Notes: generated by a model from the sequence alone, not told the origin. 63,860 nucleotides of DNA, filler included, from Lenisia limosa (GCA_001655205.1; 16 parts of 16 records of this genome joined end to end with filler, not necessarily neighbours in it), one strand, 5' to 3'; positions 1-63,860 are shown, counted from the whole stretch's first letter. Made by a program: numbers and translations.

Positions 1-2100
1 ATGACATGGGACTGAACGGCCATGGGTAAATCGAGTGAAATGAGAAGGAGGTAAATCCAGCGAAAAGGCCCACGAAAGTCGTATGAACAGTTCAGCAGCT
101 TTGGTCATTGAGAGGAAGACTTGTTGAAGCAGCAGAGCTGTGCGGTACTGGAAATCGTAAGTAACTTCCAAAGGTTGTGATAACAAGTTAAACTTAATTT
201 CGTAATCAATTCATGCAACCTATTTTTATTTGATTTTTATCTTCATTCCAAACGCCTTGAGAAGCGCATTCCATGCCCACCCTATCCGAGGACGAGTCTC
301 TTCGAACTCTCTCGAGACTCGAGTTTTCGTCGTACACGTCACACAAGAGGTACGCCGGCTCGGTTGAAAAGAGGTCTGGCCTTGTCCTTGCGTACTCACT
401 CACAACATCTGCAGAGGGGTGTCGGAGCGTTTCAACACAAGAACAGGATGCGTTTGATGAACAGAAATGACACGCCATTCATAACAAAAAGTAACAAGGA
501 AAGGGTAAAAAAAAAGGCCACGAAACAGGTATACGAAGCCAAAGTAGCTTTCCAGGATGATAGAAAAAGGTATTATTGTGAATAAAAGCCCCGATAAGAA
601 GTAACTAAGTCTTCAATATGTACCGGCACCCCATGCCAGATGCACACCTTCGCCCAAAATGTGTATGGGAAGGGCCCAGGACACGAGGTGGCTCAGTGTC
701 GGCGATAGAGATGATGCCAGCGATTCAAGCGCAGAGTCTGTGGGGGGGGGGGGGGGGNNNNNNNNNNNNNNNNNNNNNNNNNNNNNNNNNNNNNNNNNNN
801 NNNNNNNNNNNNNNNNNNNNNNNNNNNNNNNNNNNNNNNNNNNNNNNNNNNNNNNNNNNNNNNNNNNNNNNNNNNNNNNNNNNNNNNNNNNNNNNNNNNN
901 NNNNNNNNNNNNNTTTCTCACCTCACCAAAAACAAATCACCAAAAACAAATCTAAGCAATAAATCCTAATTCCAAAATTTTGGAAGCACAAAACAAAGCC
1001 CAAGGCAACATAAAGGATGTTGGAGGGAAAGTTTAAATCATAACACGAGAGCAATCATAATCAGAGCCACTCATGAGCCTGTCCTTCAATTCCACTCATC
1101 ACACCTTTTAGAGAAACCGAGAGTGCCGTCAAAAGTTTCAGAACAATCACCTGGATAGACATCCTAAACATGTTATTGTTTGTAAAATATCATATGCATC
1201 TGGTGCTAATCAGATATATTGCTGGTTCTATTACATTTCGCTGTCTACGATTCTACAGCGGTGCGGGGGGGGGGGGTCAAAATCAANNNNNNNNNNNNNN
1301 NNNNNNNNNNNNNNNNNNNNNNNNNNNNNNNNNNNNNNNNNNNNNNNNNNNNNNNNNNNNNNNNNNNNNNNNNNNNNNNNNNNNNNNNNNNNNNNAAATA
1401 AGCAAAGATGGGAACTAGCAATCCCCTACATGGAGTGTGACACTGACAAAAAATGTTCATGTTCCCTGGGTAACATTGCTACGGAAGCTTCTAAAAGGCC
1501 TAAAAAAGTGAACAGGTTGTCCCCAAGGTTTACGCTTATTTCCTCTCAAAAAAAGGAAAATAATAATAATAAAAAACACCAAGGAATAAAGACTTGGAAA
1601 GTAATGAATCTTATTCTCAAGCCCACAATAAAGATATTGTTTTCAGTTCTGTTGTCTTTTGAACAGTCAATTCCTCAATGTAAGTCTTAACCGATTTTAT
1701 CGAAGGGAAACCAACTTTTAGGTCAAGACTTACCCCGGCACTGTTTTAAAAAATAGTTATCTTCACCCCCTCACATATAGCTAAGTTGACAAGGGTGGAT
1801 TCGGACGCGGGCTCCGGGCGGGATCTGCAATCGATCAATCAACCGCGGGACTGTTTCAATGTAATAAAAACCGCGGTGACTGTTTCAAGGCGATTTCATC
1901 CCTTAAAGCAATCACCTATTCTATGTTTTTTTTACAAATACAATTTTTGGTGGCGGAAGGAGATGCTACGCCCATTTTATTACAAAAAAAAATAAAAAAA
2001 CCAAAAAAAAGCAAGTCATTTGCCAAATCATGAAGAAGCCAACCTCAAAACACCAGAAGGGGCCAGGGAGGGGACACTCGAGTCTATATCGTCATTTATA
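1..2100 (-). CDS. Multi-exon hypothetical protein, helical-looking (partial)
   Basis: Stop-free GT-AG bounded exons on the minus strand, e.g. ~1-165 (DFQYRTALLLQQVFLSMTKAAELF), ~625-740, ~1100-1163 (MSIQVIVLKLLTALSVSLK), ~1430-1497 (LLEASVAMLPREHEHFLSVSHS). No family recognised; exon joining is only partly verified. Confidence 0.45.
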
Positions 2101-2328
2101 ATGATCTCAAAAGATGAGAGGGCTTTGATAGGTTTTCATAATTTCCTATTTTCCCGTTCCTATTCCTCTTCATTACTCACCCCTAATCCTGAGCACTACC
2201 CCCACTACAGATTCATTTGGTTACATAAAAAGACTGAATTCTCGATAAATCCTCGATAAATATCGATATTTTACCGGTCTTTTTNNNNNNNNNNNNNNNN
2301 NNNNNNNNNNNNNNNNNNNNNNNNNNNN

Positions 2329-2340
2329 TTAATTAATTAA
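2329..2340. other. Artificial scaffold linker TTAATTAATTAA (stops in all six frames) flanked by 44 N on each side
   Basis: Identical cassette at 2329, 5674, 12597, 16738, 23228, 28431, 33133, 35011, 48902, 52864, 55941, 57291, 59051, 60445 and 62243. Confidence 0.97.
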
Positions 2341-2384
2341 NNNNNNNNNNNNNNNNNNNNNNNNNNNNNNNNNNNNNNNNNNNN

Positions 2385-2500
2385 CGATGAAGAATATTGG
2401 CGTAAATGTACTAATCACGAACCGAATAATCTAAAACTCACAAAAACAAAGTTCAAGCAATAACAAATACGAGCAACCAACGCTAAAATGACAAAACCCA
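2385..2500 (-). repeat. Intron-associated repeat family I, upstream half
   Basis: Reverse complement reads agcgttggttgctcgtatttgttatt...ttattcggttcgtgattagtacatttacgccaatattcttcatcg. Homologous stretches at 3540-3780, 4385-4470, 24314-24442 and 38830-38953. Confidence 0.75.
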
Positions 2501-2718
2501 GATGAACAAAAACTTAAAACAAGACCAAGACAGAGGGGGGATGGGGGGAGTTGCTAAAGACCCAATGTAAAATTATATATTACGATACCTATAATTAGGG
2601 CTTCCTTCCAGTCCCAAATAAAATACTGAATTTCTCAAGTCGTCGATAAATATCGATATTTTCACAGCAATTTTTGCACCCATGGGAAGTCCTCTATATT
2701 CAAAATGAACTTGCAATT

Positions 2719-2816
2719 AAGGCTTCAATTCGGTTCGGAAAAAGACTGAACTTCTCGTAAATCCTCGAAAACTATCGATATTTAAACGGACTTTTTCGAA
2801 CCGAAGTGATGCCCCA
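2719..2816. mobile_element. MITE family A copy (~100-bp palindromic element)
   Basis: ggcttcaattcggttcggaaaaagactgaa...ctttttcgaaccgaagtgatgccc matches the family A consensus. A second subfamily copy is adjacent at 2596-2695 and a partial copy at 2227-2284. Confidence 0.85.
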
Positions 2817-3849
2817 GTGGCAATACACTTTTCCATGTTCTTTTGTTGTATTTTGACCCCTCACTGTGTTCAGATTTGTCGGTACTCCAGGTCCCATCAT
2901 TATGTCGAGATTAAACTATTGTAACGTCCTCTGGGGTTTGCTGTTCACTGGCCGCCGAAACGTGGTGGCCAATTGTAACGGGTTGTTGTCTGATCAGTTT
3001 GTTTTTATTGGAAATGTTACATGTAATGAAGTTGCATTGTCTTCACTCCCCCCTCTCGATTCTTCCCCCGTACCTCCTGTCTCCTGTAATATTTGGATGG
3101 GCAACATATTCGCAGGGAGGCCTTTCCCACACCATTACTGAAGTATACAAATCATTTTTACCCAACTTACTTAATATCTGTAAACCTTTCCCTTTTTTTT
3201 TTTTATTTACTAGTAGTCCTTATAAAATGACAAAGCCATTGATAGGAGAGTGGTCATAGTGAGTAGGAGGAGATAGGGCAACAGGGTATCACCATTGAAA
3301 TGGACAAAACTCTATTCATAAAAGTAACATAGCCGGACAAAATCAATGCAATAACACAACCATAAACACACAAACACCATAAAAACACAAAAACAAATCT
3401 GGGGGTCCTATAACACTTCCAGAGCCTGGTTTGACTTATTGTGGAAGGCAACCTTGGGGGGGGGGGGGGGNNNNNNNNNNNNNNNNNNNNNNNNNNNNNN
3501 NNNNNNNNNNNNNNNNNNNNNNNNNNNNNNNNNNNNNNNAAACTAACAATAAACAAGCAATAACAAATACGAGCAACCAACGCTAAAACTAGACAAAAGC
3601 CAGAGTAAAACTGAAAATTTACGAAAACAAAAACACGCAAAAAGCGATCTTCTGTTGGCTGGAGGGAGGTATTTCGATGAAGAATACTGGCGGAAAGGTA
3701 ATAATCACGAGCCAAGTAACTTGAAACTCCAAACAAACGAAAAACAAAGAAACAAGCAGCAACAAACACGACCCAACGTTATGTGAAAAGACAAAATCTT
3801 AATAAATATGAATATCTAGGGGTGAAAGCTCACCCATTGCGAAAACGCT

Positions 3850-5590
3850 GAAATAGTCACGTGACCCAGACGGACGGCTTCTCGATCATTCTTTGACATT
3901 CCACTTCCTAGTATGGTAAGTCAATATTCTAAATAGGGAATAAAGAGGAATATTGCCATTTTTTAAAAACATGGGCTTACCCAGAGAATGGACCACTGAA
4001 GAGGTGGCAATAACATCATCAGCCAGGGATGACAGCTCGGTGGAACTTGACTTCCTTAGATGGTAAGTTAGCATTCCTAATTTTTCCTTTTGTGGTAAGT
4101 TGCTTTTCCTTATCCTCTAGCATATAATAGAATGTAGTCAAAATCCTCAAAAAATCAGTAACCCCTCCTACGAGAAGCCGACGTGATTCCACAGACTCAG
4201 AAGGCATTTCTAGATGGTGAGCAATTGTGATGGTGGTGGTGGTGATGATAGTGATAGTGATGGTGACAGTGATGGTGGTGGTTAGTGATGATGATCAAGA
4301 TGATGGTGATAGTGATGACGATGATGATGATGATGATAGTGATGAAACTTAGAAATATAGCCCCCCTTCCCACATCAAGTGCTCAAGTTTGTTTTTGCTT
4401 GTATAATTTGTTTGTTTGGAGTTTCAGATTATTTGGTTCGTAAATTCTTCAACGAAATTTCCTTCGTTTTACCCCCCCCCCCCCNNNNNNNNNNNNNNNN
4501 NNNNNNNNNNNNNNNNNNNNNNNNNNNNNNNNNNNNNNNNNNNNNNNNNNNNNNNNNNNNNNNNNNNNNNNNNNNNNNNNNNNNNNNNNNNNNNNNGGAG
4601 AAAACCGGAGAAATACCACTCCACCTTGGAAATATAGCCGTTGCCAAAGTAGTCGTACATTTTGAAGCAAAGCTAGGAAAGAGTGAAAAAAATAAGAGGA
4701 AAAACGGAAGATTGGGGACAAAGTGAAAAAATCGAGATAATGCTGATGACCCCCCCACCAATCACCGCATTGAATGCTCTTCATACCATACCGCTGCCCC
4801 CTAGAATCATGCCAGATATACACGTCATTTCATATATTACTCACTCCATAGACCACCACCCCGTCATATCACATGTACACTCCTCTCATCGCATATTAAA
4901 TACATGATATGATACGATAGACACAACAACACCCGACCCTCACCTATCACTATTACAACCCTCCTTATGGCCGAAGCCTTTAACTAGGGCTTCACTTCGG
5001 TTCGAAAAAAGACTGAATTTCTCGATAAATCTTCGAAAATTATCNNNNNNNNNNTGAACACTAATACTTTGATAGATGGCTTTAGAATATATCATAACAA
5101 GGGCTTTACTTCGGTTTGAAAAAAGACTGAATTTCTCGATAAATCTTCGAAAATTATCGATATTTTACCGGTCTTTTTCGAACCGAGTGAAGCCCTAATC
5201 AGAACCTGTGGCTCCTAACGCTTTAGCGAGATTCGTCCCCGCATATTCACTCATTTGGTTGCGGACACCCGATTGTTCAAAGCGGTGAGAAGTTCGACTT
5301 CCTTGGCNNNNNNNNNNNNNNNNNNNNNNNNNNNNNNNNNNNNNNNNNNNNNNNNNNNNNNNNNNNNNNNNNNNNNNNNNNNNNNNNNNNAACAGAGCCC
5401 ATGTCGTAAATTTCCGTCTTTGGAAAAAATCACTCTACTCGTCCTCTTTTGAAAGTGTATGCCATTGCCCTGAGCTGGATTCATAATCCAGCCGTTTGCC
5501 ACGCCGTCAACATCACACCCAATCCTTGACCTCCCTTCGCCTTCTCAGAAGCCGGTTCTCGATGATAATCACATCCATGGTGGAGGGGGG
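3850..5590 (-). CDS. Multi-exon hypothetical protein (fragments)
   Basis: GC-richer stop-free segments with splice-like ends at ~3850-3907, 3985-4060, 4165-4209, 4625-4672 and 5210-5327. Frames could not be fully reconciled. Confidence 0.3.
5100..5197. mobile_element. MITE family A copy
   Basis: TIR gggctttacttcggtttgaaaaa...tttttcgaaccgagtgaagcccta; a near-identical gap-truncated copy lies at 4985-5044. Confidence 0.9.
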
Positions 5591-7881
5591 AGGGGTGGAT
5601 ATTGGGCCAGCTATCATAATAGGTGTGAANNNNNNNNNNNNNNNNNNNNNNNNNNNNNNNNNNNNNNNNNNNNTTAATTAATTAANNNNNNNNNNNNNNN
5701 NNNNNNNNNNNNNNNNNNNNNNNNNNNNNACAGTAAAACACTTAAATACAAACTCAATGACCTCCGATGAATGCTGGCTCAAGGTTTTTGTGGAGCTTCC
5801 TTTGTCATCCCTCCTCTTTTGGGATTGCCCCATCCTTGTATTTAGCTACTAAGTTTTTAGGGGGTGAACTTCAAATAATATTGGACATACAGAAAGAAGT
5901 GTTTGGATTTTTCTATGGGAGAGAGGGTGTTCCATACCCATGTCAGAAGCGATTGATAAAATGAAATAAATCTGTGCGTGTGTTGGCAATTTGAACAATT
6001 CTTCCTTTTTCAACCTTAGTTCCAATCTCATCCATTCAAGTTCATTTTGAGCCTAACAATGAGTCATTTTTTCAAAAACAAAAATAAATGGTAATTTACA
6101 AAAACTTTGTGCTTCCTCCCAACCCTTATTTTGTCTGGAAGAGAATGAAATGCCTTTTCGAAGGGATCCATCGCTTTTCAATCTGTGAAATCAAAATCAC
6201 TTCCTACAAAATAATTTTGTTAATTTAATGTGACAAAACGAAAAAGTGATCCTAGATACTGGTAAAATGTTGATCAGAGTAAAATATATGGAAACAAGAA
6301 AGTTCAAATAGTGTTCAGATAATGATGTTCATCTGACAATATAGCAGTTAAAATACGGATTTCATTAAAGTGAAAAGAAATAGTTGCAAAGTTATTTAGT
6401 ATGTAAGTTCCTGGTTTATTGATTAATTGCTTTAACGTATCACATACTATGTTTTGAAATAAAATCGTAATTATGCAGTTAATCATCTCAAAATTGAGAA
6501 GAACTGTCACAATCCTTAAAAAAATGTTGTGGGAGGAGAANNNNNNNNNNNNNNNNNNNNNNNNNNNNNNNNNNNNNNNNNNNNNNNNNNNNNNNNNNNN
6601 NNNNNNNNNNNNNNNNNNNNNNNNNNTCTCGATGTGGCTAAGCCTGTTTTTTTTTGAAACTTTCTATTTTGGTAGTTCAGGTTGGTGGCTATTCAAAGGC
6701 AATTTGTCCGAGTGAGGTTAGCATTCAACTTATACTTGTGAAAAAGGGTCTTTCAAAGAAAAATAATCCAACAAAAAGGCAACCGGGCCGCGGGCCAGAA
6801 TTTTTTTATAAGTGGACACGGTCATGTCCCCCCACCTATGTAACGGCAATGTCGGTGGATATCTCGAGCTGTCTGTCTGCCAGCGGTCTGAAGTGCTGTA
6901 GTCAACCGTCGTGCGGCCAGCCGGCTTGTCTTCTTGTTTGTAACTGCGTGAATAAAAATGGACATATATACAATTGAGTTAATGAAAGTAGTATAACCCA
7001 CAGCACACAGAATTCAATCCATTTGAGACAGATTTACAATTATGATACACATTCAATAAATATACATAAAATATAATCGAAATATTGAAGATAGATCCGG
7101 TAATGGATTATGATAAAACGCTGTCTTTTCAAATACTGGGATTTCTTCAATCCAATAACAAAAAAAGAGGATTTTTTAAAAGTTGTGTATTAGTTTTATA
7201 TTTACTCAATAGCAATGAGGAGATAGTATTTAAATTTACGAAGTATGCCCTTAACATACTCGGCATAACTCTAAAGACCATCTGGGCAGCAATCATACCG
7301 TTGTACTTCAAAATATTATTGCCCCCGCGGTCATGTTTGGGGTCCAGTTTGGTCGTTACGGAGTTGTGGCACACGCTTGGAAAGTTTTAAATAGGCCATA
7401 TCAGCATACAGCTTAACGTACAGGACTTTTGTCAGCTATAGGAGGATGGAATGTAACGAGCCAAAAAAGCATATTTTATGTCAAAAATCATGATGATATG
7501 GTTCTTGTCAAATTACCAAAAACAATCAAAACCCAAAAAATAGTGATTACAATATGATATTATGTGCTGATCATTACAGGTGGTTGTTATAGAGCAACTT
7601 TCAGCATTCAGGATGGTTTCACGGGACTGGCAAGGTTCGACTACGACACCAATTGCATCCTGTAATGTTTTTCACCTCAGGTAGATCGACTTTCCACTTC
7701 CACTTCCACTTGCTCCTGTTGATTCATACTAACTTCTTCAGTTATCCCGAAACCATTGCAATCGTTTGGGCCAAGGGCTGCTGAATTAGGGCAAAAAACT
7801 GCATGACGGTTCGATTTGTTGATTGGAAAATGAAACTACCTCCTCTCCCCCACAGACACACATAACCCCAATGAGTATTTC

Positions 7882-8130
7882 CCAGGTCTTACTTGCCCAC
7901 CCAGGCCAATTTACACGGCCGAAGCCTACGCCTTACTCCAGGCTCTCGAGGTGTGGGCACCCATCCTGTCTTCCACCCGTGTCACCCTAGCTAACGACAA
8001 CAATGTTGTCGTCGCGGCATGGCTTAACCGCCGCTCCAAACATCCTCCCACGCATGACAATATCACCCGTTCAACTCTACCGCCATACTCCACATCGCTC
8101 TCAGCAAAAAATAAATCCCTGCTAACAAAA
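7882..8130 (+). pseudogene. DIRS-type retrotransposon RNase H relic
   Basis: Translation PIYTAEAYALLQALEVWAPILSSTRVTLANDNNVVVAAWLNRRSKHP resembles the DIRS RNase HI signature (IN.LEL.AV..AL..W...L....V....DN..VVA.IN). In-frame TGA stops upstream; no RT or tyrosine recombinase seen nearby. Confidence 0.7.
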
Positions 8131-8397
8131 ACACCGTGGCAAGGCTTTTGTGGCTTGCTTATCCTCAACGATGATTTATATTTGCTATTGTATTCTAATA
8201 CTGCCATTTATCGAGATGAAGCCCGCGGAAAGCCTCAACAGAGTGCATTCCCCAGATATAATATATTCTACTACCCCATGGTAGTAGAAGCAGCAGATTT
8301 TATTATTTTATTAGGTTGTGAGGTGTGAGGCAAGTGTGAAGTAACAAACAAGGTTGTAAGTTTGGTGCAGGTTTAGGAGAATAAAGTCGACAGAAAA

Positions 8398-10478
<2,081 letters not shown>

Positions 10479-10871
10479 TTGTTTTCAATGTATTCCACCT
10501 TCATGTCCAATTAGTTAGGAATACCACTCGTCTCGACTGAGGGTGATAAACAGTTCAAATTTATTCATATTCCTGTAATGAAAAGGTATAATCGTATATT
10601 GTCTTCAGGTATTAGCTTCTCGTCAAAAAAATTTCACATATCGAGCTGCGTGTTAAAGCGCACGTTGAGTTACTCAGCTCATCTTGTCCTTCGACCGAGA
10701 CAAGCTTTGTATTGACATCAACCATCTTAACTTCTAACAATGCCTAAACCCCTCAATCTGCTAAATTGAAAATAGAAATTTGAAAATAGTGTAGCACTCC
10801 TGACCCAGCACAAAATGAAAAAGGGCAATCATGTATTTATAACTTAATTTTGACTGTAAACCTATGGTTAC

Positions 10872-10971
10872 TTACTTTGACCGCTGGTTAAAAAATTAAA
10901 ACAACCTGGCGCATCTTTCTGCGTTTTCTCTTCAGACGACGCATACGCTTCTTCCTCCACTTTGCTCTCAT
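10872..10971 (-). CDS. RPL41: 60S ribosomal protein eL41, 2 exons
   Basis: Exon 1 (10971-10906) MRAKWRKKRMRRLKRKRRKMRQ plus exon 2 (10883-10872) RSK-stop gives the canonical 25-aa eL41. Intron GTTGTTTTAATTTTTTAACCAG. Confidence 0.97.
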
Positions 10972-11809
10972 GATTAAAGGATATTTAAAAAGAAAACTGT
11001 CCTAATTTAGAATAAAATGATAAGAAGATTAATTTTCATTATTTCAGTCGAATATCAGATTCTCTTTAATGCATTTGGTATATCAATTGTTTCAAACTAT
11101 TTGTTCTTGTTTTGTTTGAGTATATCGGTAGTTGTTGCGAGGTTTTTTTTTTTTTTGTTTGTTTTGTTGTTNNNNNNNNNNNNNNNNNNNNNNNNNNNNN
11201 NNNNNNNNNNNNNNNNNNNNCGTTCCTTGTTGTTCATCATTTCATTCTTCTTTTTCTCTGGGTCTCTCCTTCATTCGCCGTATCATTTCATGCACTTTCC
11301 AATTCTCAAAAAATAATATACTTTGGTACATTATTTAATTGTGTAACATCAACACTCAGCAGTTGTCCAGACTGGTCAGACTTTTCTGCTTGCTGAAGAG
11401 AAAGATTGTGCTTTTTGGGTTTAGATTAATTAATTTAATAAGAAAACTGCCAACAAAGCAGCCACCTTGTGATGGTGGGAACCTTTCATTCGTTCTATCG
11501 CTCCATGATAGGTTCATTTCTTTTATGTGTTATGATATACAAGGGGCTGAAACTCCCGGAAATAGGTGGGATCCAGGGATATGGTAATGGTGGTCAGGGA
11601 ACTGGGATCTGGTTAGGGATCTGGCGGCGTTCCCCCACCACTTTTGCCAAAAATCTACCCCCTTACTCCTTTTGGCGAAAAAAGAATTAAGTAATATTTA
11701 AAAAGGAAGAAAACAGGAAGAAAGGAGGAAAACCGCTGGAAAAACGAGAAGATATATATTTTTTTATTAGTTCAGCGTTTTTATTATGGTAGAGACGGAG
11801 GTAGTATTC

Positions 11810-12480
11810 ACAGATGCAGTATCTTTGTATTGCTCTCGGCGTCCATGTCAACTCATCCATATCGGTAAGCCCTAGAATAAAAATGTCTAATGACCGGGAT
11901 AAGTCTTTTCATGAGAGCTTTGCGACGGCGAGTTTGTGAAGCCTTGATCTTGACAGGGGAGGCAAGGTGAGGTCCCTGGATAGATCCGCGCTTCGTTTTG
12001 TTCTGAGTTTTCCTCTCACTCTTCAACTCTTCAGGGTTGGCGATAACCTAAAAGAGTTAGTGTGAAAGCTATAAATACAATGATACGCCAATTTCAAAAC
12101 AAATGTACCTGTCCAGGCTTTAGTGCTTCCAGTTTCTCCCCTGGTTTGGTAACGTAGAACTGGCAGGGACGCTGTACGTCATCAATTGTAGGTCCAACTT
12201 GGCAGTTTCGATTTACATCACTTTCAATAAGTGTACGTGTATAGAGTGAGGATGACTCAAAGACGCGTGGGTTCCGCAGGGACACGGAAGAAATGGTGGC
12301 CGCAACACCCTCCAAAAAGCTGCGATCTTCAGAGGAGAGCTCTTTTGTGTGGGGGTCATTCTTGAGGAAGGTTCTGGCACGGAGTCCAAGTGCCTGTTCA
12401 TACGCAAGGTCTCCATCTTCTTTAACTGCTTGGATAGAGCTGCGGAATTCTGCAGTTTGTCGAATTGTGGAGTGTTGAGG
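11810..12480 (-). CDS. Hypothetical protein, 3' exons (partial)
   Basis: Long stop-free exon (...RSSIQAVKEDGDLAYEQALGLRARTFLKND...KLEALKPGQ|gt), then ag|VIANPEELKSERK... No family recognised. Confidence 0.5.
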
Positions 12481-13046
12481 AATGTTGGTTCAGGGTTTTG
12501 AGATAAAGGTTGGGTGCATTTGGAGGTGCATGGATGTTGGAATGTGTGAAGANNNNNNNNNNNNNNNNNNNNNNNNNNNNNNNNNNNNNNNNNNNNTTAA
12601 TTAATTAANNNNNNNNNNNNNNNNNNNNNNNNNNNNNNNNNNNNNNNNNNNNAACAACAACAAAAAAAAAAAAAAAAGCAGGTTATCAAATATACTTCTA
12701 GTATTATTTCAATTCACCACATTTCAGTGAAACAACCCTCATATTTCTGTCAAATAATGTTAAGAATGAAACTCCTAGCAACTTTTGGAGAGATGTATTA
12801 TATGTATGTAATCATACGTATGTGAGATTAGAATGTTTCTATCAAGAAAAAAATAAAAACAATAATAATTTAGGCAATAATATAACAACTCGCAAGGAAT
12901 GATGTTGATGGCATTTTGAACTTATCAATGACACCACCCAAAACCACCACCACCATCACCACCACCATGCTACCACCACCACAAAACCACCATTCCACCA
13001 GCAGCATCATTAAATAAAAAGAGACGAGAACAGGCGTTGGCCCCAC

Positions 13047-16000
13047 CTGATGACTCGGACATCTGTGCAAGGTACTCGTAACCATAAACAACCACCGCGC
13101 TGTTATTAAAGGTCTGCATAAAGTCAACAATGCGCCTCGGAATTCCTAGAATAATGTGTCGCTTGCGGGAGTCTGTGGAGGGTGAATGGAGGGATAAGGG
13201 TGAATGTTGTATGAAGCAGACAATATTAAGTGGAATAAAATCACGAGAGAAACAACACACTTGATTGATAACAAAGAAAGCTGTGTGACAGGGGGGGGGG
13301 ACGAGTATAAAAAGTAGCAACAGGAAATAGAGATTTCTTTACTGTTCAAAACGCATTGAAGGCTATTTCTGGTTTGCGATTTTTTGTGAAATATATACTC
13401 ATCATTAATTTCTTCATTAGCTTATCATAATGGCCCTACCAAGTGTTAAAATAGTATATTGAAGCACACAGGCTACAGAACGATGAAGTTTGGTCATTGA
13501 AAGTTCTGTCTTATCTTTCCCTCGACGAAATGTCTCAGAGGCCGGGCTACGAAACGCTTGTACCCTGACCTCTCCGCCCGTTCCAGTCTGAGGCTATCGA
13601 CGCACTTCTCGATGATCGTGAGAGTGTTCTCATGATAGTTGGGACCGGTCAGGGCAAGTCTCTCGTTGCTCATGTAGGAGGGGGGTAGACATTGATTATC
13701 GTCCAGCTCATTGGACGAGCGGGTAGAAAGGCGTCAGCAAAGGGTCGTGAAATTGCCATCATCATGGAAGGACGGCGGACGGCGGAAGAAGACGAGAGGT
13801 ACAACATGCAGCAAGCTGTCCCAACGCACTGGACATTCAGGTACTCCAATGCTAGAATGATTCTACGGTATTTTTTATTAACTCTCAAGAGACTGTTTTA
13901 TTTACACTCAATACTAATCAATCATTTTAGAACAAGTCAATTTCAGACATTTCTGATTTTGAGCCCTCTCACGTCCAGTGCCTCTCAGTGGTATTGATTA
14001 AGGCTTATCAGAAAGCTCCAGAAATCACAGTGTATGCGAGCCTAGACGACGCAAAAATTGTGATGTCTTTGGTATGATGAACTGAAAGAAGAGGTTTTAG
14101 GGTCATCATCAAAACGCATTTAGATTCGCTCAATATAAGTCATAGCCTGAAATGGACGTATTTGATTTACGCTCAATGCTAAGTTGACTGTTTTCGTGTT
14201 CAGTGAGAGCTCTTGGGTGTTGGGTGTCAATCCACCCCTTTTAAGGACCGATCTTTGATCGAAGGAACTTCTGGGGAATTTTGTTTCTTACTTGCTGTAT
14301 TAACTGTTAACTAGCTGCTTACCTCCTGCTTACAGACAGAATTACAAGTTAATTCATGGCTTTTTATGATTACGTTTCTCTTGGAGCCTTAATTCTGCAG
14401 CAAATAGGTCACAGCCAACTTCAAGAAGGCGTTCAACGTCCATACAACAATATGCTATCCGTTCATTCTGTTGTTGGGTATATGCAGTTATATTACATAT
14501 CATATATATACACAAAATAGCTCATCATAATATATCATATGCTCAAGGTCCTAAATTATGTCGTTAATTAGTTACGGTCGCCAAATCAGCTATTCCCCTT
14601 CAAAACAGATATAATACACACTTTATATATTTATGAAGGGAAACAAAGAAAAAAAAACTTTCAAAAACGTTCATTGTGTTTTTGCAAGAACATCAAATTT
14701 GATAGCGATCTTTTTTCAGTGTATGCTCGCATTTTTCTCATATGTCCTTTTTTACGAGTCAAATTGTTGTGAAGTTGACCGTAACATGAAAAAGTCACAG
14801 AAAATTGAATTAACGACAATAATTCGAATTAACGACATAATTTAAGACCTTGAGCATATCATATTATAGATACTACAATGTAAGAGCATATCTGCCTTTC
14901 CGACTAATTTCCAACCTTCCATGAGGGCCAAAGAGCTACAGGTTTGGATGGCAAGGCACACGGGGCCCTCGCGCTCTATCCGATCCGCGTGTTTCAACGC
15001 CCAAATATCTATCTGTGGAGGGTGGGGGGCTAAATTCGAAAATTTATGAGAAAAAAAACCCCCAAATCAACTCTGTTGGCTGACAAGAGAACAAAAAAAA
15101 AAANNNNNNNNNNNNNNNNNNNNNNNNNNNNNNNNNNNNNNNNNNNNNNNNNNNNNNNNNNNNNNNNNNNNNNNNNNNNNNNNNNNNNNNNNNNNNNNNN
15201 NNNNNNNNNNNNNNNNNNNNNNNNNNNNNNNNNNNNNNNNNNNNNNNNNNNNNNNNNNNNNNNNNNNNNNNNNNNNNNNNNNNNNNNNNNNNNNNNNNNN
15301 NNNNNNNNNNNNNNNNNNNNNNNNNACAACAACAACAAAAAAAGAACTTTTTCTGTTCGAAGAAAATTTTTAACTCTGGCGGCGGATCATCATACCTTGG
15401 ATGAAATGAGGTCCGCTGATGCTTCTGCAGATTGGTTAATTTATTATGGGAAGATTGGAAATTAATCGGAGAATCCCCTGAACATGTGCTTACCAGGAGA
15501 GTACTCTGCAAGACAGCTAAACAGCTGGAAAGCGGCAGTGATGACACCTTCATTCTGGCTTTCTTTGACCAACGCAATTGCTTCGGTAATCATCTTCATA
15601 TCCAGTACTTTTGTTGCTGCGTCGGTGTCTGAGGGATGGTCATTATTGACACTTGGTCTCCGTGCAATTAATTGAAAAAATAATTGCAAAATTTGAAGTG
15701 CAACATATTGTAATGTAAACTCAATTTCAGACACTTTAATTTCAAATTTTGTCAAATGATTTCTTTAACAATTTAATTACACAGAACCCTGATTGACACC
15801 GATTCTACCGTAAAAAAAGTTAGACACAGTGACTGTGGTGAGTCCAGACCAATATTCCTTGGGAAATCATATAGCAAATCCGCCAAGACTTGAAAATGAT
15901 CTGTTTAAGCAATCTGCAAGCCCAAAATCATTTTACAATTGTTATTATCACCCCTCCCTCACTGGATATTATTCGGCGAATTGAACCGTACGCTGACTTT

Positions 16001-16312
16001 TCCTCTATATAAGTTAAGAAAATCAAAGAGCTGCTGTGCTGTATGACCGAACAAGGTTAAACTCTAGGGATAAAGTTTGGTGTGTAGAAATGAGAAAATA
16101 AACAAGGTTGAATACTAAACACTAGGGATATATACATACAGTGACCGGGAAAAGTCTTGACCGATTTTCGTTGAGAAATCACATGCAAATCGACCAGGAT
16201 CGATTAATTTTCCCGTTCTCAATTGAGCCAGCCCACTCTTATCAGCAACCAAAGTCATGACCAGTCGGAGGAATGTCATGAGAACAACAGCGTCGCCGCT
16301 ATGCTTTTTTAC
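13047..16312 (-). CDS. ARM/HEAT-like helical repeat protein, multi-exon (partial)
   Basis: Exons ~16200-16312 (KKHSGDAVVLMTFLRLVMTLVADK), ~15495-15660 (MITEAIALVKESQNEGVITAAFQLFSCLAEY), ~15395-15423, ~14915-15012, ~14375-14454 (DVERLLEVGCDLF) and 13047-13172. GT-AG bounded, amphipathic pattern. Confidence 0.55.
13521..13900 (+). pseudogene. Collapsed SF2 (Ski2-like DExH) helicase remnant, antisense within an intron
   Basis: PLRPFQSEAIDALLDDRESVLMIVGTGQGKSL (Q motif + motif I) is in frame with IVQLIGRAGRK (motif VI) only about 10 codons later. In-frame TGA and TAG. Confidence 0.65.
14540..14856. mobile_element. MITE family D (317 bp), TIR related to the 17640-21785 element
   Basis: tgctcaaggtcctaaattatgtcgttaatt ... 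aattaacgacataatttaagaccttgagca, ~30-bp TIR with 1 mismatch, TA on both sides, non-coding interior. Confidence 0.85.
15013..15090 (-). repeat. Intron-terminal repeat family I at a 3' splice site
   Basis: Reverse complement ttgtcagccaacagagttgatttgggg...cataaattttcgaatttagccccccaccctccacag directly precedes the exon IDIWALKH. Confidence 0.85.
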
Positions 16313-16816
16313 CACTAAAAGCGCTTCGTCGAGGAAAGAGCTCTGTACCAGAATTTCTCGGCATTCTAGAGTGTGATCTCAATGGTCATCCAGAAGTGAA
16401 ACTCAGATCATTGCTTCAAAGATGAAGTGAACTAGATTCAGATAATACATATCATGTCTCAGAAACATTAAAAGGTGTGTTGGATGTCTTTGGGATGTAA
16501 ACTTTCTTATTTTCTCATTTCTACATACCATAAGATATATTATCCCTAGTGTTTAGTATACAGCAATGAGAAAAAAAAACAAGGTTGTATCTGACCATTC
16601 TAGACAATGATCGCAATTCGAAGAGTTCAGAATTTTCCATTCTTTTAGATTATCAACAAATTATACAAATTATACGAAATTTAGACTTTCTGGNNNNNNN
16701 NNNNNNNNNNNNNNNNNNNNNNNNNNNNNNNNNNNNNTTAATTAATTAANNNNNNNNNNNNNNNNNNNNNNNNNNNNNNNNNNNNNNNNNNNNGGAGGGG
16801 GGGTTCTGATTATGTA

Positions 16817-16894
16817 CAGTAACCGAGATAAGGCTTGACCTATTTTCCTTGGGAAATCACAAAGCAAATCGGTCAAAACTTATCCTGGTCAGAG
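16817..16894. mobile_element. MITE family B copy (Tc1/mariner-like CAGTG end)
   Basis: ta|cagtaaccgagataaggcttgacc...ggtcaaaacttatcctggtc. Related copies at ~1680-1743, 11886, 15826, 16139, 22841, 44485 and 59150. Confidence 0.8.
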
Positions 16895-17359
16895 TAATGA
16901 GGGGGCGGGGTAATTCCAAGGCCTGAGTATTTGGCACCCTTCATTTATTTTCTGTTTTTCCATAGAGTTTATGATCGCTAGAATCTTACTAGTTATTGGC
17001 GATCCCAATCACAAGTCGACAAGCCTTATCCCCCCCGCCCTCACCTTCATATTTTCGCTCTCCCCTTTTATATTATCGCACTCCTACCCCCACTTATAAC
17101 ATCATTAATGTGGGCATTTTTTTGAGCAAAGTTCTGTTTATCATCTTCAATGGGATTGTAGTTTGGAAAACCAGATCAGATTCGGTCTTAGGAATCGGGT
17201 CTGTCTAGGACTTTCCTACCAAAAAAGACCGAATATATTGATAAATCCTCGATAAATATCGATATTATAACGGTCTTTTTCGGACCGGACGGTCTGTCCC
17301 ATGAATAATATGATCATTAGGGCTTCTCTTATTGAGTAAATGTCTGCTCTCTTCAACTA

Positions 17360-20300
17360 GGTCAACAGTTCAAAAGTTGACAAGCCAATATGCAAAGAAA
17401 GCGGCATTATTGTTTCCTTATCTTCTTTAGTTCTCCTGCAGGGCCAACCTCATTGACGAAACAAACAAGGAAATTGCCTCCTTTGAACACGAATTTGAAA
17501 ATGGCGTCCTGATGCTGAAGGTACAAATAATAGGCTCATACCTTTATGTAATTACATAAAAATGATATGTGCATAGTTTTTGCGTTCTCTATTGGAACTA
17601 TGTGAATGAGTTACGGTTGATATATCACAGTTATACATATACTCACGGTCCTAAATGGTGTCATTATTTCCGAAATGGTGTCATTAATTCGGAAAAGGTG
17701 TTGTGAACCCCTCTATTTTCCTTCAGGTTTTTTTTATCAAACCTTGTTCACCTCCTCCCCAGTTTCGTATCAAAACTACAAAATATTGCCGTTAAAAACT
17801 AAAAACTAAAAAAAAAAAAACATTTTTCCATAAAACTCATCAAATACCAATTACATCAAAACACAAAACAATACCAGCTGCCATCATTGGAATGCAAACT
17901 AAATTGGTCAATAGTCATCATCAAACTGGAATCCAAAAAATCGAATCGGGCTATCCAAACATAAAATCAGGCTTTCTTTTGCTTTTTGCTGGCTTCTTGG
18001 CCTCACGATCAGCTGCTCGCTTGGCTTGACGCCTTCACACCGCCCTTTTTGACGGCTGTCAAGTGGTTGATGATGGCGCCATTTGATATGTCAAGTGCAG
18101 CTGCGCGTAGAGGTGTGACTTTGACCTCGGTCTCCTTGCAAATGACCTAGAGTAGTTAAAGAGGAAGGGTACTAAAATGCAATATCTTTTGAAAGAGCTG
18201 TAATAAAGAGACAAAAGGAAGCATACAAATATGCCCCTGACAAACTTCTCCATAGATTATTGTCATTGAAGAACTTTCTCTAACCGGTTTCACGAGTGGA
18301 TGTCTTGTTGCCGCTATCTACCTGTCGGTAGGCGACCTGTACGAGATTGTTCTCGTCAATTGACAGGTCTGCTAAGCGGAGAATAGTTTGTTGGCTGCTT
18401 AGTCGTGACCCGTCTTCTCCTGTCATAGCGAACATTGCCTACATTTGTGATTCAGAGTAGGATATTATGGTTGCCTTATCCAGGCCAACAATATTAAAGA
18501 ATACTTCCCTCCCGCGAGGCCTAGATCATTTGAATTATCTGTCCCCTACCAAATACGCGGATCTGGACACTGAAGTTGTGAACGGTACAATATCGTTGCC
18601 GAGTGGTAGCATCTCAATTATCGACATCAGCCTATCAAATGGTAAGTATTCGGTGAAGTACTTAGGCGACCCCAGATGAAGTTGTGACAAGTTTACTAAT
18701 GCAACCTACAAACCTCACAAATTCTGGGCCTGTCAGGGGCGGTTCTCCTCCTCCCGCCGGGAGCTCGTCCCTACCAGGAAGTACTCCGTCCTCGAGCTTG
18801 GACACCGCACTGTTACGCCTCCTATTGAACTTCTGACTGTTAGTGATCCATAAAACACAATACAAAACACTACAACCAGACTCACCTGTCTCGACATCTT
18901 CTTGGACTCTGAAAAAAGATCATCGAAACGGGCCTTATAAGCGGGAAGGGACATGGCCTTGACAATGAGAGTTTATGTGCTCTTCAGAAGCAACAACAGC
19001 ATGGCTTAGCTCCTATACACGGGTTAATACAGCTGGAAATTCCACAGAGGTTGCAGCAAGCATCTTTAAAAAAGGCAGCATTATCGGAACCTTCTGGTAC
19101 AAGATTGGAGGCCTGTCAAATATAAGCGTTCCTTCGGGCTTGGTAGTATTGATGTCAGTCAAAGCAGTTGACTTCTCAAGGATTGTGGGTTTACACAACA
19201 TTTTGATAAGAGCGGGGGTTCGAGGGTAGAGGTTTGGTGCATGGACAGGAGCAGTGAAGGTAAGTAGTTTCTTGAGGTATTGAGTGGTGACGGAGGTCAA
19301 AATATGGAGCCTTTCACGTACATACTGGCTGGAATCTTCATTGGATTATACCCATTGAGCTCATAGCCGCACAACTTTTGGGATGCTCTGATGACAACAG
19401 TGCTTGGAGTAGCCATTGCTTCGGCAATACTACCAGAGACCTCTTCCTCCTTCATAGCTCTGAAAAATTACCCTCAGTATCAAATCATGATGAGTAGAAT
19501 TATAGAGCCATCTTATGATAGTATGGAAATGAGGTCATAATAATCAGATAATCACTCATAGTGCGTACATACCTTCCAGCATAGGCCTTTTTCCACTCAG
19601 CAATTAAGGAATAGACACAGTGGTTTACTTTTGCATGCCAATGCGAATCTGCAACCTACTTAAGTAAAAACAAATTGTCGCGAAAGGAAAATAGCAAATA
19701 TTGAACTGAAGTAGATTATACCTGGAGGAAGTGGCTGGTGGATGCAAGCTCGATGATAAGAATAACACAATAGAGCAAGAAGATAGAAAAGCACACCTTA
19801 ATGATTGTTACAAAAACAAAGAAAATGAAAATAGCAGGTGATACTTACCTCAATCGACACATGAATCCGAGCCCCATTGCCATTCATGATGATAAAGTCG
19901 TGCGGAGAAGAGCGTTTTATTCTTGCGACGGACTCAATGCAATGGAGAAATCCCTCAGTGGAAAAGTACGCTGAAGAATTGACCCCAGTGGCAAACATAT
20001 TCCATTCTTCGGCCGCAGCAATTGACTCGGGTTTAGGAGTAAAAAGGACAGGGTTCTCCATAACGTTGTTGTCTCTCAGCCATTGGAGAATCTTTCTTGT
20101 TTCGTCTTAATCAGCTGCACTAAGCTTAGGAAGATACTCCTTGGAGGATGGTGGGGCTTTTTGCTCACGGGCACAGGATTCCTGATGATACAATTTCACC
20201 TGAAAGACTTGTAACAGTGACGGCAGAAGCCATGGGGTCGTTCTCGATGTCCCTGAACACTTCACACATCCAGGCGTTCTCGTCATAAAAGAGAATCCGT

Positions 20301-23177
20301 TGGTTCTCAAGCTCAATTTCTAGGGTTGTTGAATCAAGAAGGGGAATCCACTTGTCGATCAAAGACAGAATATTAGCCTCGTTGTTGGGCTCCTTGATGG
20401 ACTAAAGTATAAAAAGGTCAATAGACAATGAAGATCCATAATCACACGCTTAGTATTAGTTGCACACAAGAAATAATCGCAATAATAAAAAAGAGTTTAC
20501 AATCAACCTCTTCAGTTTCTAATACAAGTTGCTTGGATTCCATGCCAAGTTTTTTGTAGCTTCCTTCTTATACTGCTTGAGCTCAGTTGAGAAGGGGATG
20601 GGGACAGGACTCGCTCAATAATTAAAACAATTGGAAATGTATCTAGTGTTGTGAAATACATATCTCTCTTAACATACCAACGTCTTTGGAGTCGATTTTT
20701 GAAAGTAAACCGGAAATTTGGATCTGGACACTTCTTCCATAGTCACAGCAATACTGTAGGTACGGATTGCAGTCTCGGTTTTGGCATCACGAGAAGTCAC
20801 CTTGCTAACTAACTGCCTTGGCAATATGCCGACCAATACGAAGTCCAGCGTTGTACAAGCGAGCCATTTGTAGGGTACTCTCAGGCTACAAAGACGATTA
20901 ATTTTAATAGATAACAACCACATAACGCATTATAAATTACAACTAACTAATAGCTCATATTCAATTCCATTCAAAATAGCTCAAAAACAACTTAAATTGC
21001 AAAATCATATTCCTTGAATATAAAGGCAAAAGTAACTTCAATCATTTTCCTTACCTGCGTTTTCTCTTGCCGTTGACGATCAAGGTCAAAGGGAACACGT
21101 TTCTGAACTTTTAAGCGGATTTCCTTTGCTTTATTTGCCGATCCCCTCCCCATAGAGTCGTTTTCTTGAAGTTTGGCAACGATGATTTCAAGCCTTATTG
21201 AACACCAAGCTAATTTGTTAGAATAATCCAGGAAATTACGTACAAATATCAAAAGTCTTACCGATTGTAACTTTTTGCACGTTTCTTCAGCCGTGGTTTC
21301 CATCCAAAGGATGGGCTCATTTGAGTCTTGTTCAACACCAGTCCAAGCATTCTCAAGCTCAGGAAAGTCTGTAGTAAAGTGGCTTTCTACAGGTTTTTGA
21401 CCGCGAGACCATATTAATGGTTCTAAAACTAAAAAATAAAGAAGGCTCCAATACTTACAGTGTGATAGACGAGCACCAAAACAACGGTTTTTCAGAAAGA
21501 AGGCCTTTCCACTTCCAAGTGAGGTAAGTACATATACTGTAAGAATATAAAATGTTCTACAGCGATTAATCCAACTAAAATGGCTTTTCAAAAAATGGCA
21601 AAAAAGAAAAATTTGCGCCACGCTTGCGCGCAATCCCAAATTTTACTATACTCCAGTTTTTATGTTTCTACGCTGATTTAGTAGGTTTTCAACTTTTTTT
21701 TTTTTAATCTATTTAAATCAATGCAGAAAAATAAAAAAGAAGCCTTTTTTTTGCAAAAGTACCACACCAATTAGGACCGTGAGCATATATGCTTCCACTT
21801 ATCTTCTGCTATTTTCAACAGATGTCTGTAGGTTTCACTTTTTCTGTTCTTTGTCATTTTCTTTCTGTCTTGTCTTCTTGTTTCTTTCCTTTGTTGGAGT
21901 CAGTTTCGGCGTTGCATTTGTCGCCAAGATTGAAATATGGAACTCTTAAATCGATTTGTTTCACACATAATAATTCAAAAAGACACGTAAGACCAAAATA
22001 CTTCCAAAAACAATAACAAACGGGGGAAAGCAATAACATAGTTACTTGCCCCAATTTTCCATTTTTACTCCCCAACCAACAGAATTGATTTTGGGCCATT
22101 TTTTCAAAATTGTCCAATTTTACTCTCTAGGGCAATACAATTCTGGAGCGAGCCGGAACGTTCAAAACCCGGGTGATCATCACGAACAACGCTAAACATT
22201 TCAAGCACTTCCCCATTGAGGCTCTTGAGAAGGAAGTTATTTGTATCATCAAACCCGCAGGTAGGTGCAAGTGTTAGGATGATGATATGTATGAGTGGTT
22301 GCTTATAAGATGATGATGGGAGTATGGGAGTGGTGGTAGTTTTTAATGATAGTGGGGGGTTAAAGATGATTACAGAAGTTGTTGTTTTAAAAGCAAGAGA
22401 GCAAGTTGTTTGTGATTGTCAAAGTGACCATAATCTTCGTTAAATTCTAGTAAACAGTAGTTAAAAATGTCACCGAAACTCTTTGTTCGGAAATCCGTAA
22501 CAATTTTCTGGGTTGGCACCCTGCTTTAATCCCCCCCAGGCCCCGAGACAATGCAGCTTCTTGTTGAGGAAACGATGAAGTCGTTCAGCACTAATGAGTG
22601 GGTAAGGGGAGGGGGTTATAATGGACAATATTCATATTATCTCTTTTATTTGGATATTTCGTTTTCATGCACATTTACTTTCCGCCATTATTGTTGCGTA
22701 TTCCCTTCCTCAATTGTTACTTATGATACCCCATAGAAGCGGCAGAACCCTCATCAAGGCTGGAACTGACGTTGTCTATAAGGACGCTTTCGGGAACATT
22801 TGCTCGTATTTAGGGGTTATGTGGAAGTATTATATGTTACAGTGACCGGGATAAGTCTTGACCGATTTGCTATTTGATGAAAAAATTCTTTAGTATTTAT
22901 ACTCGTTTTATTTCCTTTTTTAATATATTAAACACTCAAGCGATCAAGTGCACATGTATGGTCGTGATATATCATATCCTCAATTCAAACTATTTTATAT
23001 GATCATTTTCTTACTTCTCCAGTCCAAGATTATGAAAATTCTGAAAGTGAAGCTTTGCCCATATCTAACCTCTCTAGTGGAATCAATGACGATGAAGTTA
23101 TCTTCTCAGCTGAGCTGGTTGACACCCCCGGGGAAATTGACCTCTTGAATCTCACCTCTGTGCCTCTGAGAAGAACT
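17360..23177 (+). CDS. Hypothetical protein with filamin/Ig-like repeat features; host gene of the 4.1-kb transposon
   Basis: The exon ending ...FEHEFENGVLMLK|gt at 17520 joins in phase 0 to ag|GNTILERAGTFKTRV at 22131. Later exons include TLIKAGTDVVYKDAFGN (AG....KD.FGN is filamin/Ig-like). Domain call is tentative. Confidence 0.55.
17967..19300 (-). pseudogene. Unidentified coding segments downstream of the transposase core (C-terminal extension or second ORF)
   Basis: Open segments 19013-19300, ~18870-18954, ~18270-18440 and ~17967-18145, ending in a Lys-rich tail (AKKPAKSKKKA-stop). Interrupted by stops and frame changes. Confidence 0.4.
19297..21520 (-). pseudogene. Intron-containing DDE_1 (pogo/CENP-B-like) transposase, decayed
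   Basis: Spliced motifs QRILFYDEN (first D), NSSAYFSTEGFLHCIE, FIIMNGNGAR (second D replaced by N), STSHFLQVADS (third D) and TPSTVVIRASQKLCGYELNGYNP follow DDE_1 order. In-frame TAA near 20107 and frameshifts. Confidence 0.75.
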
Positions 23178-23359
23178 GTGGGGNNNNNNNNNNNNNNNNN
23201 NNNNNNNNNNNNNNNNNNNNNNNNNNNTTAATTAATTAANNNNNNNNNNNNNNNNNNNNNNNNNNNNNNNNNNNNNNNNNNNNATTCTCTGAGTCACTTG
23301 TACGTAACCCCCCCTTTCTCATCATAATATCAAGCATCCCTCACTTCGCTACATACTCA

Positions 23360-23459
23360 TAGGGCTTCACTTCGGTTCGAAAAAAGACTGAATTTCTCGA
23401 TAAATCCTCGGAAACTATCGATATTTCCCCGTTTTTTCCGGAACCGAAGTGAAGCCCTA
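23360..23459. mobile_element. MITE family A, reference full-length copy (100 bp including TA flanks)
   Basis: TAGGGCTTCACTTCGGTTC...GAACCGAAGTGAAGCCCTA, perfect terminal inverted repeat. Confidence 0.92.
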
Positions 23460-23492
23460 CATACACAGACATTGCTTACCCCCCCCCCCCAG

Positions 23493-26400
23493 GATGGATG
23501 TGGAGTGTGCGGATCGCTTCTCTGAGTGGTTTGCTGTTCATCTCAGCAGCTTCAAGTTCAAGTGTGAATATTATTTTTTTTTTTAATAAAAACTCCAGAA
23601 TTTATTCTCTTGCACTCGAATAATTCGTCCCTTTTCACTTCGCAGATGGGAGTGGGAATCTTGGAAGTCTTGTATTGAGTCGAGTCAAGATATCCGCAGG
23701 AAGTTGGAGGGGGGGGGGGTAGAAACGCTACATACGGCTTCTGTCATATAATTCAACCTTTTTATTTATTGTTTTTTTATTCTCATTGCTCTTTATACAT
23801 ACATATTCGGCAACTAATTAAGTTCACAATTAACTGGGGCCTGGTTTTGCTTCGTTTCTTACGAAACCTGGCATATTGGCCCAAGGCTTACCATATTAGG
23901 CAGTTTATCTCTTTCCTTGACTTACCATATTAGGCAGTTCATTACCCTCATTGACTTACCAGATTAGGAAGTCATCACTCTCATTGACTTACCATATTAG
24001 GCAGTTCATCACCGACACCTTGAGCAGATGCGTGCGTTTATCGTTCTATGACCGAATCCAAGCAGTGGTTGATGAGTTCGTGCGTCCACTACTCCCTGTA
24101 TGTTGGAAGGTAGCAATATCGATTGTTTTTATCGAAATTATCATTTCCCGATAGTTATAAGCGTAGTGGTGTGGACGGCTTCATCCATATACAACCGTTT
24201 TCCCATATAGTGGCCATAGTGTTGTGATTGTGTAGACTTTTTGAGAACAAGAATGTACATTGTAATTATGGACACCCATATCAAAATTGAGTGTACGTTA
24301 TATTATTGCTTGTTTCAGCGTTGGTTGCTCGTTTTGTTATTCTTTTTTTTTGTTTTTTGTTTGTTTGTTTGTTTGGAGTTTTATTATTCTGTTCGTGATG
24401 AGTACCTTTACGTCAAATTTCCTTCGTTGAGATGCGGTGGTGNNNNNNNNNNNNNNNNNNNNNNNNNNNNNNNNNNNNNNNNNNNNNNNNNNNNNNNNNN
24501 NNNNNNNNNNNNNNNNNNNNNNNNNNNNNNNNNNNNNNNNNNNNNNNNNNNNNNNNNNNNNNNNNNNNNNNNNNNNNNNNNNNNNNNNNNNNNNNNNNNN
24601 NNNNNNNNNNNNNNNNNNNNNNNNNNNNNNNNNNNNNNNNNNNNNNNNNNNNNNAGGGCGAAGCAGTCGACAGCGGATTGTTCAGAGACGTGTTGGGCGA
24701 AATCAAGGCCAAGTCCCCTGCTGAGGTCATGATCAAGTTCCTTCGTGGGGGGGTGGTGTGTGTATGGGTGGATGTGTGTGTTGTATGTATGTGAATTGTG
24801 CATTATAGTATCTGAGGTTACATAATTATGCAAAATTGATTTGTTTCAGTTTCATCAGCGATTTCACCTGTCCCCCCACCCCCCCCCCCTTCCCTGAACT
24901 GTCCAATTTTCATCCCCNNNNNNNNNNNNNNNNNNNNNNNNNNNNNNNNNNNNNNNNNNNNNNNNNNNNNNNNNNNNNNNNNNNNNNNNNNNNNNNNNNN
25001 NNNNNNNNNNNNNNNNNNNNNNNNNNNNNNNNNNNNNNNNNNNNNNNNNNNNNNNNNNNNNNNNNNNNNNNNNNNNNNNNNNNNNNNNNNNNNNNNNNNN
25101 NNNNNNNNNNNNNNNNNNNNNNNNNNNNNNNNNNNNNNNNNNNNNNNNNNNNNNNNNNNNNNNNNNNNNNNNNNNNNNNNNNNNNNNNNNNNNNNNNNNN
25201 NNNNNNNNNTTTTTATATATATATACTTCGCCATCGCCCCTCTTTGTTTATTTTTTAATTTTAGATGCCAGTATTTTGCATCGAAATACTGTCCTTTTTA
25301 CCCCCAATAGGTCTCTCATTCAAACTTCATGACTCTTTTGGAACGCTACTCTGCAGTTTTCAAGGAGCTGGTGAAGGTTGGCGGAGGGATTGGGAATTGA
25401 TGGGGTGGGGGGAACGGAATCTTTATTTTCAGAGTTGATTTCGGCTTTTTTTGTTTCATAAACTTTCCAATTTCACCCCCCCCCCNNNNNNNNNNNNNNN
25501 NNNNNNNNNNNNNNNNNNNNNNNNNNNNNNNNNNNNNNNNNNNNNNNNNNNNNNNNNNNNNNNNNNNNNNNNNNNNNNNNNNNNNNNNNNNNNNNNNNNN
25601 NNNNNNNNNNNNNNNNNNNNNNNNNNNNNNNNNNNNNNNNNNNNNNNNNNNNNNNNNNNNNNNGGAGGACTAACCAGACAACGGTCGTTCTCATTGTTGA
25701 CAAGTGGGTCTGGGAAACAATACCCTCCATTTGCACACACCCGTAAGGCTTCACTTCGTTTCGGGAAACTATCGATAGTTTTCGAGGATTTATTGAGAAT
25801 TTCGATCCGAAGTGAAGCCCTACACATAGTCGTCCATCCTACCCCCTCATTATTCTATGCTCTCACCNNNNNNNNNNNNNNNNNNNNNNNNNNNNNNNNN
25901 NNNNNNNNNNNNNNNNNNNNNNNNNNNNNNNNNNNNNNNNNNNNNNNNNNNNNNNNNNNNNNNNNNNNNNNNNNNNNNNNNNNNNNNNNNNNNNNNNNNN
26001 NNNNNNNNNNNNNNNNNNNNNNNNNNNNNNNNNNNNNNNNNNNNNNNNNNNNNNNNNNNNNNNNNNNNNNNNNNNNNNNCCAGGGTCTCAAAATAACGCA
26101 GCCCTATTATCCTCTCATCCTTTAAATCTAAATACCAACAATTGCAGATAAAACAAAACCCCTTTAATTGAAAACAATCTGGACTTATAATACTGAAAAC
26201 TGCATCTGGGGCCGCAAACTTTCGCTCATCCTTACTCTTTTAATAGATAACAGTCTGGACTGTAAACCCCTTATGGTTTTGACTGAAAAGCCCTGATTAT
26301 TATCTAGACCTTACTCTTTAGACTGATCGAAAATGATATTTTGGACACAATGGCTTGGATCCAGTTCATGTTCAGTGAAACTATGTGGGAAGAGGGCCCC

Positions 26401-28386
26401 CGGGGTGCAATGGATTATGTTTTCGTGTCAATAGTTATGTGTGTGGGGGGTGATTTCAGTTCCCCCCTTTCCCTTAGTCCTATCACAATCCTGTTTACTT
26501 GGGAAACCAAGCTCCATTGCAAATCGATCAAGACTTATCTTTGTCATTATATGTACTACTATTTAGAATATGCAGGATAAGCAAATGATGCATTACTTAC
26601 TCCCTTCGTCCCTTCGTCCCTTAATTTATCCCTTAATTTATCCCTTAATTTATGCAATTGTATATAAGCCATTGTAGAAGTAGACAAGTTGTTACTCTCC
26701 CCCCTCCCTTAATACAACACTCCTGCACCCATTAATATATCATACATATCATATACTCCTGCACCCATTATATCATACATATCATATACTCCTGTACCCA
26801 TTATATCATACATATCATATACTCCTGCACCCATTATATCATACATATCTTATACTCCTGCACCCCCCTTTATGCAAAAGTAGTGTGTACACATTCGTAT
26901 CATATGCTAAAGCTAATATATATTATCTATGCTATATAGAAAGAAATACTAAGTAGTAACCTCCCACCCCCAGGTTGCCGGAGTTGTCTAGTAGCTGGGT
27001 GTGGAATCTGCTGACACTCCTGCTCGATAGCCACTTTGAGAAAATCACTTTGTTGAAGGTGGGAGAGGTGATATTTATGAAGGTGTGTGTTAGGGTGATC
27101 ATTACCATCATCATCCTCATTATAGTCAACATCATCATCATTAATATTACTATCGTCAACTATCAGCAATACCATTATCATCTTCTTCATCAGTAACATT
27201 ACTACCATTATCATCTTCTTCATCAGTAACATGACCATCATTATCATCTTCTTCATCTGTAACATTACTATCATCACCGTCACTCACATTTTAGTCCTCA
27301 ATTGAACATAAGAACTTAGAGATTGCTCACGCCAACCAGCAAGGGTCCGAACAGAAGGGTATTTGGGCTTCTTTTTTTTTGAGATATTAGGTTTCATTTG
27401 AGTACCTTTTTTTTTAGGTTTTACCCCGTCTATCTACCCCTCCGCTGCTCCTGTTAACAGAGTTTTTTTGTTTGTTCCATAGTTTTTTTTTTTCATTTTA
27501 TCCTTATCCTGCCCGCAGCTGCCAATCTGAAGAGTGAAATGGAGACGATGGAAAAGACCCTGGCAGGCTCCACGAGACACTCCAAAGAAATCTTGCTCAT
27601 GCTGCTCCAGGTGGGTGGAAAAACGACAATGATGGTAGAAATGTTGAAAATGCTGAGAGAATTATTTAATTTTGATAGAAGTGTTATTGCTGGGATATGT
27701 TTATATAAACGTTCCTATCAAAATGATACGTCATTTCAGTGACACTTGTATGTATGACATGATGTGATATCCATACTTCAAAGAAATCCTGCTGTACTGA
27801 TGGGTGATGGAATCCTGCTGTACTGATAGGTGATTAAAATATTTGATGTTAAGAGAAAGGGTAGCAGGGAAATAGTGATAGTTGTATTAATGAATACATT
27901 ATCATCTCACTCCGTCCGGGAGGATTTCTTGGGGTTTTTTTTCAATTTGTTTGTTTTGTTGTTATTAACTAACCCTCGTGTGTTGTCAGCCAATAGAGTT
28001 AATTTTGCTTTATTTTTGTTTTATTAAGTTTCCCATTTTACCCCCCNNNNNNNNNNNNNNNNNNNNNNNNNNNNNNNNNNNNNNNNNNNNNNNNNNNNNN
28101 NNNNNNNNNNNNNNNNNNNNNNNNNNNNNNNNNNNNNNNNNNNNNNNNNNNNNNNNNNNNNGAATCCTCAATTGATGCTGAGCTATGGTACCATATTGTC
28201 CACGGATGGTGGGTGTTTGGGTTGAGAGTGATACTGTTACTCCCCGAAAATCGGTAACCAGCAATCATCTCATTGCAGTTGATATTGGGCTCTTTTTTTT
28301 TTGTTTCGTAAATTTTCCAATTTTACCCCCCCACCAGGCTCTTGGGGCTCGGCCGACGCTACCATAGGGAAATCCAGCCCTTCATC
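23493..28386 (+). CDS. NCBP1: Nuclear cap-binding protein subunit 1 (CBP80), C-terminal half, multi-exon
   Basis: Exons translate to MDVECADRFSEWFAVHLSSFKFKWEWESW, QFITDTLSRCVRLSFYDRI, VSHSNFMTLLERYSAVFKEL, WRTNQTTVVLIVDK, SWVWNLL and KEILLMLLQ. These are collinear with CBP80 motifs ([30 protein letters not shown]). Confidence 0.88.
25744..25822. mobile_element. MITE family A, internally deleted copy in an NCBP1 intron
   Basis: aggcttcacttcgtttcg...cgatccgaagtgaagcccta. Confidence 0.8.
26710..26862. repeat. ~33-bp minisatellite, about 4 copies (actcctgcacccattatatcatacatatcatat)
   Basis: Direct tandem copies visible in an NCBP1 intron. Confidence 0.85.
27120..27285. repeat. CAT-rich degenerate tandem repeat
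   Basis: catcttcttcatcagtaacattactaccattat about x3. Explains the spurious Met-rich ORFs. Confidence 0.8.
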
Positions 28387-28609
28387 NNNNNNNNNNNNNN
28401 NNNNNNNNNNNNNNNNNNNNNNNNNNNNNNTTAATTAATTAANNNNNNNNNNNNNNNNNNNNNNNNNNNNNNNNNNNNNNNNNNNNTCTAATATTGGTAA
28501 CTTTACATTTTAGATGAATCTTTGTTGGAATTGAAAATTTTATTTCCAAGCCATTCTGCGTCTCATTGCGAGTTCTGAAGTCTTTGTGTTCACTATTACA
28601 CTTTTATAG

Positions 28610-29184
28610 AAGGAGGAGCCAAGCCAAACTGAAGAATGTGAAAAACCTGAAGAGCCATCCAATGATGAACCGAAAAGCTACCCAATCAACACGCACCTGA
28701 GCGAGTCGGCCTCCAACGACAGCCCCGCATCCTTCACAAACCAGGAAGAGTTTGTCCAACAGCGGCGCAATACAATGGAGGTCGTACCGGAGGCGGAGGA
28801 GGTTTGCTCGACTAATTTTCATCCCATACATATCCTCCATGTGTTTTCATTCTCAGCAAGACCGACTTTATATTTCAGATAGTGTCCACAGAGGAGCCAA
28901 AAAGCCAAGATCAAGATGATCAAGACGGCTCCACGTGGCACCCGGTGGCAGCCTTAACCTCCGAACCGATTGACCTCGGAGGTCATGAAGACAGCCAGCC
29001 GGATTCATCTTCAGGTTAGGGGTGAGAACTATGGGGAACAACAACAATCTTACGTAATACTGTAGCATCTTCAACAGGATTACCACTGAGTTTTTCTGGG
29101 GTGAACAAGATGCTCGACGTGTGGCTGGCCAACGCAGTTGCGTCACCATCTTGGCACAATTCAACCCTCAAAAATGATTCATAA
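28610..29184 (+). CDS. Hypothetical acidic low-complexity protein, last three exons
   Basis: ag|KEEPSQTEECEKPEEP...VPEAEE|gt, ag|IVSTEEPKSQDQDD...|gt and ag|ASSTGLPL...KNDS-stop join in consistent phases. Confidence 0.6.
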
Positions 29185-29427
29185 GTTAGTCCTCTATTTT
29201 CATCTGTGATAAGCCTAAAATATTACACTACTTCAAATGCTCCAAGGTTCTCTTTTAGTACAAATAATCAATTCAGGTGTTTCTGTAATTTAGTAATTTT
29301 TGTGTAAAAGTGTATACTAGTAGTGACTATTATTTCTGATAGATTGCGTTTTCATATTTGAAACGGAATAAATGTTAGATTTAAATTTAGAATAAATAAG
29401 AGAATGACAGTACCATACAATAGAATA

Positions 29428-31113
29428 TTAGCGCGATGACCATGGTGCCACCACAGAAGTCTTTTTAAGCTTCCTACATAGTAAGATGATTGTTGCTGAC
29501 AGATTTTGTATCAAACGGTGAATAGGGGGAGTATTTACTAACTTTGAAGAATCCACACCAGATTTTCCGCCTACCTCACTTTTGGCCCTCAATGGGGCTA
29601 GCGTAACCAACAGCCTTCATTATCACTGACTTGTCTGGGCGGGTCTGAAAGGAGTTACCAGTGCTAGGCCGATCATCTCAACAATGGTGCCACAAGTAGG
29701 GAAGACTATGAAAATTTGTAACTCATTGAGCATAGGCTATCCTCACAGAAGTATCATTACAATTAACATGCTCGGTCTTATTGGGTAATGTAATAAGAAA
29801 TACGCCTACAAGAGATGCCCAGACTTTAAAGCCTTTCTCAGTCTTTTCGGGACTCACAAATCCTCCCTAAGACATTAGAATTATACAAAAAGATAACAGG
29901 TGAAAATCCCTCGACAGCAATCATGACCTATCCAACCTTAAGGGTGACTGCGACCATTGNNNNNNNNNNNNNNNNNNNNNNNNNNNNNNNNNNNNNNNNN
30001 NNNNNNNNNNNNNNNNNNNNNNNNNNNNNNNNNNNNNNNNNNNNNNNNNNNNNNNNNNNNNNNNNNNNNNNNNNNNNNNNNACGGATACTGACTACTCCG
30101 CCATTAGACAAGATCAGAACTAATTGAATATTTGAACAGGGGGTATAGTAGCAATATAATTACATGATATGATACATATTATACTACATAAATATGATAC
30201 TACATGATATACAATATGATATATATACTACAATATGTGTCCTCGTGTACTGTATCAGATGATATACATATATCACATGATAAATGTAATAATGTGGTAT
30301 GAATATTATTGCTACCACATATAAAATAGCCCACATCTAATTTGAGTCCATCAGAGCTGAGGTTATTGAAGAGGAAGTTCTGGATAATACTGGAAAGCTG
30401 GGGACCGGACAGAACAATACCAGAGTGACTAAGGGGTGAAACACATCAAGACTGAACAGAATTTCTCCAACCACCACATACCCCATGCTTCGGGCGTATT
30501 CGAAGTCCCAATGGATTCTATTGAGGTTGTGTCCAAACGACGTATAGGCCACAGAGTCTAAAACGTTCACATCCGTCATGTCCATCCACTCCATCGGCCC
30601 GTGGTCGTCGTTATCAAAGGCCTTCGAGGTTGGCGNNNNNNNNNNNNNNNNNNNNNNNNNNNNNNNNNNNNNNNNNNNNNNNNNNNNNNNNNNNNNNNNN
30701 NNNNNNNNNNNNNNNNNNNNNNNNNNNNNNNNNNNNNNNNNAAGAGACCGAGTGTAAATAAATACGCTGTTTGTGATCTTACCATGAGTTCGGAGGGAAG
30801 GGTGCACTCGAAATCCTCAACTGTATCAGGACGGTCCTTGATAGAGGGAATTTTGAATACGTCTTTGGGGTCAGCTCCTTGGGAAATCTGAAGAGTAAAA
30901 TAATTTCAGCAAGAATAGGAGTTTGTTAAACAGGGTCCTTCTCATACCGCAGTTTCTCCGGCAGTCAGTGGCTTTTTGGTGGCCGAATATGAGAATGAAT
31001 CCTAAACAATGAATAAAACACCCAAATGTCACCAGATACCCCCCCCCCCATACTTGCGAAGTAGCCACAACGTCCCCAAGTTGGTTGGAGACAAGCCGGC
31101 CGATAGAGACAAT
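29428..31113 (-). CDS. Multi-exon hypothetical protein (partial)
   Basis: Exons include IVSIGRLVSNQLGDVVATSQ, ISQGADPKDVFKIPSIKDRPDTVEDFECTLPSELM and HGPMEWMDMTDVNVLDSVAYTSFGHNLNRIHWDFEYARSMG. Confidence 0.5.
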
Positions 31114-33629
31114 CAAACGTTCCCTTCTGTCTGAAATGGATTATGATATGATATATTCCTCATAGTGCTGCACCCCAGACATGTAACAATAAAAAACGTG
31201 ACGTAAAAGACCACCTACGATTTCGTGCCTCAAAGTTTTCAGTGAACGCATGACTAACAAACTATAACAGGTTACCAAGTGATTTGGGCAACAAAGGCAC
31301 GCGATCAGACCTTGAGGGTTTTAACTGCTTCACCAACACGAACGGTAGCATTGTGATTGAAAACACTGAATTGGTGAGAAAAGAAAAATTCAAAATAAAA
31401 TACATAAGAAATTTGGAGTAATTGACAACACTGCATAGTGGAAGGTCCAACCTGTCAATGCCGGTCCATTGTCGAGAGGNNNNNNNNNNNNNNNNNNNNN
31501 NNNNNNNNNNNNNNNNNNNNNNNNNNNNNNNNNNNNNNNNNNNNNNNNNNNNNNNNNNNNNNNNNNNNNNNNNNNGTTGACAAGAACACACTACTTCGTG
31601 AGATTTGTCCTGATTATCCAACAAGCAAAGACCAGTCGTATCCAACCTGTCCCGAAGAAGGCAGCGTTGATGGCATGAGTGGCCCAGGGTCAAGAGATGT
31701 CAGTATGGCGTGTCGTGCGGCATCACCAACTTTCGGCAGACCTGTGGAGTAAATGTGATGAGTCATGCTAAAGTTATATGGGAGTGGGAAAGAAGATGGT
31801 GTGGACGTCTTCATCATATTCTTTAATTATTCTAGTTTCAAGCCATTCCGACATTTCTGCGTGAGTCATGTTATGGATGGTTCCGATAATCAAGCGGCAC
31901 ATGCTCATATCACCAATCACTCAAGTATCGGAGTAAAACAAACTGCCACATTTGAAAGTAATACTAACTATTCTCTCGGTTAATACTCTTGATACAATAT
32001 AAATATGCGGCTTAGTTACCATCTTACCATCTTCACCCTTGCAGACGTCCCACCAGCTTCCTGCTGTATTTTCATCTAGAATGTTCCATCCTACATCATC
32101 TGTTCGGTTAGGAAAACAAACTCCTCCCAAGAAGAATGGATAAGAATGCCATCTATTTAGCTTACAAAGTTTTGATTTGTTCTTGGTAACCCAGCTGAGC
32201 CAGGCAGATGCTGGTGGGAGATGGGCTTTGGGAAGGGTGGCAATTGAGCGACAGATGGAAGGCTTCAAAACATGCTGCAGCACCGTTTTACTGATTAAAC
32301 TGCTTACAGCCATTGATTTAGAGGTAACCGAAGGGGGGAGGGGGAGGCAAGAGGTGATCACAGAAATAACTCAGCACCTTACGCTTTTTAATCTGCTCCC
32401 AATCTGTATATATCAATGTTTCTTTGCTTAAAATCTGTGTGAAAGAGAATTTTTCGTTTTTTTGAACTGTTTTCAAACACATTCATTTTTCCGCTGCCGT
32501 ACTTTGCATAAATGGCAAAGCCAGAGCAGACAATATTTATTTCAGTTACATCAGTAGAAAACTGTCAGAGAACTAGAGATGTGTATTTCAGGCAGAAAGA
32601 AAGGCGGACAGATGGTTTTTATGACAGATATATCGCACTCAATAAGGGATGTTCCATAAATGGTAAGTTTGCTCTTATATCGATATCTTTCACTGGGAAA
32701 AATCAACACTACAAACGTTTGACAATTACAAGCGTTTGTACCTAAATATGAGTGGTAAATATAAAGAATTGGACACTCTTTGGAAGAAGGACCTCTCCCA
32801 GGTTTGGATGTTGGTTGACCCTCTGCCCTTATAACGTAAGAGTAACCGCCCTTTCTTTACTGATTACTGTTGAGATTAAATTATACTTGAATCAATACCT
32901 TTCTTCAGAATGTATATCACACCGTCCATATATCTGTGAATTTTCCTCTATCTGTGATTTTTTTTTTTATATATACGAAAATTTTTGCTAAAAAATATGG
33001 CATATAACTAAGAGAATTGTCGTAACAGTCTTGTTGCTAACAAAAATGACAATAACTTTTATTTGTTGATGACAACATTTTTATTTTGNNNNNNNNNNNN
33101 NNNNNNNNNNNNNNNNNNNNNNNNNNNNNNNNTTAATTAATTAANNNNNNNNNNNNNNNNNNNNNNNNNNNNNNNNNNNNNNNNNNNNTTTTTGAAAAAA
33201 TATCACATTTCCAAAAAATATCACATTTCTGGACTCTACAGATATGTACACACACATATATAATACCTATATCATACATATATAATATATCGATATATAC
33301 ATTTAGCAATACGTAAATAAAATAAAATAAGGTTGCTTCTGGCGAAGCCATCCACATCATCACGCTTAAAGGGTATTGAAAGATGCTGAATAATATTAAC
33401 TCTCCCTATCATTTGCCTCAAAATATTGATAACTGTCTTAGAGAAGAAATTAGAAGTTAATCAAGGGATATCGCAGAAAGTATATCTAATTTCTTGTTCA
33501 TAAAAAAAGAAGCGACAGCGAATACATCGGTCCACGTTATTACCCATAATTGATTCATAGGTTCGTAAAAAAGGTGCGTTATCACCCAAATCGCTTTTTG
33601 CACAAAAATGAACCATTTTTTATTCGAAA

Positions 33630-34075
33630 TATTTATCGAAGACTTAGCTAGCGATTCAATCTTTCTTCGGACCACAGCCCCAACCAACATTTTGCAGCTG
33701 CTGCTCCTGTCGATGCTTGAGAGCGTTTTCGGTCTTGCCCATTTGTGCCTTCTAGATGGTCAAGAGATACATATGTCGAAAAAAACTGAATTTCCCAATA
33801 AATCCTCGATAATTATCGATATTTTCCCTAACCGAAGAGAAGCCGTAGGGAGGAGTGGGTAATATGGGTCTGGTATTGGTAAAATGGGTCTCAAGATACA
33901 TTCTAGATGCTCTGTTGAATACCTCACCCCTCCACTGGTTTGACCTTCTTATCTTTTATTTCCCTGAATACCCCTCTCCCCCATACGACTTGCTGCTCGG
34001 CTTGCATCCGGATCTGGATGATCGGGTTTGGAGGAGCGGTTGGGACGGGCAAGTTCTGCTGCAACGCTTCGTTGA
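33630..34075 (-). CDS. Hypothetical protein fragments
   Basis: ag|VNEALQQNLPVPTAPPNPIIQIRMQAEQQV|gt plus a second exon-like segment at ~33690-33750. Confidence 0.35.
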
Positions 34076-34109
34076 CCTTCCGGGGTAAAAAAAAATAAAT
34101 ATTTTTTTT

Positions 34110-34883
34110 ACCGCGAACATGATTAAAACCGCGAACAAGCCAAAAATCGACAATAACACCCTTTTTAGTGGCAGTTTTGTGTACTAGACTATCAATAACA
34201 CCAAAACAAAGAAATTATAAGCAAAAAGAAGAAAAAAAAGAGGAGATAGCAAAATCGAAAAAAAAAGATCTTTTGATCAGAATCGACTCGGCCGGGGTCA
34301 CCCAGTTTCCTTTACGCGAAAATATTTTTTGAAACCCCCCTCTTTCANNNNNNNNNNNNNNNNNNNNNNNNNNNNNNNNNNNNNNNNNNNNNNNNNNNNN
34401 NNNNNNNNNNNNNNNNNNNNNNNNNNNNNNNNNNNNNNNNNNNNNNNNNNNNNNNNNNNNNNNNNNNNNNNNNNNNNNNNNNNNNNNNNNNNNNNNNNNN
34501 NNNNNNNNNNNNNNNNNNNNNNNNNNNNNNNNNNNNNNNNNNNNNNNNNNNCATTCTCTGCTTAAATGCCTCTAGGTTACTCAAGAGTGAAAAAAAATCA
34601 AATCTGATGGTGCAAGAACGTCTTCACTTTACCGCAGGGAGAATTCTAGGCCCATAATCAGTGTTTTTGATGTATTTCGCATGAATAATTGAAGTACTAT
34701 GAAGGTGGTATTTTGCATGTATGTTGATACCCCTGCCTATTCTTCTGAATAAAACCCTGTATAAAGGAATGTTTTGGGCGTAATTTTCAAAAAATGCGAA
34801 AGAGGCGTAAATAAGGAGTGTATTGACTCAAAAATTGAAAGAAAAGCCTCCTTTTTGTTCGCGGTTTTAATCATGTTCGCGGT
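34110..34883. repeat. 27-bp perfect inverted repeat pair bounding ~770 bp (possible non-autonomous element)
   Basis: accgcgaacatgattaaaaccgcgaac at 34110-34136 and its exact reverse complement at 34857-34883. Interior partly N. Confidence 0.7.
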
Positions 34884-35067
34884 TTTAACTATATATATCA
34901 TATATGTATATATGCTGCTGCACCAAAACCGTGTCATTAATTCAGAAACCGTGTCATTAATTATTTNNNNNNNNNNNNNNNNNNNNNNNNNNNNNNNNNN
35001 NNNNNNNNNNTTAATTAATTAANNNNNNNNNNNNNNNNNNNNNNNNNNNNNNNNNNNNNNNNNNNNC

Positions 35068-35626
35068 TCGCCAAGACCTGCATCATCATTCCTCGTGCGC
35101 CTCCCCATGTCCTCCGTTGCCTTAGCCGAGGTAAGCCATAGAATACCTTCATTGAATCGATTATTATGGACTGTGTAATAAAGAATGGGGGAGGGAGGGG
35201 TTATGTCATATAATTTTCCATTTAAACACTGGGATGTGGTGCTGCAGAAGCGACTGGTCTGGGCTTTGTTTTGCTGTTCTCAACCCTCATATATTGTCAG
35301 CCAACAGGGTTGATTTGGGACATTTTTTTGTTTTTTCCATTTTTATCCCCCCCCCCCCAGACTATCCTCCTGAGCCTTTGTCGGAAGTCAGAAGAATTGC
35401 GAACTGGGCTGAAGACGNNNNNNNNNNNNNNNNNNNNNNNNNNNNNNNNNNNNNNNNNNNNNNNNNNNNNNNNNNNNNNNNNNNNNNNNNNNNNNNNNNN
35501 NNNNNNNNNNNNNNNNNNNNNNNNNNNNNNNNNNNNNNNNNNNNNNNNNNNNNNNNNNNNNNNNNNNNNNNNNNNNNNNNNNNNNNNGACTCTCCGTCAA
35601 TGGAATGGCCAGTTAATGTTACCTAG
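35068..35626 (+). CDS. Hypothetical protein, 3' exons
   Basis: LAKTCIIIPRAPPHVLRCLSR|gt, then ag|DYPPEPLSEVRRIANWAED in consistent phase, then ...SPSMEWPVNVT-stop after a gap. Confidence 0.45.
35232..35360 (+). repeat. Intron-terminal repeat family I, most complete 3' half
   Basis: ggatgtggtgctgcagaagcgactggtctgggctttgttttgctgttctcaaccctc...tcagccaacagggttgatttggg...cccccccag directly before an exon. Confidence 0.88.
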
Positions 35627-36663
35627 GGTGGGCTGTTAGGACTTCGTGCTTTTTTTGTTGAGCAAAATTTGACATATATCTTCATAATGCAAAATTACTT
35701 TAATTGCAAACATTATCCTCCGATCTTCAACTTGATTTTGTTTATTTGCCTAATTCTCCAGGAATCTGTTTTGTCTGTTTTGAGACCTTTCTTACTTGTA
35801 AGAAGGGGGGGGGGTCGGCTGCCTCAATGAAGCTGTAGAACAAGACTGTTAGATGTTGGGTTGGTTCAAAAAAAGACTGAATTTCTCGATAAATCCTCGA
35901 AAACTAAAGATATTTTCCCGAGTTTTTTTGAACCATAGTAGATGTATTAATTCACTCAAAGGAAATGCAAATATACAAATAATTGTATAATCTCAATACA
36001 CAACAAACCTCATGTTGTTCTCACCATCTAGGGCGGGTAGCTGTGTGGCCCTCTTCTTTATTTATTTGATGTTTCGTCGTTTGTATTCAGCTTTTCTTGA
36101 TCATATCACTTTGGGTCATTTTCAAGTGTACGAATTATGATGTTCCTGATATGGATGATGATAACCATCCATCCATGTGATATGTTACATTGTGGCGGCA
36201 TCAACGGTGGTGCTATTTGGGTATCCTCTTGAGTTTGGATTGGGGGGAGAGGTGCTATGTTATCAATATTTCGACGAAATGAGAATAAAGTGTCGTTTAT
36301 GAGGTTTACCGACCTGCTACGACACAATCCCCCAATCCCAACCAATCCCCAAGAAATTGGGAGAAAAAGAAAAGAGAAATCACTGCCATGAATGATGCGC
36401 ATGCAAAGAGTTAAGAGTTTTCCAAATCTCCCCTTGTTCCATGTAACTAATTTAACTAATGTAAGAAGCAACTTTTAAAATGAGGATTGTGTAAACAGTT
36501 AAACAGTTCAGATTGAGTTCAGAGGTTCTCAAACCGTTAGTAAACAAGTTTGAACGAGGCCAAAAGGAACATAATTGTTTAAACGTTTCGCATTTTTCCA
36601 GGAATCCTCTAAAAACCTCCCTGGTTCTCTCCGTTCTCGTTTCTCATCCCTTTTCCTTTAAAC

Positions 36664-37395
36664 ATGGTAGAAATGGACGAAGCACGCAAAGCTGAACTTC
36701 AAAAGTGTACGCTGTTCTCGTGATTTTTATCCTTTTTAGCTCTTGAAATTGAACAGCAGAAGGCACAGTTTCAAACAATGGTTCACAAGGTAAGACCAGA
36801 AATGGGTTTCTAACAGCACGACAATCTCATTGACTACTTTATCTCAGATCATTAAATTAGATCTTGGGAGAATATGTTGTGTTTACCCTTGGTTGATGGT
36901 TGGAACCAATTTTTCGGGAGTTTTTTTTTAGGTTCTAGCTACCTTGCAGGTTGCAGTTAACACTTTAGTTTCATGAAGTCTGCTGGGAGAAGTGCATGTC
37001 AAAGCCAGGTTCAAAGCTCTCTACAAGTGAAACCCAATGTTTCCAGAACTGTGTTTCGAGGTGAGCTTGAACGTTTTTTTTTTGGCCTGCCATTGTTTCA
37101 TCAGTGTTGCTTCCTTCTCTTACCCTGTCAGATTCATGGACGTTTCACAGTATGTTGTAAACCGAATTGAGTCCAAGAAGAACCGTCAATAAGCGTGGAG
37201 GTGGACTGGATATGTAAAATATTGCTTCTTTTTTTTTTTGATGTATCTTGGTAGTACCTTTTTTTGTTGTTGCTTGGGTTTCCTTCCAAGGTTGTGTGAA
37301 AAGAAGTGCAGTATTTTTTGGAACTCAAAGGGATTCGAATCTTTCTCGAGTTATGTAATAGGATGAACATTGATGGAGCTAACAAAAAGATGTGA
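36664..37395 (+). CDS. TIM8: Small Tim chaperone, Tim8-like
   Basis: Spliced [65 protein letters not shown] has the twin CX3C motif and the Tim8-type EQQKAQF. Start codon and last exon are uncertain. Confidence 0.85.
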
Positions 37396-38162
37396 CAGAT
37401 CTTCATATTGCTTGTCAGGTCTTCATCCGTATAAATTCTTAGGAGCTGGAATGTCAGAGAAGAAGCACAAGCACCACAGGTGCAGAGAGTATTAATTATC
37501 CATGCTACAGTATCCTAAGATGTTATACAACGGCTTCAGATTCGCTCCAATTAAAAGATCATTAGATTGTTAGAGTGTTAGAAATCTTGAGAAAGCAGGA
37601 TGGTAGCTGAGGCATATGATGGATGGGATTACAACATCAACATGTATACGTACGTACACATGTACACAAATGAGATATGCAACAACATATGAAAAAGAAA
37701 GCGAGTTCCCGAAATATCCCCGGGGCCCTTCAGCCCGGCCCCGGGGTATTTCACGGAAAAGCGAACAAATGGGAGGTACTGGAATACTTCTTCTTCTTTC
37801 TCTTTGAAATGCCACACCGCAAATAAATAATAAACAAAAAATTGCTGGAGAGGGTGAAAGAGGCAGGCAGCTGGGGGCAGGGGGCATGAAGCAACAGACC
37901 AACTGTCCCGGGGTTTTCATCCCGAAAAATTCGGGACGGTACTTTACGCGAATATAAACTCCCGGCGGCATGGAGTCCCCTCTTCTTCAACAAAAAACAG
38001 TCGAAAAAGAGCAACTTTGTCTGCTGTGAACCTCAGTTGGTTCAGAGCTTTTTCCCTTTTCCTTTTTTTCTGCTGTTTCTGCGTAAATACTGTAATAATA
38101 TTGTGTGCTGCATTCCTCCATCACACAGCAAAGATAGTGTGTGTAGGAAAAATTCTTCGAAA

Positions 38163-41100
38163 ATGAGAGGCACAGCCCTTGCCCTGCTGCTCCTCCTGTG
38201 GCACTACACTTGCTCACAGGAAAATGTCCCGATTAAGTGGGTCGGGCAATCTTTGGGTGGTTAATCAAAAGTCCCACTGCTGTCGATCTTTTATACTAGT
38301 CCGTGAGAAGTACAAAATAGTTTAGCCTTGGAGGTATCTAAACGTATTGGCAATGAGCAAGTCAATTATCTCAACCAGTTGAACTTCCTCAATTGCCTTA
38401 ACAAAAGGGAGTTGAGTGCCAATTCAAACTTACCTTTCTTGATTACTCAAGTTTAATACATCTAGGTTCTCAACCGAAGGAGTGAGTTTTTCCCTTGCCC
38501 CTGCCGTGAAAGACAGTGATGCAATCAGGAAGGTGAGAAGAATGACAGCATTCAAATATCAAATTTCTTTTCCTGTAAATTTTTAAAATCTTGGTTTTTG
38601 GTTGTACTATTCAGGTGCTTTACTTTTGTTCCATTCACCCTTGCTCCGCTTACACTTTCAGGATACCTTCGACTATGCTATGCAAAGTGAGCTGTGCTAT
38701 TGTCTCTCCTCAAAGACTCTAAATATTCCCTTTTCAACATGCCCACACTTTTGCGAATCTCTCGGATTAAACTCGAAAAGGGGTCTCAATATCCTAGTTA
38801 ATTTGTGTTTATTGTTTTGCTTGGTTTTTGTTTTTTGTTTGTTTGGATTTTCAGATTATTCGGTTCTTGATTAGTTTCGCCATTATTCTTCATCAAAATT
38901 CCATTCATTTTACAATGGGATGCGGTGCTGCAGAAACGACTGGCCTGGGCTTTNNNNNNNNNNNNNNNNNNNNNNNNNNNNNNNNNNNNNNNNNNNNNNN
39001 NNNNNNNNNNNNNNNNNNNNNNNNNNNNNNNNNNNNNNNNNNNNNNNNNNNNNNNNNNNNNNNNNNNNNNNNNNNNNNNNNNNNNNNNNNNNNNNNNNNN
39101 NNNNNNNNNCCCCTGCTCCAACCGTCTTCATATCTGTATCAAATCGCGCCATCAGTTCGGATGGTGTTGTTGCCGATATTGCTGTGACCGTGGGGGGTGG
39201 ATATCTCTTTGTTTTCCTCTCTCTTTTTCATATTTCTTCAGAATCTTTAATTACTTCTTTGATAAGCATATTCCTTTTTCTAATTACATCCCACCCGCTA
39301 CATATTTTGATGTGTTTGTGAAATCTGGGTTGTTTATGTATCTGCCTTATTTATACCAATTTCCTAAGTTTTACCCACCCCACAGGGTTCCTGTCCCCTG
39401 GGATTCAATTTGGTGGTCCCGAAGACCACTGGCCTGGTGTGTACCTTTGCAAGCGGGTGGAGTAACGGCCCGATCTGTGACCCTGGTAGGAATCCGCGCA
39501 ATTAATGGAGAAATAAGTTTCGAAATTTGAAATGAGACATATTGTATTCGGAGCTATATTTCATTTAATTTCAAAATTGTCCATAGCCCAATCATTTGCC
39601 ACATCTCTGTGCGCTCATCTTTCCGCATGCTTCCCCTATATATCACACACTCTCTAACATCGCAGTCACATGTAACAATGTTTTTGCTGACACGCTTGTT
39701 TCGTCAAATTGCACTTCAGGTTTGATAAGGACTTGAAATATCTTTTTTTGTTTTTGTTTTTTTTTCATAAGCGTAGCATTTTCTGAAAAGAATGTTATTT
39801 AAATTTAGGGAGTTTGTTATGAGTAACACAGTGAAAAGCCCTAAACCGCATCTTTGTTATCCAAGAGTTTTGTTGGCTGTCTTATTTGCATTTCAGGAAC
39901 TTCAGCATACGGGACCGTTTGTGCGTTGTCTTGTTCTGATAGTGGTGCCACAGGAGAAGGTACTCTATGGCTTGCTTTTTATAATCACTTTGATAAGATT
40001 GGATTGTAGAAAACAATAAAACTAAGCGATATGAAGAAATTCCGAGTNNNNNNNNNNNNNNNNNNNNNNNNNNNNNNNNNNNNNNNNNNNNNNNNNNNNN
40101 NNNNNNNNNNNNNNNNNNNNNNNNNNNNNNNNNNNNNNNNNNNNNNNNNNNNNNNNNNNNNNNNNNNNNNNNNNNNNNNNNNNNNNNNNNNNNNNNNNNN
40201 NNNNNNNNNNNNNNNNNNNNNNNNNNNNNNNNNNNNNNNNNNNNNNNNNNNNNNNNNNNNNNNNNNNNNNNNNNNNNNNNNNNNNNNNNNNNNNTTCAGA
40301 TAAACAATGGAATCTTCTTTATATGATGAAAGCGAGGCAAATGATAGGTTAAAACATATATAATTATATCATATCACGCCGAAAGTTGTACACAGAGTTG
40401 TAAGGCAAATAATTGGGTGTGTAGTATTATCAGTATATCATATGCATATACTATAATCCAATATCTCTGATTAGCGTGATGGTGTGGATGGCTTCGGCCA
40501 GATTCAACCTTATTTTTTATTTCTCATTGCTATAATATATGTATAAATATATCATATCATATGTCACACCGATTGCACACCGGATTTTTCATTTCACATT
40601 ATATTGAAAGATGTGAATGGAATTAAAAAATGGTTGGGTGCATTATTAATCAATACACAGCTTCAAAGCAATACTTCTTGTTTATTTCTGTTTTTTTGTT
40701 TGTTTTCAGAAGTCTTCAGGCGGAATATATTTTACTGCAGTAGGCCCTGCTATTGCTACCTGCAACAACGATGGAAATTGGGACTCTACTTTCAGCTGTA
40801 CCGGTATGTGAGAAGACGAACTTTTTCAGGTGTTATATTCTATGATTTAATTTCTCAAACATAATGTACAAATGTATGCATAGAAAATGAGCCACCAGCT
40901 TAGTGTCATTTTAACACATACATGTGCAAAAACGAAAGAAATATTGTGTCTTTTCACTGTTACCCTCAACTCGGCCACATCATATTACTGCATGGAGTGT
41001 TGTACCTAGGGCTTCCCGACGGTTTGAAAAAGACCGTTTAAATATCGATATTTATGGAGGATTTATCGAGAGGTTCAGTCTTTCTGGGACCGTAGGGAAG

Positions 41101-44100
41101 CCTTCTCAAATCGCAAATGTCCTTACCCATTAGCTGGGCTCATCGCATGTCTTACCCCATTAGCTGGGCTCATTGCATGTCTTACCCCATTAGCTGGGCT
41201 CATCGCATGTGGTAACAACGCGGGCTACAACTTAGGAAAGGTAAGTACTCCCTTTTAATGTTGCAATTTTGTCTCGATTTTACTTTTTCATATCACTATT
41301 TGCGTTTTCAATGGTGCAACTGTCTTATCTCTCTTTCATATGACTATTCTTGTTCTAAATCCCCTGATTATGATAACATTTCAAAGGGTTCCACTTCATG
41401 CGGTAGAACTGACTAGTCTGGCTTTTTTTAATAAGATAAATTATCCATTTATCACCCCACCCCTCCAGGCAGGCGACACAACGCCACGCTACGACGGCGC
41501 CACAGTGGACATTTCGTCGGACTGGGGCAGTGGCGTTAAGATCATCCAGGCCGGCGGTGGAGTTAATTGCGTTGCCATGAACGGTAGGGGTCTTGCGATG
41601 CAATTTTCACTCCGGCCCGAAAAAGACCGGTATAATATCGATATTTATCGAGGATTTATCGAGAAATTCGGTCTTTTTCAAACTGAATTGTGCCCTAGTT
41701 TTAATGAATCGTGGTCTTCTTGTAGGGACGGAAGGATTGTGGAGGAGCGTTTCTGTTGTTATACGTGTTGGTGTTTTTTTCTTCGTTTTCCTTTGGTTCT
41801 TTGATTTTAATCTTATTCGTCAGATGGAACCATTAAATGCATGGGTAGCAACGCTAAGAAGCAGGTACGGGGGGGTGACTCCGTTTGTTGGCCTTTCGCT
41901 ACCCCACGGAATTGTAACAAAGCATACACTAATCAATATCAGTCCTAAAATTCTTATCTTCTGGTTCACTGATTAGTTTCTATGCTTTGATACGATTTTA
42001 TTTATATTATACAATTGTGCCTGATGGCTTTTGGAACTGATGGTTTTTGGAACTTTTTTACTTCCATAACCGTATTTAGATTGCCGGAAGCAGTAATGCT
42101 GAGGAGTACTCTGTTTTCTCGTACACCGGACTTCTCGGAAAGAGCATCATCAAAATGCAGTCCACAATTGATTCTTACGCAATTCTCTGTTGGCCAGGTT
42201 TTAGCTTAATCTTCAATCGTCCCTCTTGTATTTGTTTCCTTTGTTTCATCGTTTAATTCTCCTTGGTTGCTTACTTTTGTATCAGTGCCATCTCTTTCTG
42301 TCACAATTTTAACAGCCTTAAAGAAAATGTGCTTTCATACCCATTTTTGCTTCGTTTCTCTGGCTTCCTCTTAAAATTGACATTTGTCAAATAACATATA
42401 AAAACCACTTCAACTCCGCATTCTTTTAACGATTGATCTATCTTAGTGGAGACAGGAGAGGTGTACACCTGGGGAAGCAATGGTATCAAGCAAGCCTTAC
42501 AAAGCTCGTCTTCCGATTTCTCCACCCCTACGCGGGTGAGCTTGGCTCAATTATTATTATGTTTGACTGTGCTGGGGAGGCACACAGAACGCTGTGTGGA
42601 CAGAGTTAGTTGTAAGGAATAGATTGTCTGAATTGCTATTAAGTAGAATCGAATATCTCTTATAAGTAAGGTTTCACTTCGGTTCGAAAAGACCTGTAAA
42701 ATATCGGTAGTTTTGGAGGATTTATCGAGAAATTCAGTCTTTTTTCGAACCGAAGTGAAGCCCTACTTATAAGCGTGATGGTGTGAACGGCTTCGGCTGG
42801 ACACAACCTTTTTATGTCCTATTTCCTTATGCTATACACTCATTGACTGCTGGTGTACCATATATCATTTCAAAAATGAGAAACTTTAAAGCGGTGTTTC
42901 TTTCATCATTTAGTCTACTCATTGGCTCCCCCTAGGTTAATGTTGACGGTAAATTTGCAACTGACGTGACCTGTGGGCCTCATGCAACGGTTATCAAACT
43001 CTGTGAGCAAACACTCCTGGGAGGGGGAGGTATCTGTTCCAATATATATTATATTTTAATGAATTGTTCCATCATCATAATACAGAGGCTATATGGTCCG
43101 AAATAAACTGAAAAATTGAGCTATTTTTGGACTAGGGGAAGCCCTCATCATATCATTATAGTAGAAAATTCCATAAACATACTCCGTTATCCAATATGAA
43201 TTAGAGATGAGAAATTGGCAATATACTATCTGGCCGAAGCCATCCAAACCAATAAGATATGGTTATAGTAAAATAATATTAGTTCACACAATCATTTGCC
43301 TTTGAATTATGTATGTAGTGAACACTTTTTTGGTTTCCTTGCCATATTCAGTACTTCTGCTTGCCATATTTGCTACTTTGCCTGACCATATTTAGCCACT
43401 GGACAGTTCTATGGTAGCGGTTTCTCCACCTATTACACCTTCCGAAACCACGTTTCTACTACAAGTCCTCATTACATTGACGCTTCCGTTCCCGTGGGGA
43501 GGGGGTGGTGGAATAATTATAAAAAAAAACAACTCTGAATTACACGAGAGTTGAAAATCACAAAACACAGTCCAGGCAGTCGCTTCTGCATCACTGCATC
43601 CCACTTCTTCTGCTAGTTGATACTTTCAAAGTGATGATACTACCATATGCAGTTTAGCTGTATCACCTTGATATAGTTCTCATCTCAACATAATCATATA
43701 ATATAATAATCGCATGATACGCCATGATATGATATCTTGAGGAAGGGGTGAGGATTGCGTTTTGGATTCCAGCACTGTTCAAACAGGAAATAGACGAAAG
43801 ATGTTCTATTTAAAAGCCGAAGATCTTTCCACTTAAACTACAAAAGTGTCAAATTTGGCGTTTGCGCGATTTCTGACCATTGATTTAGTCTGGAACCACC
43901 ACCCATTTCTACGCCGACAGTTACGGAGCTATCCTCCTTACAGGTGTGCCTGGGCTATGGACTGGTTGTGCTTATGAATCTGTTTCCTTTTGTGAGATAT
44001 TGTGATCATATGGGGTTTCGGACCCAATCAATCTTATTATATCTGTGAACAATCTATTGTTGAAAAATGAATTTGTAGAAAGGATGATGGTTTTGACAGT

Positions 44101-46212
44101 TCTTTAGCCCAAGGAAGATACTATGTGAGAGCCAAAACTGGCCTTGGACATTTATGCACTTCCACATCAAGCTCTGTCGGCGATCTTCCCGTTGAGGTTT
44201 GCAAATGGGGGCTTATTTCCCCTCTGCTGTTTTTGTTTAATTCTACCCTCTCATGATTTTAGCACTAATGGGTGCTCTCTGGACTCACAATTTATTTATT
44301 TCTCACCCCCGCANNNNNNNNNNNNNNNNNNNNNNNNNNNNNNNNNNNNNNNNNNNNNNNNNNNNNNNNNNNNNNNNNNNNNNNNNNNNNNNNNNNNNNN
44401 NNNNNNNNNNNNNNNNNNNNNNNNNNNNNNNNNNNNNNNNNNNNNNNNNNNNNNNAAAAAAAGAGTGACGCTCTACTTATTATCCAGTGACCGGGATAAG
44501 TTTTGACCGAATTGCTGTGTGATTTCCCAAGGAACAGGTCAAGACTTATCCCGCTCACTGTATATTCACTTGGTAAAAAATGGATCCTTCATTTGAACAT
44601 TTAGGGCAATAGTGTGTCCGGACTTCAAGGAACTGTTGTTTCTGTACAGTGTACCCAGTTTGTCTGTCTTTTAGTGTCAAGTAGGCTGGTTTTTGAGCCT
44701 TTTCCCCAGCTTTATTCACTCTCTCCCCACCCTTATCGATTTTTTTCTTGATGCTTGATACAAAATAAACGCTGTGCCATCTTTCGTGTACATATGCGTA
44801 TGTATGTATGTACATATAGTATATATGTATGTGTGTTGACGGCTTTTAAAAGCTGCGGCCCTTTGGCTGTTTTGTTGTATTTCTCATTTTACCAATATCA
44901 TACACTCCTTACACCATTCACTGTGTCCATATCACCATTTAGATACTGGTAATATTTATGGCTGTTCGCATAACAGCAAGAAGTTCAACGGAATAACCCT
45001 TGGAAGCACCCCGGTATGCTGATCCTATGTTTTTCTTTTTCCTTCCACTCTTTATGTTTTCTTGCTTTTCCTATTCGTGTGTTGGGGAGACACGCAGAAA
45101 GCTGTGTCTAGAGATTGTATCCCTCTCTCACCCCCCCCCCCNNNNNNNNNNNNNNNNNNNNNNNNNNNNNNNNNNNNNNNNNNNNNNNNNNNNNNNNNNN
45201 NNNNNNNNNNNNNNNNNNNNNNNNNNNNNNNNNNNNNNNNNNNNNNNNNNNNNNNNNNNNNNNNNNNNNNNNNNNNNNNNNNNNNNNNNNNNNNNNNNNN
45301 NNNNNNNNNNNNNNNNNNNNNNNNNNNNNNNNNNNNNNNNNNNNNNNNNNNNNNNNNNNNNNNNNNNNNNNNTTCTATAATGAATGAAATATGACCTCAC
45401 TGAATTGATTCTGGGCTTTTATTTTTTGTTTGATCTCCATTTTACTCCACAAGCATGCCCCAAGGTTCTGGGGTTCTCAAGTGGCTTGGCCAGTAGCGTT
45501 TGCAACTCCGGGAGTGTTGATGGAGTAGGGAGTGTGCCTTGTGGTAAACTGTGTTCCTTTTAAACAATGCACAGCCAACACTGTCTGATCGTCATTTCCG
45601 TTTTTTAGTGACATATTGTAACTCATCTTTTGTGTTCGCAATCAGCTTACCACTCACTCCAGCTGACACCTATTGAAAGCCTCCCTGATACGTACAGTCA
45701 AGTCACCTTGGGCAGTTCCCACCTCATTGCTCTTGAGTAACTGTTATGTCCTTTTTTGGGGGGATTATGTACTTTGTATTGACAATTAAACCAGAGTGGA
45801 TTCAATTACGTCTTCTTTTCTTCTAGCAAACAATTTCTCAAAAAAAAATATGCTATATGAAATAATGATATACTGATATACAAAGAGAAACAAGAGAAGG
45901 GACAAAAAAACAGCAATTTTCAACAAGGATGCGATTGCTTTACTTTTACCGAATGCTCTCTTTCACGGATGTGTGGTCTTGCCCCCCCCCCCNNNNNNNN
46001 NNNNNNNNNNNNNNNNNNNNNNNNNNNNNNNNNNNNNNNNNNNNNNNNNNNNNNNNNNNNNNNNNNNNNNNNNNNNNNNNNNNNNNNNNNTAAGCCCCAG
46101 CCCAGAACTCTTCCCTAGTAGATAAAAGACTGATTTCTCAATAAATCCTCGAAAACTGTCGATATTTACCGATCCTTTTCCCTACTCTTCCCACATAGTA
46201 CTGACCAAATTT
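38163..46212 (+). CDS. Secreted or surface protein with Sushi (CCP)-like and RCC1-like repeats (partial)
   Basis: Signal-like MRGTALALLLLLWHYTCS; Sushi-like GTSAYGTVCALSC...GPAIATCNNDGNWDSTFSC; RCC1-like ACGNNAGYNLG, GTIKCMGSNAKKQ, ETGEVYTWGSNG and ATDVTCGPHATVI. Gaps mean two adjacent genes cannot be excluded. Confidence 0.6.
40395..40550 (+). repeat. Dispersed repeat family C
   Basis: cacagagttgtaaggcaaat...agcgtgatggtgtggatggcttcggccagattcaaccttattttttatttctcattgc. Related at 24155, 33325(-), 42580-42815, 43225(-), 46295(-), 48150(-), 49390(-) and 51445(-). Confidence 0.7.
41007..41104. mobile_element. MITE family A, subfamily A2 (TIR gggcttccc.acggt)
   Basis: tagggcttcccgacggt...gggaccgtagggaagcct with the family A core. 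A2-type also at 2596, 51689 and 57157. Confidence 0.82.
42667..42765. mobile_element. MITE family A copy nested in a family C repeat
   Basis: Full TIRs. It interrupts family C between ...gttgtaagg and cttataagcgtgatggtgtg. Confidence 0.88.
44485..44560. mobile_element. MITE family B, reference copy (76 bp)
   Basis: CAGTGACCGGGATAAGTTTTGACC...GGTCAAGACTTATCCCGCTCACTG|TA. Confidence 0.9.
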
Positions 46213-47688
46213 GGACAACTATTTCCACCGGTATTGAAGGAGAAGAAGTAGAGAAAGGAATGATGGGTATTGATTGACCTCGAATCTTAGTATTAATATT
46301 AATTCACTCAATCATTTGCCTAACAACTTTGTGCACACAGCTTTCTGCGTGTATGCGCTTTTTGGAGTTCAAATGCATTATTGAAATGCAAAAAGAATAA
46401 CTAACAGAAGTCTTCTTCATACTCCTCTTCTTCCTCATCTTCCTCCTCCTCTTCTTCTGACAAAAGTTCTTCCTGGCAGGGATTAGGATAAAATACACAG
46501 ACAGCAGTGAGGGGGAGGGGGGGAAGAGAAAAATAAAACACAAAAGACAAAAAAGAAGAAAAAAAAACAGAAAAAAAAACTACAGTACCCTGCCTTCCCG
46601 ACTCGTCTCCGACGTCAGTACTACCAAGGCCTGCTGGGGCTTGCGTTCGCAGAGCGGACGGGATGCGCGATGACCCCCAGAGTATGACCGTAGCCGAAAG
46701 CTAAATCCCCTATTTCATTTCTGATGCAAGTTTTTTCCGAAATATCGAAAATGTCGCCGATATTTTTGTCCGGTGAAACCGTAAAACGGTTTGCACTCCA
46801 AGTGCCCAGATCACCCGCCGCGTCACCACAGAAGTAATCACNNNNNNNNNNNNNNNNNNNNNNNNNNNNNNNNNNNNNNNNNNNNNNNNNNNNNNNNNNN
46901 NNNNNNNNNNNNNNNNNNNNNNNNNNNNNNNNNNNNNNNNNNNNNNNNNNNNNNNNNNNNNNNNNNNNNNNNNNNTGTTTTACTGAATGTTTTTTCGATA
47001 AATACATTTTTTGTCCTTTCAAAAAAAGATCATGACCTTCCATGGCCCCACATGTCCGTCGTTCCGGGCGTACCTCACCTCCCACCACCTCACTAACCTC
47101 ACCCTTTTATTCCAGCCTCACCCATAACCATCCTACCAACTTTCTTTCCCTCATACCTCCACCTATTCGATTTACAACAATTGAATATCATCCCTATTAC
47201 ATTACTATGTGATAGGTGAAACCCAAAAAAACTGTTTGCACTCCAAGTCAGATCTCGCTGCGTCACCACAGAAGTGATCACCATCCCGCCGCCTCGCTCT
47301 AGTCTGTTTACCCGCTGCCCAGACCGCCCACCGCCCCGCTCCAGAAGAGATCACCTTTCCTCCACTCCGTCCCCTTCCACTCCGCCGCCGCTCTCCTATG
47401 TCTCTTTTTTATCTTTGTTTTACTGAATGTTTTTTTGATAAATACATTTTTTGTCCTTTCAAAAAAAAAGTCGCAAAAATAACGAGAATACCATTGGTCC
47501 AAATCAGGGGGGAAATAAACCATTTGTTTTCTTGAAGAGAAGAGAGCTGTGAATAGAAACTCATTGAAGACACCCACATGTACATATCAAATGCATACTG
47601 TATACAGTAATATTGTCTGAGATCTGTGTATTAATCTCGGCTTACACAACCTTGGTTTATTTCCCGTTTCTACATACAACCCCTCTCA

Positions 47689-47782
47689 TTCACTTCGGTT
47701 CGAAAAAAGACTGAATTTCTCGATAAATCCTCGAAAACTAGCGATATTTTAAGGGTCTTTTTCGAACCGAAGTGAAGCTCTA
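47689..47782. mobile_element. MITE family A copy
   Basis: ttcacttcggttcgaaaaaagactg...tttttcgaaccgaagtgaagctcta. Confidence 0.9.
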
Positions 47783-47936
47783 CTCTCAAAAACATTGTTA
47801 TCTCCTCAATCTCCCCAAAATCTCCAACCACCAACCTGAGATCCGGCGTGCTGTGCCAGCATTTCAAGCCGTGCCATTAGTCCGCTGTCCGATCCGAAAG
47901 CCTTGAGTGCAATCCTACACATTTTAGCAAGTTGTA

Positions 47937-48128
47937 CACTGACCGAGATAAGTCCTCGATTTACTAAAATGACACAGTGACCGAGATAAGTCCTCGATTT
48001 ACTAAAATGACACAGTGACCGAGATAAGCTGGCACGATTTACTAAAATGACACAGTGACCGAGATAAGCTGGCACGATTTACTGAAGATAAATCTCAATA
48101 CCCGTGTCAGGACTTATCGCGATCATTG
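47937..48128. repeat. Tandem array of four ~38-40-bp units derived from a family B-like terminus
   Basis: cagtgaccgagataagtcctcgatttactaaaatgaca repeated; the last unit runs into ggacttatcgcgatcattg|ta, the opposite TIR. Confidence 0.85.
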
Positions 48129-49065
48129 TATAATACTAAAAAAAAGGGGGTATCTGGCCTACGTTGTCCACACCATCACGCTTAACAGAGATACTGGATT
48201 AAAGTACACATATGCAGTCACCATAAACAGTTGGATAGAGAGTTTTTTTTTTCACAATAAGGGAAGAGAGCCATTAAATACAGAGTGGTAAGAGCTATTC
48301 TGGCACGATATATTATAGACATATGAAAAAGGGAAGTACAAGGGATAATACACCTACATGCACGTTATTTTACACGGAATAAAGCTAAGGTGATCAGATA
48401 TTTTGAGTGAAAATTTTTCAGGAAAAAAACAGAAATACTATCCAATATCTTTTATTATCTATTCACCAAAAACATTGTCAGCCTGACGTGAGCCAATGAG
48501 GACGAAGCGCCCCCTCACTTTCTCTCCCGTCTGGACCCATTGAAAGGAACCTGGCTGGTTGCCTGGGTTTGGAAACTAAATAGTAAAAACTCTAATTGAA
48601 AAATAAAATAAAAATAAACAGTGCAATGTCTTTTAAATGTGTACTGTCTCAATGTGATAGTTTTGTAGGTCTAGATATTTAAAGATAATAGATAATCTCA
48701 AACAAATACACTTCAATCCTGCCACACTAAGCACATAATATGACCATAATACCCTCATCGTCAATACCCCCTACTTCTTGTGATCATGGTAGCCTGGTGA
48801 ATCATCTACTGCGTCAAGGGGGTATAAATAAAAACAATAGTAGTAGTAGTAGTAGTANNNNNNNNNNNNNNNNNNNNNNNNNNNNNNNNNNNNNNNNNNN
48901 NTTAATTAATTAANNNNNNNNNNNNNNNNNNNNNNNNNNNNNNNNNNNNNNNNNNNNCAAATGTGGGGGTAGGCAACAATACATTTTTAATCATATAATA
49001 TGGATCCCTGGGCTACATAAATACAGTTATGATAATATAATAACCCTCCAGTACCAAAAGTTACC

Positions 49066-51957
49066 CAACGCCAACACCTACACAGACTTGGGGGTCTTGT
49101 GAAAACGTTGCAATTCCCGTATTTTATACGGGAATCCCAAGTATTGTAATAATTCGCCAACGCCTACCGAAGACGATTCCCTCGGGAAAGAGAATGGTGG
49201 CGGAAATCGGCACTTCAATTGTCTCATTAGTCAGCACTTTTAACGAGTGAAGCTCCCATATCTGGGGGGGGGGTGAAATTGGATGACCGATGACAAAAAA
49301 AAAGCCCAAAATTAACTCCGTTAGCTGAGAACACACGAGTGTGAAGAATAACAAAACAAAGCACCCAGCATATAAAACTGGATTATTATTGCAATGAGAA
49401 ATAAAAAAAAAAAGAAGTTTGTATCTGGCTGGTTTATTATATACATAAAAACCAAAAGACCGTCATCTGCCCAATTAACAGAAAGGGAAGCAATATTAAG
49501 TTCAGTAATATAATACACTGAGTTTACAATAAAGTAGACCTTCACTTTCATTTCCAATTTGTTCACCCAACAATTGGTAAATGCTTCGCGGCATTACTTA
49601 TGATTGTCTTGATCAAATTAGCTTCAGAGGCCAACAAAAGTAATAATGTTGTGGTTCAAACTCAAGAGGGACATGGTAAATGTTTTCCCCCAGGGAACTC
49701 AAGCGCGTACCAAAGGCTTCAGTTTGTCTGACGATGACTAGATTTATACTGAAGCAAGATTAGGGGAAGTGAAACAAAATTGTTTTCTCGTTAATTTGAT
49801 CTCTATCTGGAGGTGATTGCATCATTACCTCAATCCTCTCGCTTTTCATTACAGACATTATATCAATTGAGCCTTCCAGTCTTCCAGAGAGGTTCTTTAA
49901 CGAGGTATAATATTATTATTATGCGTTTTTCCTAGTCTTCTAGATGCTTATGCTATTCTTCGGGGCAAAGGAGAAGAAGACCCTCCGCAGCTGAAAGGGC
50001 GAAAACCCCTGAATATGTTTGTTCTTGGACAACGAAATATGAGAATGTGTTGCAAACTTCCCAAAAAGAAAAAAATAACATATTTTATTATTATTTCAAT
50101 CATGTAAACTGACATCTTGGTAGCCATATTCATTCAAAATCCATGTAGTTCATTGTGCTCTCTATTTCAATCTACTACGACGACATCTCGGTGTCTACTG
50201 AAGTCAGATGTCTCTGTCTTTAGTTGATGCTATTCTGGACAATCTGAAAAGGTTGGACGAAACTGACTTTCCCCCAGAGGAAGATTGTAAATGTGTTTTT
50301 TGTTCCAAATCATACAAGATATACAAGGGACACTTATGACGTCAAGACCAGCGAGGACTTTCTTATAAACAACGGTTAGATCGGGTTAAACCCGCCAGAA
50401 AACGGGTTTTTTCAAAGGCAAAATCATTCAAATCCAGGCGTTAGACAATATTTTACTTTGACCAATTTGCTGCAACATTTCATTTTGAAACAATAGTACC
50501 TTTAAGGTATCATCATAATCCAGCCGCTTTGGCATCTCCATGTAATTACAGGTTTAAATCTACAGATATTGTTGAAAGTTTCTTTTCCTACTTAAAAACA
50601 ATTGCTGGAACACCAACTCTTCATGAATTTTTAAAATACCTTCCCAGTATATTAAGAACTTTCTATCCCCATGTTGGCAAACTCAGCACGCGGGGAATAG
50701 GTTACCAAAGGAGTCTCTTCAGATGAAATAGATTTTGATATTTTCTACTTTATCATGTTAAAGTGGGTAGGTTTTTTCAAAACCATACCTTGATTATTGT
50801 CTTTTATGTGCCCAAGTAGGTGCTATACACTCGCGTCTAATTATTTGATTTTTGTGTGGAGGTTTTATATTGGTCCTCAGCCCAAAAATTGTGACATTTA
50901 AACATATTACTTGTATCGTTGATGATTATTTTTAGAGTATCATTGGAAGGTTCCAAAGCAGCTAGCGGGACCACTCCCACCGTTGTGATCACTGATCTCG
51001 ACTCATCACCGACCGTAGCTCTCGCGAAAGTTTGATTATTTCGCTTTATGAATTCACTTCAGGTTGTCTATGGAGATGCTACCAATCACGCCATAGTGAA
51101 GCGGGTTAGGAGACCATCACCTTAGTCATCCGTTTTAGATCAAGGACTCTTGGCCTGCAACCCTGGAGAGGTAGCACAGAACAGCGGTGAAGATTGATCT
51201 TGACCACCCTTGGGGCGGCCTGTTTCTAACTTTCCTGTGAAATTGTTTTTTTATATTATTTGGTACACGATCATAATATGTTGACAGAAATAATAATAAA
51301 AGAAGCAGTGGGGGGGGGGGGNNNNNNNNNNNNNNNNNNNNNNNNNNNNNNNNNNNNNNNNNNNNNNNNNNNNNNNNNNNNNNNNNNNNNNNNNNNNNNN
51401 NNNNNNNNNNNNNNNNNNNNNNNNNNNNNNNNNNNNNNNNNNNATAAAAAAAGGTTGGACCTGACCAAAGCCGTTCACACATTCACACTGGTAAAATAAT
51501 AAAGCTCCATCAGAAACTAATATCCCCGAAACCTTGAGTTTTTGGTCAGGAACGGTGCCGACAGAGTACAGGAGTTTCTTGGAGTGGTCAACCTGATAGA
51601 CGTAAGATTGTTCTTGGAGTGGTCAATCTCATAGACGTTAGATTGTTCTTCCAATGGTATTATTTTGAGTAACTTAGGGGTGGGGGTACAGGGCTTCCTT
51701 GTGGTACCAAAAAAGACTAAATTTCCCAATAAATATCGATAAATCCTCGATAAATACTCAATATTATAGGTCTTTTTCGGCTGTGGGGAAGCCTGCCCTA
51801 TCAGATTTGAACTTTAACTCCACAAAAATAGACCATTTTATTAACCCAAGCCCACAAAAATCGACCGAATTGAGGAGGCGTGAGCCTGCAGCCGCTTGAG
51901 AACACAGAGGGAATCGGGTTTGAGGAAGAGAATTTGACCTTGTCTGGTGCCGGCAAT
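49066..51957 (-). CDS. WD40-repeat protein, multi-exon (partial)
   Basis: IAGTRQGQILFLKPDSLCVLKRLQAHASSIRSIF|VDHSKKLLYSVGTVPDQKLK|IWELHSLKVL reads as a WD repeat across three exons. Confidence 0.7.
49560..51115 (+). CDS. Nested antisense multi-exon gene or pseudogene with short introns, product unknown
   Basis: Exon-like segments with plus-strand GT-AG ends: DAYAILRGKGEEDPPQLKGRKPLN, VDAILDNLKRLDETDFPPEED, YTRDTYDVKTSEDFLINN and FKSTDIVESFFSYLKTIAGTPTLHEFLKYLP. Confidence 0.4.
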
Positions 51958-52986
51958 CTAAGGGTTAAGAGGGGAGGGGGGTTAAGAGCGGAAAGAGGGT
52001 AATTTGATTTTAAGGTGCCGTTCTGTATGTATTTATATTTGAATCACAAGATATTGTAATATTGCAAATGATATTATGTTTAACAAGGGGGTAAGGGGGG
52101 GGGGGGGTTCNNNNNNNNNNNNNNNNNNNNNNNNNNNNNNNNNNNNNNNNNNNNNNNNNNNNNNNNNNNNNNNNNNNNNNNNNNNNNNNNNNNNNNNNNN
52201 NNNNNNNNNNNNNNNNNACATAAACATAAAAAAGCAAAAAAGGTACATTATCACCCCTCCCTTGGAAAAGCCCCTTACCAATGCATCTTTCGCGAAAATT
52301 CTAAAACAGTTAGAGAAATGAAGCCTTGTTCAGATAATTTAACAGGATACAGTAGAGTGCTCCATTTCGATTTTAATAGACAAAAAAAACAGCACCACTC
52401 TATCTTTTGACAATTTATTTATATACCAAAAGAAAACCCAGACTCTGATTAGCAGCCGCAAACTTTTCTGGCGCGAGCGCAATGCCTTNNNNNNNNNNNN
52501 NNNNNNNNNNNNNNNNNNNNNNNNNNNNNNNNNNNNNNNNNNNNNNNNNNNNNNNNNNNNNNNNNNNNNNNNNNNNNNNNNNNNNNNNNNNNNNNNNNNN
52601 NNNNNNNNNNNNNNNNNNNNNNNNNNNNNNNNNNNNNNNNNNNNNNNNNNNNNNNNNNNNNNNNNNNNNNNNNNNNNNNNNNNGGGGGTCAATGCTGGAA
52701 TATTTGTAATGCGGGGGAGAGGTGTCCAAAATTGCGGACCATTATCCCTCCCCTCACACATACACACAAACAGCATTATATTAAACCATTAACAAGTGTA
52801 ACCTTCCACACACATAAATNNNNNNNNNNNNNNNNNNNNNNNNNNNNNNNNNNNNNNNNNNNNTTAATTAATTAANNNNNNNNNNNNNNNNNNNNNNNNN
52901 NNNNNNNNNNNNNNNNNNNTGCAGATAACAATTGTATCGAAATACAATTTTGAAGAGGCTTTTAATTCCTCTAATCACCCGTAGCT

Positions 52987-53387
52987 GGCGGAAAAGGGCG
53001 ACAAGATCATGGAAATCGAAATGCCGGAGTTAGACCGGACCGGGCTCCACGGCGAGAAGCGCACCCTCAGAATCCCACACAGGTAGTGTGGATAGATAAG
53101 TATTGTTTTGAGAGATATATATGTTTTGTAAACTACTAGTAATATTAGCCTTCCAGTGGGGATAGTCAATCCCTGACCTTGTAGCGCATCAGCAGTGGAG
53201 GTGGCGGAGGTTATGGCTCTCCACGGCTCCGAACTGGAGAAGGCCTATCTCGGAAGCATTCTGGATGGAGGTATGTATCTGGGACTTTTCCCCGAGCAAC
53301 TTACCATATTAGGAAGCCACCAAGCTCAGCCTCTTACAGAACTCTTTACTTCAGGACATGGTCGTTTTGCTGTAATTGACTTCAGCG
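52987..53387 (+). CDS. Hypothetical protein, three internal exons
   Basis: LAEKGDKIMEIEMPELDRTGLHGEKRTLRIPHS|ASAVEVAEVMALHGSELEKAYLGSILDG|GSHQAQPLTELF join in consistent phases. Confidence 0.55.
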
Positions 53388-54179
53388 CTGGTTTGTGGGT
53401 TTTAATACAGCCAATCCATGAAATTACCTATAGTCAGTGCAAAAAAAGGGGCCCAGTGCATAAAAAGGGGCCCAAGTGAATATAAAGGGGCCCAATTTTT
53501 GAAAATTGTATTTTCTAAAATACGTATCATCTAGTTCCTCTTATTATCTATTTGTTAAGCTTAGAGGCGATAAATGATAAGTGAAAAATGTATTTAAAAA
53601 ACGTAACAAGGGAAAAAATGCAATCAAAAAGCTATTTTCGAGAGCGACGGCCTAAAATAGTTAAATCTAGTATACATAAAAGAGATAAATTTTTCATCAA
53701 TATGAGAAACCTTTTTTGTTGGATTGTTTAGCTGGGGTTTCCGTTTTGCGAGCTAAGTAGAGTAAGTAAAACCCGAATAAGTAGCTCTTACCAAGAATCT
53801 TGGCATTCTCTTTTTCTGTCTTTTTTACAGCTCTCTGAGCTAAATAATCAATTGATGTAATGAAAATCCTGACACTCATCCTCAAAATTTGATTTTTTTA
53901 TCGCTTTTAAGTGAAATCCTACCAATAGTATTGACGCGCTGCTCCTCCTTTTTCTTTTGTATTTCTTCTTTCCGAGCTAAAAAAGCAGTTACATTAAAAA
54001 TTGGCACAATAGTAAATTCCAGCAATGTATACCCCAGATACATACCTTGTCTCTTCAGACGCTCTTCTTCCTTCTTCTTAGCGGTNNNNNNNNNNTAATA
54101 CTTAGTGGTGTTATCCAGTTGAATTCGATACCCTTGTAATACTCTTCAATGAATATCCTCAAAACCCTTTGAAAAATGG

Positions 54180-55620
54180 TCACACAACAACTAGAGAATG
54201 TGGTCCTGTATACCCTTGTATTTTTGTATACCCCAGATACATACCTTGTCTCTTCAGACGCTCTTCTTCCTTCTTCTTAGCGGTGAGCTCAGCTTTGATC
54301 TCTTCAATCATCCGCTTCCTTCGGTCTTCAGGCGTAATTANNNNNNNNNNAGGAATCATAAAAAGCAACCTCAGCTTCTGTCAACTCATCTCTCACCAAA
54401 GCTATTGCTTCCCATCCTTGCCGGGAAATAGCAGGATCTTGAGATTTGGCAACTTTGAGGTGCTGAATGATGATGGGAGTGTTTATCACACAGGAGTATA
54501 GTGCAGAACGGGGTGGAGGGCAAAGAGGTACGGAAAATGCGCCTTCGGGATTGGGTAAGTGGGCAGCAAGGCGAGAGGGGTCAATCGTCACTTCATTTTT
54601 ACCGCGACTTATTACAATTCCAGCAGCAGAGAACGCGTTGTCTACATGATCAGGATGAGTTNNNNNNNNNNAGAATCATAAAAAGCAACCTCAGCTTCTG
54701 TCAACTCATCTCTCACCAAAGCTTGCCGGGAAATAGCAGGATCTTGAGATTTGGCAACTTTCAGGTGCTGAATGATGATGGGAGTGTTTATCACACAGGA
54801 GCAAAGTGCAGAACGGGGTGGAGGGCAAAGAGGTACGGAAAATGTGCCTTTGGGATTGGGAAAGTGGGCAGCAAGGCGAGAGGGGTCGATAGTCACTTCA
54901 TTTTTGCCGCGACTTATTACAATTCCAGCAGCAGAGAACGCGTTGTCTACATGATCAGGATGAGTTGCAATATAAAACGCTTTTAAGCATGCTTTCAAGG
55001 CGCAACAGCGATTGTGGGCAGTTTTTTTGACTCCTTCAGGGATTGGTGATGATAGTAATTGAGTAAGTTCGCTTCTCATTGACCTCTNNNNNNNNNNNNN
55101 NNNNNNNNNNNNNNNNNNNNNNNNNNNNNNNNNNNNNNNNNNNNNNNNNNNNNNNNNNNNNNNNNNNNNNNNNNNNNNNNNNNNNGATGAGTGCGGCAGC
55201 GGTATCCGGTGGCAAGTTGAGTTGACGGCGCTTGGCCTCTACTGCAGGGACGAAGTAGTCATGTATCCAGGTACAGAATGATTCACCCGTCTGAATTATG
55301 AAAAACCGACCAAGTAGATATTCTCTATTTATCACCACAAACTTGCCAGCCATTTGGAGATTCAATAACCTTCGCTGAGTTAGTCTCAAGAATTGTTCGC
55401 TCTGTCGAAACGGTCTTATGGCCAAGCAAAAAGACAGGAGGGACCCTCGCATCATCGATAACAGTAGTGTGAGAGCTAGAATAGTAAAAAAAATTGTGAT
55501 AACTTTACCCCAAGTAACGCTTACCCAATTGTGCCAATCAAAGTGANNNNNNNNNNGATTCCAGAGTCCTTGAACTTGCGAATTTGTTTGCGACTGACCT
55601 GTCCAGTAAAGATTGTACTA
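54180..55620 (-). mobile_element. Second intron-containing DDE_1 (pogo-like) transposase, fragmented by gaps
   Basis: TLIGTIG|...PPVFLLG...SPNGWQ|TGESFCTWIHDYFVPAVEAKRRQLNLPPDTAAALI matches the DDE_1 pattern (N.SGW.T.E.F..W...F......ALLI). ATHPDHVDNAFSAAGI and a charged tail follow. GT-AG introns at ~55301-55352 and ~55480-55520. Confidence 0.8.
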
Positions 55621-56108
55621 ATTGGGGTTTATATACGTATATATGTTATAGAAATGAGAAAATATACAATGTATCATAGCATGTTGAAAAGTACATAAGT
55701 GGCCGAGTTTGGCCTTGACCGCGTATTTAGCCTTGACCGCGTATTTGGCCTTGACCAGCCACTTGATTCAAAAAGTATTTTAAGACTTTTTGTTGGTACT
55801 TGTCATGATTAAAAATCACTGACTTTCAAAAAAACTCACTATATTCAACATAAAAGAACAAAAATTAGACACAAACTAATTGCCACGTCTGCGCCCNNNN
55901 NNNNNNNNNNNNNNNNNNNNNNNNNNNNNNNNNNNNNNNNTTAATTAATTAANNNNNNNNNNNNNNNNNNNNNNNNNNNNNNNNNNNNNNNNNNNNTCAC
56001 CATCATATTATCATCACCATCATATTATCATCACCATCATATTATCATCACCATCAACACCATCATATTATCATCACCATCACCATCAACACCACCATCA
56101 CCCCCCAG

Positions 56109-57005
56109 TCAAGGACTTCACTCGGGCCATCAGCGTCATGCCCGAAGTTGACATTCCGGCTGTTTTCGGCCTACCTAAGAACGTCGATCGCGCCAGACAG
56201 GAGCAGAGCAGCGCTCTTGTTGCAAGCCAGCTCAAAATGTTTTCCGTCATCTCAACTGGTGGGATATTGGCGACAATGTGGATTGTGATTTTATAATATA
56301 TACTATATGTATATATAGCTATATGTATTATACAGTATATATCATATTATTTATAATATATATAATATTTTTGCTGTTTGATTTTTTTTTTTTTGAAAGA
56401 TTCCATGGAGATTATTATATTAATGCTTTTTGAGCAGTCGATTAGAGTTTCATAAAGACGTTTTTTACGACAGAATAAGACCTAATATTTCACAGCACGC
56501 AATGGGCTTTTATACTCTATTTTCCCAAACAATACCATTCGAAAGGAGTTTCACTGACATTTCACCATCATCCTCTTAACCTAGGAATTTCACTGACATT
56601 AAAGGTTCCGGTCCGGATCGTTCAGTTACAACCACTAAATTGGCACCGGTTTCACAGGTATGTACATGTATGTATATGTATTATTATCTCATACTTAGTT
56701 TGGGCTTCACTTCGGTTCGAAAAATACCGGTAAAACATCGATAGTTTTCGAGGATTTTTCGAGAAATTCAGTCTCTTTTCGAACCAAAGTGAAGTCGTAA
56801 TCATACTATAAATATAGTAATAATTATTATTATTATCATACTATAAATATAGTAATAATTATTATTATTATTATAATGTTTGTTTTTAGATACTACATGA
56901 TATTAATTGTTCACTCCGCTCAGCTGTGGGCATCCCTCACAAAATCATCTCGAAATGCCTTGAACGCTCCAATTGACGAAACCCTTCCTAACGGGCTCTC
57001 ACCAG
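56109..57005 (+). CDS. DYNC2H1: Cytoplasmic dynein-2 heavy chain, C-terminal region fragment
   Basis: RAISVMPEVDIPAVFGLPKNVDRARQEQSSALVASQLK ... DRS....LAPVSQLWASL resembles the DYNC2H1 C-terminal domain (D.P..FGLP.NI.R..Q...S.V..QL; DR.......L.P...LW). Confidence 0.78.
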
Positions 57006-57246
57006 GTACGTTGGGGACCGCAGATGGATATTATATCTAGGCTTCACTTCGGTTCGAAAAAACGCTGCATTTCTCGATAAATCCTCGAAAACTATCGATT
57101 TTTTACCGGTCTTTTTCAACCCGAAGTGGAGCTCTAATTATATCATATAGCTATATTAGGGTTTCCCTACGGCCCCAAACAAGGCTGAAAATCTCGATAA
57201 ATCCTCGATAAATATCGATATTTGGCCGGTCTTTCTGGGACCGTGG
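56700..57246. mobile_element. Cluster of three MITE family A copies (56700-56799, 57038-57136, 57157-57246)
   Basis: Each has the tcgataaatcctcga/tatcgata core with TIRs; both orientations are present. Confidence 0.85.
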
Positions 57247-57379
57247 NNNNNNNNNNNNNNNNNNNNNNNNNNNNNNNNNNNNNNNNNNNNTTAATTAATT
57301 AANNNNNNNNNNNNNNNNNNNNNNNNNNNNNNNNNNNNNNNNNNNNACCCCAAAGTGAAACAAAAGCCGTCCTTCCCAC

Positions 57380-58873
57380 CCCGGAGTGGTACGATGCAAG
57401 AGCGAGCACTGAGTACACCTTCCGCACCGAAATGATGTCATCATAATCCTTCAGTCTAAATGCCTGGGGGGGGGGGGTAAGGCGAATGATTTATGCTGTT
57501 TGTTTTTTTATCGTGCAATACGATCCGAAATATCAATAAGTAATCAAAAATATCAATAAGTAATCAAAAATATCAATAAGAAATCAAAAATCCCTAACCA
57601 CCCACGGTCTTAAGTGCAAGGTCGTATTTCTTCTCAGCCAACTGCCTCTCAGCCAGGATGAGGAAGTGGAAGGCTTCAACACCCCTCCATGACTGGTCCA
57701 AGTGCCTGGGGGTGAGGGGGGCTGAAATTGGTTTTGAAGTGGAAGAAAACACACGAGGGTTGAGAACAAAACAAACAATCAATATCTATCTACTTTTGAG
57801 ATTTGGGTACCCAAAATAAAAACATTTTGACTAGATACCCCCCCCGTACATTTTGACTAGGTTTGTGTCAACAGTGATAGTGCTGTGCGTGTCATCCATC
57901 AATTTGTCAAGGTTTCCGCTGTGCTTTCCTCTGTGTCTGTCCATGCAAAGGGCCGAAATAAGGTAGGCTGGGGGGGGGGGGNNNNNNNNNNNNNNNNNNN
58001 NNNNNNNNNNNNNNNNNNNNNNNNNNNNNNNNNNNNNNNNNNNNNNNNNNNNNNNNNNNNNNNNNNNNNNAAAACACGAAAAACAATAAAAAGAATCTGA
58101 AATAAGGGGGTGGCCACATCAAGATTATTGTCCTATTTGTCTCTTCATCTCTTCAAGTCCCCCACCTTTTTTGCAGAATAAGCTTGGCTCTCCATTGGCG
58201 TTGGACTGGTCCGCTAGAGTGAAAAGCAGTACGGCTGCATCTCCATGGCGCCCGGCCTGGGGGGGGGGGGGNNNNNNNNNNNNNNNNNNNNNNNNNNNNN
58301 NNNNNNNNNNNNNNNNNNNNNNNNNNNNNNNNNNNNNNNNNNNNNNNNNNNNNNNNNNNNNNNNNNNNNNNNNNNNNNNNNNNNNNNNNNNNNNNNNNNN
58401 NNNNNNNNNNNNNNNNNNNNNNTTCGTATGTCTCCCCCCACTTTTTTGTAGAGCTCAATGGCGTCAACAGTTCTGTTTCTCTCCAACAGGTGGCCAGCAT
58501 ATTTGGCAAGGAGGCTCTGCGGGGGAAAGAAAAATGAGGATTGGGGGGTGAAATTAATGATAGTATTGGGAGGCAGAAAGGAGTAACATATTAACATTAT
58601 GATACCTTCGATCTGTCTGTTTATTTCGATTTAACTAGGGCGCCATGCAATAAATTTTGACAAATTAGAAATTAAAGTGTCTGAAATGGGGTTCTGGTTC
58701 CGCTTACAATTTTGCAAATATTTATCAATTCATTGCATAACCCAAAGTATCACCATATTCACCCCACCCCCCACCTCCACCTGGTCCCTATTAAGTCCCT
58801 CAGCGAGCTGGACGGCTTGTTCCCATCTCGAGTGCGACACACAGGTTTCCACTGCGGCCTCGATGTTGTTCGC
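57380..58873 (-). CDS. WDR35: WD repeat-containing protein 35 / IFT121, C-terminal region
   Basis: [67 protein letters not shown] and [15 protein letters not shown]...VYSVLAL are collinear with WDR35 (AWRGAEAYHFFILAQRQL, ALHLRDYEDII). Confidence 0.92.
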
Positions 58874-59454
58874 CTATGGGGAGGGGGGTAATGGGAGTGA
58901 CATAAAAACATGGAGAGGGGAGGTAAAAGTGGAAAATTTATGAAACAAAAAAGCCCAAAATCAACTCTGTTGGCTGACAACACACGAGGGTTGATAACAA
59001 CAAAACNNNNNNNNNNNNNNNNNNNNNNNNNNNNNNNNNNNNNNNNNNNNTTAATTAATTAANNNNNNNNNNNNNNNNNNNNNNNNNNNNNNNNNNNNNN
59101 NNNNNNTCTCTATTTGTTCTCGGAAGTAAGTTGTATCTTATTTTAAGACAGTGATAAGTCCTGATACGATTAACAAAAGAGAAAGCTCACTCATCGTGTC
59201 ATGACTTATCGCGGTCTGTGTAAATAGTCTTCTATATTATCATGAAGATTGATCATTATTTGTTGCAATTCTCCAAAGATACTATCAAATAACCTAAAGT
59301 GTCGATGGAAATGATGTTCTCTAGTTCGATATGATATAAAAATATACATGTATAAATCATATTGCAAATTGGTCTGCCGGTCTGTGTATTCACACGACTC
59401 TCTTTAGTTCTACATTATCATATGATATTTTTTAAAAATAACAGTTCTAAACCT

Positions 59455-59550
59455 ACAATACGAAAATCTAATCCTACGAAAATCTCATCCTACGGAAATC
59501 TAAACCTACGAAAGTCTAATCCTACGAAAATCTAATCCAACGGAAATATT
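59455..59550. repeat. 16-bp minisatellite (cctacgaaaatctaat), about 6 copies
   Basis: Direct tandem copies. Confidence 0.85.
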
Positions 59551-59587
59551 ATCCTGCTGATAAAAACATGACCCTCTCTAGTTCTCA

Positions 59588-60229
59588 GAAGTAACTCGGG
59601 CCGGAGTGTCCGTTATGACGAGTATTGAGGAGGCAGCCGAGCTCTTCGAATTCACTGATGTCCATAACCGGGCTCATCTTAATAGTGGTTTGTGGGTTAT
59701 CACAGAGCGCATCTCAATAGCGGTTTGTGGGTTATAACCGGGCTCATCTTAATAGTGGTTAGTGGGTTTGTGGGTTATACTAGGGCTTCACTTCGGTTCA
59801 AAAATTACCGGCAAAGTATCGATAGATTTATCAAGAAATTCAGTCTTTTTTTGAACAGAAGTGAAGCCCAAGTCATAACATTGTTGAGAACGGCAGTATT
59901 GTAGTCTCCGGTGTGCACGACATCGCGCAGTACAATACAAAGAGAATAAGACTCTTGTTGATTATGGTGGTAACGGTGCTCATCTCAATAGTGGTTGGTT
60001 ACAACAGGGCATCTTAATAGTGGTTATGTTATAATAAGACTCTTATCGGTGGTTACGGCTCATCTCAATGGTGGATGGTTGCTAATGGCTTCACCCTATT
60101 GTTTCTTTCCCATTTCTTCTTATCTTCCTACCTCTCTTCTAATCTGATATTCCCTCCAGATTTGAAAGAGGTTATGCCAGCTCTTATGGAAGTTATGGGC
60201 AACGTACAGAAGAGCATTCTCAACGACAG
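59588..60229 (+). CDS. Hypothetical protein, internal exons
   Basis: EVTRAGVSVMTSIEEAAELFEFTDV, HNIVENGSIVVSGVHDIAQYNTK and DLKEVMPALMEVMGNVQKSILND. Confidence 0.4.
59781..59870. mobile_element. MITE family A copy within a tandem-repeat region
   Basis: tagggcttcacttcggttc...gaacagaagtgaagccca. Flanked by gggctcatcttaatagtggtt repeats (59668-60070). Confidence 0.85.
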
Positions 60230-60244
60230 TATGCTGGGCTTTTT

Positions 60245-60362
60245 ATTGAGAATAGTGGTGGTGATGGTGGTAATGATGATGATGGTGGTGGTAGTAATGG
60301 TATTGATGGTGGTGGTGGTGGTGGTGGTGGTGGTGGTGATGGTGAGATGATGATGATGATGC

Positions 60363-60400
<38 letters not shown>
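60245..60400. repeat. (GGT/GAT)n trinucleotide microsatellite
   Basis: Direct reading. Similar tracts at 4225-4345, 12940-12995 and 55996-56100. Confidence 0.9.
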
Positions 60401-60604
60401 NNNNNNNNNNNNNNNNNNNNNNNNNNNNNNNNNNNNNNNNNNNNTTAATTAATTAANNNNNNNNNNNNNNNNNNNNNNNNNNNNNNNNNNNNNNNNNNNN
60501 TGTTGTTATCAACCCTTGTGTGTTATCAGCCAACAGAGTTGATTTGGGCTCTTTTGTTTCATAAATTGTCCAATTTTACCCCTCCCCCCTTCCACCTTTC
60601 TCAG

Positions 60605-61129
60605 CGTTTTGTTTCTCAAGTTTCCAAATCAAAAACATTACTCCCCCCCTCCAGCTTGCAACATCAGCAGAGTTCCGGAGGCCTAGCCTCAAACGAAGTC
60701 ACGTGCCGGGCTACCCAAGCCCTCTTCAACGCCGCCGTGACCATTGTGGATTGGAATGTTCCGCTCTCCTCTTCCGACCCCCCTCCGAGCCATCCCGAAG
60801 GCTTCACCCCGGGGTCCCCGGAACACGACGACGATTTCTCTTCTTGCGCCGGGCCTGTGGTAACCTTTGACGAGGTTGCACGCACGCCTCGCGCTAGGTT
60901 GCAATGTGGCGCAACGTATCGCGTGGCTCAGTCTGAAGTCGAACAAGATGGCTCAAAGTCGGAGTATTTATCAGCCCTGAAGGCAGCATCGCACCCGGCC
61001 TGGAAGGAAGTTGTTGGCGCCGACTTTGGAACTTTGTCGGAACCTGGAGTGCCTTCCGATACCTCGCTTCCGATAGGCTTCCGCGTTCACGTGTGTCAGT
61101 TCCCTCAGGTCTGTAACTGGGTTAACTAG
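60605..61129 (+). CDS. Terminal exon of a hypothetical protein
   Basis: GC-rich 174-codon open frame after a family I acceptor (ttctcag), ending in TAG. A further intron near its end is possible. Confidence 0.55.
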   Translation, partial: RFVSQVSKSKTLLPPSSLQHQQSSGGLASNEVTCRATQALFNAAVTIVDWNVPLSSSDPPPSHPEGFTPGSPEHDDDFSSCAGPVVTFDEVARTPRARLQCGATYRVAQSEVEQDGSKSEYLSALKAASHPAWKEVVGADFGTLSEPGVPSDTSLPIGFRVHVCQFPQVCNWVN

Positions 61130-61963
61130 CTTTATTTGACCAAATTTGTCTTCATTCTAAAAGATTACAGTTGTAGTATCAGGATCTTTAACTCATGGTT
61201 TTTTCAATTAATTTTCTTGCATATCTATGCTCTTTTGTGATTTTTTATACACTTGATGGAGTGCATAGCTTTGACCTGTTTCACCGAGCTTTATAAATGA
61301 GTTTGTGTAGTAAGATTCTTCCTGATAGTTTAATTGCTCATTTCACACAGTATTGGAGCATATTAAACTCAGCATCGCCCATGCATCGCCGCTCTTATTA
61401 ATTGACTTTTTCAGCATATAACACTCTGGGTTGCGATTGCGGCCTCGGGTTACGTTGTTTTCACGGCCTTCCTTTGGCTCTTTTAGTTCTATCCCTGTTT
61501 CTTTTTGGTAGTTGTTTCGGGTTGGTTGTTGTTTGTTCTGATGGAAGTTTCTTTCGTCTTCAAGTGTGTCTTTTGGAAATTTTGGAATTTTGAGTAAGAG
61601 TAACACCCTCCTCGAGTAACACAGTAACTCTGGATTAACTTGGTGGGATTCCCCACATTACTCTATTACTTATACATGCAAATCTCATAAATCTATATAA
61701 TTATAAAATTATATATTACAAATCTAAAGAAATTAATGGGATTTGCATGGCATTTCATCAATACAAGGCATCAATACAACATGGAAGCATGGATCCCTTA
61801 GTCGAATGCGGTTATTGTACAACAACTCTGCCTAACACAAGTACTTTTCTTCTTATTTTAAACGAGAGTCTGTAATTTGTCCATTTTGCGCGAAATTTTT
61901 GCGCGCGCGCGAAAAAACTAGTATCGGAAATGATTCCTCTTCAACCCTTTTGTAAATCCGACT

Positions 61964-62036
61964 GCCCGGTTAGCTCAGTTGGTAGAGCGTAGGACTCTTA
62001 ATCCTACGGTCGTGGGTTCGAGCCCCACATCGGGCG
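61964..62036 (+). tRNA. tRNA-Lys (anticodon CTT)
   Basis: GCCCGGT acceptor stem pairs with ATCGGGC; D arm AGCTCAGTTGGTAGAGC; anticodon arm TAGGA-CTCTTAA-TCCTA; T loop GGTTCGAGCC; 73 nt; T-run downstream. Confidence 0.97.
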
Positions 62037-62329
62037 GATTTTTTTATTGTAATAATGTTTTTCTTGATTTGAAAATAAGCTGTGGGTCTCGGTCGCCACT
62101 TTCGCTGGGCTAATTTTTAACTTTGTCCTTTTTAACTTAATTCACCAAATCCCCAGGAAGGAGCAAAAATACTCATCATCCACTGAGTGAGTACTCAANN
62201 NNNNNNNNNNNNNNNNNNNNNNNNNNNNNNNNNNNNNNNNNNTTAATTAATTAANNNNNNNNNNNNNNNNNNNNNNNNNNNNNNNNNNNNNNNNNNNNCC
62301 CCCCCCCCCCCTACAGGAGGAGTCGTAAT

Positions 62330-63795
62330 TGATATGACAGCCAAGCCCGTCCTTGCTCCCGAAGGCCTCCTCGGAGACCTTTGCCACCCCGAAAAGTTCG
62401 ACACCGCTTTCAAGATGCTCATGAAGCGCCTGTCAAAAAGCAGTAAACAAAGCAGGTCCGTCATGAACTTTGCCAACTCGTCAGCCGAGACTCTAGAGCT
62501 CTGGACTCAACGCATCGGACAGCGCACGCTCAACGCCATTTCAAAGAACCAGGTTTGGGCATGTTAGCCAAAGAAGGTCTCAGTATCTAAAATAACTATC
62601 AACATTTTGGATATTATTGAAGCCCAACACATTATTTTTATTCTTGGGAATTGTGATGGCTTTCAACAAAAAATTCAATGTAAATTGTTTATTTTCTATT
62701 TATTCCCTAGGAGCGATGGACTGAAGTGATTTCGCGCAGTAGCCAAGTTGAAGCCCTGAGCGAAGCAGCCACAAATGAAATCATCGCAGTGGCGGCGGAG
62801 GCAAACGGGGTGGCCGAGGAAGAGGTTGCTGAGGTCCTTGCGCAATCCACAGATGCAGCTCAGGCCCTGTCCAAGGAGGAAGTCGCCCACTCTATGGAGG
62901 CCGAGAAAGACTCTTGTGTGCAGTTTGCGTGTCGCTACTGTCAGAACTACCGACGAGACCAGTGGGAGCTTTGTTTGCGGATGTTGAAGTCCACGCTCGC
63001 TGTACTCAAGAAAGTCCAAGCATACTTCAAGGCTCAGCCCGAACACGAGAAGCGAATCGAATGGTTCCTCAAAAAGAGCTCTGACCGCACCGACCCTCTT
63101 GGTGGGTAGAAGTGGTTAACATTTCTGGTTTGGGTGATATGCGCTGATGAGTGCCTATTGCACTTATTTTCTTTTTTCTTCCATTTTATTACCCAAATCC
63201 CTCTCTTTATTGCTTTCTACTCACTACTTTAGGAGTGTATGCCAAAGAAGTGCAAACAATGATCACAGAGGCGCAAGGCCACCTTGCTCGTTTCAACTCC
63301 CATCTCTGCGAAAACGGGAAGGCTCTCAGCTCAATCTTCCACCTTATCACCCCCATCTCGTCACTGATATGTGGCCTTATCCCCCTGCACGTCATTGACG
63401 ATTCCGGCCTTCTCATCGAAATGCTCCAGCTCATCAACTACGATGGCGTTGCTGCTGACCAGGTGGGGTGACACTGGGCGAGGGGGGAATTTTTAACTGG
63501 GAGGACCAAACATAAATAAACCCCCTTGCCTTCGCGACATGTGTGAGTGTTTTTCTGTGTAGTCAACCGTCGGATCCTAGCTTCAATAGAGATTTTTCTG
63601 CAAAACAAAAAGATACTACATTGGAGTGCGGGTGGAGGGTGATAGTCTCTTACCTTCACTTTTTTTGCTGCTGCAAAGTCGCTACTTGTTCCTGCTAACA
63701 CCTTAGCTGGACCTTTTGTCGTACCAGAGAGACGTGATGGCGGCTGCCGACCTCAAACCGTGGCATCGACACATCTGCCTTCTCAATATCCAGGT
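62330..63795 (+). CDS. Multi-exon hypothetical protein (weak resemblance to a RhoGEF DH domain)
   Basis: Four GT-AG exons with open frames (62330-62552, 62711-63102, 63233-63463, 63709-63795). RYCQNY and HLITPI echo DH motifs only loosely. Confidence 0.55.
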
Positions 63796-63860
63796 TTGCC
63801 TCCCTTTTGGGTCAAAGCTGAATATTTGGTACTTGGTCTTATGCTTGATCATCGTAGATT

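Follow-up and report, generated by a model that had tools for sequence, protein, structure and literature searches.

The pogo superfamily comprises the Tigger, pogoR, Passer, Lemi, Mover, and Fot families, whose members were reported to measure 1.2–5.2 kb and to carry a DD29–59D catalytic signature overall, with DD36D for Mover (Gao et al. 2020; PMC7386202). In the main text of that paper, one or two ORFs are described, the word 'intron' has 0 occurrences, and hmmscan is stated to detect no DNA-binding domain in Mover. Introns are a feature of TLEWI, bivalve Tc1-like elements with 2–5 introns, DD36E, no TIRs, and a low copy number (Puzakov et al.; 10.1101/656579). In that report, TLEWI are argued to be domesticated, and conserved intron structure is an argument used.

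The window analyzed here (the whole stretch of DNA, 63,860 nt including filler) contains a 4.1-kb transposon copy at 17640–21785 with TA on both sides (Table 1). With a probability of roughly 0.78, we read it as a decayed TA-flanked TIR transposon with a nine-exon transposase gene on the minus strand, probably distantly related to pogo (DDE_1-type). By direct reading, its 22-nt TIRs matched at 20 of 22 positions, in agreement with the matching, TA-flanked TIRs noted in the preliminary description. The inverted-repeat arms including the TA flank spanned 25 nt (17637–17661 and 21764–21788) and were 92% complementary. The 20-nt core motif of the TIR was present in the window as two exact copies and one copy with three mismatches, compared with an expectation of 0.01, and three occurrences were reached in 0 of 100 shuffles. 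The subterminal direct repeats likely represent putative binding sites of the transposase. The TIRs, the TA target duplication, and a length within 1.2–5.2 kb are shared with the pogo superfamily as outlined in the main text of Gao et al.

Table 1. Features of the transposon, its host intron, and nearby related pieces (window coordinates)
Feature	Coordinates	Strand	Basis
3' fragment from another lineage of the family (part of exon 8, 58-nt intron, exon 9)	11916..12550	-	
MITE of 317 bp, flanked by TA, TIRs related (TGCTCAAGGTCCTAAATT...)	14540..14856	.	
Host exon upstream of insertion	17431..17520	+	RNA contig and open frame
Left TA flank, left copy of target-site duplication	17638..17639	.	
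Left TIR (3' end relative to transposase gene)	17640..17661	+	
Pair of 20-nt subterminal direct repeats: TCCTAAATGGTGTCATTATT, followed by a copy 90% alike	17649..17688	+	
Likely exon 9 with stop codon, weakly similar	18662..18832	-	Frames; by-eye likeness to last exon of L003
Exon 8, C-terminal region	18886..19459	-	tblastn with L003 model
Intron 7, 113 nt, GT..AG	19460..19572	-	Removed in sister-copy RNA contig
Exon 7 (VADSHWHAKVN...), contains D3	19573..19655	-	tblastn and gap-free alignment
Exon 6, 25 codons (...ELASTSHFLQ)	19722..19796	-	Gap-free alignment with relatives
Exon 5, catalytic	19849..20401	-	Relatives; tblastn E 1e-9 to 6e-14
Exon 4	20508..20613	-	Phases same as L002, L003, L004
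Exon 3 (PESTLQMARLYNAG...)	20678..20885	-	Reading frames; L004 length equal after removal of 4 nt
Exon 2	21055..21209	-	Homology seen in comparison with L004 exon 2
Exon 1, start uncertain; ends at donor GTAAGA	21262..21412	-	Reading frames
Right TIR (5' end relative to transposase gene)	21764..21785	-	
Right TA flank, right copy	21786..21787	.	
Host exon downstream of insertion	22131..22257	+	RNA contig and open frame

The element lies antisense inside a host intron (17521–22130, GT..AG, 4610 nt). One RNA contig of 1965 nt (X2 record 10) joined 17431–17518 directly to 22129–22257 and then to three further exons, and the five joined host exons gave an open frame of 149 codons. The earlier claim that the host exons at 17520 and 22131 join in phase was therefore confirmed at the transcript level, and splicing of the host RNA removes the transposon together with the 4610-nt intron. 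Intron lengths at this gene ranged from 139 to 4610 nt.

The transposase gene of the window copy was mapped against three intact relatives from public data (L002, L003, and L004), resulting in nine exons and eight introns of 52–169 nt. The L002 model had 8 exons, 7 GT..AG introns, and 625 open codons, and the L003 model had 7 exons and 606 open codons. The spliced segments of the three relatives and of the window aligned without gaps from GVNxSxYF to CGYxxxG, across three introns, and in the same alignment the window segment was 34.8–39.8% identical to the relatives. Together with the RNA joints described below, this colinearity supports the multi-exon transposase of the preliminary description, which had also called the introns tiny and acquired in this lineage; neither held, as shown by their lengths and by the seven positions and phases that the window copy has in common with the intact relatives. 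Since relatives of only 35–40% identity have introns at seven of these eight positions and in the same phases, the introns are old features of the family. Their lengths were 25–52 nt in L002 and L004, 40–71 nt in L003, and 52–169 nt here. Towards the ends of the gene, the ATG of exon 1 (21412–21410) was shifted by one base relative to the downstream open frame, and the exon was weakly similar to the first L004 exon in a by-eye comparison. Exon 8 matched the L003 model by tblastn at 19461–19213 (E 4e-12) and 19294–18977 (E 2e-6); its counterparts in L002 and L003 are approximately 111 nt longer. Exon 9 gave no tblastn match to the L003 model at E<1.

An exhaustive HMMER search returned 12 proteins at E≤1e-3, including 10 true relatives; P0003 and P0011 were rejected as bacterial repeat proteins. 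A profile search returned 18 proteins, and the family loci in genomic data were L002–L004 and L008, the last being an internally deleted copy with subterminal repeats. The exon 5 boundary was also visible in the ORFs of relatives: among the 15 that reached the histidine after D2 (alignment A4), 12 stopped 1–15 residues from the boundary, and two (P0013 and P0009) continued out of frame into the following exon. The read-through codon at the boundary encoded V in 13 of these 14 ORFs and G in P0001, and P0008 diverged. The genome's reads contained many sister copies of approximately 88–90% identity, and the read depth of copies 80–90% alike was 600–1000, as against approximately 30 for flanking single-copy DNA, depth being a rough guide. 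This multi-copy family is apparently uncatalogued and undescribed. No intact copy was seen in the window's own genome.

The RNA joints of the transposase came from the sister copies, not from the window copy. The joint 19459|19573 (113 nt, GT..AG, minus strand) was present in X2 (RNA, depth 26.1); none of the X1 contigs contained it. At 19847, an RNA contig had a loose end that resembled the start of exon 6 and hints at the removal of a second intron, whereas an unspliced contig (X2 record 10 of the sister-copy comparison, 20837–21041, depth 4) ran into intron 2. RNA is thus made from the sister copies and loses at least one intron by splicing.

The catalytic triad of the window copy consists of D at 20284–20282 (FYDEN), N at 19878–19876 (GNGARIH), and D at 19649–19647 (LQVAD), placing the D/N/D reading of the preliminary description in exons 5 and 7. 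In relatives the triad is D/D/D, with D1 in FDE or YDE, D2 in GD(G/N)A(R/K)xH (e.g., GDGARIH), and D3 in TSHxLQVAD. All 13 relatives that reach this column of alignment A4 have D at D2, and N is therefore a real loss. The spacing between the last two residues, earlier put at about 38, was counted as 36; on the catalytic roles suggested by motif register, the signature would be DD36D, which is within the 29–59 range of pogo and, going by the main text of Gao et al., the same as in Mover. Unlike in the pogo superfamily, D1 and D2 are separated by approximately 145 residues (P0001), the C-terminal region of approximately 280 residues contains no recognized domain, and eight introns occur at conserved positions (for the superfamily, as far as that main text describes it).

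The family also differs from the pogo superfamily in lacking a DDE_1 HMM match at the exon level. All Pfam scans covered single exons, pieces, or ORFs. In hmmscan, neither DDE_1 nor HTH_psq, HTH_Tnp_Tc5, or CENP-B_N was found in 14 + 9 window pieces, in the 10 true relatives (12 matches scanned), or in 12 exon pieces of L002–L004, N-terminal exons included. The 'DDE_1 motifs' of the preliminary description hence do not correspond to a Pfam match in the window pieces or relatives, and the HMM search suggested there (DDE_1, HTH_Tnp_Tc5) was negative on exon pieces. The absence of a DDE_1 hit, named there as a refutation, thus formally applies at the level of exons. At E≤10, DDE_1 matched 0 of 8 members, and a six-frame DDE_1 scan of the relatives' genome (G001) hit three other contigs and none of the four family contigs. 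The family HMM reached at best 1.9 bits against real DDE_1 ORFs (best of 900 shuffles, 5.1 bits), and hhalign gave P 0.1 and a probability of 0.6%. None of the sequence tests favored DDE_1. The missing CENP-B_N, HTH_psq, and HTH_Tnp_Tc5 do not exclude pogo, because hmmscan detected no DNA-binding domain in Mover either, according to the main text of Gao et al.

These results leave some room for a family of Tc1/mariner or IS630 type (DDE_3), or for a separate IS630/Tc1/mariner branch outside pogo with the same TA-targeting cut and paste, which we consider unlikely but the strongest of the alternatives. The DDE_1 HMM missed the family everywhere scanned, and the sole sequence-model matches were DDE_3 (PF13358; 1 of 8 members, E 0.13) and the NCBIfam IS630 model NF033545 (1 of 8 members, E 0.024, not reported as reaching its cut-off), which do not establish membership. 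The predicted structures were divided. Two AF2 models (pLDDT 54.9 and 71.0), covering D1–D2 only, had no Foldseek PDB match at E≤1e-3, and VIA, on D1–D2 models only, gave a best Z of 4.3, with retroviral integrase cores in the top four rows and the catalytic domains of Mos1 and Metnase at 3.1 and 3.0, respectively, which would suit the Tc1/mariner alternative. In the ESM Atlas, the predicted fold of P0009 (D1–D2 only) matched DDE_1 clusters, with 7 of 9 structure rows meeting the bar for PF03184 (TM 0.51–0.60). These rows name DDE_1 and not DDE_3, although several Atlas clusters bear both. Among the language-model feature matches, 25 of 30 for P0009 (score 0.92) and 22 of 30 for P0001 were in the DDE_1 set, the structure rows of P0001 being below the bar. 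The Tc1 motif around the third catalytic residue is of the SPDLNPIE type. When the family was aligned with bona fide DDE_1 ORFs (L009–L011, partial), the top blastp, hmmsearch, and hhalign results paired D2 with D2 and D3 with the D of QPLD; the family's TSHxLQxxD lines up with TSQCTQPLD of these ORFs and not with the Tc1-type motif. The DD36D spacing, within the DD29–59D given for pogo in the main text of Gao et al., likewise argues against DDE_3. The link to pogo is thus likely, resting on motif register, DD36D spacing, TA duplication, and predicted-structure and language-model similarity.

The possibility that the nine-exon gene is a host gene domesticated from a transposase, with coincidental inverted repeats around it, appears very improbable. 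Host genes typically have several introns in a conserved arrangement, which was used as such an argument for TLEWI (10.1101/656579), and L002 and L003 contain long intact reading frames. The family does resemble TLEWI as described there in having an IS630/Tc1/mariner-group transposase with GT..AG spliceosomal introns at conserved positions and spliced transcripts. Unlike TLEWI, it has eight introns, DD36D, TIRs with TA flanks, many copies, internal-deletion derivatives, and a MITE; D3 is D, TIRs are present, and the family is multi-copy by depth, where TLEWI are characterized by DD36E, no TIRs, and low copy number. The TA-flanked TIRs are far above chance, the depth of the copies exceeds the single-copy level (as a rough guide), a MITE whose ends are related and a second, diverged piece of the family occur within 6 kb, L008 is a deletion derivative, and the window copy lies antisense in an intron of another gene, riddled with frameshifts. 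The family behaves as a real transposon.

The window copy itself contains at least five frameshifts and several stop codons. In exon 2, 1 nt is missing after 21199, resulting in an immediate in-frame TAA, and the sister copies have the extra base. Exon 3 contains a 4-nt TTAG duplication at approximately 20808, absent from the sister copies, and a second frameshift further on. In exon 4, 1 nt is missing at 20549, where the sister copies carry T. In exon 5, a deletion of about 32 nt at 20177 shifts the frame, and the sister copies have 31 additional letters there; the 16-nt GT..AG 'intron' at approximately 20200–20215 was rejected as a product of this frameshift, since P0001 and P0002 read through it. 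The in-frame TAA already noticed in the preliminary description (20109–20107, minus strand) is a nonsense mutation (TCA>TAA), the sister copies reading TCA at 20107–20109 (T>G at 20108) and P0002 having Ser there. Exon 8 has an in-frame TGA at 19299–19297 and at least two frameshifts. With the D>N change in exon 5, the window copy is therefore unable to make transposase and is a dead, ordinary insertion, as had been suspected. That it is functional through unusual decoding (TAA as Gln, ciliate-like) or through the 16-nt intron can be dismissed as extremely improbable: the GT..AG stretch lies exactly at the frame change, a TAA is in frame, and introns of 25–38 nt exist in L002 and L004, but the two relatives read through the stretch, the extra letters of the sister copies encode P0002 residues, the TAA is Ser in those copies, host introns here measure 139–4610 nt, and, read with the standard code, the host exons and the models of the relatives have open frames and end in standard stops.

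An intact family member would, after host splicing, produce a protein of approximately 700 residues. This transposase may have its binding sites in the 22-nt TIRs and in the subterminal AAATGGTGTCATTA repeats and may move the element by cut and paste, using an RNase H-like DD36D active site, with insertion at TA and duplication of the TA; the window copy and the 317-bp MITE would at most be mobilized in trans by such a protein. Tentatively, and at somewhat less than even odds, the family may represent a deep, uncatalogued branch of pogo/IS630-Tc1-mariner that has kept seven to eight spliceosomal introns in constant position and phase while spreading between very different eukaryotic hosts. With its MITEs and deletion derivatives, it would still act as a true TIR transposon, and its intron lengths would be re-tuned in each host. 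If true, expression of this mobile element would strictly require splicing by the host, and the family would serve as a natural probe for intron-size adaptation after transfer.

The MITE resembles Stowaway-like or Tc1/mariner-derived MITEs in its TA flanks and coding-element-like TIRs, the comparison with the coding element covering the ends; its arms measure 38 nt including flanks and are 95% complementary, and it would be moved in trans. The 3' fragment of the second lineage matched the L003 model with a summed E of 4e-52 and an identity of 50–68%, and is cut by an N run.

The TA-flanked transposon at 17640-21785, which carries its transposase gene on the minus strand, apparently represents an uncatalogued, intron-rich lineage that is likely pogo-related and whose intron positions are conserved across distant relatives. 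An exhaustive HMMER search with the longest open piece (117 residues, with the TAA read as X) returned 12 proteins at E ≤ 1e-3, including 10 true relatives (24-89% identical). The remaining two, P0003 and P0011, were rejected as bacterial repeat proteins. A profile search extended the set to 18 proteins. All were unnamed singletons, ORF fragments 76-255 residues long in metagenome assemblies of ENA and NCBI, and stem from prokaryote-style gene calling. Word-based searches for longer proteins found none, and no match was obtained by a PDB sequence profile search, a viral scan, or a metagenome scan with the alignment A3; a metagenome scan with the fragment P0001 gave one weak locus (L001, 43% over 33 residues).

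The preliminary description had proposed an intron-rich transposase reading D, N, D at the catalytic triad (hereafter D1, D2, and D3) and containing an in-frame TAA. The intron-rich gene stands, and its model was corrected by the relatives in three places: the region from FYDEN to GxGARIH is one exon, with P0001 and P0002 open across the window's frame change; the second N of NGNG is D in all 13 relatives reaching that column; and the position of the TAA is Ser in P0002.

A scan of prokaryote-labelled genomes retrieved three genomic relatives, L002, L003, and L004, on three contigs of one MAG, and a fourth family contig, L008, was found by searching the same MAG genome. Judged by their content, all four contigs are eukaryotic DNA, those of L002-L004 being contigs C79, C80, and C94 of the bacterial-labelled MAG G001. 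The L002 model comprised eight exons with 625 open codons and a closing stop, separated by seven GT..AG introns of 34, 32, 34, 52, 30, 26, and 41 nt, and the L003 model had 606 open codons in seven exons, with introns of 40-71 nt; the introns of L004 were 25-38 nt long. With the relatives' models as queries, tblastn matched exon 5 of the element (E 1e-9 to 6e-14), exons 6-7 (E 3e-5), and exon 8 (E 4e-12 and 2e-6). The spliced segments of L002, L003, L004, and the window aligned without a gap from GVNxSxYF to CGYxxxG, over three introns, and the window segment was 34.8-39.8% identical to the other three.

The introns of the window gene were 52, 169, 64, 106, 52, 66, 113, and 53 nt long, GT..AG throughout. 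Six intron positions and phases (after exons 3 to 8) were common to L002 and L003, the first five of which were present in L004 up to its contig end, together with both introns further upstream. The window gene contained all six and shared a further one, after exon 2, with L004; for the intron after exon 1, L004 likewise had a counterpart, where the exon match was weak and made by eye only. An extra 26-nt intron in L002 was absent from L003. Lengths at the same positions differed widely, from 25-38 nt (L004) and 26-52 nt (L002) to 40-71 nt (L003) and 52-169 nt (window). Fifteen of the relatives' ORFs in the alignment A4 reached the histidine after D2, and 12 of these stopped 1-15 residues from the exon 5 boundary, two (P0013 and P0009) continued out of frame into the next exon, and one (P0008) was divergent there. 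The read-through codon at the boundary was V in 13 of the former 14 ORFs and G in P0001.

Features of the element and of the MITE in the window, with the defects of the window copy
Feature	Position	Strand	Remarks
TIRs	17640-17661; 21764-21785		22 nt without flanks; 20/22 match; TA directly outside each
Subterminal direct repeats	17649-17688		Left end of element; two, 20 nt each
MITE	14540-14856		317 bp; TIRs of 30 nt (TGCTCAAGGTCCTAAATTATG...), related in sequence to the main element's; own TA flanks
Exon 1	?-21262	minus	Start uncertain
Exon 1 defect	ATG 21412		Out of frame with the open frame after it
Exon 2	21209-21055	minus	
Exon 2 defect	after 21199		One base missing, giving an immediate TAA
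Exon 3	20885-20678	minus	
Exon 3 defect	~20808		4-nt TTAG duplication; second frameshift further on
Exon 4	20613-20508	minus	
Exon 4 defect	20549		One base missing
Exon 5	20401-19849	minus	tblastn
Exon 5 defect	20177		~32-nt deletion (31 letters between, one place used twice); P0002 residues lost
Exon 5 nonsense	20109-20107		TCA>TAA
Exon 5 catalytic change	19878-19876		D>N
Exon 6	19796-19722	minus	tblastn
Exon 7	19655-19573	minus	tblastn
Exon 8	19459-18886	minus	tblastn
Exon 8 defects	TGA 19299-19297		At least two frame changes; ~111 nt missing
Exon 9	18832-18662	minus	Likely; weak similarity

Several other gene models were discarded. A 16-nt intron at 20200-20215 and decoding of the TAA as Gln were both ruled out by the relatives and by sister copies, i.e., other family copies of the host genome. 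An acceptor giving 'PPD', with exon 6 in another frame, had been prompted by likeness to the tails of P0009, P0013, and P0019; in L002, these read-through tails proved to be the following exon, entered out of frame behind a 34-nt intron, and the acceptor was dropped. A separate second gene from an ATG at ~18953 had been drawn by eye only, and tblastn places exon 8 there instead. The proposal of 18012-18438 as the family C-terminus was likewise by eye only, and tblastn had no match at E<1 in 17640-18660. The ~1 kb at 17690-18661, from the likely stop to the left subterminal repeats, had no match to the relatives' proteins or to Pfam.

Splicing was examined in X2, a polyA RNA run from the same study as the public run X1, which contained 88% of the words sampled from the stretch. 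RNA contigs were compared at 80% likeness, and the transcripts derive from sister copies, not from the window copy. A 1100-nt RNA contig from a sister copy joined 19573 to 19459, skipping 113 nt with GT..AG on the minus strand, and this joint was absent from the X1 contigs. In a second RNA contig, the match ended at 19847 and was followed by letters resembling the start of exon 6, while a DNA contig continued at this point with different, intron-like letters. As counter-evidence, one RNA contig (depth 4) was unspliced over 20837-21041, which could be pre-mRNA or DNA carry-over.

Regarding the element ends, the inverted-repeat arms (17637-17661 and 21764-21788) were 25 nt long and 92% complementary with the flanks included. 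The 20-nt TIR core, CTCACGGTCCTAAWTGGTGT, occurred at two exact sites and one three-mismatch site in the 63.9-kb window (0.01 expected), and three sites were reached in none of 100 shuffles. The third site was part of the MITE, which also contained subterminal repeats of the form AATTAACGACA. CATATA on both sides of the main element would offer an alternative, longer target duplication; the MITE flanks fit a 2-bp TA duplication only, which establishes TA for the main element.

The window, part of a gap-rich eukaryotic draft, contained 66 N runs, and the host intron was located at 17521-22130 (GT..AG) after placing two ambiguous bases. A 1965-nt RNA contig joined 17431-17518 directly to 22129-22257, followed by three further exons, and the five joined host exons formed an open frame of 149 codons. 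The host exon junction suggested around the element in the preliminary description was therefore right, and the element lies antisense within a host intron of 4610 nt, which is removed by splicing. Defects were called against sister copies and relatives, and the window transposase copy is dead. It is an ordinary dead insertion in an intron, and no effect on the host transcript is visible.

The catalytic signature consists of the D in FDE/YDE, the D in GDGARIH, and the D in TSHxLQVAD, the last two being separated by 36 residues. Together with the TA duplication and the TIRs, this D,D,D signature assigns the family to the IS630/Tc1/mariner/pogo group. The motif preceding D3 aligned with TSQCTQPLD of L009-L011, bona fide DDE_1 ORFs of the same MAG. 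No sequence comparison reached significance: Pfam had no match to the single open pieces of the element's minus strand, to the relatives, or to the exon pieces of L002-L004, and a six-frame DDE_1 scan of G001 at E ≤ 10 hit three contigs, all different from the four of the family. Real DDE_1 ORFs did not outscore shuffled sequences under the family HMM, and hhalign of the spliced segments against DDE_1 gave P 0.1, yet in the expected register. The only model matches, DDE_3 (E 0.13) and IS630 (E 0.024), each in one of eight members, were below significance. DDE_1 was supported by the ESM Atlas: seven of nine structure rows for P0009 reached the bar for PF03184 (TM 0.51-0.60), and the DDE_1 set accounted for 25 of 30 feature matches with P0009 and 22 of 30 with P0001, whose structure rows were under the bar. 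Foldseek with two D1-D2 exon models (pLDDT 54.9 and 71.0) found no match at E ≤ 1e-3, and VIA comparisons of these models were weak (Z ≤ 4.3), with retroviral integrase cores first and Mos1 and Metnase at ~3. Overall, the family likely works like pogo and is likely its distant kin, a candidate member of that superfamily.

Copy information came from X1 contigs only, and contig depth is a rough guide. Word depth in X1 was ~30 in flanking single-copy DNA and 600-1000 across most of the element in contigs 80-90% like it; the family is clearly multi-copy. Depth was near single-copy at 18137-18906, and an RNA contig of the abundant subfamily had 385 letters in the part that spans 1031 in the window copy, indicating that the abundant form is different there. 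Within the ~1 kb at 17690-18661, 18137-18661 was near single-copy depth, and the rest of the element was highly repeated.

Multi-intron genes are unusual among IS630/Tc1/mariner/pogo elements. In the available text of Gao et al. 2020 (PMC7386202), pogo elements span 1.2-5.2 kb, contain one or two ORFs, generate TA (or TAA/TAAA) duplications, and have a DD29-59D signature, and Mover has DD36D and lacks a detectable DNA-binding domain; the word 'intron' is absent from its main text. The sole intron-bearing group met in our full-text literature searches was TLEWI, Tc1-like elements of bivalves with 2-5 introns, DD36E, and low copy number, which differ in lacking TIRs and for which domestication is argued, according to the available text of Puzakov et al. 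(10.1101/656579). A TIR-bearing pogo-like element with many introns was not found in these searches. Eight conserved introns in a transcribed, multi-copy family that bears TIRs would show that a host-like gene structure can persist for long times in an active cut-and-paste transposon. Because the family is undetected by Pfam transposase and HTH models and is represented by unnamed ORF fragments only, homology-based repeat annotation would probably miss it; L002 and L003, intact over at least 600 codons, would offer the sequence basis for a model detecting it elsewhere.

Further pieces were observed. L008 (contig C49 of G001, 1-190) was a more distant, internally deleted member that lacked exons 6-7 along with the beginning of exon 8 and had about eight TGTTATTACTGTTTGTTCGGC-like subterminal direct repeats at its 5' end. 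In the window, 11916-12550 (minus strand) held a 3' fragment of the same transposase family that belongs to a second, distinct lineage. It covers a portion of exon 8, exon 9, and the 58-nt intron between them, is cut by an N run at 12553, and shows 50-68% identity to the L003 model (summed E 4e-52). Two adjacent pieces at 54355-55082 (minus strand) are what is left of another element, of bona fide DDE_1 type (pogo-like), and were matched by tblastn with the L009 and L010 ORFs (E 2e-15 to 1e-22), which exceed the Pfam DDE_1 cut-off; the pieces themselves had no Pfam match. A fixed unit of 12 bases flanked by 44 N on each side recurred 15 times in the window (e.g., 16694-16793 and 23184-23283); its appearance is that of a masked or linker-type repeat and not of ordinary assembly gaps. 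At 9745-10200, the plus strand carried an exon of a phenylalanyl-tRNA synthetase alpha-like gene (Pfam tRNA-synt_2d, E 2.4e-11).
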